NCBI GenBank assembly: GCA_016178725.1
Contig: JACOSV010000016.1
Coordinates: 11,132 to 75,131 of the forward strand
Reading direction: 5' to 3'
Length of the DNA stretch: 64,000 nucleotides
DNA from: Candidatus Eiseniibacteriota bacterium
Lineage (GTDB): Bacteria; Eisenbacteria; RBG-16-71-46
Shown here: positions 1-64,000 of the stretch, in pieces
How the letters are laid out: every line of letters begins with the position of its first letter
How positions within the stretch are numbered: the stretch's first letter is position 1
The notes under the pieces: generated by a model
Databases searched by the model: none
Seen by the model: only the letters and a program-made list of their open reading frames with translations
What the model was told of the DNA's origin: nothing
Made by a program: the position numbers and the translations under genes

Positions 1-2769
1 GCAGCCGAGGAACGTGCGCACGACCTCTGGCGCGAAGCCGCGGATCGGCTTCTCCATCTGGCGCGAGAAGACGGTGAGGAAGTGCTGCGCGAGCACCGGG
101 ATGTCCTCGCGCCGCTCGCGCAGCGCCGGCACCCGCACGGTGATGTCGTTGAGCCGGTAGTAGAGGTCTTCGAGGAAGCGTCCGTCCTTGATGCGCTCGC
201 GGAGATCGACGCCCGTCGCGCAGATCACGCGCGCGTTGACGGCGCGGCTGCGGGTTGCGCCGACCGGCCGCACCTCGCCGCGATCGAGCACGTGCAGCAG
301 CTTCGCCTGGACCGACTCGGGCACCTTCTCGATCTCGTCGAGGAAGATCGTCCCGCGGTGGGCCTCTTCGAAGAGCCCGTTCTTGTCGCGGGTCGCGCCG
401 GTGAACGCGCCATGCACGTAGCCGAACAACTCGCTCTCGAGCAGCGGCTCGGGCAGCGCCGCGCAGTTGACCTGGACGAACGCGTGGTCGCGACGGTTCG
501 ACATCTCGTGCACGACCTGCGCGAGCAGGCCCTTGCCGGTGCCCGTCTCGCCCATGAACAGCACGGTCGCCGAGCTGTCGCCGACCTTGGAGAGCAACGT
601 GAGGATCTCGGACATCTCGCGCGACTGGCTGATCACGCGATCCATGCCCGGCGTCGGCTTGAGCTGCTGGCGCAGCACGCGGTTTTCCTGCAGCAGCAGC
701 GAGCGCTGCGCTTCGACGATCGCCACGCCGGCGCTGTTGGCGAGGACCGCGAGCAGGTTCAGCTCGCGCTGCTTGAACGCGCCGAGGAGGTTGTCGTTGA
801 AGCGGTCCACGTAGACGAGCCCCACCGACTGCGACGGGAAGCTCAACGGCACCGTCACCAGCGAGCCGACGCCCTCGAACGCGCCGCCCAGCGCTCCGCT
901 GAAGCGCGGATCGGCGGCGACGCGGCTCGAGAACAGCGGCCCGGCCTCGATGAGCCGGTGGTCCGAGACGCCTTCGAGCTCCGCGAGGATGCGGCGCGCG
1001 CGGTCGCGGCCGAGCCCGTGCTGCGCGACGACCTCGAGGCGCCCGCCGCCCTGGCTGAACGCGACGAATCCGCGGTCGCCGCCGGCGTGCTCGACCGCGA
1101 GCTTCACGGTCTGCGCCAGCAGACCGTCCATGCCGGTCGTGTCGCGGAACAGCCGGTTCGCCTCTTCGAGCGCGCGGAACTCGTTGCAGCTCGACACCGA
1201 GATCGCCACGTACTGCTGCTCGAGCTCGCGGCGCAGGTGCGCGGCGCGATCCTCGGCCTCGGGATCGCTGGCCTCGCGCAGCCACTGCTCGGCCTGCTCG
1301 AGCAGCGTGACGGCGTGATCGTAGAACTCGCGCTCGGCTTCGAGCCGCGCCAGCGTCAGCATCGCGTCGGCGGCGAGCGGCACGACGCCCAGCTCGCGGA
1401 ACAGCGTCGCCGCTCGCTTCGCGGCGTCGGCGACCGGCTCGAGCTCGACGCGCTGGCGCTGGCCCGCGGGCAACAGCAACAGGCACTCGCCCCACGCCGC
1501 GAGCGTCGTCGCGAGCTCGTAGCTCTCGGCGAGCGACTCGAAGCCGCGGATCGCCCCGCGCACGTGCACGTCGAGGCCGGCCAGGTTGCCGCGCGTCGCC
1601 TCGAAGCGCGCCAGCGCGCGCTCGGCCAGCGCCTGCTCGAGGCGGTCGCAGAGACGGTCGGCGAGCGTCGCGCCGTTCAGCAGATGGCGGTGGGCCTCGT
1701 CGTTGCGCGACAGACCGAGCAGCGCGAGGCCGACGCGGATCTCGAGCTCGGCGACGATGTCGCCCTGCGGCGCCGAGGCCATCGCGTCGGCGAGCGCGGG
1801 CTCGAGCAGCGCCAGCGCCTCGGCGGGGTGGCCGCGGTCGAGCGCCACCTCGGCCATGAACTCGAGCGCCAGCAGCCGCTCACGCTCGGCGCCCACGCGT
1901 TCGGCGAGCTCGAGCGCGCGGCGGAACTGCTCCTCGGCGCGGTCGAACTGGCGGCGGCGGCGCGCGAGACGTCCGAGCGCCAGCAGCGCGGTCGCCTCGC
2001 CCTGCTGATGGCCGGTGTCGCGCGAGATCTGGAGCGCGCGGCGGAAGTTCTCCTCGGCGAGGTCCCACTGGCCGAGGTAGTAGCGGATCAGTCCGAGGTT
2101 CTGATTGTGCGGGCGCATGCGCGCATAGAGCCCGGCGCGCTCGTCGATGCGCAGTCCCTGCTCGAGGTACCGCGTCGCCTCGCGCCACTCGCGCAGGTTC
2201 TTGTAGACCAGCCCGAGATTGTTGAGCGCGGTCGCGAGCCCGTCGGCGTCGTCGATGCGGCGGAAGGTGGCGGCGGCGTTCTGCAGCCACTCGATCGCCT
2301 CGGACGTAGCGCCGAGCCGCGCGTAGCAGAGGCCGACCGAAACGCCCGCCTGCGCCACGGTGCGGTGATCGTCGCTGTTGCGCAGCGCGTGATAGGCGTA
2401 GAGCGCATAGCGCCGCGCGCGGCGGTAGCGCCCGACGCCGGTGAGCGTGTGCGCCAGCTCGGCCGCGATGTGCGCGTTCGCGGAGCGGTCGCCGAGCCCG
2501 CGCGTCGCCTTGCGCGCGGCGGCGAGGCTGGTCAGGGCGGCGTCGAAGTCGCCGCGCTGGTACTGCGCGACGGCGAGGCGGACGAGCAGCCGGCAGCGCT
2601 CCACCGGGGATGCAGCGTGAACCGCCTCGAGCGCGGCCGCGTACTCCTCGACCGCGCCGGCGAAATTGTCCGCCGCCAAGTGGAGATCGCCGATCGCCTC
2701 ATGCTGCTGCCCGCCCTCCCGGACAGGAAGGCGAGCATGAGCCGAATCGGGGGGGATCGCTCGATGCAC
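1..2769 (-). CDS. sigma-54-dependent transcriptional activator with N-terminal TPR-like repeats, GAF-like domain and AAA+ domain (C-terminus lies beyond the left window edge)
   Basis: My own minus-strand translation; it is absent from the ORF track because there is no stop in the window. Walker A FMGETGTGKG is near nt 530-560. The GAFTGA loop (ESELFGYVHGAFTGAT) is at nt ~391-438. RERREDIPVL is near nt 100. TPR-like repeats and a GAF-like block lie upstream. The first canonical start after the in-frame TAG (2875-2877) is GTG at 2769, with GAGGG 8 nt upstream. The 82..3258 + ORF is its antisense shadow. Confidence 0.8.
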   Translation of the reverse strand, partial: MHRAIPPDSAHARLPVREGGQQHEAIGDLHLAADNFAGAVEEYAAALEAVHAASPVERCRLLVRLAVAQYQRGDFDAALTSLAAARKATRGLGDRSANAHIAAELAHTLTGVGRYRRARRYALYAYHALRNSDDHRTVAQAGVSVGLCYARLGATSEAIEWLQNAAATFRRIDDADGLATALNNLGLVYKNLREWREATRYLEQGLRIDERAGLYARMRPHNQNLGLIRYYLGQWDLAEENFRRALQISRDTGHQQGEATALLALGRLARRRRQFDRAEEQFRRALELAERVGAERERLLALEFMAEVALDRGHPAEALALLEPALADAMASAPQGDIVAELEIRVGLALLGLSRNDEAHRHLLNGATLADRLCDRLEQALAERALARFEATRGNLAGLDVHVRGAIRGFESLAESYELATTLAAWGECLLLLPAGQRQRVELEPVADAAKRAATLFRELGVVPLAADAMLTLARLEAEREFYDHAVTLLEQAEQWLREASDPEAEDRAAHLRRELEQQYVAISVSSCNEFRALEEANRLFRDTTGMDGLLAQTVKLAVEHAGGDRGFVAFSQGGGRLEVVAQHGLGRDRARRILAELEGVSDHRLIEAGPLFSSRVAADPRFSGALGGAFEGVGSLVTVPLSFPSQSVGLVYVDRFNDNLLGAFKQRELNLLAVLANSAGVAIVEAQRSLLLQENRVLRQQLKPTPGMDRVISQSREMSEILTLLSKVGDSSATVLFMGETGTGKGLLAQVVHEMSNRRDHAFVQVNCAALPEPLLESELFGYVHGAFTGATRDKNGLFEEAHRGTIFLDEIEKVPESVQAKLLHVLDRGEVRPVGATRSRAVNARVICATGVDLRERIKDGRFLEDLYYRLNDITVRVPALRERREDIPVLAQHFLTVFSRQMEKPIRGFAPEVVRTFLGC

Positions 2770-2874
2770 TTTTCGAACCCTCGGAATCTGACTCCCGGTT
2801 GGCGCCCCAGGCGGTTCGGTCCCAAGACACCCGTACGTGACGCCGTGACGGCACGCGCAGCCAGCCCGCGAGGG

Positions 2875-3174
2875 CTAGTGGGCGTATCTCATCAGCAGCG
2901 TCACCCAGATCCTACCGGCCCATTGCACCCAATTGCCGAGCGGGCTGCCCAGTCCACCGATCGAGCGAATGCTCTTCGCCGACGGTGGCGGGGTGTATCC
3001 CGCGCCGGAATCGGGGTCCCCAGAGAGGATGACCGGTCCACCCGGCCGCACACTCGCGACGGACGTGGTGCTCGTGAGCACCCGCGCGTCCGCGCGCGTC
3101 GCGGTCCAGGCGGTCGTCATCACCCCTGTGAACAGGACCAGCGTGATCAGGAGCTCGATGCGATGTCGTTTCAT
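2875..3174 (-). CDS. small secreted hypothetical protein (99 aa)
   Basis: This is the C-terminal part of track ORF 2875..3696. The ATG at 3174 is preceded by GGAGGGAG. The N-terminus MKRHRIELLITLVLFTGVMTTAWTATRADA looks like a signal peptide. I recognise no family. Confidence 0.5.
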   Translation of the reverse strand: MKRHRIELLITLVLFTGVMTTAWTATRADARVLTSTTSVASVRPGGPVILSGDPDSGAGYTPPPSAKSIRSIGGLGSPLGNWVQWAGRIWVTLLMRYAH

Positions 3175-3335
3175 GCGCTGCACGCTCCCTCCACCACTGG
3201 TGACAACAAGCTCGCCCCATCGGCTCGCAATGGAATCCGCTGGGACTTCGGATCGTAAGAGGGGACCAACTTCAGCGCCGGACAAAGTATCTGCCGCGGA
3301 CGACGGAGGGTCAATTGGAAGTTGCAATGCCCTCG

Positions 3336-4286
3336 TCAGGGACCGGCCGAGGGCGACGCCTCTTCGGCCGCGAGGCGGGCAAGCGCGTAGCGAAGCCCCT
3401 GCGTGGAGCACATCATCCCCTGCGCCTGAAACCTGTGCGCGAGCTCGCGGATCACGATGGATCCCGCGACGACGATGTCCGACCGGCCGCGGCCGAGGAC
3501 CGGCCAGTGGCAGCGCTCCTCCTCGGTGGATCCGGCGACCCGCCGCGTCAGCTGGTCGAGGCGGTCGGCCGCGATCGACCAGCCCTCGAGCAGCGCCGGC
3601 TCGTAGATGGTGATCCCGCGGTCGAGCGAGGCCAGGACCGTGACCGTGCCGCCCACGCCCGCGAACAGCGGTGCCGACTCGGGCATTAATGCACATTCAT
3701 GCATAAGTACATGGTGGACCTCGGCCGCGACCGCTTCGATCTCGGCCGGGGCGGCCGGATTGCCGCGAACGAAGCGCTCGGTGAGGCTGACCGCGCCGAA
3801 GGGCAGGCTGGCCCAGCGCCCGGCCTCGGGCCCGAGGCCGCTGACCACCTCGGTGCTGCCGCCGCCCAGGTCGAACACGACACAGGCGCTGCGCCGGGCG
3901 GCCTCCTTGAGGCCGAGCGTCACCGACCGGTAGACGAGCCGCGCCTCGTCCTCGCCCGAGAGGATCCGCACCGGAACGCCGATCCGCTCGCCGATCAGCG
4001 CCGCCACGTCGGCGCCGTTCGAAGCCCCGCGCAGGGCCGCCGTCGCGCCGACGACGATGTGCCGCACGCCGAGCGAGCGGGCACGGCGAACGAACTCGCG
4101 GGCCAGCTCGGCGCATCGTTCGGCGAGGAAGGGATCGATCGTGCCGCCCGAGTCGAGCCCCTTGCCGAGCCGGCATGGTTCGCCGGCCCGCGAGACGGTC
4201 TCGAGCCCACGGGCATCGCCCGTCGCGACGTCGGCGACCAGCAGCCGGATCGAGTTGCTGCCGATATCAATTGCACCGACACGCAT
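3336..4286 (-). CDS. Ppx/GppA family phosphatase (exopolyphosphatase / pppGpp phosphohydrolase-like)
   Basis: Internal ATG of track ORF 3336..5633. Starts MRVGAIDIGSNSIRLLVA and contains DLGGGSTE, the ASKHA-fold Ppx/GppA signatures. 316 aa. Confidence 0.8.
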   Translation of the reverse strand: MRVGAIDIGSNSIRLLVADVATGDARGLETVSRAGEPCRLGKGLDSGGTIDPFLAERCAELAREFVRRARSLGVRHIVVGATAALRGASNGADVAALIGERIGVPVRILSGEDEARLVYRSVTLGLKEAARRSACVVFDLGGGSTEVVSGLGPEAGRWASLPFGAVSLTERFVRGNPAAPAEIEAVAAEVHHVLMHECALMPESAPLFAGVGGTVTVLASLDRGITIYEPALLEGWSIAADRLDQLTRRVAGSTEEERCHWPVLGRGRSDIVVAGSIVIRELAHRFQAQGMMCSTQGLRYALARLAAEEASPSAGP

Positions 4287-4297
4287 AGTTTGAGGGC

Positions 4298-4876
4298 TCA
4301 CAGGAGGTAGTCCTCGATGTCGGCGGCGCGGCGGCGGACACGGGCGGGCTCCGGCGCTTCGGCCGGGCGCGGCGTCGCGGGTGGCGGAGACACCGGCACG
4401 GGCGCCGGCTCGGCGTTGGCCGAGGGCGCGGGCGCCCGAACAGGCTCGACGGTTCGGGGCCGAGCAGGCGGCCGCGACCGGGCCTTGCCGCCCGGCCGCC
4501 GGCGGCCCGAGCGGCTCGCCGGGCGGTGCTCCCCGGCCGCCCTTCCTCCCGGCGGCCCGCCGCGGCGCGGCGTCGCGGATCCGGCATCGGCGCGCAGCGC
4601 CCAGGCCAGCAACGGTCCGAGGTCGCGGCGCTCGGAGCACAGGCGATAGAGCACCCGCTTCCCGTCGCGCGCGCCCGCGACCACGCCGCGGCGCTCGAGC
4701 GCCTGCAGGTGGCGGGTCGTGCACGACTGCGAGAGGCCGACCTCGGCGGCGAGGTCGGTGACGCAGCGCGGCCCTGTCAGCAGCGCCTCGACCAGCCGGA
4801 ACCGCGACGCGTCGCCGAGGCAGGCCATCAGGAGCTGGGTCGGCGGTCGCGGGGTGAGCATTGCATGTCGATGCAT
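4298..4876 (-). CDS. ArsR-family HTH transcriptional regulator with a long Pro/Arg/Ala-rich C-terminal tail
   Basis: Core is RFRLVEALLTGPRCVTDLAAEVGLSQSCTTRHLQALERRGVV (ArsR/SmtB wHTH). The start is ATG at 4876 or ATG at 4861. The stop lies 11 nt before the ppx start. The tail ends ...RRAADIEDYLL. Confidence 0.7.
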   Translation of the reverse strand: MHRHAMLTPRPPTQLLMACLGDASRFRLVEALLTGPRCVTDLAAEVGLSQSCTTRHLQALERRGVVAGARDGKRVLYRLCSERRDLGPLLAWALRADAGSATPRRGGPPGGRAAGEHRPASRSGRRRPGGKARSRPPARPRTVEPVRAPAPSANAEPAPVPVSPPPATPRPAEAPEPARVRRRAADIEDYLL

Positions 4877-4891
4877 ACCATTTCGCGGGCG

Positions 4892-4921
4892 TTGACCGCA
4901 ACTCCTTGGACTTGGTAGCGT
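4892..4921 (+). promoter_or_regulatory. candidate sigma-70-type promoter of rlmN (TTGACC-N18-TAGCGT)
   Basis: TTGACC at 4892-4897 and TAGCGT at 4916-4921. GGAG lies 5 nt before the ATG at 4947. Hexamer match only. Confidence 0.3.
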
Positions 4922-4946
4922 CCGGGCCCCTTCGATCGGAGTCGGA

Positions 4947-6017
4947 ATGGTCACCTCGTCTGAATCCGCGGTCCCTCCCGGCCTGCCCAGCTTCTATGGC
5001 CTGACGCGGGCGGCGCTCGCCGCGCGCCTCGCCGAGCAGGGACTGCCCTCCTACCGGGCCGATCAGGTGTTCTCGTGGGTCTACCGGAAGCACCATCGCA
5101 CGCCCGAAGGGATGGCCAACCTCCCGGCCGTGCTGCGCGACCGGTTCGGGACGCTGTGCGCGCTCGAGCGGCCGGCGTTCGCCTCGACGCAGGCCTCGTC
5201 CGACGGCCAGACGCACAAGTTCGTCCTCACGCTCGCCGACGGCGCCCGGGTCGAGTGCGTCTCGATGCGCACCGAGCGCAGGCTCACGTTCTGCGTCTCG
5301 AGCCAGGTCGGGTGCGCGCTCGGCTGCACCTTCTGCGCCACCGGGCTCATGGGCCTCCAGCGCAACCTCGGCTCCGCTGAAATCGTCGCGCAGGTGATCG
5401 CGATGGGCGACTTCCACGCCTGGAAGGACGACCGCTTCAACATCGTCTTCATGGGCATGGGTGAGCCGCTCGCCAACTACGGGCCGATGATGGAAGCGAT
5501 CCGCATCCTGCACGATCCGCTCGGACTGAACCTCGGCGCGCGGCGCATCACGGTCTCGACCAGCGGCGTCGTGCCGCAGATCGCGCGGCTCGCGGACGAG
5601 GGTCTGCCGCTCGGCCTCGCGGTCTCGCTCCACGCGACGACCGATGAGCTGCGCGACCGGCTGGTGCCGATCAACAGGCGCTGGCCGATCGCGCCGTTGA
5701 TCGCCGCGGCGCGCGACTACGGACGGAAGAGCGGCCGGCGCGTGACGCTCGAGTACACGCTGCTCGCCGGCGTCAACGACCGCGACGAGGATGCGCTGCG
5801 CCTCGGGGCCCTCGCCCGCGACCTGCCGAGCAAGATCAACCTCATCGCCTACAATCCCGTCCCGGGCCTCGACTGGAAACGGCCGACGCGCGAGGCGGTG
5901 GACGCGTTCGCGAAGCGGCTATGGCCGATCGCGCCGGCCGTGACGGTGCGCCACACCATGGGAGGTGAGATCTGGGCGGCTTGCGGACAGCTCGGGGGCC
6001 TTTCGCCGGCGGCGTGA
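4947..6017 (+). CDS. rlmN: 23S rRNA/tRNA (adenine-C2)-methyltransferase RlmN, radical SAM
   Basis: Track ORF. Contains CVSSQVGCALGCTFCATG (CxxxCxxC) and GMGEPLANY, with typical RlmN length and layout. Confidence 0.93.
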   Translation: MVTSSESAVPPGLPSFYGLTRAALAARLAEQGLPSYRADQVFSWVYRKHHRTPEGMANLPAVLRDRFGTLCALERPAFASTQASSDGQTHKFVLTLADGARVECVSMRTERRLTFCVSSQVGCALGCTFCATGLMGLQRNLGSAEIVAQVIAMGDFHAWKDDRFNIVFMGMGEPLANYGPMMEAIRILHDPLGLNLGARRITVSTSGVVPQIARLADEGLPLGLAVSLHATTDELRDRLVPINRRWPIAPLIAAARDYGRKSGRRVTLEYTLLAGVNDRDEDALRLGALARDLPSKINLIAYNPVPGLDWKRPTREAVDAFAKRLWPIAPAVTVRHTMGGEIWAACGQLGGLSPAA

Positions 6018-6090
6018 GCGCGCCGCTGCGCGGCGGGCGCGGCTCGCGGCCGGGCGCCGGGCGCTTCGCATCGACGGCCCCGCGCGCCCG

Positions 6091-7625
6091 ATGAGCCTCC
6101 GCTCGCGGCTGTTTCTCGCGTTCACCGCGATCGCGCTGGTGCCGATCGCGCTGCTCGCCGCCTTCACGCTCGACCGGCTGGCGCGATCGCTCGAGCTGTG
6201 GAACACGCCCGGCGTGGACCAGTCGCTGCGCACCTCGCTCGAGGTGAGCAAGACCGCGCTCACGCGGCTCGAGTCCACCGCGCGCGCGCAGGCCGCCGAC
6301 TGGGCGCAGGTGCTGCCGCCCGCGCCGGTCGATCTCCCGCGGCGCACCGCGGTGCGCGCCGGGCTGCGCGCCGCGGGCCTCGACTTCGTGCAGCTCTACC
6401 GCCGCGACCGGGCCGGCTGGCGGCGCGTGGACGACGTGCTGCCCGAGCACGTGCTCGCGCCCGAGCCGCTCGATCTCTCACGCGAGATCGACGCCGCGCT
6501 CGCGGCGGGCGGCGTGATCCACTCGCCGCGCGGCGCGCTCGCCGCCGTGGCGCCGCTCGAGATCCGCGACCGGAGCGGCGCGCGCTGGGCGCTCACCGCC
6601 GGCATGCGCGTGACGCCCGACTTCTTCACCGGCCTCACGCGCATCGGCGAGAGTGTCGACTTCTACCATCGCTTCGGCGTGCTGCGCGACGTGTCGCGCA
6701 TCTACTGGCTGCTGCTGGTCGCGGCGGTCGTTCTGGTGCTGGCGCTGGTCGCGCTGCTCGTCGCGACGGCGCTCGCGCGCGCGATGACGCAGCCGCTCCA
6801 GGCGCTCGAGCAGGCGCTCGAGCGCGTCGCGGGCGGCGATCTCGAGACGCGCGTCGCGCCCTCCGGGGCGCGCGAGCTGCGCACGCTCGGCGAGCGCTTC
6901 AACGCCATGACCGCGCGGCTCGCGGCGGCGCGCACGGCGCTCGCCGAGGCCGAGCGCGAGGCGGCGTGGCGCGACGTCGCGCGCCGGCTCGCGCACGAGT
7001 TCAAGAACCTGCTGACGCCGATGACGCTCTCGCTCCGGCGGCTCGAGAAGCGCGCCGACCGCGTGCCCGAGGCCGACCGCGCCGCGGTCGCCGAGAGTCT
7101 CGACGCGTTCGCGCAGGCGCTCGCGGACCTCGGGCGGCTCGCCGAACAGTTCTCGCAGTACGCGCGCCTCCCCGAGCCGCGCTTCGAGCGCGTGGATCTC
7201 GCCGACGTCGTGCGCGAGGCCGCGCGCGCGCAGGCGCGGGAAGACGTGCGCGTCGCGTTCGAGCCGGGTCCCGGCGCGCTCCCCATCGCCGCCGACCGCC
7301 TGTTATTGTCGCGAGCCGTGCACAACCTGATCCTCAATGCCTGCGAGGCGAGCCCGGCGGGCGCCGTCGTCGAGGTGCGCACCGCCGCGGCGGACACGAT
7401 GGCGACGGTCGAGGTGCTCGACCGCGGCTCGGGCCTCGCGCCCGAGGTCCGTGCGCGGCTGTTCGAGCCCTACATCAGCACCAAGGCCCGCGGCAGCGGC
7501 CTCGGCCTCTCGCTGGTGCGCGACATCGCGAGCCAGCACGGCGGCACGGCGGCGCTCGCCGACCGCGAAGGCGGCGGCGCGCGCGCGACGCTCTCCGTGC
7601 CGCTCGCCGGCGGAGCGAAGGCGTC

Positions 7626-7629
<4 letters not shown>
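6091..7629 (+). CDS. sensor histidine kinase, NtrY-like (TM, HAMP, HisKA, HATPase)
   Basis: Internal ATG at 6091 (MSLRSRLFLAFTAIALVPIALL). H-box is LAHEFKNLLTPM, N-box AVHNLILNACEA, G-boxes DRGSGL and GSGLGLSLV. The stop overlaps the next start (ATGA). Confidence 0.85.
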
Positions 7630-8969
<1,340 letters not shown>

Positions 8970-9017
8970 CGGGACGCGGCGCGACAGTGCGTGGCGCGGG
9001 CGCGACGTTTGGGCGGC

Positions 9018-9091
9018 GGGCGGGACGGGGCGTGTCCACGACGGACGGTGTCCTGGCCGTTCCGGCCGGAGTGGACATGCCCCGCCCGCCC
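9018..9091. repeat. long imperfect inverted repeat (21 bp stem, one bulge, 31-nt spacer): terminator-like hairpin or activator-binding site
   Basis: GGGCGGGACGGGGCGTGTCCAC (9018-9039) pairs with GTGGACATGCCCCGCCCGCCC (9071-9091). I checked it base by base: 20 Watson-Crick pairs plus 1 G-T, with A9025 bulged. It lies between the NtrC-like stop and the sigma-54 promoter. Confidence 0.55.
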
Positions 9092-9104
9092 ACTTCTCCT
9101 GAAC

Positions 9105-9120
9105 TGGAATGCGGCTTGCG
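9105..9120 (+). promoter_or_regulatory. candidate sigma-54 (-24/-12) promoter
   Basis: TGGAAT-GCGGC-TTGCG has the exact TGG-N9-TTGC spacing of the TGGCAC-N5-TTGC consensus. It sits about 45 nt upstream of the GTG at 9165 (GGAG at 9156-9159), directly downstream of a sigma-54 activator gene. Confidence 0.5.
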
Positions 9121-9164
9121 ACGGTGCGTGGGTTCGTTCCCACGACCCTGACTGTGGAGTCTCC

Positions 9165-10460
9165 GTGACGCTCGCTCGCACCATCCGATCTTCGGTCATG
9201 CTCCTCATCGCGGTCCTGTTGTGCGCCGCGGTCGCGCCGGCGGCGGGCGCCGCGCTGCTCGCGGCCGCCGCGCCCGAGACGCTCGAGTTCACGCCCCAGG
9301 AGCGCGACACCGGCGCGGTGTTCGCGCGCGGCCCGGCGGTCGAGGACGAGGAGTGGATGCGGGCCCCGTTCGGCGAAGGGCTGCTGACCACGCGCGAGCA
9401 GTGGAGCGGCGACCGCCGGCGCACCGAGCTGCTCGTGGACTACAACCGTGTCGATCGGCTGCGGCTCGGCGTGTCGGGGCAGATGCAGGTCGCGAACGCG
9501 ATGGCGCCGCGGCTCGGCGGCCGGATCGAGTACGCGTTCGGCCGCGAGCGCCTGCTCTACGGCCTCCAGCTCGAGCAGCCGATCGCGCCGCCCGGCCGCG
9601 TCGCGGTCGGCGTCTCGGTGGTGCGTCGGACCGACCACCTCGACCTGCATCAGGTGGACGACGCCGAGAACACGCTCGCGCTGCTGCTCGGCCACTACGA
9701 CGATCGCGACTACTTCGAGCGCGAGGGAATCGGCGGCTACCTCACGTGGCGGGTTCCCGACTTCTCGACCGTGAGCGTCCATCTGCGCCGCGACCAGTAC
9801 CGCTCCCTCCCGCTCGATCCGCGCACGCGCTCGTGGTTTCACCGTTCGCGGCCGTGGCGCGACAACCCCGCGATCGACGACGGCGAGACGCGCACGCTGT
9901 CGCTGCGGCTCGAGCACGCGGCCCGCCCCGGGCGGCATCGCCACGCCGGGCTCTACCACTGGCTCGACGTCGAATGGGCGGACCACGGGCTTGGCGGCGA
10001 CTTCCAGTACGTGCGCATGCTCGGCGACGTGCGCAGCGTGATGCGGCTCTCGCCCGCGACCACGCTCAATCTGCGGCTGGTCGCCGGGCACACGGCGAGC
10101 GGGACGCTGCCGCGGCAGAAGGCGTTCGTCACCGGCGGCGTCGACGGCCTGCGCGCGCATCCCTTCGACGCGTTCCGCGGCGACCAGATCGCGCTCACGC
10201 AGGCGGAGTACTCGATCGGGCTGTGGCGGCGGCGCCACGGGTCGCTGCGCGGCGGGATCGCCGCGATCGCATTCCTCGACGCCGGGACCGCGTGGTCCGA
10301 CCCGGCGCATCGCTGGAACCTCGGCGACCGGCACATCGCGACCGACGGCGGCGTCGGGCTCGCGACCGCCGAGGACCGGCTGCGCGTCTATCTCGCCCGC
10401 GACCTGCAGCGCTCGGACGGGGGCATCGTGCTCACGGTGAGATTCCACCGCCCGTTCTGA
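9165..10460 (+). CDS. outer-membrane beta-barrel protein (Omp85/surface-antigen-like C-terminal barrel)
   Basis: GTG at 9165 is in frame with track ORF 8991..10460. Signal-like N-terminus is VTLARTIRSSVMLLIAVLLCAAVAPAAGA. The body shows alternating beta-strand patterning. The C-terminus ...VLTVRFHRPF is an aromatic beta-signal. Confidence 0.6.
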   Translation: MTLARTIRSSVMLLIAVLLCAAVAPAAGAALLAAAAPETLEFTPQERDTGAVFARGPAVEDEEWMRAPFGEGLLTTREQWSGDRRRTELLVDYNRVDRLRLGVSGQMQVANAMAPRLGGRIEYAFGRERLLYGLQLEQPIAPPGRVAVGVSVVRRTDHLDLHQVDDAENTLALLLGHYDDRDYFEREGIGGYLTWRVPDFSTVSVHLRRDQYRSLPLDPRTRSWFHRSRPWRDNPAIDDGETRTLSLRLEHAARPGRHRHAGLYHWLDVEWADHGLGGDFQYVRMLGDVRSVMRLSPATTLNLRLVAGHTASGTLPRQKAFVTGGVDGLRAHPFDAFRGDQIALTQAEYSIGLWRRRHGSLRGGIAAIAFLDAGTAWSDPAHRWNLGDRHIATDGGVGLATAEDRLRVYLARDLQRSDGGIVLTVRFHRPF

Positions 10461-10464
10461 CCGC

Positions 10465-11160
10465 GTGCGCGCGACGCTCCCCGCACCCGCTCGACGGCCC
10501 GCGCGGGCCGTGCCCTGGCCGGCGCTCGCGCTCGCGGCGCTGGCGCTGGCCGCGGCGCGCCCGGCGCTCGCGCTCGATCTCGTCGTCTCGCCGGCGCGCG
10601 AGAAGAACGGCCTCGTGATGGTGGACGTGCGGCTTCAGGACATCTTCGCGCCCCGCATCGCCGAGAGCCTCTCCCGCGGCATGCCGGCGACGGTGCGCAT
10701 GCATGCCGAGCTGTGGCGCCGGCGCAGCATGTGGTTCGACAAGATGGAGCGCAGCGTGGACGCCGAGGTGCGCATCCGCTACGACGTCTGGACCGACCGC
10801 TACCTGCTCGAACGCGAGGGCGCCGATCCCATTCAGTCGCCGTCGGTGGACTCCGTCGCGTCGGTGCTGTCCCGGCCGTGGGCGCTCGCGGTCGGCCGCG
10901 TCGGCCAGCTCGCGCCGCACGCGCGCTACTACGTCGCGATCTCGACCACGCTGCGCCCGCTCACGGTCGAGGATCTCGCGGAGGTCGAGGGCTGGCTCTC
11001 GGGCGAGGTCGCCGACAAGCGCCGCGCCGGCTTCGGCCTGATCACCGAGATCCCGCGCTCGCTGTTCGACGCGGTGCGCAACGTCGCCGGCTTCGGCGAC
11101 CAGCACGCGCGCGACGACACGCCCGACTTCGAGTTGAAGGACCTGTTCGCGAAGCGGTAG
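10465..11160 (+). CDS. DUF4390-family protein
   Basis: Track ORF with a signal peptide. The pattern GMPATVRMHAELWRRRSMWFDK...RIRYDVWTDRYLL matches the DUF4390 family, which is known to sit next to ntrY/ntrX in other bacteria. Confidence 0.65.
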   Translation: MRATLPAPARRPARAVPWPALALAALALAAARPALALDLVVSPAREKNGLVMVDVRLQDIFAPRIAESLSRGMPATVRMHAELWRRRSMWFDKMERSVDAEVRIRYDVWTDRYLLEREGADPIQSPSVDSVASVLSRPWALAVGRVGQLAPHARYYVAISTTLRPLTVEDLAEVEGWLSGEVADKRRAGFGLITEIPRSLFDAVRNVAGFGDQHARDDTPDFELKDLFAKR

Positions 11161-11163
11161 GCG

Positions 11164-12177
11164 TCAGCGCACGCGCGTGACGCGCAGCGCGGCGCCGCCG
11201 TCGCGGGCGCGCGCGAAGAATGCGCCGGCCGCAGCCGGCACGCCGCGCGCGTCGCGTCCGTCCCACGTCCACGTCGCGCCCGAGGGGCTCATCGTGGGCG
11301 CGAGTGTCGCGATGCGGCGGCCGCTCACGTCGAACAGATCGAGCGCCGCGGGCGCCGCGGCGCCGCCGCGCGCGAACCGCACCGGGCCGTTCGAGGGATT
11401 GGGATAGCACGCGAGCGCCGTGGCGAGCGGCGCGCCGGCGGCGAGATCGCGCATGAAGTCGCCGAGCCCCTGCACCGTCGCGGGCGGCGCGATCGCCGAG
11501 TTCTCGATCGTGCCCGAGTAGTTGGCGAGCGCGTCGCCGAACAGCGCGCGGAAGTCCTCCGCGAAGATCTCGTGCGGCCGGTCGGCGTGGATCCCCGACT
11601 CGCAGTACACGGCCGTGTTCTCGATCCCGCGCAGTGTGCGGTAACGCGACCACGCGCCGGCGTCCGCATCCGGCATGCGCGCGTACTGGACGACGTGCCC
11701 GAGCTCGTGCACGAACTCGGCGTGCTGGCGCTCGGGCAGGACCGGCAGGACGCCGGGCGAGAGCAGGATCAGCTCGGGGCCCGCGACCGACTGGAGACCG
11801 TCGCGGCGCGGATACGGGAGCAGGAACACGTCGGCGCAGACGCCGTCGAGCGGATAGCGCACCGCGGTGAGCGCGGCGCGGACCTCGACGTCATCGAACG
11901 GATGGAAGCTGCCGTCGCCGGGATTCGTGATCGCCGGGTCTGCGGTCGACGTGATCAGCTCGAAGCGGGCGCCGCCCGGGAGCACGAGCCATAGCGCGCC
12001 GTCCTGCGTCACGCAGTAGTTGCGCAGCGTCTCCTCGGCGCCGTGGATCGTGAACCGCACCGCCCTGCCGCTGACGCCGATCTCGGACGCGTGGGCCGCG
12101 AACGCGACGAGCAGGAGGGCGAGCGTGCTCGCGATCAGGCCGATCGCGGCGCGGCGCATGATGGCGAGGGCATCCAT
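11164..12177 (-). CDS. secreted HExxH metallopeptidase-like protein with FlgD-Ig/T9SS-type C-terminal domain
   Basis: Track ORF with a signal peptide. Contains FVHELGHVVQY (HExxH). The C-terminal block is YPNPSNGPVRF...LDLFDVSGRRIATL...WDGRDARGVPAAAGAFFAR. An alternative start is M7 at 12159. Confidence 0.65.
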   Translation of the reverse strand: MDALAIMRRAAIGLIASTLALLLVAFAAHASEIGVSGRAVRFTIHGAEETLRNYCVTQDGALWLVLPGGARFELITSTADPAITNPGDGSFHPFDDVEVRAALTAVRYPLDGVCADVFLLPYPRRDGLQSVAGPELILLSPGVLPVLPERQHAEFVHELGHVVQYARMPDADAGAWSRYRTLRGIENTAVYCESGIHADRPHEIFAEDFRALFGDALANYSGTIENSAIAPPATVQGLGDFMRDLAAGAPLATALACYPNPSNGPVRFARGGAAAPAALDLFDVSGRRIATLAPTMSPSGATWTWDGRDARGVPAAAGAFFARARDGGAALRVTRVR

Positions 12178-12190
12178 GCCACCTCATCAA

Positions 12191-12206
12191 CGCCACATCC
12201 GTGCCA
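12191..12206 (-). promoter_or_regulatory. candidate sigma-54-type promoter (TGGCACG-N4-TGGCG)
   Basis: The minus strand reads TGGCACGGATGTGGCG, with GG and GC at consensus spacing. It lies only 14 nt before the ATG at 12177, which implies a near-leaderless transcript or use of the downstream ATG at 12159. The -24 element is formed at the junction of a 2 x 9-bp tandem duplication (12196-12213). Confidence 0.3.
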
Positions 12207-12396
12207 TCCGTGCGCTCCGCACGGCGCCGGCGCCCGGCCGCGGGCGGCGGGGCCAAGCGCTTGCCGGACCGGCGATTGGACGGGATCGCCCGGGGGCGTT
12301 CCGAGGCCGATTCCCCGGCGCGGCGGGCGGCGCCGGGGCGCGTTCGGGGCATCTCCCCCACGTCACCCCTCGGGGCGGTGGGAATTCGCGCCGAGG

Positions 12397-13548
12397 CTAG
12401 CTCGTCGCGGGCGGCGCCGCGGCGCCGGGGATCGCGCCGGCGACGGCGGCGCGACCGTGCCACGCCACGTCGCGCGGCCGCGTGCCGAATCGCGAGAGCA
12501 GGAACGCGCCGGTGCCGAGCGAGCCGAGGCCGAGCAGGAGCAGTGCCCCCGAGAGCGTGAAGAACAGCGCCGCGGGATGGCCGAAGCCGCTGCTCACGGC
12601 GAACACCGCGCCGGCCCCGAGCAGGAGGGCGACGAACAGCGTGCCGATCGCGAGCGGGCCGACCATGCCGTCGGCGAGCGAGCGCCGCATGAGGCGCGCG
12701 CCGAGCACCGCGGTCGCCGCGAGCTGCCCGGCGTAGCCGATCAGCACGTAGAACATCGGCAGCAGGATGGCGAGCGGGATGCCGATCACGGTGACGAGCA
12801 GCAGCGCGAGCGCCACGAAGAACATCGGCACCGAGAGCACGCCGAGGAAGAACGACGCCGCGGGCCGGCGCTCGACCACGGTCGCGACGCGCAGCATGCC
12901 GGTCGGGAACAGCAGCGCGAAGATCCATCCCGCGAACACCGAGACCACCCAGCCGATCGCGATCGCGAACATCATCACCGGCAGCGCCGGCAGCCCCCAG
13001 GTGAACGGCGAGAACCCGAGCGAAACGCTCTCGCCGTCGATGACGGCGCCCTGCGCCTGATCGAGGCCGCCGCCGATGCTCACCGCGTCGCCGTGGATGC
13101 GCGCGCCGGGACGGACGTGGACCGAGCCGAGCACGGCGACCACGTCGCCCGTGACCTCGCCCGTGACGTCGACCGAGCCGCACACCGCGACCACGTCGCC
13201 GTCCACCCGCTTGCCCGCGGGCACCGTGGCGTCGGAGAGGATGCGCACGACGCCGGTGCCGGCCTCGTCGAACTCGACGATGCGGCTGTGGATCCGGTTG
13301 CGGATGCGGTTGTGGATGCGGCGGCCGATGCGGTCGCTGGTCCAGTCGTCCGCGGCGGCGCTGCTGTCGGTGCCGTTGCTCCGCTCGACGATGATGCCGC
13401 GGGGCGAGATGCTCACGCTGCGCACCGTCTCGCCGCTGTCGGCGACGGCGCGCGCGCGCGCCTCGGCGGCGGCCGGCGCGATCAGGCTCGCGGCGACCAG
13501 CGCCGCGGCGACCAGGGCCGCGGCGATCACCGGCGCGGCGGCGCGCAT
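12397..13548 (-). CDS. membrane protein with bactofilin-like (polymer-forming cytoskeletal) beta-helix repeats and a polytopic C-terminal domain
   Basis: Track ORF 12397..13581. ATG at 13548 gives a signal/anchor MRAAAPVIAAALVAAALVAA. Repeats are GDVVAVCGSVDVTGEVTGDVVAVLGSVHVRPGARIHGDAVSIGGG. About 6 hydrophobic helices follow. Confidence 0.6.
   Translation of the reverse strand: MRAAAPVIAAALVAAALVAASLIAPAAAEARARAVADSGETVRSVSISPRGIIVERSNGTDSSAAADDWTSDRIGRRIHNRIRNRIHSRIVEFDEAGTGVVRILSDATVPAGKRVDGDVVAVCGSVDVTGEVTGDVVAVLGSVHVRPGARIHGDAVSIGGGLDQAQGAVIDGESVSLGFSPFTWGLPALPVMMFAIAIGWVVSVFAGWIFALLFPTGMLRVATVVERRPAASFFLGVLSVPMFFVALALLLVTVIGIPLAILLPMFYVLIGYAGQLAATAVLGARLMRRSLADGMVGPLAIGTLFVALLLGAGAVFAVSSGFGHPAALFFTLSGALLLLGLGSLGTGAFLLSRFGTRPRDVAWHGRAAVAGAIPGAAAPPATS
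13279..13338. repeat. 5 x 12-bp in-frame tandem repeat (GATGCGGNTGNG-type)
   Basis: The units are gatgcggctgtg, gatccggttgcg, gatgcggttgtg, gatgcggcggcc and gatgcggtcgct. They encode SDRIGRRIHNRIRNRIHSRI, an R-I pattern with a period of 4 residues, inside the bactofilin-like protein. Confidence 0.7.
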
Positions 13549-13558
13549 CGGGCGACGA

Positions 13559-14182
13559 TCAGAAGCCGAGGATGCCGACATGACGGTCCCTCCGGACGAT
13601 GCGCACCGGGCGCGGCCGCATCCAGACGAGCAGCGTGGCGCTGGCCGCGAACGACGCCCACAGCGTGCCGGCGAACCACGGATCGCCGCCGAGGCTCGCG
13701 AGCGCGCGCAGCGCCGGCAGGATCCAGCCCGCCATCGTCCCGAGCACGCCGAGCCCGTGGTGGAGCCGCAGCGCCGAGGACGTGACCGCCTCGAGCGTGA
13801 ACAGGCCGACGCGGATCAGCTGGCTGTAGGCGCCGCCGACCAGCCGCCCGAGCGTCGCGGGGGTCTCGGGCCGGATGATCCACGAGATGAACGCGAACGT
13901 GCTGACGGCCGAGACCGCGGTGTAGCACCAGCCGAGCACGGTGACCTGGCGGCGCCGCACGCGCGACGGCGCGACGCGGTCGAGGATGCGCTCGGTGAGC
14001 CGGGGCCCCGGATCGCGCGCGGGCGAGACGGCGAGGTGCGCGAACAGGCGCCGCAGCGAGGCGGCCTCGCGCGCGCAGTCGCGGCATCCCGCGAGGTGCG
14101 CCTCGATCACGAGCGAAGCGGCCGGCGGCAGGTCGCCGTCGAGCCACGCCTCGATCCGATCGGTCTCGGGACAACGCTTCAT
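13559..14182 (-). CDS. anti-sigma factor, zf-HC2 type, membrane-anchored
   Basis: Track ORF. N-terminal HLAGCRDC is the H-x3-C-x2-C motif. Several TM segments follow. The start overlaps the sigma-factor stop by 4 nt. Confidence 0.75.
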   Translation of the reverse strand: MKRCPETDRIEAWLDGDLPPAASLVIEAHLAGCRDCAREAASLRRLFAHLAVSPARDPGPRLTERILDRVAPSRVRRRQVTVLGWCYTAVSAVSTFAFISWIIRPETPATLGRLVGGAYSQLIRVGLFTLEAVTSSALRLHHGLGVLGTMAGWILPALRALASLGGDPWFAGTLWASFAASATLLVWMRPRPVRIVRRDRHVGILGF

Positions 14183-14748
14183 TTCGGTTCACCCTCGATC
14201 CGGGCCTTGAGCAGCGCCCGCGCCCGGTGGATCCGGGCCTTCACGGTGCCGAGCGGCATCTGCAGCGCCTCGGCGATCTCCTCGTACGACAGGTCCTGCT
14301 GGTGCCGCAGGATCACGACGATGCGGTAGTGGGGCGGCAGCGCATCGATCATCCCGACGACGCGCCGTTCCTCTTCCGCGTGGGTGGCGACCTCGTCGGG
14401 CTTGAGCCCCGGGTCCTGCACCTCGATCTCGTATTCCTCCTCGGTGTCCCGCTCGCGCTGGGTCAGCGAGATCGGGCTGACCTTGCGCCTGCGAATGTGG
14501 TCGATCGAAAGCCGTGTCGCGATCGTCATCAGCCAGGCGGCGAAGGACCGTGTCGGATCGTATCGGGAGAGCGCCCGGAACATCCGGACGAACGTCTCCT
14601 GGGTCAGATCCTCCGCGTCGGCGGGCCGGCGCACCATCCGCAGTGCCAGGGAGTACACCTGCGCCTGGTACATCTCCACGAGCTCCCGGTACGCCTTCTC
14701 GTCGCCCGCCAGGCACCGCCGGACGAGTCCCGCCTCCGGCCCGCTCAC
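14179..14748 (-). CDS. ECF (group 4) RNA polymerase sigma factor
   Basis: Track ORF with a GTG start. Region 2 is DLTQETFVRMFRAL. Region 4 is LSYEEIAEALQMPLGTVKARIHRAR. Confidence 0.9.
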   Translation of the reverse strand: MSGPEAGLVRRCLAGDEKAYRELVEMYQAQVYSLALRMVRRPADAEDLTQETFVRMFRALSRYDPTRSFAAWLMTIATRLSIDHIRRRKVSPISLTQRERDTEEEYEIEVQDPGLKPDEVATHAEEERRVVGMIDALPPHYRIVVILRHQQDLSYEEIAEALQMPLGTVKARIHRARALLKARIEGEPK

Positions 14749-14771
14749 GGGTCCCGATTCTCTAGGTGCGC

Positions 14772-14799
14772 TTACGCGCGGCGGCGGCGCCGGGTTTCA
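14772..14799 (-). promoter_or_regulatory. candidate ECF-type autoregulatory promoter (TGAAAC-N17-CGTAA)
   Basis: On the minus strand, TGAAAC (14799-14794) is followed after 17 nt by CGTAA (14776-14772). It lies about 24 nt upstream of the GTG at 14748 and resembles the classical ECF -35 GAAAC / -10 CGT motifs. Confidence 0.35.
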
Positions 14800-14914
14800 T
14801 GGCGCGGCACCATACGCAGCGTTTCAAGGACCGGTCAAGACCGCGGCCCCCGGGGCCGTGCACGATGCACAGCCCAACCGCGCGCCGGGCGCGCTCGCCA
14901 CCCCCTTCCGGTCC

Positions 14915-16241
<1,327 letters not shown>

Positions 16242-16274
16242 CCGCGCGCGATTCGAAGGAGACGAAGGACCGTC

Positions 16275-16634
16275 ATGAGCGACATCGGACGTCGCATCCA
16301 GCGTTATCGCCTCTCCCGCTACGCCATCCCCGGCGGCGGATTCGGCCGGCTGCCGCGCTGGCTGTGGCTGATCGTCGGCGCGTGGCTCGTCTACCTGACG
16401 GTGTTCAGCGAGCACAGCCTCTATCGCATCTGGCGCATGAGCGACGAGAGCCACCGCGCCGGCCGCGACCTCGAGGCGACGCGCCGCGAGATCGACCGGC
16501 TCGACCGGCAGGCGCACGATCCGAAGGCGCGGCTGCGCGAGACCGAGCAGGCGCTGCGAAAGGACGGCTTCGCGCGCCCGGGCGAGATCATCTACCGCCT
16601 CGAGAAGAGCAAGCCCGACAGCCTCGCCCGGTGA
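16275..16634 (+). CDS. ftsB: septum formation initiator family protein (FtsB/DivIC-like)
   Basis: Track ORF with a single TM (LPRWLWLIVGAWLVYLTVF) followed by a coiled-coil. Its position directly after eno is the common eno-ftsB arrangement. Confidence 0.6.
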   Translation: MSDIGRRIQRYRLSRYAIPGGGFGRLPRWLWLIVGAWLVYLTVFSEHSLYRIWRMSDESHRAGRDLEATRREIDRLDRQAHDPKARLRETEQALRKDGFARPGEIIYRLEKSKPDSLAR

Positions 16635-16666
16635 GCCCGATCGGCCGCGCCGCCGGCGCCGCGTGG

Positions 16667-17416
16667 CTAGAGGCCGATGCCGAACGACATGCGGAACCCC
16701 GCCCCGCCCGCGTCGAGCGTGAGCGGCCGGCCGCTCGGATCCAGCATCGGCAGGCCGGTCTGCTCGTTGATGAGATTGCGGACGACGTTGCTCCGGTAGT
16801 AGGCGGACAGCAGCACCGAGTAGCGCGAGGCGAAGAACATGTGCCCGCCGAACTCGCCGTAGTAACCGGGGCCGTCGTTGGTGCCGGTCGTGCTGGTCGA
16901 CGGATCGGGCGCGATGCCGTACGAGCTCACGGCGATGCTCGCGCGGTTGTAGACCACGCTCGAGAACCCGCCGCCGAGGAACGCGCGCGCCTGGAAGTCG
17001 CCCGAGTTGAACGGCGCGAGGTAGTAGGCGACCCCGGCGTGGACCGGGACCGAGGTGATCGCCGCCTCGAAGTCGATGCTCTTGCCGATGCCCGGCAGAT
17101 ACGTCTGGTGCGACCGGGCCTTGAGCTGGCCGAACCCGAAGCTCACCGCCACGTTCTGGCGCACGAAGTAGCGCGCCTCGGCGTCGAAGAGCCACGAGAA
17201 CTGGATCTTGTCGAGCGGCTCGAGCCCGCGCGGGTCGAGCTGCGTCGCGTTGACGTATCCGATCACGTCGTTGAAATCACTGGCCGCGATCTGCGTCGGA
17301 ATGGCCGAGAGCATGAAGCTGAAGCGGTGGACCTCGGCCGCGGCCGAGGCGGCCGGGACGCGCCAGGCGAGCGCGAGCAGCAGGGCCGCGGGCACTGCGG
17401 CGTGCCGGATGCGCAT
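16667..17416 (-). CDS. outer-membrane beta-barrel protein (hypothetical)
   Basis: The internal ATG at 17416 is preceded by GGAGG. Signal peptide is MRIRHAAVPAALLLALAWRVPAASAAAE. The body is Gly/aromatic-rich with alternating strands. The C-terminus is ...GFRMSFGIGL. Confidence 0.6.
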   Translation of the reverse strand: MRIRHAAVPAALLLALAWRVPAASAAAEVHRFSFMLSAIPTQIAASDFNDVIGYVNATQLDPRGLEPLDKIQFSWLFDAEARYFVRQNVAVSFGFGQLKARSHQTYLPGIGKSIDFEAAITSVPVHAGVAYYLAPFNSGDFQARAFLGGGFSSVVYNRASIAVSSYGIAPDPSTSTTGTNDGPGYYGEFGGHMFFASRYSVLLSAYYRSNVVRNLINEQTGLPMLDPSGRPLTLDAGGAGFRMSFGIGL

Positions 17417-17549
17417 GAAGACGAAACCTCCGAGAGGGTCGTGGGACGTGAGGCGTGGAGCCCTAGGATCCCGGTCGAGCGGCGCAGCATAGCCACCGCC
17501 TCCGGACGGCGCAACCCGTGATTGCGCTTGGCGAAGCGCCCGCGGCGGC

Positions 17550-17578
17550 TTGACAGGCCGGCGGCTTCGCCCTAGGGT
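17550..17578 (+). promoter_or_regulatory. candidate sigma-70-type promoter of tRNA-fMet (TTGACA-N17-TAGGGT)
   Basis: A perfect -35 TTGACA (17550-17555), a 17-nt spacer, and TAGGGT (17573-17578). The tRNA 5' end is 13 nt downstream. Confidence 0.5.
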
Positions 17579-17590
17579 CTGGGCCATTGA

Positions 17591-17667
<77 letters not shown>

Positions 17668-17671
17668 ACGT

Positions 17672-17699
17672 CGCCCCGGCGGGTCCGCCCGCCGGGGCG
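17672..17699. terminator. GC-rich hairpin, probable bidirectional terminator between tRNA-fMet and ctaG
   Basis: CGCCCCGGCGGG-tccg-CCCGCCGGGGCG, a perfect 12-bp stem, lies between convergent transcription units. Only a weak T-run (ATTT) follows. Confidence 0.6.
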
Positions 17700-17731
17700 C
17701 GACCATTTCGGCGCCGCGGCCGGCGCCGGGA

Positions 17732-18625
17732 TCAGCGTTCCGCGGCCGCCGCCTCGCGCTCGCGCGCCTCGCGCGCGTCGTTCTCGCCCTCGCGCTTCAC
17801 CCAGGCGAAGTAGACGATGCTCATCGCCGCCCAGTAGAAGAGCCCGCCCGGCACCCACATCAGCATGCCGCCGTAGCGCTGGTCGTCGAGCGGCGTGATC
17901 CCGAGCACGCGCGGCGATCCGCTGTACCACGGATAGAGCACGACGTCGGCCAGCGTGATCATCGCCGCGACCAGCATCATCGGCACGCCAATCAGGAACA
18001 GGTAGAGCATCTGGCCGCCGTGCGGCAGCCGCGGGAACTCGCGCATCGGCGACAGGATCGGCCACCACATGATCACCGCCGTCACCATGAACTGGACGTG
18101 CGTGACGATGTGCACGTTGTGGTTGCGCATCATCAGGTCGTACGCGGGCTGCACGTGCCAGCCGGTGAACGAGAGCGTGAACAGCGCGAACGCGACCGCC
18201 GGCCGCGTCAGGAATCCGGCGATCGACTGCACCCAGCGCGGGCGGACGAGCGGCGAGAGCGCGAAGTTCGGAACGCCGAGCAGCAGGAGCGGCGGCATGA
18301 GCTGCGTCAGCATCAGGTGCTGCGCCATGTGGACGCTGAACAGGTAGTAGTCGCTCAAGTCGTGGATCGGACCGTTGAGCGCGAAGAAGGCGACCGTCAA
18401 CCCGAGGAAGAACGACGCGATCCGCCACGGCGGGACCGGCTCGGCGTCCGCGAGGCGGCGGCGCATCGGCCCGATCGCCCACAGGTAGAGGATCGCGAGC
18501 ACCGCGATCCCGACCAGCGTGCTGACGTGGTACTCCCAGCGATGCCAGTCGAACGGCGGGATCGGCCGGCCGAAGCGGTCGAGGCCGCTGCGGACCAGCG
18601 TCGCATCGGGGATGTGGAGGATCAA
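17732..18625 (-). CDS. ctaG: cytochrome c oxidase assembly protein CtaG (caa3-type, COG3336-like)
   Basis: Track ORF encoding a polytopic membrane protein, with HMAQHLMLTQLMPPLLLLG and WWPILSP motifs. It sits at the end of the cta cluster. Confidence 0.7.
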   Translation of the reverse strand: MILHIPDATLVRSGLDRFGRPIPPFDWHRWEYHVSTLVGIAVLAILYLWAIGPMRRRLADAEPVPPWRIASFFLGLTVAFFALNGPIHDLSDYYLFSVHMAQHLMLTQLMPPLLLLGVPNFALSPLVRPRWVQSIAGFLTRPAVAFALFTLSFTGWHVQPAYDLMMRNHNVHIVTHVQFMVTAVIMWWPILSPMREFPRLPHGGQMLYLFLIGVPMMLVAAMITLADVVLYPWYSGSPRVLGITPLDDQRYGGMLMWVPGGLFYWAAMSIVYFAWVKREGENDAREAREREAAAAER

Positions 18626-18634
18626 CGAGCGCTC

Positions 18635-18946
18635 TTAGAAGACTCCGAACAGCTTCATCAGCGCGAGGATCACGGCGGCCGCGAGGATCATCGGCATCAC
18701 GAAGAGCCACGAGAACAGGCGGTGGTCGAACTTGAGGTGCATGTAGAACATGACCACCAGCGTGAACTTCAGCGCCGAGAGTGTCAGCAGGCTCGGGACC
18801 AGCACCGGGTGCATCTGCGGGATGTAGAAGATCGCCACCTCGAACGCCGTGATCACGGTGAGGATGACGGCGATCCCGACGTACGCCTTGGCGCCGGGAT
18901 GCGCGTGCTCGCTCGTCGCGTGTTCCCCGTGCTCGTGGTCCGTCAT
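18635..18946 (-). CDS. cytochrome c oxidase subunit IV family protein
   Basis: Track ORF, 103 aa, three TM helices, with LKFTLVVMFYMHLKFD typical of bacterial CoxIV/CtaF. It follows subunit III. Confidence 0.7.
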   Translation of the reverse strand: MTDHEHGEHATSEHAHPGAKAYVGIAVILTVITAFEVAIFYIPQMHPVLVPSLLTLSALKFTLVVMFYMHLKFDHRLFSWLFVMPMILAAAVILALMKLFGVF

Positions 18947-18956
18947 GGCTCCTCCC

Positions 18957-19559
18957 CTACTGGATCAGATAGACGAGGGTGAAGATCGCGATCCAGACGA
19001 TGTCGACGAAGTGCCAGTAGAGGCCGGCGATCTCGACGTCGAGCGCCTTCTCCTTCGGGATCTTCCCGCGCACCGCGAGCGTGAACAACGTCCACAGCCA
19101 GATGACGCCGACCGTGACGTGCGTGCCGTGGAAGCCGGTGAGCACGAAGAACGTGCTGCCGAAGAGATTGGTCTGGAGGTGCAGGCCCTTGTAGAAGAAC
19201 TCGGTGAACTCGTAGCACTGGCCGCCGACGAACGTCATGCCGAGCAGCGCCGTCGCCGCGAGCCACAGCGATCCCTTCTTCTGGTCGCCGCGCTGGATCG
19301 CGGCGAGCGCGAGCACCATCGTGAGGCTGCTCATGAGCAGCACGAAGGCGCTGAACGACGTGAACGGGATCGAGAAGATCTCGTGCGGGTGCGGCCCCAC
19401 CTGATCGCGGCCGCGGTAGACGAGGTAGGTCGCGATCAGCGACCCGAAGAACATGCACTCCGAGCCGAGGAACGCCCAGAACAGCATCTTCCGGCTGTTG
19501 AGGCCGGTGCTGGTCGGCGGATGCGCTGCGTGCGGTACAGCGTGCGCGGCGACGGCCAC
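18957..19559 (-). CDS. ctaE: cytochrome c oxidase subunit III
   Basis: Track ORF. Contains FFGSLIATYLVYR, GFHGTHVTVGVIWL and YWHFVDIVW. Confidence 0.9.
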   Translation of the reverse strand: MAVAAHAVPHAAHPPTSTGLNSRKMLFWAFLGSECMFFGSLIATYLVYRGRDQVGPHPHEIFSIPFTSFSAFVLLMSSLTMVLALAAIQRGDQKKGSLWLAATALLGMTFVGGQCYEFTEFFYKGLHLQTNLFGSTFFVLTGFHGTHVTVGVIWLWTLFTLAVRGKIPKEKALDVEIAGLYWHFVDIVWIAIFTLVYLIQ

Positions 19560-19578
19560 GTCTAGGCTCCTTCCGGCG

Positions 19579-21399
19579 TCAATCGCAGGGTTCGAACGAC
19601 CACGAGTAGAGGCCCGTGAGCATGATCACGAGGCCCGGGATGCCGACGTACCAGCCGAACACCATCCCCGACATCAGCATCGTCATGCCGAGTGCCGCGA
19701 CCAGCGGCCAGATCGAGCCGGGCGGCATGTGGATGGGCCCGCGCACCTGGCCCGCGGTCCGCGTGATCTCGGCGCCGTCCTTGGCCCACAGCGGATCGAG
19801 GCTGTGCACGGTCGGGATGGTGCCGAAGTTGTGCGGCGGCGGCGGCGAGCTGATCGCCCACTCGAGCGTCGAGCCGCCCCACGGATCGTTGCCCGCGGGC
19901 TTGCCGGAGGCGCGGCTCTTGAGCACGTTGGCGATGAAGAAGAGCAGCGCCAGGATGATGCCGAATACGCCGATCGTGGACATCATGTTCATCGCGTCGA
20001 AGCCCATGTTGGGCGCGTAGGTGTAGACGCGGCGCGGCATGCCGAGCAGGCCGACGAAGTGCATCGGGAAGAACGTGACGTTCATGCCGATCAGCGTCAG
20101 CCAGAAGTGCGCCTTGCCGAGGCGCTCGTCGAGCATCCGGCCGGTCATCTTCGGGAACCAGTAGTAGAGCCCCGCGAAGATCCCCATCATCGAGCCGCCG
20201 AACAGCACGTAGTGGATGTGCGCGACGACGAAGTACGTGTCGGTCTGCTGCAGGTCGGCCGGCGGCGAGGCGTGCATGAATCCCGACAGCCCGCCCATGA
20301 TGAACATCGAGATGAAGCCGACCGCGAACAGCATCGCCGTCTTGAGCTCGACGCGCCCGCCCCACATCGTCGCGATCCAGTTGAAGATCTTCACGCCGGT
20401 CGGGATCGCGATCAGCATGGTCGAGAGCGCGAAGAACGAGTCGGCGATCGGCCCGAGGCCGACCGCGAACATGTGGTGGCTCCACACGCCCCAGCCCATG
20501 AAGCCGATGAAGATCCCCGAGTAGACGACGACCGGGTAGCCGAACAGCGGCTTGCGCGAGAACGTCGGCAGCACCTCGGAGACGATGCCCATCGCCGGCA
20601 GGATCAGGATGTAGACCTCGGGATGGCCGAAGAGCCAGAACAGGTGCTGCCACAGCACCGGGTCGGCGCCCATCGCCGGCTGGAAGAAGTTGGTGCCGGT
20701 GAGCCGGTCGAAGAGCAGGAACACCAGCGCCACCGTGATCACCGGGAACGCGAGGATGATGAGGAACGACGTGACGAGCGTCATCCACACGAACACGGGC
20801 ATGCGCATGAGCTTCATGCCCGGCGCGCGCATGTTGACGATGGTGATGATGAAGTTGAAGCCGGCGGCGAGCGAGGCGATGCCGAGGATCTGGAGCCCGA
20901 CCGCCCAGAAGTCCACGCCGTGGCCGGGCGAGAACTGGCTCGAGGTCAGGTTCGAGTAGCCGAACCAGCCGGTGTTGGGCGCGCCGCCGAGGAAGAAGCT
21001 GGCGTTGATGAACAGGGCGCCGAAGAGATAGACCCAGTAGCTGAACGCGTTGAGCCGCGGGAACGCCACGTCGCGCGCGCCGATCATGAGCGGGACGAGG
21101 AAATTGAAGAAGCTCGCCGAGAGCGGCATGATCGCGAGGAAGATCATCGTCGTGCCGTGCATCGTGAAGAGCTGGTTGAACACGTCGGGGCTCACGAACG
21201 TGTTCTCGGGCTTGGCGAGCTGGATGCGCATCAGCGTCGCCTCGATGCCGCCGATCAGGAAGAAGATGAACGCCGTGACGCCGTAGAGCACGCCGATGCG
21301 CTTGTGATCGACGGTGGTCAGCCAGCTCCAGAGGCCCGACGGCGACCCGGCTTCGTGCGTGGCGGCCGGCGCGGCGACGGGTGCGGTGGTCGTGGTCAT
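19579..21399 (-). CDS. ctaD: cytochrome c oxidase subunit I
   Basis: Track ORF, 606 aa. Contains WLFGHPEVYILILPAMG, AHIHYVLFGG and other heme-copper oxidase blocks. Confidence 0.97.
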   Translation of the reverse strand: MTTTTAPVAAPAATHEAGSPSGLWSWLTTVDHKRIGVLYGVTAFIFFLIGGIEATLMRIQLAKPENTFVSPDVFNQLFTMHGTTMIFLAIMPLSASFFNFLVPLMIGARDVAFPRLNAFSYWVYLFGALFINASFFLGGAPNTGWFGYSNLTSSQFSPGHGVDFWAVGLQILGIASLAAGFNFIITIVNMRAPGMKLMRMPVFVWMTLVTSFLIILAFPVITVALVFLLFDRLTGTNFFQPAMGADPVLWQHLFWLFGHPEVYILILPAMGIVSEVLPTFSRKPLFGYPVVVYSGIFIGFMGWGVWSHHMFAVGLGPIADSFFALSTMLIAIPTGVKIFNWIATMWGGRVELKTAMLFAVGFISMFIMGGLSGFMHASPPADLQQTDTYFVVAHIHYVLFGGSMMGIFAGLYYWFPKMTGRMLDERLGKAHFWLTLIGMNVTFFPMHFVGLLGMPRRVYTYAPNMGFDAMNMMSTIGVFGIILALLFFIANVLKSRASGKPAGNDPWGGSTLEWAISSPPPPHNFGTIPTVHSLDPLWAKDGAEITRTAGQVRGPIHMPPGSIWPLVAALGMTMLMSGMVFGWYVGIPGLVIMLTGLYSWSFEPCD

Positions 21400-21418
21400 G
21401 GGTCTCCTCGCCCGCGTC

Positions 21419-22465
21419 CTACTTGAGGCTCTCGACGTACGCCGTCAGCGCGGCGATCTGATCCGGCTTCAGCCCCAGATTGGTCATCAGCGCGCCGGGC
21501 TTCCGCGCCTGCGGATTGGCGAGCCACTGGGACACGTACTCGGGATGGTTCGGATAGGTCGAGCCGGCGATCGACGTGCGGCTGCCGACGTGCGTCAGGT
21601 TCGGGCCGATGATGCCGGGCGAGAGGCCGCTGATCGTGTGGCACGCGGCGCAGCCCACCTCGAGGAACATCGCCTTGCCCTTTCCGGCGAGCGACGTGCT
21701 GTCGGGCTCGATCGGCGGCTGCTGCTGCGCGGCGACCCAGGCGTCGAAGTCCTTCTGCGTGTCCACGAACAGCTTCATGTGCATGTTCGCGTGCGAGATG
21801 CCGCAGAACTCGGCACAGGTGCCGGGGAACACGCCGACCGAGTCGGCGGTGAACCAGATGTGGTTGGTGCGCGAGGGCACCACGTCCCGCTTGCCGCCCA
21901 CGATCGGCAGCCAGAAGCTGTGGATCACGTCGGCGGTCTCGAGCGAGAGCGCGACCGTGCGTCCGACCGGCACGTGCAGCTCGCTGCCGGTAACGATCTT
22001 CTGCCCCGGATACTGGAACTCCCACCACCACTGGTGGCCGACGACCTTGACCTCGAGCGAGCCGGCCGGGGCCTTGGCCTGCGTTTTGAAGATCGTGAGC
22101 ACCGTGGGCACGGCGACGAACGTGAGGATCAGCGCCGGGGCGATGGTCCACGCCACCTCGAGCGCCGTGTTGCCGTGCACGTGCTTGGGCTCGGGGCTGC
22201 CGGGACGGCTGCGGAAGCGCATCACCGTCACGATCAGCATGCCCTCGACCAGCACGAAGATCAGCACCACCCAGAAGGTGAGCTGCTCGAGCAGGTGCTG
22301 GATGGCCCACGCGAGGTCGGAATGCGGCGTGAGCGTGCTCTGCGGATAGTCCTTCAACGCGCAGCCGGCGAGCGCGAGCGCGCCGAGCACCAGCAGTCCG
22401 GCGGCCAGCCGGAGCGGCTTCGAACGACGGCGTGAAGGCGTCATGCACTCCTCTCGAGGATTCAT
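21419..22465 (-). CDS. ctaC: cytochrome c oxidase subunit II with fused C-terminal cytochrome c domain (caa3-type)
   Basis: Track ORF. CuA site is CAEFCGISHANMHM. C-terminal heme-c motif is CAACH. Lipobox is LALAGCA. An alternative start is ATG at 22444 (GAGAGGAG upstream). Confidence 0.9.
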   Translation of the reverse strand: MNPREECMTPSRRRSKPLRLAAGLLVLGALALAGCALKDYPQSTLTPHSDLAWAIQHLLEQLTFWVVLIFVLVEGMLIVTVMRFRSRPGSPEPKHVHGNTALEVAWTIAPALILTFVAVPTVLTIFKTQAKAPAGSLEVKVVGHQWWWEFQYPGQKIVTGSELHVPVGRTVALSLETADVIHSFWLPIVGGKRDVVPSRTNHIWFTADSVGVFPGTCAEFCGISHANMHMKLFVDTQKDFDAWVAAQQQPPIEPDSTSLAGKGKAMFLEVGCAACHTISGLSPGIIGPNLTHVGSRTSIAGSTYPNHPEYVSQWLANPQARKPGALMTNLGLKPDQIAALTAYVESLK

Positions 22466-22505
22466 GCGCGACCGGAGACGTCCTCGGGTCGGAAAGCCGC
22501 GCGGG

Positions 22506-22535
22506 AAACTAGCATGACGCGCGTCCGCTTGTGAA
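22506..22535 (-). promoter_or_regulatory. candidate sigma-70-type promoter of ctaC operon (TTCACA-N18-TAGTTT)
   Basis: Hexamers read on the minus strand in the 100-nt ctaB-ctaC gap. This is a weak match and the genes may equally be co-transcribed with ctaA and ctaB. Confidence 0.25.
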
Positions 22536-22565
22536 GGCGCGGACGGTCCGCCGGCGCCCGGCGCC

Positions 22566-23474
22566 CTAGGCGCGGTGCGCGGAGATCCGCACCGCCGCGT
22601 CCACCGTCATGAGCACGTAGAGCAGGAAGAGATAGAGGATCGAGTAGCGGAAGAGCCGCATCGCGTGTGGCACGGTCGCGCTGCGCTGGAGCTGCAGCGC
22701 GAAGGCGATGAACACGACGCCCAGCACCAGCGCCGGCGCCCAGTAGACCGGCCCCGACACGCCGAGCGGCCCCAGCGCCAGCGTCACCGGCACCAGCGCC
22801 AGCGAGTAGAGCGCGATCTGGCGCCGCGTCTCCTCTTCGCCGTGCGTCACCGGCAGCATCGGCAGCCCCGCGCGCTCGTAGTCGTCGCGGCGGTAGAGCG
22901 AGAGCGCCCAGAAGTGCGGCGGCGTCCACAGGAACACGATCGCGGCGAGCAGCACCGCCGGCAGCTCGACGCGTCCCGTCACCGCCGCCCACGCGATGAG
23001 CGGCGCCGAGGCGCCGGCGGCGCCGCCGATCACGATGTTCTGCGGCGTGCGGCGCTTGAGCCACACCGAGTAGATCACGGCGTAGTAGACGATCGAGGCC
23101 ATCGCGATCGCCGCGGCGAGCACGTTGGCGAACATCACGAGCGTCAGCCACGCCAGCGCCGCGAGCAGGAACCCGAGCCCGAGCGCGTGCGCCGGCGGCA
23201 GCACGCCGGCCGGCAGCGGGCGCATGCGCGTGCGCTTCATCAGGGCGTCGATGTCGCGATCGACGTAGTGATTGAAGCTCGCCGCCGAGGCCGCGGCGAG
23301 CACGGTGCCCACCAGCGTGCCCCAGAAGAGCGGCGGCGGCGGCATGCCGCCGGCCGCCATCAGGAGCCCCGGCACGCCGGTGATCATCACCAGCATGACG
23401 ATGCGCGGCTTGGTGAGCTCGAGGTAGGCGAGCGCGCGCCGCCGCGCCGAGGCCGCGGGGACGGCGATGCTCAC
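22566..23474 (-). CDS. ctaB: protoheme IX farnesyltransferase (heme O synthase)
   Basis: C-terminal part of track ORF 22566..24767. The GTG at 23474 overlaps the ctaA stop (GTGA). Contains LELTKPRIV, NHYVDRDIDALMKRTRMRPLP and WTPPHFWALS. Confidence 0.9.
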   Translation of the reverse strand: MSIAVPAASARRRALAYLELTKPRIVMLVMITGVPGLLMAAGGMPPPPLFWGTLVGTVLAAASAASFNHYVDRDIDALMKRTRMRPLPAGVLPPAHALGLGFLLAALAWLTLVMFANVLAAAIAMASIVYYAVIYSVWLKRRTPQNIVIGGAAGASAPLIAWAAVTGRVELPAVLLAAIVFLWTPPHFWALSLYRRDDYERAGLPMLPVTHGEEETRRQIALYSLALVPVTLALGPLGVSGPVYWAPALVLGVVFIAFALQLQRSATVPHAMRLFRYSILYLFLLYVLMTVDAAVRISAHRA

Positions 23475-24466
23475 GCGGCCGCTCCGCCGATCGGCGCGCC
23501 CGGCGCCGCGTGCGCGGGCGCGCGCGCCGGCAGCGAGGCGACGCGCACGGTCGTCGCGAGCACGATCGCGAGCAGCGCGATCGCGGTCGCCAGATGCGCG
23601 GCCGAGAGCCACACCGGCGTTCCGAGGAACACGTTCGAGACGCCGAGCAGCACCTGCGCCACGACCAGCGTCAGCGCCAGCCGGCCGCAGGCGCGGATCG
23701 CGGCGTCGGGCGCGGTGCGCGTCGCGGTCGCGAGCACCAGCATCATCGCCGTCAGCGCATACGCGCCGTAGCGGTGCATCATCTGGAGACCGACGAGCCC
23801 GTCGAGCGGCGGGAACCACGCGCCGTTGCACGTCGGCCACTCCGGGCACACGAGCCCGGCGTGATGCGTGCTCACCATGCCGCCGAGCAGCGCCTGCGCG
23901 TACGTCATCACCGTCGCGACCGCGGCGAGCGGCAGGAGTCCGGCGGGCCGGGGCGGCGTCAGCGCTCCACGCGCGTCGTCCGATCCGGCGGCGGACTCGG
24001 CGTCGCCGGCATCCGATCCGGCGTCGCCGGCGCCGGCGCGCATCGTGTACGTCAGCAGCGTGCAGAAGAGCAGCATCGCGACCGCGAGGTGGCCGCTCAC
24101 GATCGACGGATCGAGCAGCTTCCACACCGTGAGCGCGCCGAGCAGCACCTGCGCGACGAGCAGCAGCACCGCGAGGCCGGCGAGCGCGCCGAACCGGACG
24201 CGCAGCGTCCGCGAGATCATCGTCGTCGCGGCGAGCGCCAGCACGGCGAGGCTCACGAGCAGCGCGATCAGCCGGTGCGTCCACTCGATCAGCACGTTCA
24301 TCTGGAGCGGCGGGATCAGCCGGCCCTGGCAGAGCGGCCAGTCCGGGCACGCGAGCCCCGATCCTGTGCTGCGCACCACCGAGCCGACCACGATCAGGGT
24401 GAACGTGAGCAGCGTGGTCGCGAGGCCGAGGCCCGCGGCGAATGCGAATGGGCGGCGTGGGGCCAA
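23471..24466 (-). CDS. ctaA: heme A synthase (COX15/CtaA)
   Basis: Track ORF. Has the paired CPDWPLC and CPEWPTC motifs, conserved His residues, and 8 TM helices. Confidence 0.85.
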   Translation of the reverse strand: MAPRRPFAFAAGLGLATTLLTFTLIVVGSVVRSTGSGLACPDWPLCQGRLIPPLQMNVLIEWTHRLIALLVSLAVLALAATTMISRTLRVRFGALAGLAVLLLVAQVLLGALTVWKLLDPSIVSGHLAVAMLLFCTLLTYTMRAGAGDAGSDAGDAESAAGSDDARGALTPPRPAGLLPLAAVATVMTYAQALLGGMVSTHHAGLVCPEWPTCNGAWFPPLDGLVGLQMMHRYGAYALTAMMLVLATATRTAPDAAIRACGRLALTLVVAQVLLGVSNVFLGTPVWLSAAHLATAIALLAIVLATTVRVASLPARAPAHAAPGAPIGGAAA

Positions 24467-24550
24467 ACGATCTCCGGAGCCGGGAAACCACGGCGGCAGG
24501 CGACGGACACGTGCGCGGAACGGCCGCGAAACCTATCATAGCCGCCGCCC

Positions 24551-25018
24551 ATGACCGAGCCGCTCTACGTCGCACGCGCCGTGATCGAGCCGATCGGCAA
24601 ACTCCAGCGCCGCGCGCGGCTCGAATCCGGCGCGACGATCGAGATGGGCGTCCATGGCGCGATCGCCACGCACTACCGACTCGACCCGCCGCGCCCGCTG
24701 CCGCTCCCGGTGGACTACATCGTCGCCGCGACCGGCGGCTGAATGCTCGGCACCCTGATCGGCGCACTGGACGTGCGTCAGGTGAAACTCGGTGAGGGCG
24801 CGCTGGTCGCGGAGGCCGAAGGCCATCACGCCATCCGCGAAGGGCTGCCGGTGCTCACCGAGGTGCGCGTGCGCTACCGGCTGCGGATTCCGGCGGGGAC
24901 GCGCGAGACGGTGGAACGCGCGCTATCGCGGCATCAGGAGAAGTGCCCGACCGCGGCGACGCTCGCGGGTGCGGTCGCGGTGAGCTGGACCGCGGAGATC
25001 GAGGAAGAGTCGGCCTAG
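24551..25018 (+). CDS. OsmC/Ohr-family peroxiredoxin-like protein with in-frame TGA (24740-24742) at the catalytic Cys position: candidate selenoprotein, otherwise a disrupted gene
   Basis: Track ORFs 24551..24742 and 24743..25018 are contiguous in one frame. The joined product reads ...PVDYIVAATGG-[TGA]-MLGTLIGAL...RHQEKCPTAATL. That places the TGA where OsmC-family proteins have the first conserved Cys (A-x-x-G-C), and the second conserved Cys (CP motif) is present. Total length is 155 codons, typical for the family. Confidence 0.55.
24751..24784 (+). other. stem-loop 9 nt downstream of the in-frame TGA (SECIS-like candidate)
   Basis: CACC (24751-54) pairs with GGTG (24781-84). GGCGCAC (24761-67) pairs with GTGCGTC (24773-79) with one G-U. 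The apical loop is UGGAC (24768-72), starting 26 nt after the UGA. G in the first loop positions is a feature of bacterial SECIS models. Confidence 0.35.
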
Positions 25019-26877
25019 TGCGGGACCGGCGTCAGGTCGGTGACCGGCCTGGGCGGAACGTTGTCGTTGCTGATCAGGAACAGCGCGTCCTCGGCGCCCA
25101 GCGTCACCGCGTTCACGCTCGATCCGTCGTTCACCGTCGGCGCGACGATGCCGGCGAGGTGATGGAACGTCTTCTCGAGCGGCACGGTGAGCGGCAAGAG
25201 CGAGGGATTGACCAGCACGATCCCGTTCTGGAAATCGCGCCGCCAGAGATTCGTCGCGCCGACCTCGAAGTGCACGTCGTCCACCCACACGTCGCCGGCC
25301 GCGGCCGCGAACGAGAAGCTCACGCCCGCGTTCCCCGACTGCGACGGTGACAGCACGACCTGGTAGTGCTTCCACGTCGTCGTGAGATCCACCGTCTGGT
25401 ACGCGACGCTGTTCGGCCCCGAAATGAACGCGGAGACGCCGAGCGGCCGCGCCGCCGAGCCCTTGGCCCAGAACGTCGCGGCGCACGCATTGCCCGCCGT
25501 CACCGGAATCCGGCCGAGGCACACGAGATTGACCTGCCAGTCGGCGACGCCGGGGCTCGGCACGTTGATGCGCGCCGACGCGCGGCCGAGCGCGGCGGTC
25601 GTCGTGTCCCACGCGATCGTGCCCGGGATGTTGGGCGTGAACTGCCAGTCGGTCGTCACGTCGTTCTCGAATCCCGGATTCTGCGGCGCGTCGGGGCCGG
25701 GACCGAGCCAGATCATCTGGCTCGCGCCGCCCAGGGGCAGGCCGAGCCAGCCGGTGTCTGCGAGGTTCCCGCTCGACTGCCCGGTCGCGAGGTTCACGGC
25801 GTACTCGTCGTACCACCACGTCGAGTAGTTGTACGTGCCGACCTCGCGCGCGCCGTAGCCGAACACGCCGAAGCCGCCGGCGAGCGCCGCGCTCGCGAGG
25901 CCGTAGCGCACCTTGCGCGCGTTGTTCGCGTTGTATGGGAACAGCGGCGGGTCGGCGGCCGAGAAGAGATAGTCGTGGCGCGGCGCGCGGAAGCGCTGCT
26001 CGTCGACGAAGTAGCCGCCCGGGTCGCGGAACATGTTCTGCTCCCAGTCGCCGCCGTTCTGGTACGGGAAGTTCTCGCGCATCCAGCCGTTCATGGGCGT
26101 GTACATCGTCCCCTGCCCGCAGTTGCCGACCAGCACGTACGTCGAGCCCGAGCGCGCGCGCAGCCGCGTCGCCAGCGTGTCCACGCCCGCGCGCCACCCG
26201 ATCGCGAACGCATCGAGCGAGCCGTAGCCGGCGCGCACGTAGTCGATGTGCGCGGTGGCGTTCTCGGTCCAGCGGATGTCCTCGCAGTACCCGTCGAGGA
26301 AGATGCCGTCCCACACGCCGGTCTTCGCGATCGCGTCGTCGAAGAGCGCCGCGAGGCTCTCGGCGACCACATAGCGCCCCTGCGCATCGCGCTTCGCGAT
26401 GTTGACGTTCGCCTGCACGTACTCGGTGCCGCTCTGGTCGTAGAGATAGCCGCCGAGGTTGCGGATCAGATGATGGAAGCGCGTCGGATAATGGACGAGC
26501 GAATCCTGATCCTCGGCGGGCCAGATGTACTCGGCGTTGACGTAGCCCAGGAGCGAGACGCCGGGATGCCGCTGGCGCAGCGCCAGGGCGACGTCGCGGC
26601 GGTACTCGCTGATCGGGCTCGCGTCGAGGATCACCTCGTCGTAGCGCGCGACCGAGTCGCACATCGCCGGATCGAGCGGGCCGAGGCGATTGCCGCCGAG
26701 GATGTACGGAAAGCCGTTGCCGTTGATCCCGCCGTAGAGCCCGAGCCGCGGGTAGCCGCCGGCCGAGGCGGCGGGCGCGAGCACCGCGACGCACAGCGCG
26801 GCGAGGCCGAGCGCGAGCGCGGCGGAGCGCGGGCGGCCGGACAAGGCGAGGCCTAAGAGGCGAAAGGACGGGCTCAT
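25015..26877 (-). CDS. secreted putative glycoside hydrolase (TIM-barrel, GHL-type) with C-terminal CBM4/9-like carbohydrate-binding module
   Basis: The internal ATG at 26877 gives signal peptide MSPSFRLLGLALSGRPRSAALALGLAALCVAVLAPAASA. The middle region resembles hypothetical glycosyl-hydrolase-like families (DGIFLDGY...). The C-terminus has NPGFENDVTTDWQF...FWAKG...W..Y, which is CBM-like. The family assignment is tentative. Confidence 0.5.
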   Translation of the reverse strand: MSPSFRLLGLALSGRPRSAALALGLAALCVAVLAPAASAGGYPRLGLYGGINGNGFPYILGGNRLGPLDPAMCDSVARYDEVILDASPISEYRRDVALALRQRHPGVSLLGYVNAEYIWPAEDQDSLVHYPTRFHHLIRNLGGYLYDQSGTEYVQANVNIAKRDAQGRYVVAESLAALFDDAIAKTGVWDGIFLDGYCEDIRWTENATAHIDYVRAGYGSLDAFAIGWRAGVDTLATRLRARSGSTYVLVGNCGQGTMYTPMNGWMRENFPYQNGGDWEQNMFRDPGGYFVDEQRFRAPRHDYLFSAADPPLFPYNANNARKVRYGLASAALAGGFGVFGYGAREVGTYNYSTWWYDEYAVNLATGQSSGNLADTGWLGLPLGGASQMIWLGPGPDAPQNPGFENDVTTDWQFTPNIPGTIAWDTTTAALGRASARINVPSPGVADWQVNLVCLGRIPVTAGNACAATFWAKGSAARPLGVSAFISGPNSVAYQTVDLTTTWKHYQVVLSPSQSGNAGVSFSFAAAAGDVWVDDVHFEVGATNLWRRDFQNGIVLVNPSLLPLTVPLEKTFHHLAGIVAPTVNDGSSVNAVTLGAEDALFLISNDNVPPRPVTDLTPVPH

Positions 26878-27023
26878 GGCATGGGCGGACCGGTGTCCCC
26901 CTAGTATCGGCAGCCCGGGCGCGGCCATTGAGGCGCCGCTTTCATCCTCCCATCCGCCGGGCGTTGCCCGTATCATTTTCCTTCCGATCCCCGTCGCTCC
27001 GTCCCCCACCCACGGACCCGCCG

Positions 27024-28211
27024 ATGCACACGATCTCCGGCTTCCGAGCGCGCGCGAACGGCGCCCTGCGCCTGCTCGGCGCCGCCGCCGGGCGCTCGCT
27101 CGTCGGGCCGCGCGTCGTCGGCCTCGAGATCACGCACTTCTGCAACTTGAAGTGCGGGTTCTGCGAGACCCACGGCTTCCTGATGCCGGCGCCGATCATC
27201 CATCGCCGCGCCTACGAGGGCGGGCGGAAGTCGATGGACCTGCCGACCATCGAGCGGCTGTGCGGCTCGCTCGCGAAGCTCGGCGTCGCGTGGGTCGAGC
27301 TCTCGGGCAAGGGCGATCCGATCGTCCATCCCAAGCTCCCCGAGATCGTGCGCGTCATCAAGCAGGCCGGGCTCCAGTGCTCGATGTTCACGAACGGCAC
27401 CGTGCCGCGGCCCGATCTCGCCGCGACGCTGGTGGACGCGGGACTCGATCGCCTGAACATCTCGCTCAACGCCGCGACCCGCGAGAGCTACGCGCGCGTC
27501 GCAGGCAAGGATCTCTGGGACAAAGTCATCGCGTTCCTCGACGACGTGCTGGCGCTGCGCTCGCGCGCGGGCGGCGGGCGCCCGTGGGTGCGGTTGAGCT
27601 TCGTCGTCAACCGCGACAACGTGGACGACATGGAACGTTCGGTCGCCTTCTGCCGCGAGAAGGGCGTCAACGAAGGCGGGTGGTGCGTGATGGGCGAGCT
27701 ACCCGAGACGACCCGCCTCCAGCTCGACCACGCGCAGGTCGAGACGCTGCTCGCCGGACTGCCCGGCTGGATCGCGTCGCTCGAGGCCGCCGGCGTCACG
27801 CACGACCTCGCCGGCTTCACCGAAGACCTGAAGTCGCGCGTCGGCACGCCCGGGGAACAGAACAACCCGCTCCAGCGCTCGCTCCCCTGCTACGAAGGCT
27901 GGATGCACACGGTCATCAGCCCCGACGGCGCGGTGACGCCGTGCTGCTACTGCGAAGACGAGAAGTTCGGCAACGTGTTCGATCAGGACTTCACGGACAT
28001 CTGGCACGGCGCGAAGTACGCCGACTTCCGCCGTCGCTCGCTGGCGATGGCCGAGACGCACGAGCCGATCTGCTGGGAGTGCTTCACCACCTGCAACCGC
28101 GCGCTCCAGAACCGGCGCATCCACGAGCGGCTGGGGCCGCTGGTCACGATCCGGCAGCTGACCGGCGCGCGGCGCAACGGACACGCGGCGAACGGAGCCC
28201 CCGCGGCTTGA
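27024..28211 (+). CDS. radical SAM enzyme with C-terminal SPASM/twitch Cys-rich domain
   Basis: ATG at 27024 within track ORF 26928..28211. Contains THFCNLKCGFCE (CxxxCxxC) and the C-terminal Cys cluster LPCYEGW...PDGAVTPCCYC...GNV...ICWECFTTC. Confidence 0.85.
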   Translation: MHTISGFRARANGALRLLGAAAGRSLVGPRVVGLEITHFCNLKCGFCETHGFLMPAPIIHRRAYEGGRKSMDLPTIERLCGSLAKLGVAWVELSGKGDPIVHPKLPEIVRVIKQAGLQCSMFTNGTVPRPDLAATLVDAGLDRLNISLNAATRESYARVAGKDLWDKVIAFLDDVLALRSRAGGGRPWVRLSFVVNRDNVDDMERSVAFCREKGVNEGGWCVMGELPETTRLQLDHAQVETLLAGLPGWIASLEAAGVTHDLAGFTEDLKSRVGTPGEQNNPLQRSLPCYEGWMHTVISPDGAVTPCCYCEDEKFGNVFDQDFTDIWHGAKYADFRRRSLAMAETHEPICWECFTTCNRALQNRRIHERLGPLVTIRQLTGARRNGHAANGAPAA

Positions 28212-29254
28212 CCGGCCTCGACGCCGATCGCGCCTACTGCCGCGTCGCGCTGCAGCGCGTCTCGCGCACGTTCGCGCTCAACACGCGGCTCCTGCGCGGC
28301 ACGATGGGCGAAGCGGTGCGCGTCGGCTACCTGCTCTGCCGCACCGCCGACGCGCTCGAGGACTCCTGGGCCGACACGCCCGACGCGATGCGCGCCCGCT
28401 TCGGCCGCCTGCTCGCCGCACTCGCAGGCGACGCCGCGGCGCGCGATGGCCTCGCCGCCGAGGCGCGCGCGCGCGCTTCGGCCGGCGCCGATCTCGCGCT
28501 GGTCGCCGAGCTGCCGCGCGTGCTGCGCGTGGCGGCGGCACTGCCGGCCGCGCATCGCGCGGCGCTCGAGCGCGGCGTCACGACGCTCGCGCGCGGCATG
28601 TGCCGCTACGCGACACGCGCGGCGGAGCGCGGGACCGCGGTCGCGTACGTGGACGACGAAGCCGAGCTCGACGACTACTGCTGGATCGTCGCGGGATGCG
28701 TGGGCGTGATGCTCACCGAGCTGTTCGCGGCCGAATACGGCGCGGGCGCCGGCGGCCTGCAGGCGCAGCGGCTGGTACTCGCGCCGGCGGTCGGGCAGGC
28801 GCTCCAGCTCACCAACATCCTCCTCGACTGGCCGAACGACGTGCGCCGCGGCCGCTGCTACGTGCCGGCGACGTGGCTGCGCGAGGCGGGCCTCGCCCCC
28901 GCCGATCTCGTCCGCGCCGGAACACCCGCGGTGCGCGACGTCGCGCGCCGGCTCGAGACCAAGGCGCGCGGGGCACTCGCCCGCGTGCCCGACTACGTGG
29001 ATCTCATCCCGGTCAGGCGCGTGCGCTATCGGCTGTTCTGCGTGTGGCCGGCGCTGTGGGCGCTCGGCTCACTGCGCCACGCGCGGCGCGATCCCGAGTT
29101 CCCGTGGGGGCCGCGCCGCCCGAAGCTGCCGCGCGCCGAGATCTGGCGGTCGGCGATCGGCTCGACGCTCGCCGTGCGCAGCTCGGCGGCGATGCGCCGC
29201 CTCTACACGATCGTCGGGGGCGGCAGCTGGATGCCTAACCCATCTTCTCGGTGA
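28208..29254 (+). CDS. squalene/phytoene synthase family protein (class 1 isoprenoid head-to-head synthase fold)
   Basis: The TTG at 28208 overlaps the rSAM stop (TTGA) and is in frame with track ORF 26876..29254. Contains VSRTFALNTRLL, YLLCRTADALED, DDYCWIVAGCVG and QLTNILLDWPNDVRRGRCYVP, matching the SQS/PSY Asp-rich motifs. Confidence 0.75.
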   Translation: MTGLDADRAYCRVALQRVSRTFALNTRLLRGTMGEAVRVGYLLCRTADALEDSWADTPDAMRARFGRLLAALAGDAAARDGLAAEARARASAGADLALVAELPRVLRVAAALPAAHRAALERGVTTLARGMCRYATRAAERGTAVAYVDDEAELDDYCWIVAGCVGVMLTELFAAEYGAGAGGLQAQRLVLAPAVGQALQLTNILLDWPNDVRRGRCYVPATWLREAGLAPADLVRAGTPAVRDVARRLETKARGALARVPDYVDLIPVRRVRYRLFCVWPALWALGSLRHARRDPEFPWGPRRPKLPRAEIWRSAIGSTLAVRSSAAMRRLYTIVGGGSWMPNPSSR

Positions 29255-30518
29255 ACGCGGGCACGGCCGCGCGCTCCGCCGCCTCGCGCGCGGCGATCAC
29301 ACGCAGGCGGAACACCAGCCACACCGCGCCGCCGAGCAGCACGAGCGCCGAGAAGCTGGTCGCCCACGGCGCGCCCCAGCGCTGGGCGATCCCGCCGGCG
29401 ATGAGCGCGCCGAGCGGCGCCGGGCCGATGAACATCAGCGTGTACAGGCTCATGATCCGCCCGCGATAGCGATCCTCGGTGCTCAACTGCAGCATGGTGT
29501 TCGTGCTCGCCACGTAGAGGATCAGGCCGAACCCGGCGGCGAAGCCCATCGCCAGCGTCAGCGGCAGCGAACGCGACCATGCGAACACCGCCAGGCCGAT
29601 CCCCGAGCACGCTAGGCCGACCAGGAGATTGACGCGCAGCGCCCAGCGGTTCTGCGGCCGCGTCAGCATCGCCGCAGCGAGCAGCGAGCCGAGGCCGAAC
29701 GCCGACACCATCAGGCCGTAGGCGCGCGCGTCGGCGCGCAGGATGTCGCGGGCGTAGACCGGCAGCAGCAGCATGTACTGGAACCCGAGCCCGGCGGTGA
29801 CGCCGAGCAGCAGCAGCAGATTGCGCAGCGGCCGCGTGGTCATCGCGTACACCACGCCCTCGCGCAGCGTCGAGAACGTGTCCTTCGTGCCGCCGTCGGC
29901 GACGCGCGGCGGCAGATTCATGCGCAGCAGCATGACGATCACCGCGAGATAGCTCGCCGCGTTGAGCCAGAAGCACCACGCCTCGCCGGTGACGCCGCCG
30001 CCCGCCGCGCCGAGCACGATGCCGGCGACCGCGGGGCCGAGCACGCGCGCGGCGTTGAACGCGCCGGAGTTGAGCGCGATCGCGTTCGGCAGGTCCTCGC
30101 GCCCCACCATCTCGACCAGGAACGACTGCCGTCCCGGCAGGTCGAACGCGTTGATGATCCCGAACGTGAACGCGAGCGCCAGCACCATCCACGGGCGCAC
30201 CACGCCGAGCGACACGGTCGCCGCCAGCACGACCGCCTGCACCATCGCCAGCGTCGGCGTGACGAGGATCATGCGCCGCTTGTCCACGCGGTCGGCGATC
30301 ACGCCCGCCCACAGCGTGAGGAACGTGACCGGGATGAACTGGGCGAAGCCGAGCAGGCCGAGCATGAACGCCGAGTTGGTGAGCCGGTGCATGAGCCAGC
30401 CCTGCGCCACGCTCTGCATCCAGGTGCCGACCAGCGAGATGAGCTGGCCGATCCAGAAGAGCCGGAAGTTGCGGTGGGTGAGGGCGCGGAGCGCGGTGCG
30501 CAGGCCGTCGCCGTTCAA
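29235..30518 (-). CDS. MFS transporter (EntS/MFS_3-like)
   Basis: Track ORF 29235..30800. The hydrophobic core starts at FRLFWIGQLISLVGTWMQSVAQGWL. The likely start is TTG at 30518 (LNGDGLRTALRAL...) and is uncertain. The 3' end overlaps the convergent SQS-like gene by 20 nt. Confidence 0.8.
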   Translation of the reverse strand: MNGDGLRTALRALTHRNFRLFWIGQLISLVGTWMQSVAQGWLMHRLTNSAFMLGLLGFAQFIPVTFLTLWAGVIADRVDKRRMILVTPTLAMVQAVVLAATVSLGVVRPWMVLALAFTFGIINAFDLPGRQSFLVEMVGREDLPNAIALNSGAFNAARVLGPAVAGIVLGAAGGGVTGEAWCFWLNAASYLAVIVMLLRMNLPPRVADGGTKDTFSTLREGVVYAMTTRPLRNLLLLLGVTAGLGFQYMLLLPVYARDILRADARAYGLMVSAFGLGSLLAAAMLTRPQNRWALRVNLLVGLACSGIGLAVFAWSRSLPLTLAMGFAAGFGLILYVASTNTMLQLSTEDRYRGRIMSLYTLMFIGPAPLGALIAGGIAQRWGAPWATSFSALVLLGGAVWLVFRLRVIAAREAAERAAVPAFTEKMG

Positions 30519-30546
30519 CCGAGCGCCCCCGAGTCCCGTCGCGTCG

Positions 30547-31467
30547 TCACCGCGCAGCGCATCCCGGCACGGTGCCACCCACGCCCGGCGCGTGCAAGGC
30601 GCCGAGCCACGACGTGACGGTCTCGGCGAGCCAGCCGGGCGCCGAGAGCGGATGGAGGTGCGCGACGCCGGGCGAGACGCGCAGCGTCGCGCCTGAGATC
30701 CGCGCCGCGAGATCGCCGGATGCGCTGCGCGCCCACGCCGTCTCGCGCTCACCGACGACGACGAGCGTCGGCGCGGCGATGCGCGGCAGATCGGCGCCAA
30801 GGTCGTGCGTGAACGCGAGCGCGACCGCCCGACGCGCGACCGCGATCGGCGTCCTACGGATCGCGTGGCGCATGAACGCCAAGATGCGCTCGTCGCACGC
30901 GGCGTCGTAGACCCAGGCGCCGCGCGCGGCGTCGCGGCGCGCGACCCGCGCCGCGATCGGTTCGGGTAGCCAGCGCTGGCCGATGAGCACGCGCGCCTGC
31001 TCGACGTAGCGCTTGCGCCAGTGGCCGCGCGTGCCGGCGACGCGGGCGAACGCGCTGCTCAACACCAGCGCCGCGACGCGGTCGGGACGCGCGAGCGCCC
31101 GGCGCTGCGCGAGCGCCCCGCCCAGCGAATGGCCGAGCACGATCGCGGGCCCGGGCGCGAACGCATCGGCGACGCGCTCGAGATCGGCGAGCAGCGTGTT
31201 CCACGACGGCCGTCCGGCGAACCGCGTGCGCAGATCGAACGTGATCACACGGAACGTGCGCGCGAGCCGCGGCGCGAGCGCCAGCCACGCCTCCTTGTAT
31301 CCCGGCAGCGGCGGGACGAGCAGCAGCGGGCGCCCCTCGCCCATCGTCACGATCTCGGTCGTGCCGTCGCCGAGATCGAATCGCTCCGGCCGCCACGCCC
31401 CGAGCCACGCGGGGTCCGCGCGCGCCTGCCAGCCGTCGGCGAGCCGCACCGCGACGTGGCGCGTCAT
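30547..31467 (-). CDS. alpha/beta hydrolase fold protein
   Basis: Track ORF with nucleophile elbow GHSLGG and typical length. Confidence 0.85.
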   Translation of the reverse strand: MTRHVAVRLADGWQARADPAWLGAWRPERFDLGDGTTEIVTMGEGRPLLLVPPLPGYKEAWLALAPRLARTFRVITFDLRTRFAGRPSWNTLLADLERVADAFAPGPAIVLGHSLGGALAQRRALARPDRVAALVLSSAFARVAGTRGHWRKRYVEQARVLIGQRWLPEPIAARVARRDAARGAWVYDAACDERILAFMRHAIRRTPIAVARRAVALAFTHDLGADLPRIAAPTLVVVGERETAWARSASGDLAARISGATLRVSPGVAHLHPLSAPGWLAETVTSWLGALHAPGVGGTVPGCAAR

Positions 31468-31505
31468 GGAACCGCGCGGCGGCGCCTGATACCGTCGGCG
31501 CGACG

Positions 31506-32831
31506 ATGGCTCTGGAACGGCGCTTCCCCGACGGATTCCTCTGGGGCACGGCCGCGTCGGCCCACCAAGTCGAGGGCGGCAACCGCTGGAACGACTGGTG
31601 GCGGTTCGAGCAGCAGCCGGGCGCGATCGCCGACGGCACGGTGAGCGGCGACGCGTGCCGGCACTGGGAGCGCTACGACGACGACTTCGCGCTCGCCGCC
31701 GGCGACGGCCACACCGCGCACCGCTTCTCGCTCGAGTGGAGCCGGATCGAGCCCGAGCCGGGCCGGATCGACGCGGCCGCCGTCGCCCACTACCACGCCG
31801 TGCTCGCCTCGCTCCTGCGGCGGCGGCTCACGCCGATCGTCACGCTTCATCACTTCACGCTGCCCCTGTGGCTCGCCGACCGCGGCGGCTGGGAGAGCCG
31901 CGACACGATCGATCGCTTCGCCGAGTTCGTCCGCTTCGCGGCGCGCGAGTTCGGCGGCGAGGTGGACTGGTGGTGCACGATCAACGAGCCCGAAGTCTAC
32001 GCGTTCCGCGCCTACTCCGAGGGCATCTGGCCGCCGGGCCGCCGCGACGACGGCGCGGCGCTCGCGGTGATGGCGAATCTGCTCGAGGCGCACGGCCGCG
32101 CCTACCGGATCCTCCACGAGACCGACACGCGCGACGCCGACGCGGACGGCCGCGCCGCGATCGTCGGCTTCGCCAAGCACTGGGTGCCGCTCGAGCCGCT
32201 GCGCACGTGGTCGCCGCTCGACCGGCTGCGCGCCGCGATCGAGCATCGCGTCTTCAACCACGCCGTCGCGGCCGCCGCGGTCACCGGGACGATCGATCTT
32301 TCGATCCCCGGCGCGCGCGCCGTGCGTCGTCACGTCCCGGAGCTCGAGAAGAGCCTCGACTACTTCGGCCTCAACCACTACACGCGCTGGAAGGTGGACG
32401 CGATCGGCCGCGTGCCGCACGTCGCGCCGCGCGGCGCGCGGCTCACCGATCTCGGCTGGGAAGTGCATCCGACCGGCTTCGAGCAGGCGCTGGTCGAGGC
32501 CGGCGCCTTCGGCGCGCCGGTGCTCGTGACCGAGAACGGCTTCGCCGACGCGAGCGACGCGTTCCGTCCCGCCGCGCTGGTCGCATACGCCGCCGCGATC
32601 ACGCGCGCGATCGATCGCGGCGTGCGCGTGCTCGGCTATCTCCACTGGTCCCTGATGGACAACTTCGAATGGGCCGACGGATTCCGCCCGCGATTCGGCC
32701 TCTACGCCGTGGATTTCGGGAGCGCGGACCGCCCGCGGACGCCGCGGCCGAGCGCCGCGCTGTTCGCGCGGATCGCACGCGCCAACGCGCTCACGCCGGA
32801 GATCGCCGCCGCGGCCGGCGAGGCGCTTTGA
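31506..32831 (+). CDS. GH1 family beta-glucosidase
   Basis: Track ORF. Contains FLWGTAASAHQVEG, TLHHFTLPLW, TINEP (acid/base) and VTENG (nucleophile). Confidence 0.92.
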   Translation: MALERRFPDGFLWGTAASAHQVEGGNRWNDWWRFEQQPGAIADGTVSGDACRHWERYDDDFALAAGDGHTAHRFSLEWSRIEPEPGRIDAAAVAHYHAVLASLLRRRLTPIVTLHHFTLPLWLADRGGWESRDTIDRFAEFVRFAAREFGGEVDWWCTINEPEVYAFRAYSEGIWPPGRRDDGAALAVMANLLEAHGRAYRILHETDTRDADADGRAAIVGFAKHWVPLEPLRTWSPLDRLRAAIEHRVFNHAVAAAAVTGTIDLSIPGARAVRRHVPELEKSLDYFGLNHYTRWKVDAIGRVPHVAPRGARLTDLGWEVHPTGFEQALVEAGAFGAPVLVTENGFADASDAFRPAALVAYAAAITRAIDRGVRVLGYLHWSLMDNFEWADGFRPRFGLYAVDFGSADRPRTPRPSAALFARIARANALTPEIAAAAGEAL

Positions 32832-32863
32832 GCGGCGGCACGCTGCTGGGATAGGCTGCCCCC

Positions 32864-33046
32864 ATGTGCCCACTCTGCAAACCTCACGATGGCAAGCCGT
32901 GCACGCTGATCGAGCAGGCCGACGGCCGGATCGTCTGCTCGTGCGGGCTCCACTCCTGGCCGAACGCGGGCGCGCTCGAAGAGACCTGCCGCCGCTTGAG
33001 CCTGACCATCACCGGGCAGGTTCACGACTGGACGCAGAGTCTCTAG
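32864..33046 (+). CDS. small Cys-rich (zinc-ribbon-like) hypothetical protein, 60 aa
   Basis: Track ORF. Reads MCPLCKPHDGKPC...VCSCGLHSW...ETC, with high GC3. It ends 13 nt before hsp20, which has its own GGAG. No family recognised. Confidence 0.45.
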   Translation: MCPLCKPHDGKPCTLIEQADGRIVCSCGLHSWPNAGALEETCRRLSLTITGQVHDWTQSL

Positions 33047-33059
33047 CTGCGGAGCCCGC

Positions 33060-33503
33060 ATGTCCCGCCCGCCGTCCGACCCGATCGATCAGTTCCAGCG
33101 TGAGGCCGAGCGGCTCTTCCACGACCTCGTCTACCATCGCCATCCCTCGGCGCACTTCGCCGAGCAGCCGTGGCTGCCGCCCGCCGACCTCGTCGTCACC
33201 GACGACTCCGCGCGCGTCATCTTCGAACTCGCCGGCGTGCCGCGCGAGAGCATCCACGTGCGCGTCAGCGGCCGCGTGCTCGAGGTGAGCGGCCGGCGCG
33301 TGCCGCCGCAGGAACCGGCCGGCGCGCGCTATCACCGCGCCGAGATCTACTTCGGCGACTATCGTCGCGTGGTCGAGCTGCCGTGGGAGGCGGACGAGAA
33401 GTCCGTCGGCGCGCGCTACCGCGACGGCTTCCTCGAGGTGCGCCTCCAGCTGCGCCGCCCGCAGGCCTCGACGCGCGTGCCGATCGAAGGCGACGCGCCG
33501 TGA
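33060..33503 (+). CDS. Hsp20/alpha-crystallin family small heat-shock protein
   Basis: Track ORF. The alpha-crystallin domain reads PPADLVVTDDSARVIFELAGV...VSGRVLEVSGRR...GDYRRVVELP...YRDGFLEVRL. Confidence 0.85.
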   Translation: MSRPPSDPIDQFQREAERLFHDLVYHRHPSAHFAEQPWLPPADLVVTDDSARVIFELAGVPRESIHVRVSGRVLEVSGRRVPPQEPAGARYHRAEIYFGDYRRVVELPWEADEKSVGARYRDGFLEVRLQLRRPQASTRVPIEGDAP

Positions 33504-33534
33504 CCCGCGTCGCGGTCAGCGCCGGAGCGCGCCG

Positions 33535-36015
<2,481 letters not shown>

Positions 36016-36019
36016 CGCT

Positions 36020-38020
36020 CTAGGACGGACCGAAGCGGTAGATCCGGATCTCGCGGTTCGCGAACACCTCGGCCCAGTCGGGCCGGCTGCGGAACCCATC
36101 CCACACGCTCGGCGGATTCTCACTCCGGCGCAGCAGCAGGTAGAGCGCCGCGCCGAAGTGCCGCAGGTAGAGGCGCTGCGCCGTGTCGAGCTCGCCCGTG
36201 CCGAAAAGCGCGCGCTGGATGCCGCGGCGCACCTCGAACTCCTCCATCAGCGCGCGGATCTCGGGACGCGGCGCGCCCTCGGCGCCGAAGTGGTTCGCGA
36301 GGTAGACGTCGAGCCGGCCGCAGAACAATCGCCGCTCGCCGAGGATCGTCACCGGCTGATTGACCCACGGGAGCGGCGCCTCGATCACCGCCGCGCCGAT
36401 GTCGGTGCGCTCGCGCAGAAAGCGATACGCCTCGGCCTCGTCGGCGGTCTCGAGCGGCCGGTTGCGCGCGCCCGCGCCCTCGTGCTCCATGAGCATCCCG
36501 GGGGAGCGCCGATCCATCGCCGCGCCGAGCGCGTAGAGTCCCGAGGTCGGCACGAGCAGCATCGCCATGATCGTGATCCGCGCGATGCCCGGCAGCCGCA
36601 GCCGCTCGCACCAGACGACGAAGCCGCCCGCGACCAGCGGCGTGAGCGACACCCACGCGAGATAGAACAGCTTCTCGCTGTTGAGCTCGGGCAGCACGAC
36701 GACCACCGACATCGCGACCGCGATCGCGGCGGTCAGGATCGCGAGGCGCGCGGCGGGGCGCGAGCGCCCGAACGCGAACGCGGGCCACGCGACGATCCAC
36801 CACGGCGCGATCGCGAGCAGCAGCGAGCGCGCGTTGGGCGCGTAGAACCCGAGCCGCGCGGGCGTGGTCGCGCCGGGCACGCTGCACGCGCGGATGTAGG
36901 GCAGCGCCGCGACCAGCGCCACGGCGAGCGCGGCGATGCCGGCGACCGCCGCGCCGCGCCCCTCGCCCCGGAGCGCGACCACGACGAGCGCCGCGCCGAG
37001 TGCCGCCGTCGCGAGCGCGCCGTACGCGGGATGGAACGCGAGCGTCGCGAGCGCGAGCAGGAACGAGCGCAGCCACGCGCCGCGCGCCGGCCGCTCGACA
37101 CCGCGCACGAGGCTCCACGCGGTCGCGGCCGCGAGCGCGATCGCCGGCGTGAGCGCGGTGCCGGTCCAGAACCGATTGAGCATCGAGACGTGGTTGTGCG
37201 GAAAAAACCACGACAGCGCGAGCTCGGCGCCGGTGATGGTGTTGAGCGAGGCGACGGTCTGCGCGAGACCGCGCGTCTCCCCCACCATGCTGCGCGCGAG
37301 GGCGTAGAGCCAGCCACAGGGATTGACGCCGAGGATCGCGATCGCGCCCGCCCACAGCGCGGCCGCGCGGCCGAACGCGCGGTAGGCGGTCTGCGCCGCG
37401 GCGAGCGCCAGCACGACCGCCGCCCACGCGTTCATCAGCGCCTGACCGTGGAACGGTGAGACGCCGGTCACCGTGCCGAGCAGCGCGAGCGTGAAGTGGT
37501 AGTACCAGAAGTAGTAGAACGGGATGCCCGAGAAGAGCGGATCCTGCGGCGGCACGCCGCGCAGCCCGATCTCGATGATCGCCGAGCTGTGGAACCACGC
37601 GTCGCTCCACATGCGCACGTAGGGCACGGCGAACGGGATCGCGACGATCCCGAGCGCGAGCGCGACCGCGGTACCGACCGCGGCCAGCGCCGGGAATCCC
37701 TCGCCGCGCGCCGGCACGGGCTCGGTGATCTCGGGCGGCGGCGCCGCGCCCGGACCCATCATCGCGGCGGGCCGGCGCGGCCACCGCGCGGCGACCGCCC
37801 AGATGAACTCCGACTGCCAGAAGCATTGCGCGATCGCCACCCGCGGCACGACCAGCGCGAACACGAGCCCGGGCAGCGCGAGCGCGAACGGCGCGAGCGC
37901 GAGGCCGAGCAGGGCGCGCTCGGTGAGCCGCAGCCGGCGCCCGAGATGACGGAACACCGCGATCGCGGGCGGCAGCAGCGCGAGCGCGAACGCACCCAGG
38001 GCCCAGAGAGTTCGGATCAT
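36020..38020 (-). CDS. large polytopic membrane protein, GT-C-like glycosyltransferase candidate with C-terminal soluble domain
   Basis: Track ORF, 666 aa, with at least 12 predicted hydrophobic helices and a roughly 170-aa C-terminal non-membrane domain. I see no diagnostic motif; the call rests on architecture and operon context. Confidence 0.55.
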   Translation of the reverse strand: MIRTLWALGAFALALLPPAIAVFRHLGRRLRLTERALLGLALAPFALALPGLVFALVVPRVAIAQCFWQSEFIWAVAARWPRRPAAMMGPGAAPPPEITEPVPARGEGFPALAAVGTAVALALGIVAIPFAVPYVRMWSDAWFHSSAIIEIGLRGVPPQDPLFSGIPFYYFWYYHFTLALLGTVTGVSPFHGQALMNAWAAVVLALAAAQTAYRAFGRAAALWAGAIAILGVNPCGWLYALARSMVGETRGLAQTVASLNTITGAELALSWFFPHNHVSMLNRFWTGTALTPAIALAAATAWSLVRGVERPARGAWLRSFLLALATLAFHPAYGALATAALGAALVVVALRGEGRGAAVAGIAALAVALVAALPYIRACSVPGATTPARLGFYAPNARSLLLAIAPWWIVAWPAFAFGRSRPAARLAILTAAIAVAMSVVVVLPELNSEKLFYLAWVSLTPLVAGGFVVWCERLRLPGIARITIMAMLLVPTSGLYALGAAMDRRSPGMLMEHEGAGARNRPLETADEAEAYRFLRERTDIGAAVIEAPLPWVNQPVTILGERRLFCGRLDVYLANHFGAEGAPRPEIRALMEEFEVRRGIQRALFGTGELDTAQRLYLRHFGAALYLLLRRSENPPSVWDGFRSRPDWAEVFANREIRIYRFGPS

Positions 38021-38081
38021 CCACCTCCCGGCGGGCCGCGCCGCGCACGGTCCGCCAGTGTCCTCGCGACGCGCGACGCGG

Positions 38082-38960
38082 TCAGGCGGAGAGCGCGCGC
38101 AGCTCCGCGGTCAGATCGTCCAGATCCACGAGATCGGCCACCACGCCGCGCGCGCCATGCGCCATCGCCCAGCGCGCGCCCTCGACCAGCGGCACGACGC
38201 CGGCGGCGCGCACTTCCTTCGCGATCACGGGCACGTCGCTATGCTCGAGCTCGGCGAGCAGCTCGGCCGCGGTCGGCTTCATGAGCAGGCCGCGCGAGTT
38301 GACCGGACCGACGACGAGGTCGGGCCGGATGCCCCACGCGCGGAGCCGCGGCAGCAGATGGCCGAGGTTGTGCGTCTCGAACCCCGCCGCGGCGCGGAAG
38401 CGCCCGCGCACGAAGCGGCAGTAGTGCTCGAAGAACGCGCCGTGCCCGCCCGCGAGCGCGAGATCGGTGAGCGGCGCCGCGAGCACGACCGCGCGCAGGT
38501 CCTTCGCGCCGAGTGCCGCCGCCTCGAGCTCGAGCATCAGCGGCACGAGCCCCGAGAAATCGCTGCGTAGCACGGCGAGCGCGTGCGTCATGCCGGTGAT
38601 GCCGAGCCGCGCGAGCGTCGCCGGGCTCGCGCGCTTGACGCGTTTGAGCGCGGCGCCGACGAGTCCGAGATCGGACGAGTCGCGCACGTATTCGGGCACG
38701 TTCGGGAGCAGCGCGTAGATCGGCACCGGCTGCTTGAGCTCGGCGAGCGCCGCGCGCAGCGGCTGCGACGGGCTCGCGAGCACGCCGTCGGCGCCGGCGG
38801 CCAGCGCCTTCGACAGCGTCACCGCGAGCGTCTCGGCGTCGTGGTAGCGCGCCGCGATCTCGAGCATGCGGTCGCGCGGCGCGCGCGAGACGCCGAGCAG
38901 CGATTCGCCGCCGAGCAGGAGTCGCGGCACGCGGGCGCCGTTCGCGCGCAGGTCGCTCAT
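38082..38960 (-). CDS. hypothetical protein (292 aa), no recognisable motif
   Basis: Track ORF. The start overlaps the upstream gene's stop by 4 nt. The composition is coding-like (high GC3). Confidence 0.55.
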   Translation of the reverse strand: MSDLRANGARVPRLLLGGESLLGVSRAPRDRMLEIAARYHDAETLAVTLSKALAAGADGVLASPSQPLRAALAELKQPVPIYALLPNVPEYVRDSSDLGLVGAALKRVKRASPATLARLGITGMTHALAVLRSDFSGLVPLMLELEAAALGAKDLRAVVLAAPLTDLALAGGHGAFFEHYCRFVRGRFRAAAGFETHNLGHLLPRLRAWGIRPDLVVGPVNSRGLLMKPTAAELLAELEHSDVPVIAKEVRAAGVVPLVEGARWAMAHGARGVVADLVDLDDLTAELRALSA

Positions 38961-40993
38961 GCGCTCACCGTGACCGCGGACGCGGCGGCGGTCGCGGCGC
39001 CGGCGACGGGCGTCGCGGCGCCGTTCGCGGCGGCCGAGCGATAGAGCGCGTCCATCACGCGCTGGACGCGGAGCGCGGCCTCCACCGTCGTCGGCGGCGC
39101 CGGCCCGCCCTCCGCCCAGGCGAGAAATGCCGCGTCTTCCAAGTAGTACCCGTCGCCGTTCACGTCGAAGCGCGCCGGCTGCGGCAGATCCGCCGGGCGC
39201 TCACGCGTGTGCCCGGCCGCGAATCCGGCGCGCGGCGCGATCAGGTCGAGCTCGATGCCGTCGTTCGAGATCAGCAGCGTGCCGTTCTCGCCCTCGATCT
39301 CGACCACCACCGCCGAGAGCGGATAGCCGGGCACGCTCCACGACGATTCGAAGCCGACCGTCGCGCCGCTCGCGAGGCGCATCATGCCGTGGAGCTCGTC
39401 CTCGACCGCGCCGTAGAGCCGCTTCGCGGTCGCGGTCACCTCGACCGGCGTGCCGAGATACCACTCGAGCAGAAACAGCAGATGCGACGAGATATTCGCC
39501 ACGACGCCGCCGCCCGAGCGCGCCGGGTCGTACATCCAGCCCTGCCGCGCGCTGAAGACCTGCGACAGGTACATCGACGAACGCGCCTGCTTGATCGCGC
39601 CGACCGCGTCCACGGCGGTGCGCGCGCGGGCGAAGACGGGCAGATACGCGAGGGTGTACCCGCAGGAGATCGGCAGGCCGCTGTCGGCCGAGAGTCGTGC
39701 GAGCGCTTCGGCGTCGGCGAGCGTGTGCGCGAGCGGCTTCTCGACGAACACCGCGGCGCCGGCGGCGATCGCGGCGCGCGCGATCGGCAGATGCGCGTCC
39801 TGCTGCGTGCACACGAACACGGCGTCGGGGCGCGTCGCGAGCAGCATCGCATCGGCGCTGACGAAGAACGGCGCGCGATAGCCCATGCCGCGGAGGCTCT
39901 TGCCGAGCGGCGCGTGATGATCCGCGAGGCCGACGACCTCGCATCCGGGAATCATCGAGAGCACCGCGGTGTGCGCGACGCCCATCTTGCCGAGGCCGAC
40001 GACGCCGACGCGGACGGGCTTCCGCGGCGCGGGCGACAGGCCATCATGCGAGCCGATCGTCCCGACCGGCTCGCCGGCCTTCGCTGCGCTCGCTGCAGCC
40101 TTGGCGTGCTCGCGGGCGAACGCGCGCAGACCGTCGGCGAGCGGCGTCCAGCGGATCGGGAAGTCGCGCTGCGCCGGCGCCCGGTCCACGCGCGCGGGCG
40201 ACGTCATCCCGAGCACGTTGTCCACCGACACCGGCGGACGCTTCGAGATCATGCCGAGGATCGACGCCATCATCAGCGCGATGCCGCCCGGGATGTGCAC
40301 CGACGGCTTCCGGATTCCGATCTCGGCCGAGAGCCGCGCGAGGAACTGGTCGAACGTGACGCGATCCGGTCCGAGCAGGTCGTAGGTCTTGCCCGTCACG
40401 TCCGCGCGCGTGACGCACTGCGCGATCACCTCGCACACGTCGTCGATGTGGATCGGATCGAGCTCGATCGTGCCGTCGCCAATCACCGGCACGACCGGGA
40501 GCGAGCGCAGGTACGCGGCGAGCGAGGCGAACAGGCCGATCGGCGCCGAGCCGTAGACCAGCGACGGGCGCACCGTCACCCACTCGAGCCCCGAGTGGGC
40601 GACCATCGCTTCGCCTTCTTTCTTGGTACGTCCGTACGGCCCCATGCGCTCGCGCGTCGCCGAGATCGTCGAGACAAAGACAAAGCGCCTCACGTGATGG
40701 CGTTCGGCCGCATCGAGCAGCGCGCGCGTGCCCGCGACGTTGACCGCGCGCACCGTGCGCTCGTCGGCGACGCCGGTCGCGCACGCGAGGTGGACGATCG
40801 CGTCCATGCCCGACGCGGCGCGGTCGAGCGACGCGGCATCGAGCATGTCGCCCGCGAAGGGATGGATGCGCGGGCCCGCGGGAACGGCTCCAGCGCGGCG
40901 CGCGAACGCGCGCACCTCGTGGCCGTCCTGGGCCAGACGCCGGATCAGCGCCTCGCCGATGAAGCCCGAGGCGCCCGTCACCAGCACGTTCAT
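38957..40993 (-). CDS. fusion protein: N-terminal NAD-dependent epimerase/dehydratase (SDR) + C-terminal Gfo/Idh/MocA oxidoreductase
   Basis: Track ORF, 678 aa. The N-terminus is MNVLVTGASGFIGEAL. A second Rossmann motif VRVGVVGLGKMGVAH occurs at about residue 330, followed by a Gfo/Idh/MocA-like C-terminal domain. Confidence 0.85.
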   Translation of the reverse strand: MNVLVTGASGFIGEALIRRLAQDGHEVRAFARRAGAVPAGPRIHPFAGDMLDAASLDRAASGMDAIVHLACATGVADERTVRAVNVAGTRALLDAAERHHVRRFVFVSTISATRERMGPYGRTKKEGEAMVAHSGLEWVTVRPSLVYGSAPIGLFASLAAYLRSLPVVPVIGDGTIELDPIHIDDVCEVIAQCVTRADVTGKTYDLLGPDRVTFDQFLARLSAEIGIRKPSVHIPGGIALMMASILGMISKRPPVSVDNVLGMTSPARVDRAPAQRDFPIRWTPLADGLRAFAREHAKAAASAAKAGEPVGTIGSHDGLSPAPRKPVRVGVVGLGKMGVAHTAVLSMIPGCEVVGLADHHAPLGKSLRGMGYRAPFFVSADAMLLATRPDAVFVCTQQDAHLPIARAAIAAGAAVFVEKPLAHTLADAEALARLSADSGLPISCGYTLAYLPVFARARTAVDAVGAIKQARSSMYLSQVFSARQGWMYDPARSGGGVVANISSHLLFLLEWYLGTPVEVTATAKRLYGAVEDELHGMMRLASGATVGFESSWSVPGYPLSAVVVEIEGENGTLLISNDGIELDLIAPRAGFAAGHTRERPADLPQPARFDVNGDGYYLEDAAFLAWAEGGPAPPTTVEAALRVQRVMDALYRSAAANGAATPVAGAATAAASAVTVSA

Positions 40994-41295
40994 GAGTGGG
41001 GGGCGGGCGGCAATTCCGCGGTCGATTGGGGAGATCGGGGGCTCTGGGCCGGGGCTTTCCCGGCAGCAAGAGCGCGCGGGAGTCTACACGGCGCGCGCGA
41101 GCGGGCGCAAACGCGATTCCCCTTGACGGCAATTCCGGCGCTTGTGGCACGTGCTCACGTGTCGCGTCGTGCGCTCGCGCGTGCGCGCGACCGATGAGCG
41201 CCGGCGACGTCTCGACGTCGACTCCGACACGGATCGTGTCGCGACGCGAGATCGTCCTCGAGCGTCGATGTGCGGACGTCGACTTCGGGCGCGCT

Positions 41296-42193
41296 ATGAT
41301 TCAGTTGCCCTCGCACGATCGACCCGCCCCCCGCGGAGTCACGTCCGTGCGCAGCTACTCGCTCGTTCATCTGTCCACCGAACTTCTCGCGCACATCGTC
41401 GAGGTCGAGGATCGCAGGCTCTACGCTCCGGCCGGATACTCTTCCATGCACCGCTACTGCGTCGGCGAGCACCACATGTCCGAGGACGTAGCGTTCAAGT
41501 GCATCCGAGTCGCCCGGGTGGCGCAGCATTTTCCCGCGGTTCTCGACGCCATCACCGATGGCCGGCAGCATCTCAGCGGCCTCGTCACGCTGGCGCCGCA
41601 TCTGACCGAGGACACCGCTCCCGAGCTGCTCGCCGCCGCCGCGCACCGAACACGCAGAGAGATCGAGCGGCTGCTGGCCGAGCGCTTTCCGCGGGCCGAC
41701 GCGCCGACGTGCGTACCGATCGAGACCGCCCCATCCCTCGATGGATTTCGGCAAGTGGCCCCGGGGCCAGTTGCGTCGGGCCGTGCAATGACGCCGACGA
41801 ACATCCCCACGCCGGTCGACGTGCCGCGGCCCCATGTCACGGCGCTCGCGCCGCAGCGTTCGGCGCTCAAGACCACGATCGATCAAGAGACCGAGGACAG
41901 GCTGCGCGAGGCGCATGCGGTGCTCGGGCATCGGGTGCCCGCCAACGATCTCCCGGCCGTGCTCGATCGGACGGTGCGTTGGTCATGGAACTCGGCGGGC
42001 GGCGGACCTGATGGCGGTGCACCCGATGCGAGCGCGAGCCAGGGATGGCGGAGCGAGCACTCGGCTGCAGCGCAGCGACGCAGGATGCGTCGCGGAGCGT
42101 GCCGCCGTCAGGTCTGCCGGCTGCCGAGCCACGGCCCGAGCGCGACGATCACTCGAGTTCGATCATGCGACGCCGTACGCGCGCGGAGCCTAG
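41296..42193 (+). pseudogene. decayed HNH endonuclease gene (DUF222-like N-terminal region), frameshifted and 3'-truncated
   Basis: Frame 1 from ATG 41296 reads LLAHIVEVEDRRLYAPAGYSSMHRYCV..HMSEDVAFKCIRVARVAQHFPAVLDAITDGRQHLSGLVTLAPHLTE...TRREIERLLAERFPR, as in HNH-signature proteins. The HNH block LEFDHATPYARGA lies in a different frame (track ORF 41834..42193). It stops at a CTAG shared with the convergent gene, so the zinc-finger Cys residues and the C-terminal half are missing. Confidence 0.55.
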
Positions 42194-43194
42194 TCCCCCG
42201 CGCGCTGGCGGCTCACCGCACGATCGGCGGCGAGCCTCAAGAGTCCGTTCGTCGCCCAATCCCACTCGCCGAGGTATTCGACGAACTCGGCGCCCGTGCC
42301 CTTCTTGAAATCGTAGACGCCGGGGTTCTTCTCGGGCTCGACGCCGCGCAGATCGTAGCTCCGCACGCCGAGACGCTGACACGCCTGCAGCAGCTCCCAG
42401 CACGTCGCGAACGACGCGTACACCTTGCGCGCCTCGGGCGTGGCCGCGGCCAGCATGTCCCACGCGCGATTGCCCAGGGCGACGCAGCCGCGCAGCGCGA
42501 GCAACCCGCCCGATACGTCGTCGCAGCGCCACACCATGAGCCGATCGCCGAACGCCTCGAACAGGCTCGCCATCTGCCGCGTCGAGAATTGCTCGCGCAA
42601 GGCCTTGTGCGTCTCCATCGCGTGATAGACGGCGAGGATCTCGCCGATCGCGGGGCGCTCCCATCGCCGCGCCGTGAGTCCATGCCGCCCCGAACGCTTG
42701 AGATTATGCCGCCAGTTGGACGAGAGCCCGGCGGCAAGCGCATCGGCGCCGCCCGCGAGATCGAGCCGCATGCTCATCCCGCTGCGCAGCTTCGTGCGCA
42801 CGCGTCGCCAGCCGAGCGCCGCGAGCGCGCGGGCGTCGTCGTCCCCCACGGCGCGGTGCGAGAACATGCGCCAGTAGTGCGCGACGCCGGGGATCGCGCG
42901 CGTCACCGCGCGCCGCAGGCCGCTCCCCCACGCCGCCAGGTCGCCCACCGGTCCGCCGGGCGTCCACAGCATGCGCACGCCGGGCGCGGGCGAGCGCACC
43001 AGCACCTGCGCCATCGCGCGCGGCGCGTCGCCATCGCGCGCGACGAAGCGGCGCACCTGCCAGCCGAGGCGGCGGCTGTGCTCACCCCACGCGTGGCTCT
43101 GATCGAGCGTCCAGTCGGCGAGCGTGAAAAGGTCCCGGTCCCACGAGGAGCTTGCCTCGGAGTCCGGGACCTCGGTCCACGGCGCCTCGCGCAC
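42190..43194 (-). CDS. FemAB-like / GNAT-fold acyl(aminoacyl)transferase family protein
   Basis: C-terminal part of track ORF 42190..43659. The GTG at 43194 lies 5 nt after the lemA stop. Contains W..DLF..ADWTLDQSHAWGEHSRRLGW and YDLRGVEPEKNPGVYDFKKGTG, as in FemAB/peptidoglycan-bridge-like families. The start is uncertain. Confidence 0.6.
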   Translation of the reverse strand: MREAPWTEVPDSEASSSWDRDLFTLADWTLDQSHAWGEHSRRLGWQVRRFVARDGDAPRAMAQVLVRSPAPGVRMLWTPGGPVGDLAAWGSGLRRAVTRAIPGVAHYWRMFSHRAVGDDDARALAALGWRRVRTKLRSGMSMRLDLAGGADALAAGLSSNWRHNLKRSGRHGLTARRWERPAIGEILAVYHAMETHKALREQFSTRQMASLFEAFGDRLMVWRCDDVSGGLLALRGCVALGNRAWDMLAAATPEARKVYASFATCWELLQACQRLGVRSYDLRGVEPEKNPGVYDFKKGTGAEFVEYLGEWDWATNGLLRLAADRAVSRQRAGD

Positions 43195-43199
43195 CGTCG

Positions 43200-43778
43200 C
43201 TAGCCTGCCTTCGCGAACTGGATCTCCACGTCCTGGCGGTCCGACTCGTCGGCCTTGAACAGCTCGGCCGGCTGGAGCGTCAGCCATCCGGCGACGATCG
43301 CGTCGGGCATCTGCTGGATGCGGGTGTTGAACGTCGTGACGGTGTCGTTGTAGAACTCGCGCCGATCCGCGATCTGGTTCTCGATCTCGCTGATCCGGCT
43401 CTGCAATTGCAGGAATGACGCATTGGCCTTGAGGTCGGGGTAGCTCTCGGCGACGGCGAAGAAGTTCCCCAGCGCGCGCGACAGCATGCCCTCGGCCTCG
43501 GCCCGCTCGGGGATGTTGCGCGCCGCCGCCAGCGCGCCGCGCGCTTCGCTCAACTTGTCGAAGATCGCCCGCTCGTGCTGCATGTAGCCCTCGCAGGTGC
43601 TCACCAGCTTCGGCAGCTCGTCGTGCCGCTGCTTGAGCAGCACGTCGATGTTCGCCCACGAACGGGCGATGTTGTTCTTGAGCGCGACCAGGCCGTTGTA
43701 GATGGACAGACCGTAGCCGACCGTGCCGAACACGGCAAAGCCGATGACGGCCGCCCAGAGGATCTCACCGGGATGCAT
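43200..43778 (-). CDS. lemA: LemA family protein
   Basis: Track ORF with an N-terminal TM. Contains NGLVALKNNIARSWANIDVLLKQRHDELPKLV and FYNDTVTTFNTRIQQMP, typical LemA blocks. Confidence 0.9.
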   Translation of the reverse strand: MHPGEILWAAVIGFAVFGTVGYGLSIYNGLVALKNNIARSWANIDVLLKQRHDELPKLVSTCEGYMQHERAIFDKLSEARGALAAARNIPERAEAEGMLSRALGNFFAVAESYPDLKANASFLQLQSRISEIENQIADRREFYNDTVTTFNTRIQQMPDAIVAGWLTLQPAELFKADESDRQDVEIQFAKAG

Positions 43779-43817
43779 CGTCTGCCTCCATGAATGGGAC
43801 GACCGGGACCACCCCGA

Positions 43818-44633
43818 TCACCGTGACCAGGGCATCCGCCCCGAAGACCACGCCGTGAGCCACCACGCGAGGCCGAACAACGTGAGCGCCGGCCCGCAGA
43901 GCAACTGGAAGAAGGACTGGAAGCCGAGATCCATCATCAGCGACTTCTGCGACTCCTGGCTGATGATGAACGTCGATTCGTTTTCGCCGCGGCGCACCAC
44001 CGCCACCGTTTCCTGATCGAGCGTCTGGCGCTGCGACACCACCGCGCCGTCGGTGCCGGTCGCCAGCATCAGGTCGCCGTCGCCGATCACCCGTTCCTGC
44101 GCGCGCGGCGTGGCGGTGCCGAGCACGAAGACCGTCTCGCCCCCCTCGAGCACCCGCTCGCGGAAGCGCAGCATCCCGACGCGCGCGAGCTGGCCCAGGG
44201 CCGACGCGTGCGCGTTCATGTAGTCCGCGTAGCACGCGGGCAGCGCGAGGCCCTCGTACTGTTCCTCGACGCCGAAGGCGATCGTGCAGGCCGCGTCGTG
44301 CGGATAGACCATCGCTACACCGGTGTCGTCCTGCACGAAGAACGGCTGCCCCGACTGGTTGCGGTGGATGACGGTCCAGCCGCGCCGGCTGCGCGACGAG
44401 ATGTCCACCTGCCAGTACGCGCAGTCGTGCCCCGAGAACGGCGCGGTGACGTGGCTGCGCGGCTGCACGGTGCCGCGGATCTCGACCAACCCCATCGCCA
44501 TCGAGCGGATGCGCGCGGTCGGCGTGTTGGCGATCAGCCGGCGCGTGCGCATCGTGCGGAACCCGCGAGCGAAGAAGACCACGCCGGCGACGAGCGCGGC
44601 GCTCGCATAGAGCGGCATGGTGGACGCGTGCAT
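43818..44633 (-). CDS. GIDE-domain-like membrane protein
   Basis: Track ORF with an N-terminal TM. Contains RRLIANTPTARIRSMAMGLVEIRGTVQP...APFSGHDCAYWQV (bacterial GIDE pattern) and two C-terminal TM helices. Confidence 0.55.
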   Translation of the reverse strand: MHASTMPLYASAALVAGVVFFARGFRTMRTRRLIANTPTARIRSMAMGLVEIRGTVQPRSHVTAPFSGHDCAYWQVDISSRSRRGWTVIHRNQSGQPFFVQDDTGVAMVYPHDAACTIAFGVEEQYEGLALPACYADYMNAHASALGQLARVGMLRFRERVLEGGETVFVLGTATPRAQERVIGDGDLMLATGTDGAVVSQRQTLDQETVAVVRRGENESTFIISQESQKSLMMDLGFQSFFQLLCGPALTLFGLAWWLTAWSSGRMPWSR

Positions 44634-44642
44634 GGGTCCCTC

Positions 44643-45512
44643 CTAGAACCGTGCGTGCGCGCGCAGCACATCGGCCGCGTGCGCGAGGAACGTGAGCGCG
44701 CCGAGACTCAACGCCGGGCCGAGCACCAGGCCAGCCATGCGCCACGGCGGCGGCGCGAGCGCTGCGGCGGCGGGCTCGGCGTCCGAGACCAGGACGAAGT
44801 CGAGATGGCCGCCGCGGTCCATCCACAGATCGGTCTCGCTCGCGAACGGGCGACCCGGCTGGCGACGCTCGATGCCGAACGGTCCGCCGGAACGCGTGTG
44901 CGTCTCGACGATCGCGGCGTCGTCCGTGCCGGTGCGCAGCGCTTCGCTCTCGACCGGCATCTCGTACGGGCGCGCGACGCGCATCTGACCGACGACGTGC
45001 GCCTCGTCGCCCGCCATGAGCGCGCGCTCGACCAGCACGACCGGCTGCGACTGGCGGCGCATCCAGAACAGTTCGGCGCAGTCCTCGAACAGCGCCGTCA
45101 GGTGCTCGGAAATCGCATCGCCCGGCGCGATCGTGCGGCGGCCGGTTTCGGTGAGGCGCCACGCACCGTCGGTCGCGACCACGCGCGCGCTGGTCGCGCC
45201 GCTCACGATTCGGAACGGCTGCCGGCGCTCGATCACCGCGGCCGGCCGCGCGCCGGCGCCGCGCAGCTCGAGGCGGAATCCGGCGCACGGGCGGTTCGAG
45301 AGGGGCGCGAAGAGCGGCGCGTCGAGCACGACGCGGCCGCGGGTGTAGACGAAGCCGGTCGGCGCGTCGGCGAGCGCTGCTTCCTTCAGCGCCGCGAGAT
45401 GACGGCGCAGGCGGAACGCGCGCAGGCCGTCGCCGAACACCGGCGCGCCGGCGGCGACCGCGAACGCGGCGAACGCGACGCCCATGACGCTGGGCTCGAG
45501 GGTGAAATCCAT
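44643..45512 (-). CDS. second GIDE-like membrane protein (divergent paralogue)
   Basis: ATG at 45512 within track ORF 44643..45566. It has the same architecture: an N-terminal TM, then TGFVYTRGRVVLDAPLFAPLSNRPCAGFRLEL, and a C-terminal TM. Confidence 0.5.
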   Translation of the reverse strand: MDFTLEPSVMGVAFAAFAVAAGAPVFGDGLRAFRLRRHLAALKEAALADAPTGFVYTRGRVVLDAPLFAPLSNRPCAGFRLELRGAGARPAAVIERRQPFRIVSGATSARVVATDGAWRLTETGRRTIAPGDAISEHLTALFEDCAELFWMRRQSQPVVLVERALMAGDEAHVVGQMRVARPYEMPVESEALRTGTDDAAIVETHTRSGGPFGIERRQPGRPFASETDLWMDRGGHLDFVLVSDAEPAAAALAPPPWRMAGLVLGPALSLGALTFLAHAADVLRAHARF

Positions 45513-45579
45513 GGCCTCGGAGTTATCGGCGCGAGGCCCATGACGTTTGAGCGCCGTCTGCGGCACGACGGCGGCCCGA

Positions 45580-46353
45580 CTACCTCGCGCTGGCGAGCGC
45601 CCGGCCGCCGTCGATCGAGACGCAGGCGCCGGTGATCCATCCCGACTGCGGGCTCATGAGATAGAGCACCAGCGAGGCGATCTCCTCGGGCTTCCCCACG
45701 CGCCCGATCGGATGCGTGCCCTTCGAGCGCTCGAGGAATCCCGCATAGTCCGGGATCGCGTTCGTCACCGTGTGCAACTCGGTGACGACCACGCCCGGAT
45801 TCACCGCGTTCACGCGCACACCGTGCGGCGCGAGATCGAGCGCCGCGCACTGCGTGAACATGTCCACGCCCGCCTTGCTCACACAGTAGGCCATGAGTCC
45901 GGCGTACGGCCGCAGCCCCGCGACCGAGGAGATGCTGACGATCGAGCCCTTGCGTTCGATCAGGGCCGGCGCCGCGGCGCGGCTCATGAGGTACACGCTG
46001 CGCAAGTTCGAATCCAGCATGCGATCCCACTCGTCGGGCTCGGTGCCGGTCAGGCCCTTCGCCGGCCCGATCACGCCCGCCGCGTTGACGAGCCCGTCGA
46101 GTCCGCCGAACCGCCGGGTCGCTTCGGCGACCCACGCCGCGCACGTCGCCGGCTCACGCACGTCGCCGGTCACCGCGGCCGCGCGGCCGCCCGACGCCTC
46201 GATCGTCTTCACCACCTCGGCCAGCCGCTCGGCGCGGCGCCCCGCCGCCACGACGGACGCGCCCTCGGCGCCGAGCGCGATCGCGCATGCGCATCCGATG
46301 CCGCTGCTCGCGCCCGTCACCAGCGCCACGCGATCCGTGAATCGTCCGCTCAT
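45580..46353 (-). CDS. SDR family oxidoreductase (FabG-like)
   Basis: ATG at 46353 within track ORF 45580..46476. Contains TGASSGIG, NAAG, and S...YCVSK (YxxxK). Confidence 0.9.
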   Translation of the reverse strand: MSGRFTDRVALVTGASSGIGCACAIALGAEGASVVAAGRRAERLAEVVKTIEASGGRAAAVTGDVREPATCAAWVAEATRRFGGLDGLVNAAGVIGPAKGLTGTEPDEWDRMLDSNLRSVYLMSRAAAPALIERKGSIVSISSVAGLRPYAGLMAYCVSKAGVDMFTQCAALDLAPHGVRVNAVNPGVVVTELHTVTNAIPDYAGFLERSKGTHPIGRVGKPEEIASLVLYLMSPQSGWITGACVSIDGGRALASAR

Positions 46354-46397
46354 GCTTTTCCCCCGCGCGACGGGCCGTCGGCGTCCTTCGCGCGCCG

Positions 46398-46541
46398 TTA
46401 GCGGCGCTCGGCGAGGCGGCCCCTGCGATATCCGTAGACGAAGACCAGCGCGAACGCCAGAACGTGCAGCAGCCACCAGCCGGGCTTGAGGAACTGGAGC
46501 CCCTCGGGCAGCACCGAGGTCGAGCCCTGGAGCACGATCAT
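46398..46541 (-). CDS. small membrane protein (47 aa), hypothetical
   Basis: The ATG at 46541 is preceded by GGAGGG and lies 20 nt after the mutT stop. It has a single hydrophobic helix, WWLLHVLAFALVFVYGY. Confidence 0.4.
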   Translation of the reverse strand: MIVLQGSTSVLPEGLQFLKPGWWLLHVLAFALVFVYGYRRGRLAERR

Positions 46542-46561
46542 CGCGATCCCTCCGCGCGCGC

Positions 46562-46975
46562 TCACGGCGCGGCGCCCAGCGTGATCAGGAACTCTCGGTC
46601 CGCGGCGAGCACCTCGCCGAGCGCGATCGCGCGCGGCTCGATCCAGCGCACCGCGTGCACCGCGGCGCTCGGCGTGAAGCCGTCGCTCGCGAGATCGCAG
46701 GCGACGAACGTGATCTCGACCTCGAGGCCGTGCGAATACGTGTGGCGCGTGACGTGCAGCACGTCCGCGGCGCGCGCCGCGACGCCCAGCTCCTCGGCGA
46801 TCTCGCGCACCAGCGCCTGCTGCGGCGTCTCGCCGGGCTCGATCTTGCCGCCGGGGAACTCCCACAGCAGGCCGAGCGGGCCGCCCGGCGGCCGCTGCGT
46901 GAGCAGCAGGCGTCCAGCGCGCCGCACCACCGCCGCCGCCACGCGCACGGGCTTCGCCGTCACGGTCCCGCTCAC
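46562..46975 (-). CDS. mutT: NUDIX hydrolase, MutT-like (8-oxo-dGTP diphosphatase family)
   Basis: Nudix box GGKIEPGETPQQALVREIAEELGV. The GTG at 46975 (GAGG upstream) avoids overlap with the upstream gene. The track ORF extends to 47020. Confidence 0.8.
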   Translation of the reverse strand: MSGTVTAKPVRVAAAVVRRAGRLLLTQRPPGGPLGLLWEFPGGKIEPGETPQQALVREIAEELGVAARAADVLHVTRHTYSHGLEVEITFVACDLASDGFTPSAAVHAVRWIEPRAIALGEVLAADREFLITLGAAP

Positions 46976-46982
46976 CGCCGCC

Positions 46983-47771
46983 TCACGCCCGGCGACGCGG
47001 GTCGGGAAAGAGCAGCGCACGGAAGCGGTTGATCACGCCGCGCACGTTCGGCCCGCGCACGTTCGGCCCGCGCGCGCTCGGCCCGCGCACGTTCGGCCTG
47101 CGCGGCGACTCGGCGACCTCGCGCTCGAAGCGACGCAGGTACGAACGCTCGCCGCGTGCGCGTGCCGCGAGCGCCGATCGCGCCGCCCGGTAGAGCAGGG
47201 CCGCCTGATGCGCGTCGAGACGCCGCTCGCGCGCGAGATCGCCCGGCAGGCGCAGATAGCCGGGCGGCGCGTCCACGAGCAACGGTGAGCGCGCGAGCGC
47301 CCAGAGATCGCAGGCGCGCTCGCCGCGCGGCACGAGCCCGCGCGCCTGCAGGAGGTGCGTGAATTCGTGCGCGATCGTGAACGCGTCGAGCCGGCGCGGG
47401 CGCACCCAGACGCCGGGGTGCGCCGCGTCGAGCGATCCCCAGCCGAGCACGCCGCGCTTCTGCGCGAGGCCGACGCGGATCGTGATCCCGTCGAGCTCGG
47501 GAAAGAACCCGCGCACGAACTCGAGCCGCTCGCGGATGCGCTCGAGATGCGCCGAGCGGAGCGCGGGCCGCGAAAACCGCCAGCGCGGCGCCGGCGCGTC
47601 GAGATCCATCGCGAGCTGCTCGAGCGGCGCGGTGCGGCGCGCGCGGCGGCGGGGCGTCTCGCGTCGGCGTATGTCGACGGACGGAACGGCGCGTCGCCCG
47701 CGGATCGCGCGCGACGGCCGGAAACTCACCCGCTTCAGGCCGCCCGAAGCGGCGGCGGCGGCGTGATCCAT
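46983..47771 (-). CDS. hypothetical protein with HExxH motif and C-terminal pentapeptide repeats
   Basis: Track ORF. Contains FTIAHEFTHLLQ. The C-terminus is RRPNVRGPSARGPNVRGPNVRG. The start is uncertain: 47771 overlaps the upstream gene by 37 nt, and the alternative is M55 at 47609. Confidence 0.5.
   Translation of the reverse strand: MDHAAAAASGGLKRVSFRPSRAIRGRRAVPSVDIRRRETPRRRARRTAPLEQLAMDLDAPAPRWRFSRPALRSAHLERIRERLEFVRGFFPELDGITIRVGLAQKRGVLGWGSLDAAHPGVWVRPRRLDAFTIAHEFTHLLQARGLVPRGERACDLWALARSPLLVDAPPGYLRLPGDLARERRLDAHQAALLYRAARSALAARARGERSYLRRFEREVAESPRRPNVRGPSARGPNVRGPNVRGVINRFRALLFPDPRRRA
47039..47098. repeat. 4 x 15-bp in-frame tandem repeat (CGCGCACGTTCGGCC)
   Basis: Three identical units and one variant (cgcgcgcgctcggcc), encoding (G-P-N/S-V/A-R)n on the minus strand. 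Confidence 0.75.
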
Positions 47772-48193
47772 CCGGCGCGGCTCCGCGCGCCCGCACGCGC
47801 GAGCGGCAGCGGATCGCCGAGCGGGAGCCGGTCCACCACGCCGGTGAAATCGTGGTGGAAGAGCACGGTGCGGGTCTCGCCGTCATCGAGCAGGACCTGA
47901 ATCTTCACGTCGGTCGTGGTCGGGACGAAGTCCACGACGCGGAAGATCGTCGCCGTGAGCGTGTGCGTGCCCTTCGCGAGGCCGGTGAAGTCGCGGCGAT
48001 GGTTGAAGGTCACGGTGGCCTGCGGCCCGCCGTCCACCGACACGTGCACCGAGTCGAGGTCGATCACCGCGAAGACCTCGATCCGTCCGCTGTTCGCGGG
48101 CGGGCAGGTCGGGCACTTGATGTCGTTGCTCGCGCAGCCAATCGCCATGACGACGGCGATGGCGGCGAGCGCGATCCAGGTGGAGCGGGCCAT
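47735..48193 (-). CDS. lipoprotein, hypothetical
   Basis: Track ORF. The signal peptide has the lipobox VVMAIGC, followed by a beta-rich domain. Confidence 0.65.
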   Translation of the reverse strand: MARSTWIALAAIAVVMAIGCASNDIKCPTCPPANSGRIEVFAVIDLDSVHVSVDGGPQATVTFNHRRDFTGLAKGTHTLTATIFRVVDFVPTTTDVKIQVLLDDGETRTVLFHHDFTGVVDRLPLGDPLPLARAGARSRAGWITPPPPLRAA

Positions 48194-48291
48194 GAGACCT
48201 CCGGGACGTGACGCTCGGTCGAGTACCGGCCGGGAAGGTACGCAAACCGGCGAGGGTGGACAAGGGCGGCCACGGTCGGCACACTCGCGCC

Positions 48292-49080
48292 ATGCACGCC
48301 CCCGCCGCCGGAGCCCGCGCCGCCGCGGCCCGCCCCGATCGCGTCGAGCTCGCCGCCCCCGCGGCCGCCTGCGACCTGTCGATCGTCGTTCCGGCCTACG
48401 ACGAGCGCGAGAACCTGCCGATCCTGCTCGCCGAGCTGCGCGCCGCGCTGGTCGCGGTCGAACGCGCGTGGGAGATCGTGCTCGTGGACGACGGGAGCCG
48501 CGACGGCACGGGCGAGTGGATCGTGCGCGAATCGGCGCGCGATCCGCGCGTCGTCGCGGTGCGGCTCGCCCGGAACGGCGGCCAGAGCGCGGCGCTCGCG
48601 GCGGGATTCCGGCACGCGCGCGGCGCGGTGATCGTGACGCTCGACGCGGATCTGCAGAACGATCCCGCCGACCTGCCGCTGCTGCTCGCCGGGCTCGAGA
48701 GCGCCGACGTGGTCTCCGGCGCGCGCCGCCGCCGCCACGATTCGTGGACGCGGCGTTTCTCGTCGCGGATCGCGAACGCCGTCCGCCGCAGCGTGATCGG
48801 CGACCCGCTCACCGACATCGGCTGCTCGTTCAAGGCCTACCGGCGCGAGGCGCTCGACGGCCTGCCGATGTTCGCCGGCGCGCACCGCTTCCTTCCGGCG
48901 CTGTGCCTGTTCCGCGGCGCGCGCGTCATCGAGGTGCCGCTCGCGCACCGGCCGCGGCGTCACGGGCGGTCGAAGTACGGCGTCGGGAACCGGCTCGGGC
49001 GCGGGCTCTACGATCTCATCGGCGTGCGCTGGCTCAAGTCGCGCATGCTCGAAACGCGCGAGCGCGATCCCGAGAACTAG
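48292..49080 (+). CDS. GT2 family polyprenol-phosphate glycosyltransferase (DPM1/ArnC-like)
   Basis: ATG at 48292 within track ORF 48208..49080. Contains LSIVVPAYDERENL, VLVDDGSRDGT, TLDADLQND and FKAYRREAL. Confidence 0.9.
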   Translation: MHAPAAGARAAAARPDRVELAAPAAACDLSIVVPAYDERENLPILLAELRAALVAVERAWEIVLVDDGSRDGTGEWIVRESARDPRVVAVRLARNGGQSAALAAGFRHARGAVIVTLDADLQNDPADLPLLLAGLESADVVSGARRRRHDSWTRRFSSRIANAVRRSVIGDPLTDIGCSFKAYRREALDGLPMFAGAHRFLPALCLFRGARVIEVPLAHRPRRHGRSKYGVGNRLGRGLYDLIGVRWLKSRMLETRERDPEN

Positions 49081-49514
49081 CCTTTCTCTTGATTACGCCC
49101 GCGCTTGACGACCAGCACGCTGCACGGCGCGTGGCTCACCGCGTGGCTCGACACGCTGCCGAGCATCAGACGCGCGAGGCCGGTGCGGCCGTGCGATCCC
49201 AGCACCATCAGATCCGCGCGCTCGGCGCGCGCCAGCTCGACCAGCGCTTCGCGCGCGTCGCCCGCGAGCAGCCGGCCTTCGGTGGCGAATCCGCTCTCGC
49301 GCAGCTGCTGCTCGGTGCGCGCGACCAGCTCCTCGTGCTCGGTGCGGGCCGGCAGCGCGACGTCGGGACCGTAGGCCGGCATGACGACGCTCGCGGCGAG
49401 CGGCGCGACGCTCGCCACGATCACGCGGCTCCCGGCCGGCCAGCGCATGCGGATCACGAACTCGACCGCCTGCCGCGAGCAGGCCGAATCGTCCACGGCG
49501 ATCACGATCTTCAC
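49077..49514 (-). CDS. universal stress protein (UspA family)
   Basis: The GTG at 49514 is preceded by GGAGG. Contains VKIVIAVDDS and LMVLGSHGRTGLARLMLGSVS. Confidence 0.85.
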   Translation of the reverse strand: MKIVIAVDDSACSRQAVEFVIRMRWPAGSRVIVASVAPLAASVVMPAYGPDVALPARTEHEELVARTEQQLRESGFATEGRLLAGDAREALVELARAERADLMVLGSHGRTGLARLMLGSVSSHAVSHAPCSVLVVKRGRNQEKG

Positions 49515-49678
49515 GGCGCGCCTCCTTCGATGCCGGTGCGACGTGCACACGTTCGCAGGCGCGACGCGTTCCTGGCCACGGGACGCACGGACCAGCGGGC
49601 ATGGTTCGGAAGGACCATCGCGTGCCATCGGAATTGCGCTACTCTCGGGACGAGTCGCGACTGAATTCGCCGTGACGC

Positions 49679-50482
49679 ATGGTCCCTGAGGAGGAGCCGA
49701 TGCCCCGCCATCCGCAGCATCGTCCCGGACGCGCCCCGCGCCGCGCGCGCCGCGGCCCGGCGGCGTTCCGTGTCGTCGTCGCCGACGGCCAGGCGATCGA
49801 TCGCGGCGGCATGGTCGGCCTGCTCGAGGGCGAACCGGACTTCGAGGTCGTCGGCGAAGCCGCCTCGACCGCCGAGTGCATCCAGCAGTGCCGGTCGCTC
49901 GAGCCCGACGTGCTGGTGCTCGCGCTCAACCTCGCGGGCCACGACCCGTGCTCGGCGCTGCCCGCGGTGCGCACCGCGCTGCCCAGGCTTCGCGTGCTCG
50001 CGGTGTCGGAGCGCGGCGTCGCCAACTGCCTGGTGCTGAACCCGCCAGGGCGCGCGCGCCGCGAGGCCGAGCACCGGGTCGCCTGCGCCTACGGCACCGA
50101 CTGCCTGCAGCTCGCCGCGAGCCAGGGCGCGATGGGAACGCTGCGGCGCAGCGCCGACCCCGAGGATCTCTTCCGCGCGGTGCGCGCGGTGGCGGCCGGC
50201 CAGTCGTGGTACGACACGACCACGGCGGACGGCCTGCTCACGTCCACCTCACCCGACGCCCTGCAGGGCCGGCTCACGACGCTCTCCGCGCGCGAACGCG
50301 ACGTCGCGGCGCAGATCGCCGACGGCCTTTCGAACAAGGAGATCTCGACCGCGCTCGGGATCAGCGAGCCGACGGTGAAGAAGCACGTCGGCCGCGTGCT
50401 CGAGAAGCTCGGGTTCCAGGACCGGCTGCAGGTCGGCCTGTTCCTCGCGCGCAATCCGCTGGTGCTCCGGCCGAAGAGCTGA
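49679..50482 (+). CDS. LuxR/NarL-type regulator with degenerate (pseudo-)receiver domain
   Basis: Track ORF. The C-terminal HTH is LSARERDVAAQIADGLSNKEISTALGISEPTVKKHV. In the receiver-like N-terminus the phospho-acceptor position reads DVLVLALNLAG (Ala instead of Asp). It also has DG instead of DD and a roughly 35-aa Cys-containing insertion. Confidence 0.8.
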   Translation: MVPEEEPMPRHPQHRPGRAPRRARRGPAAFRVVVADGQAIDRGGMVGLLEGEPDFEVVGEAASTAECIQQCRSLEPDVLVLALNLAGHDPCSALPAVRTALPRLRVLAVSERGVANCLVLNPPGRARREAEHRVACAYGTDCLQLAASQGAMGTLRRSADPEDLFRAVRAVAAGQSWYDTTTADGLLTSTSPDALQGRLTTLSARERDVAAQIADGLSNKEISTALGISEPTVKKHVGRVLEKLGFQDRLQVGLFLARNPLVLRPKS

Positions 50483-50727
50483 CGCCGCCCGCTAGCTAGC
50501 GCGAGGCGAATCGGCTCTTGTCTCCAGCATACCGAGGGTCGGTGGGCGACTGAACCGGGCGGTCATTGCAAGACGCCAGTGTGGCGAGCCAGACCCTCCT
50601 GCCGATAACGTTGAGCGGTCGGAAGCGTTCTGGTTGCGCTCTTTCCAAAGCCCGTAGCCCTGGTTCTTGACCCTTCACCCGAGTCAAGGCCCGGAAGGCC
50701 GAACGGGAGAGCTGTGAGGAAACCAGC

Positions 50728-52071
50728 TTGCAACAGCAGGAATACGACGTCGTGATCGTCGGCGCACGGTGTGCGGGCGCCGCGCTCGCCACCTTTCTGG
50801 CCCGAGCGGGCGCTCGAGTGCTCCTGCTCGATAAAGACGCCATGCCGAGCGACCACGTTCTGTCCACTCACTCCATCAGTCCGCCCGGCATGGACGTGTT
50901 GGACGAAGCGGGCGTAGGCGAGGCCGTGCGCTCCGTAACCCCGCCATCCCACTTCGTTCGCTTGAACGTCGACGGAGAGTTGCTTGACTGGAAACTCCCC
51001 GAACACCGAGGCCTGTACTGTCCCCGCCGTAAGCGTCTCGACGGATTGCTCCAGCAAGCCGCCATGGGGGCGGGTGTTCAGTTGCTGGACCGCACCCGAG
51101 TCACCTCACTCATGCAGCGGGATGGCCGGGTCCATGGCGTACAGACGATCGTCGATGGCCGGGAGCACATCTTCACGGCAGGACTTGTCGTCGGCGCTGA
51201 CGGACGTCAATCGACCGTGGCCCGGTTGGTCGGGGCCGAGGAGTACCTGGGTTATGATGCGCCGCGCGCGACCTACTGGGGGTATTGGGATGCCCCGACC
51301 CTGTGGAAGACGGATCCCGCGTACCGCTTCGACGCATACTTTGCCTTGGTCGGCCCCCACATCCGGGCCATCTTTCAGACGGACCAGGATCAGCTGCTGA
51401 TCGCCAGTTCACCGCCCATCAATCAGATTGAGATGTGGCGGGCGGACCCGCGGCGAACCCTTCGGGAGGCGCTGAACTCTGACCCAATTACCGCCAGACT
51501 CATTCGTGATTCCGCTCCTCACGGCCAGGTCTGCGGCACGGCCAAGGAGCGCTTCTTCTTCCGGAGGGCAGTGGGCAGTGGCTGGGCCCTCGTCGGTGAT
51601 GCCGGTCACCACAAGGAGTGGCTGCTCGGAGACGGAATCACCGAGGCCCTTCTTCAGGCTCGCAGCCTGGCGATCGCGATCGGGGTTGGAACCGATGGGG
51701 CGCTCTCGCGCTGGTGGCGGGGCCGGGACGTAGCAGCCCTTCCCCTGTACTTCGTCGGGCAGATCGCGGGTGCGCCCGAGCGTCCGGCCGAGCTCCAGCG
51801 TGTCTTCTTCTCGGCCCTTGCCCGGCAGCCCGCGCTCATGGCGCGGATGGTCGCGGTCATTGACCGGCAGCTTTCGCCCTTCGAGGCTCTACCAGTCCCG
51901 CAGGTTCTCTCATGCATTACGGCTGCCGCGCTGCGAGGTCGGTGGCGCGTCATCCCCGAGATTCTGGGAATGGGGCGACGTGCCCTCGCCGCGGACCGCG
52001 AGATGCGCCTGAGATGCGAACTGCTGGCCGAAACGGAAGCACTCTTGTCCCTTGCCCGGAAAGCAGCCTGA
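50728..52071 (+). CDS. FAD-dependent monooxygenase/oxidoreductase (geranylgeranyl-reductase/halogenase-like fold)
   Basis: Track ORF. The TTG start is preceded by GAGGAAA. Contains YDVVIVGARCAGAALA (dinucleotide fold) and LVGDAGHH. It lies in a lower-GC stretch. Confidence 0.8.
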   Translation: MQQQEYDVVIVGARCAGAALATFLARAGARVLLLDKDAMPSDHVLSTHSISPPGMDVLDEAGVGEAVRSVTPPSHFVRLNVDGELLDWKLPEHRGLYCPRRKRLDGLLQQAAMGAGVQLLDRTRVTSLMQRDGRVHGVQTIVDGREHIFTAGLVVGADGRQSTVARLVGAEEYLGYDAPRATYWGYWDAPTLWKTDPAYRFDAYFALVGPHIRAIFQTDQDQLLIASSPPINQIEMWRADPRRTLREALNSDPITARLIRDSAPHGQVCGTAKERFFFRRAVGSGWALVGDAGHHKEWLLGDGITEALLQARSLAIAIGVGTDGALSRWWRGRDVAALPLYFVGQIAGAPERPAELQRVFFSALARQPALMARMVAVIDRQLSPFEALPVPQVLSCITAAALRGRWRVIPEILGMGRRALAADREMRLRCELLAETEALLSLARKAA

Positions 52072-52227
52072 TAAAATGGGCCGGGGTAGCCGAGCCACAC
52101 CCAGGCTCTTACACAGGTTCCCTAACTCGGGCCCTGTCCGCCTGAGAGACCCTAGACGACGCTCCCGGCACGGCCCGAGCGCTCAGGGGTCGTCCGTTCT
52201 CGCGCACTATCTTCGGCCTCTGGACGG

Positions 52228-52680
52228 CTAGCCGTTCTTCGGCGCCTTGATCGTGTCGGGCCGCGCCTCGCCCTTCGGCTTCACCGTCGCCGAATCGGAT
52301 CGCGACGGCGCGTGCCGCGTGCTGTCCGCCCTCGTCGAATCGCGACGCGCGCCGGGACGATCCTCGGGGTCGCCGGGGAACGTGAGCGAATCGATCTCGG
52401 CCCGATTCGCGACGCCGTCGCCGTCGGAGTCCAGCTTCTCGATCGCCTTGAAGTCGAACGTCGCCTGCTTGAGCGCCTCGCCGTAGGGGTTGAGTGTGTC
52501 GTCTTCGGTCGCGTGGCACGTGACGCATGCGTCGAGCTTCGTGCCCTGCGTCTTCGGATAGGTGGCGACGAAGTCGCGACGGATGCGCGGGCGGGCCTGC
52601 GCCGCGATCGCGCAGGCGGCGAGCAGCAGGGCGGCGGCGATGATCACCCGGGCGACGGGGCGCAGCATGGGATCCTCCAC
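52228..52680 (-). CDS. small secreted c-type cytochrome-like protein with acidic D-x-D-x-D loop
   Basis: Track ORF with a signal peptide. It has a single CVTCH heme-binding motif, DSDGDGVANRAEID (a calcium-binding-like loop), and a low-complexity basic tail. Confidence 0.55.
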   Translation of the reverse strand: MEDPMLRPVARVIIAAALLLAACAIAAQARPRIRRDFVATYPKTQGTKLDACVTCHATEDDTLNPYGEALKQATFDFKAIEKLDSDGDGVANRAEIDSLTFPGDPEDRPGARRDSTRADSTRHAPSRSDSATVKPKGEARPDTIKAPKNG

Positions 52681-52858
52681 GGAATGAGCACCCGCGAGCG
52701 GGTACCGGCGACGGGAGCGGCGGGCGCGGCGAGGGCGAGCCTACCGCAACCCAGGGGTGCGTGTGGCGGCCGGGCGCGGGTCGTGTATAGTCCGGCTCGC
52801 TCCCCGCGGCCTCGGATGGCCGCTCGTGCGTCAATGGACTGACCCAGAGGAGTTCGGC

Positions 52859-53416
52859 ATGCGTTGCCTCACACGGATGTTGCCCGCGGCCCTGCTGTGC
52901 GCCGCGCTCGCCCCCGCCGCCCACGCGGCCCCCCCCGACGCCTCGCTCACCGGCATCGAAGCGATGACGTCGACCGTCATGCAGGAAGGCCAGAGCTCGT
53001 TCTCGGGCGTGGCGCTCCGCATGCGCGTCCAGTCACCGCGCTTCGTCGAGGGCATCGAGTTCATGCCCACGGTCGAGTACTGGCGCAACGCGAATTCGAT
53101 ACAGCCGTTCGGCATCAAGACCGTGCGCAAGGACGCGACGCTGGCCGCGGACGTGCGCTACGCGTTCCGCTCGACCGGCATCCGCCCCTACGTCGGCGCG
53201 GGCTACGGCCTGCACTTCCTCGCGAGCTCCGTGGACGCGCCGTCGCTCGGGCTCAACAACGCGAGCCACGCGCTGGTCAAGGGCGGGCTCGAAGCGCTCG
53301 GCGGCGCGTCGTTCGTGGTCACCGGACGGTTCGAGAACTTCATCGAGCTCAAGTACCAGCACGTGCCCGACTATCGCCAGCTCAAGCTGAACTGGGGCCT
53401 GACCTACAAGCTGTAG
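52859..53416 (+). CDS. outer-membrane beta-barrel protein (OmpW/OmpA-barrel-like, 8-strand size)
   Basis: The ATG at 52859 is preceded by GAGGAG. Signal peptide is MRCLTRMLPAALLCAALAPAAHA. The C-terminus is ...LNWGLTYKL. Confidence 0.6.
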   Translation: MRCLTRMLPAALLCAALAPAAHAAPPDASLTGIEAMTSTVMQEGQSSFSGVALRMRVQSPRFVEGIEFMPTVEYWRNANSIQPFGIKTVRKDATLAADVRYAFRSTGIRPYVGAGYGLHFLASSVDAPSLGLNNASHALVKGGLEALGGASFVVTGRFENFIELKYQHVPDYRQLKLNWGLTYKL

Positions 53417-53425
53417 CGTCGGGCG

Positions 53426-53734
53426 CTAGTAGCTGAAACCCAGGAGACCCGGGTCGGGCATGAGATCCGGGCTCCACGGGTCGGGCATGATCTCGACCTC
53501 GCACTCCTGCGGCACGACGCTCATCGTCGCCTGCTTCACGTCTTCGATGAGCTGCGGCGCGTACGGGCAGAACGGCGTCGTCAGCATCATGCGGACGAGC
53601 GTCTTCGGCGGGTCGAGGAAGTGGATCTCGCGGATCAGCCCGAGGTCGATCACCGAGAGGTTGATCTCGGGATCCATGACCGTCTCGAGCGCCGCGCGGA
53701 TCGCGAGCTCCTGCTGCGTCGGCGCGTCGCTCAT
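53426..53734 (-). CDS. sufT: SUF-associated DUF59 protein (SufT-like Fe-S assembly factor)
   Basis: ATG at 53734 within track ORF 53426..53914. Contains VMDPEINLSVIDLGLI and MMLTTPFCPYAP. Confidence 0.8.
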   Translation of the reverse strand: MSDAPTQQELAIRAALETVMDPEINLSVIDLGLIREIHFLDPPKTLVRMMLTTPFCPYAPQLIEDVKQATMSVVPQECEVEIMPDPWSPDLMPDPGLLGFSY

Positions 53735-54057
53735 GACCAGGCCACCTGCACCGCATCGCCTTCGATCCGCACCGAGTAGATCGGCACGGGCGCGGTCGCG
53801 GGCATCGCCAGCACCACGCCGGTGCGCACGTCGAAGCGCGCCCCGTGGCGCGGGCATTCGATGACGTGATCCTCGAGCACGCCCTCGGCGAGCGGACCGC
53901 CGTCGTGCGTGCACACGTCGTCCATGGCGTAGTAGCGGCCGGCGACGTGGAAGATCGCGATCTCGCGGTCGTCGAGCCGCGCCACCTTGACGCCGCCGTC
54001 GGGGATCTCGCCCACCGTCGCCACCGTCACGAACCGCTGCGCCGCCGTCCCGGTCAT
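53731..54057 (-). CDS. Rieske [2Fe-2S] ferredoxin-like protein
   Basis: ATG at 54057. Contains CTHDGGPL...CPRHGARF. 108 aa. It overlaps both neighbours by 4 nt. Confidence 0.85.
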   Translation of the reverse strand: MTGTAAQRFVTVATVGEIPDGGVKVARLDDREIAIFHVAGRYYAMDDVCTHDGGPLAEGVLEDHVIECPRHGARFDVRTGVVLAMPATAPVPIYSVRIEGDAVQVAWS

Positions 54058-54473
54058 GCGTCCTCGTCCTCGCCCGGCCACTGCGTCATGCCGTAGGCGC
54101 CGGCCTTGAGCGTCTTGAGCGCCAGGAGCCCGCACTTGAGCCGCACCGGGCCGAGCTCGATGCCGAGCAGCTCGAGCATGTCGTCGCGCGAGATCTTCTT
54201 CGCCTCGTCGAGCGTCTTCCCCTCGATCGCCTCGCACAGCATCGAGGCCGCAGCCTGGCTGATCGAACACCCGGTGCCGGAGAAGCGCACCGCGTCGATC
54301 TTCCCGTCGCGCACGTTCAGGTCCATGCGGATGCGGTCGCCGCACAGCGGGTTCGTGTCCTCGTACGTGATGTACGGGCGTTCGAGCGTGCCGCGGTTCC
54401 GCGGGTGCTGGTAGTGGTCGAGGATGTGCTCGCGGTAGAGATCGTCCATCCCGCCGCCGGATGCCCCGCTCAT
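54054..54473 (-). CDS. sufU: SufU-type Fe-S cluster scaffold / sulfur-acceptor protein
   Basis: ATG at 54473. Contains LYREHILDHYQHPRNRG, NPLCGD, GTGCSIS and LKCGLLALKTL. Confidence 0.85.
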   Translation of the reverse strand: MSGASGGGMDDLYREHILDHYQHPRNRGTLERPYITYEDTNPLCGDRIRMDLNVRDGKIDAVRFSGTGCSISQAAASMLCEAIEGKTLDEAKKISRDDMLELLGIELGPVRLKCGLLALKTLKAGAYGMTQWPGEDEDA

Positions 54474-55720
54474 CGCGCGAACACCTTGCGCGCCCGGTGG
54501 AGCCCCGCGACCAGCGCGTCGACCTCCTCGGGCAGGCTGTAGCAGTGGAACGACGCGCGCGCGCTCGCCGGGACGCCGAGCGCCTCGTGCAGCGGCATCG
54601 CGCAGTGATGTCCCGCACGCACCGCGACGCCGTCGTCGTCGAGCACCGTCGCCACGTCGTGGGGATGGATGCCGTCGAGCGTGAAGGCGATCACGCCGCC
54701 GCGCTTGTCCTCCGACGGTCCGAGCAGCGTGAGGCCCGGCACCTCGCGCAGCCGCTCCATCGCGTACGCGACCAGCTCGCGGTCGTGCGCGAACACGCGC
54801 TCCATGCCGAGCGAGCGCAGGTAGTCCACGGCCGCGCCGAGCCCGATCGCCTCGGCGATCGGCATCGTACCGGCCTCGAACTTCCACGGCAGCTCGTTCC
54901 ACTTGGATCCGGTGAGCTTCACCTCGCGGATCATCTCGCCGCCGCCCATGAACGGCGGCATCGCCTCGAGCAGCTCGCGGCGCGCCCACAGGCCGCCGAT
55001 GCCGGTCGGGCCGAGCATCTTGTGGCCGGTGAAGGCGAAGAAGTCGCAGCCGAGCGCCTGCACGTCCACCGGGCAGTGCGGCACGCTCTGCGATGCGTCC
55101 ACCAGCATCCGCGCGCCCGCGGCGTGCGCCTGCCGCGCGATCTCGGCGATCGGGTTCACCGTGCCGAGCACGTTCGAGATGTGGACCGCGCCCACCAGCT
55201 TCACGCGGCCATCGGCGAGCAGCGTGGGCAGCGCCGCGAGGTCGAGCTCGCCCGAGCCCGTGATCGGGATGAAGCGCAGCTCGACATCGCGCTCGGCGGC
55301 GAGGATCTGCCAGGGCACCAGGTTCGCGTGGTGCTCCATCACCGTGAGCACGATCGCGTCGCCGGCCTCGAGCTGCGAGCGGCCCCACGCGTAGGCGACC
55401 AGATTGATCGCCGCGGTGCTGTTGCTCGTGAAGATCAGCTCGCGCGGCGAGCGGGCGCCGATGAAGTCGGCGAGCCGCCGGCGCGCGTCCTCGTACGCGG
55501 CCGTCGCCTCCTCCGCGATGCGATAGATGCCGCGGTGGATGTTGGCGTTGATCGTGCCGTAGTAGCGGTCCATCGCCTCGATCACCGCGTCGGGCTTCTG
55601 CGACGTCGCGGCGCTGTCGAGGTAGCGCAGCGGCTTCGCGCGCTCGGCGCGGAAGATCGGGAATTGCTCCCGGACCGCCCGCGCGTCGAGCGACGCCGTC
55701 GCCGTATCGGACGCCTTCAC
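54470..55720 (-). CDS. sufS: cysteine desulfurase SufS (class II aminotransferase V)
   Basis: Track ORF. Contains FTGHKMLGPTGIG (PLP Lys) and RAGHHCAMP (active-site Cys). Confidence 0.95.
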   Translation of the reverse strand: MKASDTATASLDARAVREQFPIFRAERAKPLRYLDSAATSQKPDAVIEAMDRYYGTINANIHRGIYRIAEEATAAYEDARRRLADFIGARSPRELIFTSNSTAAINLVAYAWGRSQLEAGDAIVLTVMEHHANLVPWQILAAERDVELRFIPITGSGELDLAALPTLLADGRVKLVGAVHISNVLGTVNPIAEIARQAHAAGARMLVDASQSVPHCPVDVQALGCDFFAFTGHKMLGPTGIGGLWARRELLEAMPPFMGGGEMIREVKLTGSKWNELPWKFEAGTMPIAEAIGLGAAVDYLRSLGMERVFAHDRELVAYAMERLREVPGLTLLGPSEDKRGGVIAFTLDGIHPHDVATVLDDDGVAVRAGHHCAMPLHEALGVPASARASFHCYSLPEEVDALVAGLHRARKVFAR

Positions 55721-55724
55721 GCCG

Positions 55725-57074
55725 CTATCCGATCTTCCGCTGGATGAGCTGCCGCAGCCCCTCGCGCACGCCGTCGAGCGGAATGCGATCCAGCACCGGC
55801 GCGAAGAATCCCTCGACGATCAGCCGCTGCGCGTCCGAGCGCGGCAGACCGCGCGCCATCAGGTAGTACATCTGCTCTTCGTCGACGCTGCCGATCGTCG
55901 CGCCGTGCGTGCAGCGCACGTCGTTGGCCAGGATCTCGAGGCCCGGGATGCTGTCGGCGCGCGCGGTGTCGGAGAGCAGCAGGTTGCGGTTGGCCTGGTA
56001 CGCGTCGGTGCGCTGCGCGCCCTCGGCGACCTGGATCAGCCCCTGATAGACGCTGCGGGCGTAATCCTTGAGGCAGCCCTTGATGAGCAGGTCGCTGGTG
56101 CAGTGATCGGCAAGATGGCGCTGCAGCGTGTGGAGATGGAACTGCTGCCGCGCGTCGCCGAACATGAATCCGTGGACGAACGCCTGCGCGCCCGGGCCGG
56201 CGAGGTTGAAATACGAATTGCTCTTCACGACGCGGCCGCCGAGCAGCGTCTGCACCCACTGCAGCTCGCCGCCGCGGGCCACCTGCGCGCGCTGGTTCGA
56301 GTAGTGGTAGACGCCATGCCCCCACTCCTCGAGCGTGCCGTAGATCAGCTTCGCGTCCTCGCCGACGAACGCCTCGGTGCCGCCGACGTAGAACGCCGGC
56401 CCCTCGACGTCCGCCGACACCAGCTCCTCGACGATCGTCGCGCGGCTGCCGCGGCCGAGCACGACGAGGTTGCGCGGCGCGACCAGCCGGCCGTCGCCCT
56501 CGATCCAGTGCAGCACGCGGATCGGCACGGCGGCGTCCACGCCGTCCGGCACCGAGACGAACAGGCCGCCCGAGCGGAGCGCGGCGCCGAGCGCAGTGAA
56601 CCAGTCGTAGTCGGGCTCGAGCAACGAGCCGAGCCGCTCGCGCACGAGATCGCCGTGCTCGGCGAGCGCCCGCTCCATCGAGCAGACGATCACGCCCTGC
56701 TTCGCGAGCTCGGCCGCCGGTTGCTCGATGACCACATCGCTGTCGCGCTGGACGAGCAGCGCGGCCTGGCCGCGCTCCGCGCCGAGACGCTCGAGCAGCG
56801 CCGCGGGCAGATCGTCGAGGCCGCGTGTCGCCGGCGCCGGGCGGAACGGGTCGAGCGACGGCAGCGCGGACTCGATGCCGCGGAGATCGATGCGGCGCCA
56901 CAGCTCGTCGGCGCGCGACGGCGGCGCGAGCGTGCGGGCGATGCCGACGGCGGCGCGGCGCTGGTCGAGGGACCACGCCGGCTCGCGGCGCTGCGTCGCC
57001 CGCTCGAGTGCCGTGCGCTCCCAGGCGCCGACGTCGACCGGGGCGGACGCGGGTGCCGTGCGGGTCGTCGTCAT
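55725..57074 (-). CDS. sufD: Fe-S cluster assembly protein SufD
   Basis: The ATG at 57074 overlaps the sufB stop by 4 nt. Contains the C-terminal SufBD beta-helix block IPGLEILANDVRCTHGATIG..DEEQMYYLMARGL. Confidence 0.9.
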   Translation of the reverse strand: MTTTRTAPASAPVDVGAWERTALERATQRREPAWSLDQRRAAVGIARTLAPPSRADELWRRIDLRGIESALPSLDPFRPAPATRGLDDLPAALLERLGAERGQAALLVQRDSDVVIEQPAAELAKQGVIVCSMERALAEHGDLVRERLGSLLEPDYDWFTALGAALRSGGLFVSVPDGVDAAVPIRVLHWIEGDGRLVAPRNLVVLGRGSRATIVEELVSADVEGPAFYVGGTEAFVGEDAKLIYGTLEEWGHGVYHYSNQRAQVARGGELQWVQTLLGGRVVKSNSYFNLAGPGAQAFVHGFMFGDARQQFHLHTLQRHLADHCTSDLLIKGCLKDYARSVYQGLIQVAEGAQRTDAYQANRNLLLSDTARADSIPGLEILANDVRCTHGATIGSVDEEQMYYLMARGLPRSDAQRLIVEGFFAPVLDRIPLDGVREGLRQLIQRKIG

Positions 57075-59563
57075 CCGACCGAGCCCTCCATCTGGAGCTG
57101 GATCAGCCGGTTCATCTCGACCGCGTATTCCATCGGCAGCTCCTTCACGATCGGCTCGATGAAGCCCGAGACGATCATCCCCGCCGCCTCGTCCTTGCCG
57201 ATACCGCGGCTCTGGAGGTAGAAGAGCTGCTCGTCGCCGATCTTCGACACCGTCGCCTCGTGCCCGATCGTGACCTTGTCCTCTTCGATCTCCATGTACG
57301 GGTACGTGTCGGACCGCGATGCCTCGTCGAGGATCAGCGCGTCGCAGTTCACGTTGCTGCGGCAGTCCACGGCGCCCTTCTGCACCTTGACGAGCCCGCG
57401 GTAGCCGGCGCGCCCGCCGTCCTTGCTGATCGACTTCGACACGATCTTGCTGGTCGTGTTCGGCGCGCAGTGGATGACCTTGCCGCCCGCGTCCTGATGC
57501 TGGCCCTTGCCGGCGAACGCGATCGACAGGATCTCGCCGTGCGCCCCCGGCTCCATCATGTACACGCTCGGGTATTTCTGGGTGATCTTCGAACCCAGAT
57601 TCCAGTCGACCCACTCCATCGTCGCGTCGCGATACGCGAGCGCGCGCTTGGTGACGAGGTTGTAGACGTTGTTCGACCAGTTCTGGATCGTGGTATAGCG
57701 GCAGCGTGCGTTGGCCTTGACGATGATCTCGACCACCGCCGAGTGCAGCGAGTCGCTCGAGTAGGTCGGTGCGGTACAGTTGTGGACCGCGAAGCCACCT
57801 GCGACATACGCGTTGGGCGATGACTCGAGCTCGAAGTTGAACACGGGCCCGTCGAATGGATTGCGGTCGATCCGATTGATCGGAACCAGGAAGTAGTCCT
57901 CGCACTTCCGTACCTGGCTCTGCTGTTTGTCGTGCGAGAAGTAGAGGATGTACTGGTCGCGGCGCTTCATTGCGCGGCCCTGGATCGTATCGGGGCCACC
58001 CTTGCGGACGTTGATCGTGGCGAAGTGCCCCTGTCGCGCGATCAGCTCCTGGAGCTGCCACGCGAGCGTCCGGGACACGGTGCATGCGCGTGCCATCGTG
58101 TGCTTGCGCTTGCGATAGACGCTGCCATCGCCCTTGAGGTAGGTCTCGAGCAGCTGGGCCTGAAGATCCGCCGGCAGCTCCATGATCTCGCGGCTCAAGC
58201 GCTTCTCCGCGGCGCCCTGGCCGCAGTGGGCGATGCACAGATCGCGCAGGTGCTGCGAGTAGACCACCAGGTTCACCGCGTGGCGGCTCGGCTGCGCCAC
58301 TTCGATGGCGCGCTTGCCGGTCACCGCGTGGATCAGCGCCTTCACCTCGTCGATGGATTCGCGCTCGCGTTCGGAGAACGTCAGCGTCACCACCGGCTGG
58401 TGGAGCCTCTTGTGGATGTAGGTCGAGCCTTCGGCCAGGTAGTACCCGAGCAGCCGAACGACGTCGCGTGTCAGCGCCTCGTTCTCGCGGGTGATCCGGC
58501 TGACCGGGAAGACGAGGAAGTCACCGGCCTCGAGCTGGCCGGCGGGCACGAACTCGGGCTCCGCCGCTCGGAGGCGCACGCTGCTCACCTCGGGCTTCCA
58601 ATTCCCGCGCGGGGCGCGTCTCGCCGCCACATCACGGCGCCGCACCGTGAGCACGGGGTGTTCCGGCGTGAGCCTGAACACGTTGGCCGATGAGAGCGGA
58701 ACGATCGTGAGCATGTCGCCCTTGTAGGGCAGAACGCGCGTGCTCGCCACGCGCGACTCGCGGCCGTTGGAATCCATGACCACATCGCCGCGGTCGACGG
58801 TCTCGATGTTGACCCAGGTGTGACCGAGACTGACCTGCTCTCCCGCGGGCAGGCACCCCTCCACATAATGCACGTAGGCGCCCTCGTCGACGATGATGAG
58901 CGTGCGCTCGAACTGGCCCATGTCCTTGGTGTTGATCCGGAAGTAGGCCTGCAGCGGCACATCCACGTGCACGCCCTTCGGCACGTAGATGAACGAGCCG
59001 CCGGACCACACCGCCGAGTTGAGCGCCGCGAACTTGTTGTCCGCCGACGGAATCACGGTGCCGAAGTACTGCTTGAACAGCTCCTCGTGCTCCTTCAAGC
59101 CGTGGTCGCACGACAGGAACAGCACGCCCTGTTTCTCGAGCTTCTCCTGGATCTTGTGGTACACGACCTCGGAGTCGTACTGGGCGCCGACGCCGGCGAG
59201 GAACTTCTGCTCGGCCTCGGGAATGCCGAGCTTGTCGAACGTGCGCTTCATGTCGGCCGGGACGTCCTCCCAGGTCTTCGATTCCTCGGACGTCGGCTTC
59301 ACGTAGTAGTAGATGTTCTGGAAGTCGATCGTCGAGAGATCCGGGCCCCAGGTCGGCATCGGCTTCTTCTCGAAGATCTCGAGCGCCTTGAGGCGGTACT
59401 CGCGCATCCACTGCGGCTCGCCCTTCATGTCCGAGATCTGGGCGACGATCTCGCGATCGAGCCCGCGTCGGCTCTTGAAGACGTGCTGCTCCTCGTCGTG
59501 GAAGCCGTACTTCTCGGTGTAGCTCTCGCGGAGATCGAGCGTGGGTGTCTCGGGCTTGCTCAT
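57071..59563 (-). CDS. sufB: Fe-S cluster assembly protein SufB, interrupted by an intein (830-aa precursor; exteins total 471 aa)
   Basis: Track ORF. The N-extein ends ...[14 protein letters not shown]. The C-extein starts [18 protein letters not shown].... Together they form a normal-length SufB. Confidence 0.95.
57779..58855 (-). mobile_element. SufB intein (359 aa) with LAGLIDADG homing-endonuclease domain
   Basis: Starts CLPAGEQV (Cys1). Block B is LTPEHPVL (TxxH). The two dodecapeptide motifs are [10 protein letters not shown] and [11 protein letters not shown]. It ends GFAVHN followed by Cys+1. A hand count of 57841-57960 gives about 57% GC, well below the flanking sufB sequence. Confidence 0.88.
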
Positions 59564-60363
59564 CGTGCCACCGCTTCCTTTCCGTTGCGCACCCAGTCGT
59601 AGCCGCGGCTCTCGAGCTGGAGCGCGAGCTCCGGACCGCCGGAGATCTGGATGCGTCCGTCCACCATGACGTGGACCTTGTGCGGCTTGATGTAGTTGAG
59701 GATCCGCTGGTAGTGCGTGATCACGAGCACGCCCATGCCCGGGCCGGCGAGCGCGTTGACGCCGTCCGAGACGATGCGCAGCGCGTCGATGTCGAGGCCG
59801 GAATCGGTCTCGTCCATGATCGCGATCTCGGGCTTGAGCACGGCCATCTGGAGGATCTCGGCGCGCTTCTTCTCGCCGCCCGAGAACCCGTCGTTGAGAT
59901 AGCGGCCGGCGAACGACTCGTCCATCTTGAGCAGCGCCATCTTCTCCTTGAGCAGCGCGCGGAACTCCTTGGGCGCGATGCCGCGCTTCTTCGGCACCGC
60001 TCCGCTCCCGTCGTTCTCGGACGGCGCGAGCCGCGCGTTGAGCGCGGTGCGCAGGAAGTTCGCCACCGAGAGGCCGGGGATCGCCACCGGATACTGGAAC
60101 GCCATGAACAGACCGGCGCGCGAACGCTCGTCGGCCTCCATCTCGAGAAGGCTCTCGCCCTTGAACAGGATCTCGCCCGAGGTCACTTCGTACTTCGGGT
60201 GCCCCATCAGCGTGTTCGCGAGCGTGCTCTTGCCGGAGCCGTTCGGCCCCATCAGGGCGTGGATCTCGCCCCGCTTCACCTCGAGGTTCAGGCCCTTGAG
60301 GATCTCCTTGCCCTCGATCCCGACGTGCAGATCCTTGATCACCAGCTCAGGCGTCGCGCTCAT
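59560..60363 (-). CDS. sufC: Fe-S cluster assembly ATPase SufC
   Basis: ATG at 60363. Contains Walker [10 protein letters not shown], the ABC signature FSGGEKKR and Walker [13 protein letters not shown]. Confidence 0.95.
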
Positions 60364-60371
60364 GTCGTCCC

Positions 60372-60743
60372 CTAGACCGAGAAGCTCTCGCCGCACGCGC
60401 ATGCGTGGCGGACGTTCGGATTGTTGAACTTGAACCCCGTGCCCATCAGGCCTTCGACGTAGTCCACCTCGGTGCCGCCGAGCAGCATCGCGCTGCGCGC
60501 GTCCACGACGAGGCGCACGTCGTTCGAATCGATCACCAGATCGCCGGGCGACTCCGCGTCGCAGAACTCCATGAAGTAGGAGTTGCCGGAGCAGCCGCCG
60601 CCGCGCACGCCGACGCGGAGCCCGGTCCCGGGCGTGCCGCGGCCCGCGAGCAGCTCCCTCACCTTCGTCGCCGCGACCGGCGTGAGCGTGATCGTCGGCG
60701 CCGGCGTTCCCGTGCCTCCGACCGTGTTCACTGTGACCGTCAT
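60372..60743 (-). CDS. sufA: A-type Fe-S carrier (IscA/SufA/ErpA family)
   Basis: ATG at 60743. Contains [13 protein letters not shown] and a C-terminal CACGESF. Confidence 0.85.
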
Positions 60744-61315
60744 GCCTCTATTCCTCCGGTGGGTGTCTTGTCGAGCTCTTCGAGTCGAACGAATGGTCCG
60801 CGCGCGCCGCGCCGGCCGCGCTCGGGCGTCGCGGTGATGCCGGCGACCAGCGCCGGCTCGCCCGCCATGCCGTGATCCTGACCGCAGCGCGCGCACGCCT
60901 TGACCGGCGCCTCGGGCGTCGCGCACGCGCGGCACGTCTCGAGGTAGGCGAGCCCCTGCTCGAGCTCGCCTTCGAGCCGGCGGAAACGATCGAGCGCCGC
61001 GCGCGTCTCGGCGAGCTTCTTCTCGAACAGCGCGCGCAGGCGTTCCATCGCTTCGGGCCCGAGATCGGCGCTCCACCACGAGCGCAAGAGCTCGCTCATC
61101 TCGTGCAGCGAGAAGCCGGCGCCGTGCAGCAGATCGATCCAACGCACGCGCTCGACCGCGCTCGCGCCGTAGAGCCGGAAGCCGCCGCTCGAGCGCGTCG
61201 CGGGCTGGAGCAGACCCAGCTCTTCGTAGAGATGGATCGCGCGGACCGTCTTCCCGGTCAGCCGGGCAAGATCGCCGACGCGAAGCAGTTGACTGGTTTC
61301 GACCGCCGATGACAC
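60740..61315 (-). CDS. MerR-family transcriptional regulator with C-terminal CxxC-x9-CxxC cluster
   Basis: Track ORF. The GTG start is preceded by GGAGG. The HTH is [26 protein letters not shown], followed by a coiled-coil and then [21 protein letters not shown]. The stop overlaps the sufA start (ATGA). Confidence 0.8.
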
Positions 61316-61325
61316 CGTGCCTCCA

Positions 61326-61343
61326 AACCCTTACGTAAGCGTT
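61326..61343. promoter_or_regulatory. near-perfect 18-bp palindrome (core CTTACGTAAG) in the suf leader: candidate operator
   Basis: AACCCTTACGTAAGCGTT is self-complementary at 16 of 18 positions, and the 10-bp core is perfect. It lies between the predicted -10 and the GGAGG of the MerR-like gene. Confidence 0.4.
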
Positions 61344-61356
61344 AGATTCGAACTGG

Positions 61357-61385
61357 AACCTACAGCACCTACCGGAGTTCGTCAA
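61357..61385 (-). promoter_or_regulatory. candidate sigma-70-type promoter of the MerR-suf operon (TTGACG-N17-TAGGTT)
   Basis: On the minus strand, TTGACG (61385-61380) is followed after 17 nt by TAGGTT (61362-61357). These are the same hexamers as the eno promoter candidate. Confidence 0.4.
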
Positions 61386-61448
61386 TCACGGCCGGCCCGG
61401 CCGGAAGCCTCTGGCGGGCAGGCGGATCCGCGCGGGTTGAGCGGAGGA

Positions 61449-62933
61449 TCAGGCCGCGGCGGCGGCGACTGCGGCGGGGCGGCGCGACAGCGCGAGGTAG
61501 AGTCCGCCAGCGGCGAAGAAGCCGACGAACCACGCGTAGTCGTAGAGCGGCCGGAGCGGCGGGAAAACGAGCCCGCCCCAGGCGAGCGCGCAGCCGGCGA
61601 GCGTCGCGACGACGGCCGGCAGGTTCCAGCCGCGGTAGATGCCGTCCGGCAGGTAGAGATCGGCGAGGCGCAGGTTGCGCCCGCGCACGATCCAGTAGTC
61701 GGCGATCAGCACGCCTGCGATCGAGCCGAGGCCGCCCGAGTACCCGACGAGCCACGCGAAGATGTAGCCGCTCGGATCGGCGAGCAGCCGCCACGGCTGC
61801 ATCAGGATGCCGATGATCCCGGTGATCAGGCCGCCGGTCTTGAAGCTGATCCATCGCGGCAGCGCGTTGGCGAAATCGTTCGCCGGCGAGACCACGTTCG
61901 CCGCGATGTTCACGGCGAGCGTCGCCACCACCACCGAGAACATCGCGAAGCCGACCACCAGCGGCTGGTGGAAGTTGCCGACCAGCTTGACCGGATCCCA
62001 GATCGGCCGGCCGAAGATGATGGCGCTCGCGCTCGTGATCAGCACGCCCATCGCCGCGAATGCGAACATCGTCGTCGGCAGCGCCACCGTCTGGCCGACG
62101 ATCTGCTCGCGCTGGCTGCGGCCGAATCGGGTGAAGTCGGGCATGTTGAGCGACAGCGTCGCCCAGAAGCCGATCATCCCGGTGAGCGACGGCACGAACA
62201 CCGGCAGGAACTTGGCGAGCGTGTCGAACTTGCCGGGCTGCGAGAGCAGCGGTCCGAATCCGTGCGCGGCCTTCACCGCCCACACGAGCAGCCCGAGCGT
62301 CACGATCAGGACGTACGGCGCGGCCCAGTTCTCGACCTTCCGCAGCAGATCCATGCCGCGGTAGATGATCCAGATGTTGAGCCCCCAGAAGAGCATGAAC
62401 GAGAGCCACTCGGTGCCGGCGTGCCCGGCGAAGCCCGCGCCGAGCACCGTCGGCCAGCCCGGGATCAGCGCCGCGAAGAACGTGTGCAGCGCCTCGCCGC
62501 CGATCCAGGTCTGGATGCCGAACCATCCGCACGCGACCAGCGCGCGCATCAGCGCCGGCAGGTTCGAGCCCGCCGTGCCGTACGCGGCGCGCGCGAACAC
62601 CGGGAACGGGATGCCGTACTTGGTCCCCGGGTGCGAGTTGAGCAGGATCGGCACCAGCACGATCATGTTGCCGAGCAGGATCGTGAACAGCGCCTGCTTC
62701 CAGCTCATGCCCGCGGCCATCAGCCCCGAGGCGAGCATGTACGTCGGGATGCAGTGCGCCATGCTGATCCACAGCGCGGCGTAGTTGTAGGTGGTCCAGT
62801 TGCGGCGCGCGACCGGGACCGGCGCAAGGTCGTGGTTGTAGAGCGGGCTCTGGTCGATGCGCGCGACGGCCAGCAGCTCGACGCGGCCGTCCGCGAGCTG
62901 GACCTGATTCGGATCGGATGCTGCGACGCTCAC
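61449..62933 (-). CDS. NCS1 family nucleobase/hydantoin/allantoin-type permease
   Basis: The GTG at 62933 overlaps the upstream stop (GTGA). It is the C-terminal part of track ORF 61449..63152. Contains NHDLAPVP...RNWTTYNYAALWISMAHCIPTY and GIPFPVFARAAYG, with 12 TM helices. Confidence 0.85.
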   Translation of the reverse strand: MSVAASDPNQVQLADGRVELLAVARIDQSPLYNHDLAPVPVARRNWTTYNYAALWISMAHCIPTYMLASGLMAAGMSWKQALFTILLGNMIVLVPILLNSHPGTKYGIPFPVFARAAYGTAGSNLPALMRALVACGWFGIQTWIGGEALHTFFAALIPGWPTVLGAGFAGHAGTEWLSFMLFWGLNIWIIYRGMDLLRKVENWAAPYVLIVTLGLLVWAVKAAHGFGPLLSQPGKFDTLAKFLPVFVPSLTGMIGFWATLSLNMPDFTRFGRSQREQIVGQTVALPTTMFAFAAMGVLITSASAIIFGRPIWDPVKLVGNFHQPLVVGFAMFSVVVATLAVNIAANVVSPANDFANALPRWISFKTGGLITGIIGILMQPWRLLADPSGYIFAWLVGYSGGLGSIAGVLIADYWIVRGRNLRLADLYLPDGIYRGWNLPAVVATLAGCALAWGGLVFPPLRPLYDYAWFVGFFAAGGLYLALSRRPAAVAAAAA

Positions 62934-63145
62934 GCGTTCGGTTTCCGGGCGCTGAAGAACAACGCCGTGCCGACCAAGATCGCGAAGCCCGAGACGAGCG
63001 GCGGCAGATTCCAATGCTTCTGCTCCGTGACCTTCATCTTGAAGTCGCCGATCTGGGCAACGTTCTCGGTGTGCTTGTAGGGAATGCCGCCGAACGCCAG
63101 GCCGATGAGGCCGATCAGCACGAGCACGACGCCCAGGATCCGCAT
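62930..63145 (-). CDS. small two-TM membrane protein (DUF3185-like, tentative)
   Basis: Track ORF, 71 aa, with N- and C-terminal hydrophobic helices. It is sandwiched in-operon between preA and the permease. Confidence 0.5.
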   Translation of the reverse strand: MRILGVVLVLIGLIGLAFGGIPYKHTENVAQIGDFKMKVTEQKHWNLPPLVSGFAILVGTALFFSARKPNA

Positions 63146-63148
63146 CGC

Positions 63149-64000
63149 TCACACCCTCCGCGTCTGGAGCTTCCGGAAGTCGGCGAGACCGCCGGGCACC
63201 TTGTTCGTGCCGCGGGCGATCCGGTCATTCCACGATTCGAACGGCGCGCCGTTCGTCTCGTCAACAATCGTGATGCAGTCCGGCACCGGGCACACCGACG
63301 CGCACAGGTTGCAGCCGATGCACTCGCTCTCGTCCACCCAGACGACGTGCGCGTCCTTCGCCCGCCCCGTGACCGATTTGGAGCGGTGCGCCGCCTCCGC
63401 GATCGCCGCGGTGCGCGTGGACGCCGCGTGCCCGGGTGCGAGCGCGTCGCCGGCGTTGTGGATGCAGTGCACCGCCGTGTCGCGGCAGGCGACGTAGCAG
63501 AGATTGCAGCCGATGCATTTCTCGGGGTCCACGTGCGCGACGACCTTGTAGTGGAGGTCCAGATCGCCCCACTCGGTGAACGCCGGGATCGCGCGTCCCT
63601 CGAGCTCGCGCACGCTCGTCATGCCCTTCCCGTCGAGATACGCCGAGAGCCCGTCGATCATGTCCTCGACGATGCGGAAGCCGTAGTGCATCGCCGCCGT
63701 GCACACCTGCACGCTGGTCGCGCCGAGGGCGATGAACTCCGCCGCGTCGCGCCACGTCGCGATGCCGCCGATGCCGGAGATCGGGACCGTGATGCGCGGA
63801 TCGCGCGCGAGTGCCGCGACCATGTGGAGCGCGATCGGCTTGACCGCCGGACCGCAGTAGCCGCCGTTGGTCGAGCGCCCGCCGACCACCGGGTACGGCA
63901 CGAACTTGTCGAGGTCCACGCCGATCAGGCTCTTGATCGTGTTGATCAGCGAGAGCCCCTTCGCTCCCGCCTCGACCGCGGGCACGCCGGCCTCGAGGAT
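63149..64000 (-). CDS. preA: NAD-dependent dihydropyrimidine dehydrogenase subunit PreA-like (DHOD-fold + 2x 4Fe-4S ferredoxin), N-terminus beyond the right window edge
   Basis: The reading frame stays open to nt 64000. Contains GGYCGPAVKPIAL and SGIGGI, and two CIGCNLC..C(P) clusters near the C-terminus. Confidence 0.85.
   Translation of the reverse strand: MLEAGVPAVEAGAKGLSLINTIKSLIGVDLDKFVPYPVVGGRSTNGGYCGPAVKPIALHMVAALARDPRITVPISGIGGIATWRDAAEFIALGATSVQVCTAAMHYGFRIVEDMIDGLSAYLDGKGMTSVRELEGRAIPAFTEWGDLDLHYKVVAHVDPEKCIGCNLCYVACRDTAVHCIHNAGDALAPGHAASTRTAAIAEAAHRSKSVTGRAKDAHVVWVDESECIGCNLCASVCPVPDCITIVDETNGAPFESWNDRIARGTNKVPGGLADFRKLQTRRV

Follow-up and report, generated by a model that had tools for sequence, protein, structure and literature searches.

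A description of OsmC-like selenoproteins was included in the 2005 survey of the Sargasso Sea selenoproteome (PMC1088965), and these proteins are now listed among the prokaryotic selenoprotein families, with the characteristic motif UxxT at the selenocysteine (Sec) site (PMC9312934, PMC13188914). In the Cys-based Ohr and OsmC proteins, the two redox-active Cys residues are found about 60 residues apart (PMC5384416), and catalysis additionally involves a catalytic Arg and a conserved Glu that precedes the peroxidatic Cys by 10 residues (PMC5384416, PMC5962072), the Arg of Ohr being reported to lie between the first two strands (PMC5384416). Some of the "Ohr-like" proteins lack thiol peroxidase activity (PMC4069020). 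The RNA signal that directs Sec insertion in bacteria, the SECIS element, has been modeled as a hairpin that is located 16 to 37 nt from the UGA, has a stem of 4 to 16 bp, an apical loop of 3 to 9 nt, and a G among the first two nucleotides of this loop, and folds with a minimum free energy of -7.5 kcal/mol or lower (PMC13188914).

The DNA analyzed here (the window) is a stretch of 64,000 nt with a GC content of 71%. It contains an open reading frame that is interrupted by a single TGA and that very probably represents one functional gene, encoding a 155-residue selenoprotein of the OsmC/Ohr superfamily in which the UGA is decoded as Sec64. The first-pass annotation of this DNA had noted that OsmC-like selenoproteins were predicted from metagenomes, and the 2005 report (PMC1088965) bears this out. 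The Sargasso Sea family, of the COG1765/YhfA type, is represented here by AACY01145085 from the supplement of that paper. The two proteins share the OsmC superfamily membership, the Sec residue at the homologous column (...PLAYIVAGIGF-U-LLT in the Sargasso Sea protein and ...PVDYIVAATGG-U-MLGT in the window protein), and the second Cys about 65 to 70 residues later, and both genes have a short hairpin with a G in the loop about 20 to 25 nt after the UGA. In other respects they differ. The two proteins are only 28% identical over 79 residues, the window protein is longer (155 residues versus 137) and has the motif U-x-x-x-T instead of UxxT, and the sequences of the SECIS elements are unrelated. 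The hosts differ as well: the Sargasso Sea family comes from a surface-water metagenome, whereas the clade that includes the window gene is found in GC-rich metagenome-assembled genomes (MAGs) of Eisenbacteria, Gemmatimonadota, and related groups.

The only NCBIfam model matched by the window protein is NF041052 (OsmC_like_Se, "OsmC-related (seleno)protein"), but membership in that family had to be rejected, as the score of 24.9 bits is below the curated cutoff of 95. The relatives of the window protein score similarly (25.6 to 26.5 bits), in contrast to the 157.4 bits obtained for the Sargasso Sea reference. The principle is therefore known, but this clade is separate from the described OsmC-like selenoproteins and is missed by the current models. 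In the literature that could be searched, whose coverage is incomplete, no reports on selenoproteins in Eisenbacteria or Gemmatimonadota were found. With OsmC-like selenoproteins on record since 2005, another one is unlikely to surprise specialists in the field, and the importance of the clade lies mainly in genome annotation and in the evolution of the Sec/Cys exchange.

An OsmC-superfamily gene with a single in-frame TGA

The frame starts with an ATG at position 24551 and runs to a TAG at 25016-25018, and the TGA is its sole interruption (Table 1). The codon count is 63 + 1 + 91 = 155, or 156 with the final stop. In the program-made list of open reading frames (ORFs), the gene appears as two adjacent pieces of 63 and 91 aa in the same frame; the suggestion, made from the sequence alone, that they form a single OsmC-like product of 155 codons agrees with both the frame and the Pfam match. 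The sequence around the interruption reads VAATGG-[UGA]-MLGTL, and the second conserved Cys is found within the motif EKCPTAATL.

Table 1. Sequence features of the predicted selenoprotein gene (positions are those of the window)
Feature	Position	Strand	Details
Complete selenoprotein gene	24551..25018	+	155 codons including Sec64; single frame, Pfam OsmC match
In-frame TGA, predicted Sec64 codon at the peroxidatic position	24740..24742	+	TGA conservation; Cys in full-length homologues
Predicted SECIS core hairpin	24761..24779	+	5' arm, 24761-24767; loop UGGAC, 24768-24772; 3' arm, 24773-24779
TGC codon of Cys132, proposed resolving Cys	24944..24946	+	Invariant in close relatives; 1ukk alignment
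GAC codon of Asp55, conserved acidic residue, 9 positions before Sec	24713..24715	+	Putative role
CGC codon of Arg20, candidate catalytic Arg	24608..24610	+	Conservation and place in the model; putative role

With the stop replaced by Cys, the joined product matched the Pfam family OsmC (PF02566) over residues 51 to 146 with an E value of 5.7e-11 (43.2 bits against the cutoff of 27.5). Its AlphaFold2 (AF2) model had a pLDDT of 95.7 and displayed the complete OsmC/Ohr fold; in Foldseek searches, the 50 best Protein Data Bank matches were all OsmC, Ohr, or OsmC-like proteins, with a probability of 1.00 and TM scores from 0.64 to 0.77. In this model, residues 1 to 63 form three strands and a helix that ends just before Sec64, and Sec64 itself is at the start of the following helix. 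The first-pass annotation had assigned the gene to the OsmC/Ohr family; at the superfamily level, this is upheld by the Pfam match and the fold, but the curated cutoffs do not support membership in the OsmC subfamily proper. Indeed, the window protein had no match at E ≤ 1 to the models of either OsmC proper (TIGR03562) or Ohr proper (TIGR03561), and its close relatives scored 13 to 17 bits against the respective cutoffs of 85.8 and 88.85. The wider family, comprising 576 representatives at E ≤ 1e-3, consists mainly of Cys-based proteins with the signature xTLDYxVAAxxGC(L/M)xGT...H...CP. The protein is accordingly placed in the poorly characterized third ("Ohr-like") branch of the Ohr/OsmC superfamily.

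The window protein has the same fold as the Cys-based lipoyl-dependent Ohr and OsmC proteins (PDB entries 1ukk, 1vla, 6ebg, 1n2f, and 1qwi), and in both groups the two redox residues occupy aligned positions some 60 to 70 residues apart. An invariant Arg, a putative counterpart of the catalytic Arg of Ohr, is found between the first two strands of the window protein. The difference is in the peroxidatic residue, which is Cys in Ohr and OsmC and Sec in the predicted window protein. The distance from U64 to C132 is 68 residues, and both positions align with the two active-site Cys residues of 1ukk. Cys132 is invariant in close relatives and present in 57 of the 70 distant ones. Arg20, which the model places at the turn from the first to the second β-strand, is similarly invariant in close relatives, and either Arg or Lys is found at this position in 54 of the 70 distant ones. 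The position of the catalytic Glu of Ohr and OsmC aligns to Val54 of the window protein, adjoining Asp55, which is nearly invariant in close relatives and retained in 66 of the 70 distant homologues. Finally, all close relatives have His128, which precedes Cys132 by 4 residues, and a His is also present there in 55 of the 70 distant ones, so it can be considered a family-specific feature.

The gene is found in two types of genomic context, and no conserved functional partner was found in either of them. In the Eisenbacteria-type context, it is transcribed divergently from ctaA/ctaB and the cytochrome oxidase genes and convergently with a GHL15/CBM gene; in the Gemmatimonadota-type context, it is located upstream of rimP-nusA-infB.

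The UGA codon and the upstream frame in related genomes

Searches of the GTDB species-representative genomes yielded 214 loci confirmed by tblastn, and the DNA sequences of the best 80 of these were compared with the window. These loci come mostly from Candidatus Eisenbacteria and Gemmatimonadota MAGs, with some from Acidobacteriota and other groups. Cys forms made up most of the alignment used as the query, which means that the search had no bias toward TGA. TGA occupied the column in 80 of the 81 sequences (the window and 79 of the 80 loci), and TGC was found in the remaining one. The TGA-bearing loci belong to several phyla, their protein identity is in the range of 55 to 70%, and all 81 stretches downstream of the UGA differ from one another.

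At the protein level, the same column is occupied by Cys in 18 of the 21 close full-length relatives, the exceptions being two proteins with Trp (P0030 and P0031) and one with Gly (P0027), and in 54 of the 70 more distant full-length homologues. In the sequence alignment with the OsmC structure from T. thermophilus (1ukk), the first active-site Cys falls in this column. The proposal that the UGA stands exactly where the catalytic Cys is expected is thus confirmed by both the homologues and the structure. Cys forms also exist among the close relatives, such as L083 and P0001.

The part of the gene upstream of the UGA is live coding sequence under purifying selection. The 58 codons leading up to the UGA are free of stops in all 80 Sec-form sequences, and in 78 of them a start codon is present at the equivalent place, 61 to 65 codons ahead of the UGA. 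By the NG86 method, dN/dS was estimated at 0.40 in a 35-codon block near the N terminus and at 0.11 in the 14 codons upstream of the UGA; in the 16 codons downstream of it, the estimate was 0.21. The first-pass annotation had named further decay around the same stop in close relatives as the mark of a pseudogene; the relatives show instead the conserved TGA, the stop-free upstream codons, and the purifying selection.

In the protein databases, most members of this clade are represented by fragments. A database search retrieved about 30 full-length homologues of 152 to 161 aa and far more proteins of approximately 89 to 97 aa, which covered only the C-terminal 57 to 59% of the query. In 86 of the top 120 database homologues, the first residue is the one right after the UGA, and every short homologue that was inspected opens with MLGTL or MMGTL. 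The corresponding N-terminal halves are found as orphan proteins of approximately 63 residues in a protein library clustered at 50%, where at least 14 cluster representatives stop exactly before the UGA, ending with ...PLPVDYxVAAxGG. One relative is named in the NCBI database as a 90-residue "OsmC family protein," and the window's own gene has been called as two ORFs in the MAG GCA_016194775.1.

The hairpin downstream of the UGA

In the window, the 7-bp upper stem pairs GGCGCAC with GUGCGUC around the loop UGGAC, with a spacing of 25 nt between the UGA and the loop and an energy of -9.8 kcal/mol. The upper stem and the loop proposed in the first-pass annotation were recovered upon re-examination with the same pairing. 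That annotation extended the hairpin to positions 24751-24784, and here the two parts fared differently: the upper stem is conserved and covaries, but conservation does not extend to the lower stem (24751-24754 with 24781-24784), which is paired in 60.7% of cases, a level reached by 115 of 500 shuffles, and which was discarded as unsupported. Folding of the single sequence was likewise discarded as evidence for a SECIS element, since it is not significant in the GC-rich context: compared with shuffled sequences, the z-scores were -1.05 for a 61-nt segment and +0.57 for a 54-nt segment, and only the 19-nt core stood out (z = -2.83). The significance of the hairpin comes from the comparative evidence.

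This evidence was obtained by aligning, without gaps, the UGA and the nucleotides that follow it (54 nt in all); the stem comprises columns 22-28 paired with 34-40. RNAalifold detected one conserved helix in this alignment. The 7-bp stem is paired in 89.6% of the alignment cells, and its six inner pairs are present in 76 to 77 of the 77 distinct sequences. Changes on both sides were observed at three pairs; pair 23-39 is represented by GC, GU, and CG, pair 26-36 by CG, UA, GC, and GU, and pair 27-35 by AU (40 sequences), GC (29), and GU (7). The covariation score was not reached by any of 500 shuffles, which ignore the relatedness of the sequences, and it collapsed when the partner strand was slid by 1 to 3 columns. 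The outermost pair, 22-40, is restricted to the Gln-type sequences, the window among them. Pair 27-35 couples a synonymous site in an Ala codon (GCA/GCG) to a Val/Ala replacement (GUG/GCG). Such a coupling is unexplained by constraints at the protein level and points to selection on the RNA.

The window hairpin agrees with the bacterial SECIS model (PMC13188914) in all four constraints, with the G at loop position 2; the distance and the G in the loop had been noticed from the sequence alone, and the upper hairpin fits the model on both counts. Among the 80 Sec forms, 75 pass the rule on the G, 74 pass the energy rule, and in 77 the stem is 6 bp or longer. The commonest loop in the relatives, U-GG-A-G/A, is consistent with the pattern N1-G-[G|U]-N-N2. 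Compared with the bacterial SECIS consensus (PMC13188914), the window element has the same upper stem of 6 to 7 bp, the 25-nt spacing, and an energy below -7.5 kcal/mol, but its lower stem is not conserved; it is a minimal hairpin within the highly conserved peptide G-A-L-E-V/A-R, and it appears to have been remodeled in one sub-clade.

Given that the hairpin is located inside a conserved peptide and in GC-rich DNA, it could be a by-product of the coding sequence, and the Cys forms of the gene (seven sequences, L041 and L081 to L086) were used as a control. All six core pairs are intact in 2 of these 7 Cys forms, compared with 77 of the 80 Sec forms (Fisher's exact test, p = 3e-5). The Cys form L081 has the same peptide as the Sec forms, GALEVRQV, yet its codons break the stem. 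The stem is also broken by the codons of L086, whose peptide, GALEVRQI, is nearly identical to that of the Sec forms.

Proposed decoding of the UGA and the Sec/Cys exchange

The proposed mechanism includes decoding of the UGA as Sec64, with the hairpin, which begins 18 nt downstream and carries a G in its apical loop, acting as a bacterial SECIS element. It can be expected to bring SelB, loaded with Sec-tRNA(Sec), to a ribosome that has paused at the UGA. In the protein, Sec64 would open the active-site helix in place of the peroxidatic Cys and could attack an oxidant, most likely a hydroperoxide. The resulting selenenic acid would then be resolved by Cys132 with the formation of an intramolecular selenenylsulfide, and a dithiol reductant of the lipoyl or thioredoxin type might regenerate the enzyme. 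By analogy with Ohr and OsmC (PMC5384416), the enzyme would most likely work through a Sec-based hydroperoxide reductase cycle. This peroxidase chemistry is less secure than the decoding of the UGA, given that the protein falls short of the curated OsmC and Ohr subfamily cutoffs, that Val54 stands where the canonical catalytic Glu would be, with Asp one residue later, and that thiol peroxidase activity is absent from some "Ohr-like" proteins (PMC4069020).

The machinery for Sec insertion was sought in the same DNA. ARAGORN and Rfam searches of the window identified only a tRNA-Met and no tRNA-Sec, and no tRNA-Sec was found in the 60 related loci that were scanned. In tblastn searches of the window and the related loci with the SelD, SelA, and SelB proteins from E. 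coli, there were no true matches, the sole hit being IF2 (infB), through the GTPase domain of SelB. The absence of these genes is uninformative, because the DNA searched represents approximately 64 kb of a multi-megabase genome. A search of about 1.3 Mb for a second conserved in-frame TGA found none; the other clusters produced by this conservation scan were adjacent genes that share a frame, and they were set aside. A scan for TGA-joined ORFs in the window on the basis of GC3 was abandoned as too noisy, because the antisense frames are also high in GC3. Finally, TGA terminates 24 of the 38 long coding-like ORFs in the window and is its commonest ordinary stop, and a genome-wide reassignment of UGA was rejected on this ground.

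Several other explanations of the interrupted frame have to be weighed against decoding as Sec. A recent inactivating mutation to TGA would have left a pseudogene with two decaying ORF remnants, and the gene callers and the NCBI annotation, with their two ORFs or a truncated "OsmC family protein," as well as the lack of Sec machinery in the window and the related loci, would be in line with this. However, a pseudogene is hard to reconcile with the presence of the same TGA in 79 of the 80 loci from several phyla at 55 to 70% protein identity, with the stop-free upstream region in 80 Sec forms and its dN/dS of 0.11 to 0.40, or with a conserved covarying hairpin just downstream, and the diversity of the 81 downstream stretches argues against copies of a single contaminating sequence; this explanation is extremely improbable. 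A sequencing or assembly error, with TGA in place of TGC or TGT, would take only one base, and the Cys forms among the close relatives would fit it. The identical TGA and flanks are, however, found in the NCBI MAG contig JACQAY010000078.1 and in the Logan assembly of SRR12113409, the reads of which may not be independent, and 79 independently assembled related loci have the TGA, leaving an error as the least probable of all the explanations considered, next to negligible.

The two remaining alternatives accept that the sequence is real and functional. In a true split gene, translation would terminate at the UGA and restart at the adjacent AUG (UGAAUG), so that an OsmC-like domain would be assembled from polypeptides of 63 and 91 residues without the first catalytic residue. 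In favor of this, the window and 76 of the 80 Sec forms have an ATG immediately after the TGA, and the databases call both halves as separate ORFs. Nonetheless, the Cys forms conserve this Met just as well (C-M-L-G-T), which makes it a feature of the protein and not a restart signal, and four Sec forms (L015, L047, L050, and L073) have CTA or CTG in its place. Besides, a split gene would drop the very position at which all active relatives have Cys and would leave the RNA hairpin tied to the UGA without a role; such an arrangement is very unlikely, if not quite as improbable as a pseudogene. Reading through the UGA without Sec, through near-cognate insertion of Trp or Cys or with a recoding signal other than SelB and SECIS, comes out slightly ahead of the split gene, but is still very unlikely. 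It would agree with the Sec machinery not being found in the window or the related loci and with the rare relatives that have Trp or Gly at the column. On the other hand, the hairpin fits a SelB-type bacterial SECIS element in its loop size, G position, spacing, and energy, the column is that of the redox-active Cys of the homologues, a classical Sec/Cys pairing, and ordinary stops in the window are most often UGA, so that the codon is not reassigned throughout the genome. Decoding of the UGA as Sec thus remains by far the best explanation for this gene.

If this decoding is correct, it would place Sec decoding in Eisenbacteria and Gemmatimonadota and would add a selenium-dependent member to the third branch of the Ohr/OsmC superfamily, a possible target for testing the advantage of Sec within this fold. 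The clade is mis-annotated on a large scale, with C-terminal fragments of approximately 90 residues making up most of the top database homologues and the N-terminal ones, of approximately 63 residues, recorded as orphan ORFs. Hundreds of gene calls would be mended by a dedicated model that has Sec at position 64, and such a model could serve as a simple marker of Sec decoding in Eisenbacteria and Gemmatimonadota MAGs. The SECIS element would also constrain the protein, as indicated by the Val/Ala replacement that covaries with the synonymous Ala site.

The family can be viewed as a natural experiment on the Sec/Cys exchange, with Sec dominant and Cys arising several times. In a rough neighbor-joining tree, the Cys forms fall into three or more clades that are nested within a backbone of Sec forms. 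This distribution tentatively suggests that Sec is the older state and that repeated changes from Sec to Cys were followed by the decay of the SECIS element, in which case the hairpin would be kept in the youngest Cys forms and decayed in the older ones. The more comprehensive interpretation, of an undescribed clade of the OsmC superfamily in which Sec is ancestral and prevailing, at least three independent changes to Cys have occurred, the newest of them with a relic SECIS, and the genes are invisible to the annotation models and lie in public databases as hundreds of orphan half-proteins, is possible but should be regarded with somewhat more doubt than confidence. In the neighbor-joining tree, L083 and L041, the two Cys forms with an intact hairpin, sit in the Cys clades nearest to the window.

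Database entries and residues at the Sec column

In the public protein collections, the two halves of the OsmC-like selenoprotein are kept as separate proteins. The C-terminal halves comprise many entries of ~89 to 97 aa that begin with MLGTL, and the N-terminal halves are found as orphan entries of ~62 to 66 aa that end with PLPVDYxVAAxGG. These split entries are a systematic annotation artefact. Among the full-length database homologues, P0030 and P0031 have Trp in the alignment column of the TGA (Sec column) and P0027 has Gly. The sole Trp codon, UGG, is a single base away from UGA. All three proteins appear to descend from the UGA state through loss of the redox residue.

A divergent hairpin in one sub-clade

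In one Gemmatimonadota/Longimicrobiales sub-clade (loci L025, L030, L034, L036, and L042), the region downstream of the TGA encodes the peptide GALAVR and has the loop UCGCC, which lacks a G in its first two positions, where the bacterial SECIS model places one. RNAfold predicts an alternative pairing of alignment columns 22 to 28 (counted from the UGA) with columns ~42 to 49, e.g., GGUGCAC...GUGCACC. This hairpin may represent a remodelled SECIS.

Gene neighborhoods

Features of the window and related loci
Feature	Location	Strand	Relation or group
tRNA-Met(CAT)	window 17591-17667		upstream of the OsmC-like gene
COX15/CtaA (heme A synthase) gene	window 23471-24466	(-)	divergent from the OsmC-like gene
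GHL15/CBM_4_9 gene	window 25015-26844	(-)	convergent with the OsmC-like gene
tRNA-Met(CAT) in L001, L003-L007, L011	~3.7-7.9 kb		related loci
Hairpin in L025, L030, L034, L036, L042	~20-50 nt after own TGA		Gemmatimonadota/Longimicrobiales sub-clade

In the window and the Eisenbacteria-type loci alike, a tRNA-Met(CAT) gene lies ~2 to 7 kb upstream of the OsmC-like gene, which indicates that synteny is conserved and that the window belongs to the Eisenbacteria-type lineage. UbiA/CtaB and cytochrome oxidase genes follow beyond COX15/CtaA, and on the other side the stop codons of the OsmC-like and GHL15/CBM_4_9 genes overlap. The Gemmatimonadota orthologue is located upstream of rimP-nusA-infB, so that the OsmC-like gene has no conserved functional partner across these neighborhoods.

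A 176-bp segment of the window (27033-27208) is missing in the otherwise near-identical NCBI MAG contig JACQAY010000078.1 (L089). It codes for the N terminus, with the C-x3-C-x2-C motif (HFCNLKCGFCETHG), of a radical-SAM/SPASM protein. Given that 176 is not divisible by 3, this absence stems either from a difference between the assemblies or from a deletion at the strain level.

Follow-up and report, generated by a model that had tools for sequence, protein, structure and literature searches.

A four-cysteine MerR-family protein heading the suf operon of a Candidatus Eisenbacteria genome is a candidate regulator of Fe-S cluster biogenesis

The window, that is the whole 64,000-nucleotide stretch of DNA analysed here, comes from an uncultured soil bacterium; the named close homologues belong to Candidatus Eisenbacteria. 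Its minus strand carries an operon for Fe-S cluster assembly (Table 1), headed by the gene of a MerR-family protein (below, the regulator), after which the order is sufA-C-B-D-S-U-Rieske-sufT. The regulator reading frame opens with a GTG at 61315, upstream of which the leader holds only a TAA in frame, and closes with a TGA (60742-60740) that overlaps the sufA ATG (60743-60741) as ATGA. Upstream of the regulator lies a 567-aa membrane-permease-like ORF; its two neighbours, this ORF and sufA, include no metal efflux or detoxification gene. Related loci have an IscU-like match after sufS.

Table 1. Features of the regulator gene, its leader and the suf operon (positions in the window).
Feature	Position	Strand	Basis
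-35 element, TTGACG	61380..61385	-	Read from the sequence; TTGAC position kept in gapless orthologous leader alignments
-10 element, TAGGTT (lineage consensus TAnnTTCC), 17-nt spacer	61357..61362	-	Phylogenetic footprinting
Predicted 22-bp operator, AATCTAACG-CTTA-CGTAAGGGT, 9-4-9 inverted repeat	61327..61348	-	Leader conservation, PWM
Shine-Dalgarno sequence, GGAGG, 4 nt ahead of the regulator GTG	61320..61324	-	Sequence read
Cys4 MerR-family regulator	60740..61315	-	191-aa ORF with GTG start; Pfam MerR domains; AF2 model
Winged helix-turn-helix DNA-binding domain, residues 12-79	61079..61282	-	PF13411 match
Cys4 site, C128-x2-C131-x9-C141-x2-C144, at the end of dimerisation helix 86-129	60884..60934	-	81-sequence alignment; AF2 helix boundaries
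ATGA overlap, regulator stop/sufA start	60740..60743	-	Sequence read
sufA, A-type Fe-S carrier	60372..60743	-	PF01521, TIGR00049
sufC	59560..60402	-	ABC_tran match; synteny
sufB with LAGLIDADG intein	57071..59563	-	SUFBD_core in two stretches plus LAGLIDADG_3
sufD	55725..57074	-	ORF; tblastn synteny
sufS, cysteine desulfurase	54470..55720	-	ORF; synteny
Operon tail: putative sufU, Rieske-type and sufT/DUF59-like genes	53426..54473	-	ORFs

The Pfam models MerR_1, MerR and MerR-DNA-bind cover residues 12-120 of the regulator: PF13411 (4e-12) and PF00376 (1.1e-10) are both over their cut-offs, and PF09278, for the dimerisation helix region, matches residues 54-120. The Rrf2 domain PF02082 had no Pfam match on the protein. 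No curated NCBIfam equivalog reached its cut-off on the regulator; the best matches were CueR (56.5 bits against a cut-off of 147.4) and ZntR (51.4 against 168), with MerR (48.5 against 150.9), CadR (45.4 against 151.5) and the SoxR equivalog TIGR01950 (33.5 against 116.9) also falling short. We reject membership in CueR, ZntR, MerR or SoxR because all of these scores lie beneath the cut-offs. The JGI annotation for a regulator of this type is 'copper efflux regulator'.

The C-terminal part of the protein reads LAYLET-C128-RA-C131, then ten letters not shown here that run to position 141, then AR-C144-GQDHG...EPALVAGI, so that the cysteine motif is C128-R-A-C131-x9-C141-A-R-C144. A preliminary description made from the letters of the window had placed a MerR-type protein first in the suf operon, with a stop codon overlapping the sufA start as ATGA and a four-cysteine C-terminal cluster, and had set it apart from IscR, SufR, Fur and OxyR. 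Since the reading frame, the domains, the cysteine motif, the ATGA and the suf order were all found, this descriptive part was correct: the Pfam domains and the reading of the operon bear out the MerR-type head gene, the overlap lies at 60743-60740, the cluster is C128-x2-C131-x9-C141-x2-C144, and the separation from the four named regulators is supported. So is its comparison to SoxR, as a similar layout with other cysteine spacing, in that the cluster begins in the last turn of the dimerisation helix.

This last point comes from an AF2 model built on an 81-sequence alignment, which gave a MerR fold at a mean pLDDT of 85. In the model the winged helix-turn-helix is followed by a long helix (residues 86-129, pLDDT above 90) finishing at C128; a short helix (138-142) bears C141, a further helix (155-161) corresponds to a PxLVxG motif, and the tail is disordered. 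Every significant Foldseek match to the model was a MerR-family protein (NmlR, CueR, CadR, SoxR, BmrR). A profile search against the PDB matched the regulator over residues 12-121 only, and a PDB search with its C-terminal 104 residues returned zero relatives. Because the long helix ends at C128 and the fold matches are MerR-only, the model puts the Cys4 module in the topological place of the MerR-family ligand loop, at which SoxR, CueR and MerR bind their ligands, and as a sequence motif the module is new.

The cysteines are a constant of the family. When 1.84 billion representative proteins were searched exhaustively with HMMER, 698 clusters came out at E < 1e-10; among the best 150 of these, 110 had C-x2-3-C-x5-14-C-x2-C followed about 10 residues on by PxLVxG, and the remainder were mostly fragments. 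Loci from the genome collection were chosen by an HTH peptide pattern, so that there was no selection on cysteines, and the Cys4 motif was nevertheless present in all 80 of the loci picked in this way. Across the 81-sequence alignment C128, C131, C141 and C144 are invariant, which answers the earlier question of whether they are conserved, and around the Cys4 site this alignment has no other invariant residue; P154, L156, V157 and G159 of PxLVxG are at least 90% conserved. The four cysteines, spaced CxxC-x8-12-CxxC where the dimerisation helix ends, and the PxLVxG helix after them define this large subfamily.

The association with Fe-S assembly genes is equally consistent. When 41 related genomes were compared, orthologues (49-77% identity) were found in two families (f1 and f2) of the order, and none in a third family (f3) of that order. 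The order merR-sufA-sufC-sufB-sufD-sufS is kept in 24 of 24 orthologous loci, down to 49% identity, and in 17 named Eisenbacteria loci wherever downstream sequence existed; gene, four cysteines and synteny are together retained in all 41 of the Candidatus Eisenbacteria loci examined. Relatives at 41-54% identity occur in about 60 genomes of Myxococcota, several of them cultured (Polyangiaceae, Nannocystaceae, Sandaracinaceae and Bradymonadia, plus cultured strains). Carriers in culture include Labilithrix luteola DSM 27648, Nannocystis exedens DSM 71, Nannocystis punicea, Chondromyces apiculatus DSM 436 and Plesiocystis pacifica SIR-1. These Myxococcota relatives head iscS-iscU-iscA-hscB-hscA-fdx (Pfam established this for L. 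luteola, tblastn for the others). More distant family members head sufBCDSU, an iscS-sized gene or, in another family of the same class, iscS-iscA, and a few very distant members adjoin genes for Fe-S proteins. In every locus with downstream sequence the regulator is followed by suf or isc genes; the linkage of homologues to suf, which had been put forward as a check, therefore holds, and the association spans two phyla and two different machineries. We consider the link between regulator and operon well supported.

The leader of the operon is conserved as well. Leaders were aligned by anchoring on the conserved GTRAGGGT, and this gave for Eisenbacteria (24 relatives and 17 named loci) the gapless alignment TTGACnAAcT-N13-TAnnTTCC-N7-AATCTAAC-N4-nCGTRAGGGT. 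The promoter proposed earlier, TTGACG-N17-TAGGTT at 61385-61357, was borne out in its positions, its layout being kept gap-free in the 24 + 17 orthologous loci, and all 42 Eisenbacteria leaders have a spacer of 17 nt, an optimal length, between -35 and -10. A strict scan for the sigma-70 consensus did not call TTGACG-17-TAGGTT, since its -10 agrees with TATAAT at just 3 positions out of 6; with so weak a -10, it is conservation on which the promoter and the predicted +2 to +24 position of the operator stand. The operator begins 8 nt past the -10, at about +2 to +24 of the predicted transcript, and its distance from the promoter is fixed in all 42 Eisenbacteria sites. Its left half-site in Eisenbacteria is degenerate (6/9 complementary) yet highly conserved. 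The half-sites in the window include the stretches CTAAC and CGTAAGGG. The Myxococcota consensus is ACyCTnACG-N4-CGTAAGrGT, the same 9-4-9 site in both phyla, and the operator is conserved in 42 Eisenbacteria and in 49 of 59 Myxococcota leaders.

The conserved symmetry differs from that first noticed. The preliminary description had pointed to an 18-bp palindrome, AACCCTTACGTAAGCGTT (61326-61343). The string does exist, with 8 of 9 pairs complementary, and it overlaps the operator, but what the leaders conserve is another symmetry, a dyad placed 4 nt upstream of it on the coding strand; the register of the palindrome with a perfect 10-bp core recurs in just 3 of 42 Eisenbacteria and 1 of 49 Myxococcota sites. 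The palindrome owes its existence solely to the CTTA that this spacer happens to have, and we reject it as the operator since its register is unconserved. Complementarity holds for 78% of cells in the 9-4-9 register and for 22-46% once the partner is shifted by 1-3 columns. Covariation within the dyad was absent (one double change, under the shuffled controls). Complementarity of this kind, with no covariation, indicates two sequence-specific half-sites for a protein rather than an RNA stem. An RNA hairpin or riboswitch in the leader was considered and rejected, as Rfam gave no match and the dyad lacks covariation.

It had also been suggested that the motif might recur upstream of other Fe-S or stress genes. 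It does not: in the assembly scanned (3.07 Mb, 89% complete) regular expressions and the PWM found no further copy of the operator, which scored 43.9 bits in the PWM scan of the 3.07-Mb genome, the next unrelated site reaching 8.5 bits; such an element is well outside what chance would produce. With a single operator in the genome, the regulon is, as far as the assembly shows, the operon itself.

SUF is the only complete Fe-S system of this genome; besides it the genome has a single additional cysteine desulfurase and a single additional A-type carrier, and IscU and HscB were not found. A search for Rrf2-family genes had no match anywhere in the genome of the window. Where the order does use an Rrf2 protein, it stands in the corresponding place: in family f3, as judged by coordinates, sufB has an Rrf2 gene as its immediate upstream neighbour in all five genomes compared, and at one such locus (L125) an Rrf2 protein with an IscR-like three-cysteine segment precedes sufB-sufC. 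Within one order a single regulatory position is thus held by MerR or by Rrf2, a clean case of non-orthologous displacement in which either may have replaced the other. In a maximum-likelihood tree all SUF-linked Eisenbacteria proteins fall in one clade (support 100/94), which is nested in the ISC-linked Myxococcota radiation beside Nannocystaceae (91/88, a moderate support, with a midpoint root). The nested position implies that regulator and operator moved between two Fe-S machineries; transfer of the module out of an isc operon into a suf operon would account for the tree.

Taken with the conserved leader, this setting makes it very likely, in our judgement, that the protein is a dedicated regulator of the suf operon acting via the 22-bp site, and it probably takes the part that IscR or SufR plays in other organisms. 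We lean, with modest confidence, toward a fuller model in which the regulator would repress Fe-S biogenesis, its own gene included, and would read cluster supply through its Cys4 site. Under this model a dimer would bind the 22-bp site and, by blocking RNA polymerase, repress its own gene together with sufACBDSU-Rieske-sufT. The Cys4 site would hold an Fe-S cluster built by SUF itself, and the loaded form would be the repressor. Cluster shortage, whether from iron limitation, oxidative damage or high demand, would let the apo form build up and so derepress the operon. That Fe-S occupancy sets repression is suggested by analogy with IscR, SufR and RisR and by the exclusive association with Fe-S assembly genes, and the direction of the response, with the holo form repressing, is likewise drawn by analogy. 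The ligand of the Cys4 site may be Zn, Fe or an Fe-S cluster. Zinc ribbons and rubredoxins are where twin CxxC knuckles classically occur, and the pattern seen here would fit Zn or mononuclear Fe equally well; the CxxC-x9-CxxC spacing is, to our knowledge, found in no known Fe-S regulator.

Four other readings deserve discussion. First, the site may be a thiol/zinc redox switch, holding structural Zn(II) or free thiols that oxidants convert to disulfides, releasing the repressor; suf would then sense oxidative stress rather than cluster supply. The chemistry of RsrA and Hsp33, transferred to a MerR scaffold, provides a model. CxxC-x9-CxxC is a typical Zn-knuckle pattern, only the four cysteines are invariant around the site, SUF is classically the stress-induced system, and the operator geometry fits any repressor. 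Against this, the same family heads housekeeping isc operons in about 60 Myxococcota, and the sister family f3 has a three-cysteine Rrf2 protein in the regulator's place; the characterised regulators in that position (IscR, SufR and RisR; PMC9973013) moreover all sense through an Fe-S cluster. We therefore regard a redox switch as rather unlikely.

Second, the Cys4 site could be merely structural, the signal coming instead from a partner protein (a scaffold or carrier of the SUF/ISC systems, say) docked on the conserved C-terminal PxLVxG helix. MerR-family proteins under such control are known, since glutamine synthetase controls TnrA and GlnR. The conservation of P154, L156, V157 and G159 (at least 90%) beyond the cysteine site and the translational coupling of the regulator to sufA or iscS in many loci agree with this. 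However, the partner would have to be common to the SUF and ISC systems, and PxLVxG may simply correspond to alpha-6, the helix which in other MerR proteins forms a cap over the ligand site; we find this reading improbable.

Third, the protein may work as MerR proteins classically do. Classical MerR activation uses an operator within an over-long -35/-10 spacer of 19-20 bp and a distortion of the DNA; a regulator of this kind would stay bound to the promoter in both states and activate by untwisting the DNA, like SoxR, CueR and MerR. The MerR fold and the MerR-like size of the 22-bp dyad favour this, as does a distant paralogue (L038), whose half-site lies within the -35/-10 spacer and whose site overlaps the -35 and the spacer; the half-site in the L038 spacer means that the mode of action may differ inside the family. 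On the other side, the 17-nt spacer of all 42 Eisenbacteria leaders is not one of 19-20 nt, and the operator is downstream of the -10 or overlaps it rather than lying within the spacer: in Myxococcota it abuts or overlaps the -10 or sits a few bases downstream, and a 19-20-nt spacer with an internal operator is absent from all orthologous leaders. As read from the leaders, the layout is that of a repressor that would block RNA polymerase, not that of classical activation from within a 19-20-bp spacer, and we give classical switching a low probability.

Finally, a sensor of heavy metals (Cu, Zn, Cd, Hg) of the CueR/ZntR/MerR kind, adjoining suf by chance, is what the top NCBIfam matches (CueR, ZntR, MerR) and the JGI name would indicate, but it is very improbable and close to refuted, as those matches are far under the cut-offs (CueR 56 against 147 bits), no efflux gene adjoins it, the linkage to suf or isc holds in two phyla wherever downstream sequence existed, and the genome's only operator is at suf.

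Returning to the repressor model with a cluster-reporting Cys4 site, its novelty should be placed against what is known. Control of Fe-S supply is known in detail for few types of regulator, namely IscR and RisR (Rrf2) and SufR, with Fur and OxyR acting indirectly. Our search of open-access papers and preprints, in which a subscription-journal account could be missed, found no published MerR-type regulator of suf or isc and no account of this family. Judged from sequence, both the MerR subfamily of the regulator and its sensor module would be new, and their role one in which only Rrf2 and SufR proteins have been known until now. We see the case as evenly balanced for the broadest proposal, that Cys4 MerR proteins form a third structural class of dedicated Fe-S-sensing biogenesis regulators after the Rrf2 type and SufR, with a twin-CxxC loop that would ligate a cluster of a new coordination type, and that they make up, with their operator, a portable module that passed between ISC in Myxococcota and SUF in Eisenbacteria, displacing Rrf2.

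If this is true, a third scaffold has acquired feedback by a cluster-loaded repressor, the short list of Fe-S sensor sites is extended by a new Cys4 ligand motif, and the MerR family gains a second Fe-S member beside SoxR, one that represses from a downstream operator. The finding also corrects public annotation, in which these proteins appear as copper-efflux or Zn-responsive regulators. The family lends itself to testing, being present in cultured myxobacteria with finished or draft genomes and having one well-defined operator.

Among known systems, the metal sensors CueR, ZntR, CadR and MerR match the regulator best, both in sequence and in structure, over residues 12-121, and their ligand loop ends the same helix. 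The regulator differs from them in missing the equivalog cut-offs by about 90 bits or more, in having no efflux or detoxification neighbour, and in its cysteine pattern, operator position and spacer length. SufR, an ArsR/DeoR-type [4Fe-4S] repressor of suf in cyanobacteria and actinobacteria, resembles it as a dedicated regulator encoded beside suf for which holo-repressor logic is expected, whereas its DNA-binding fold and cysteine spacing are other; SufR is usually divergent from, or first in, sufBCDS, and the regulator is translationally coupled to sufA.

With IscR and RisR, the latter an Rrf2-family Fe-S regulator (PMC9973013), the regulator shares the first-gene position in an Fe-S operon and a presumed autoregulatory site in the leader. 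It stands where an Rrf2 gene heads suf within one order, and in Myxococcota isc operons it holds the position of IscR. IscR and RisR have an Rrf2 winged helix and three cysteines plus His, Asp or Glu; the regulator has a MerR fold, four cysteines and another operator. The proposed feedback logic would be the same as that of holo-IscR, SufR and RisR, on a different fold.

SoxR, a [2Fe-2S] redox sensor, is, as far as we know, the sole MerR protein that carries an Fe-S cluster. The two share the winged helix-turn-helix and antiparallel coiled coil, with four cysteines of one subunit that start at the C-terminal end of the dimerisation helix. A BLASTP comparison with E. coli SoxR (an approximate sequence) aligned the HTH only, so there is no residue-level match for the cysteine sites, and the motifs differ (CX2CXCX5C in SoxR, CX2C-X9-CX2C here). 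SoxR activates from inside a 19-bp spacer, whereas the regulator has a 17-nt spacer and an operator past the -10; and where SoxR targets soxS or efflux genes, the predicted target of the regulator is an Fe-S assembly operon.

Upstream of the regulator gene, a 567-aa permease-like ORF contains, near its 3' end and about 120 nt ahead of its stop, a terminator-like hairpin with a T-run after it. A half-site, one arm of the 22-bp 9-4-9 inverted-repeat candidate operator in the regulator's own leader, was also found at a distant Cys4 paralogue (L038, on G038:C10; 33% identity). There the half-site CGTAAGGGT falls within the paralogue's own −35/−10 spacer (TTGACAttcaCGTAAGGGTtgttCATAAT); a NuoG-like Fe-S/molybdopterin oxidoreductase gene is divergent from the paralogue, and neither suf nor isc genes adjoin it.

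Coordinates of features in the window and in related loci
Feature	Location	Strand	Position
sufB with LAGLIDADG-domain intein	window	-	57071-59563
Permease-like ORF	window		61449-63152
Terminator-like hairpin and T-run	window	-	61571-61588
Half-site and spacer of Cys4 paralogue	L038		about 4940-4985 of locus
suf locus with frame breaks	L028		G020:C1:554512-565027
Rrf2 gene of sister family	L125 (further genomes G026, G028, G031, G032)		G033:C66:257-874

The sufB intein is sporadic among the related suf loci: three of the 24 carry it as the window does (L013, L017 and L027, from genomes G002, G005 and G024), and the extein halves are contiguous in the others. At L028, in a genome assembled as one contig of 4.16 Mb, sufA, sufC and sufB were each recovered as several tblastn pieces in differing frames, which suggests indel errors of long-read assembly rather than real pseudogenes.

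MAG labels disagree with the position of the regulator in the maximum-likelihood tree for three records, probably through binning or labelling errors: L045, labelled Candidatus Limnocylindria (Chloroflexota), falls within the Eisenbacteria clade, and L064 (Pseudomonadota) and L114 (Phycisphaerae) fall within the Myxococcota clades.

In the sister family that lacks the MerR gene, the suf order begins with sufB, not sufA, and directly upstream of sufB-sufC lies the gene for a 205-aa Rrf2 protein, whose three-Cys segment is IscR-like.
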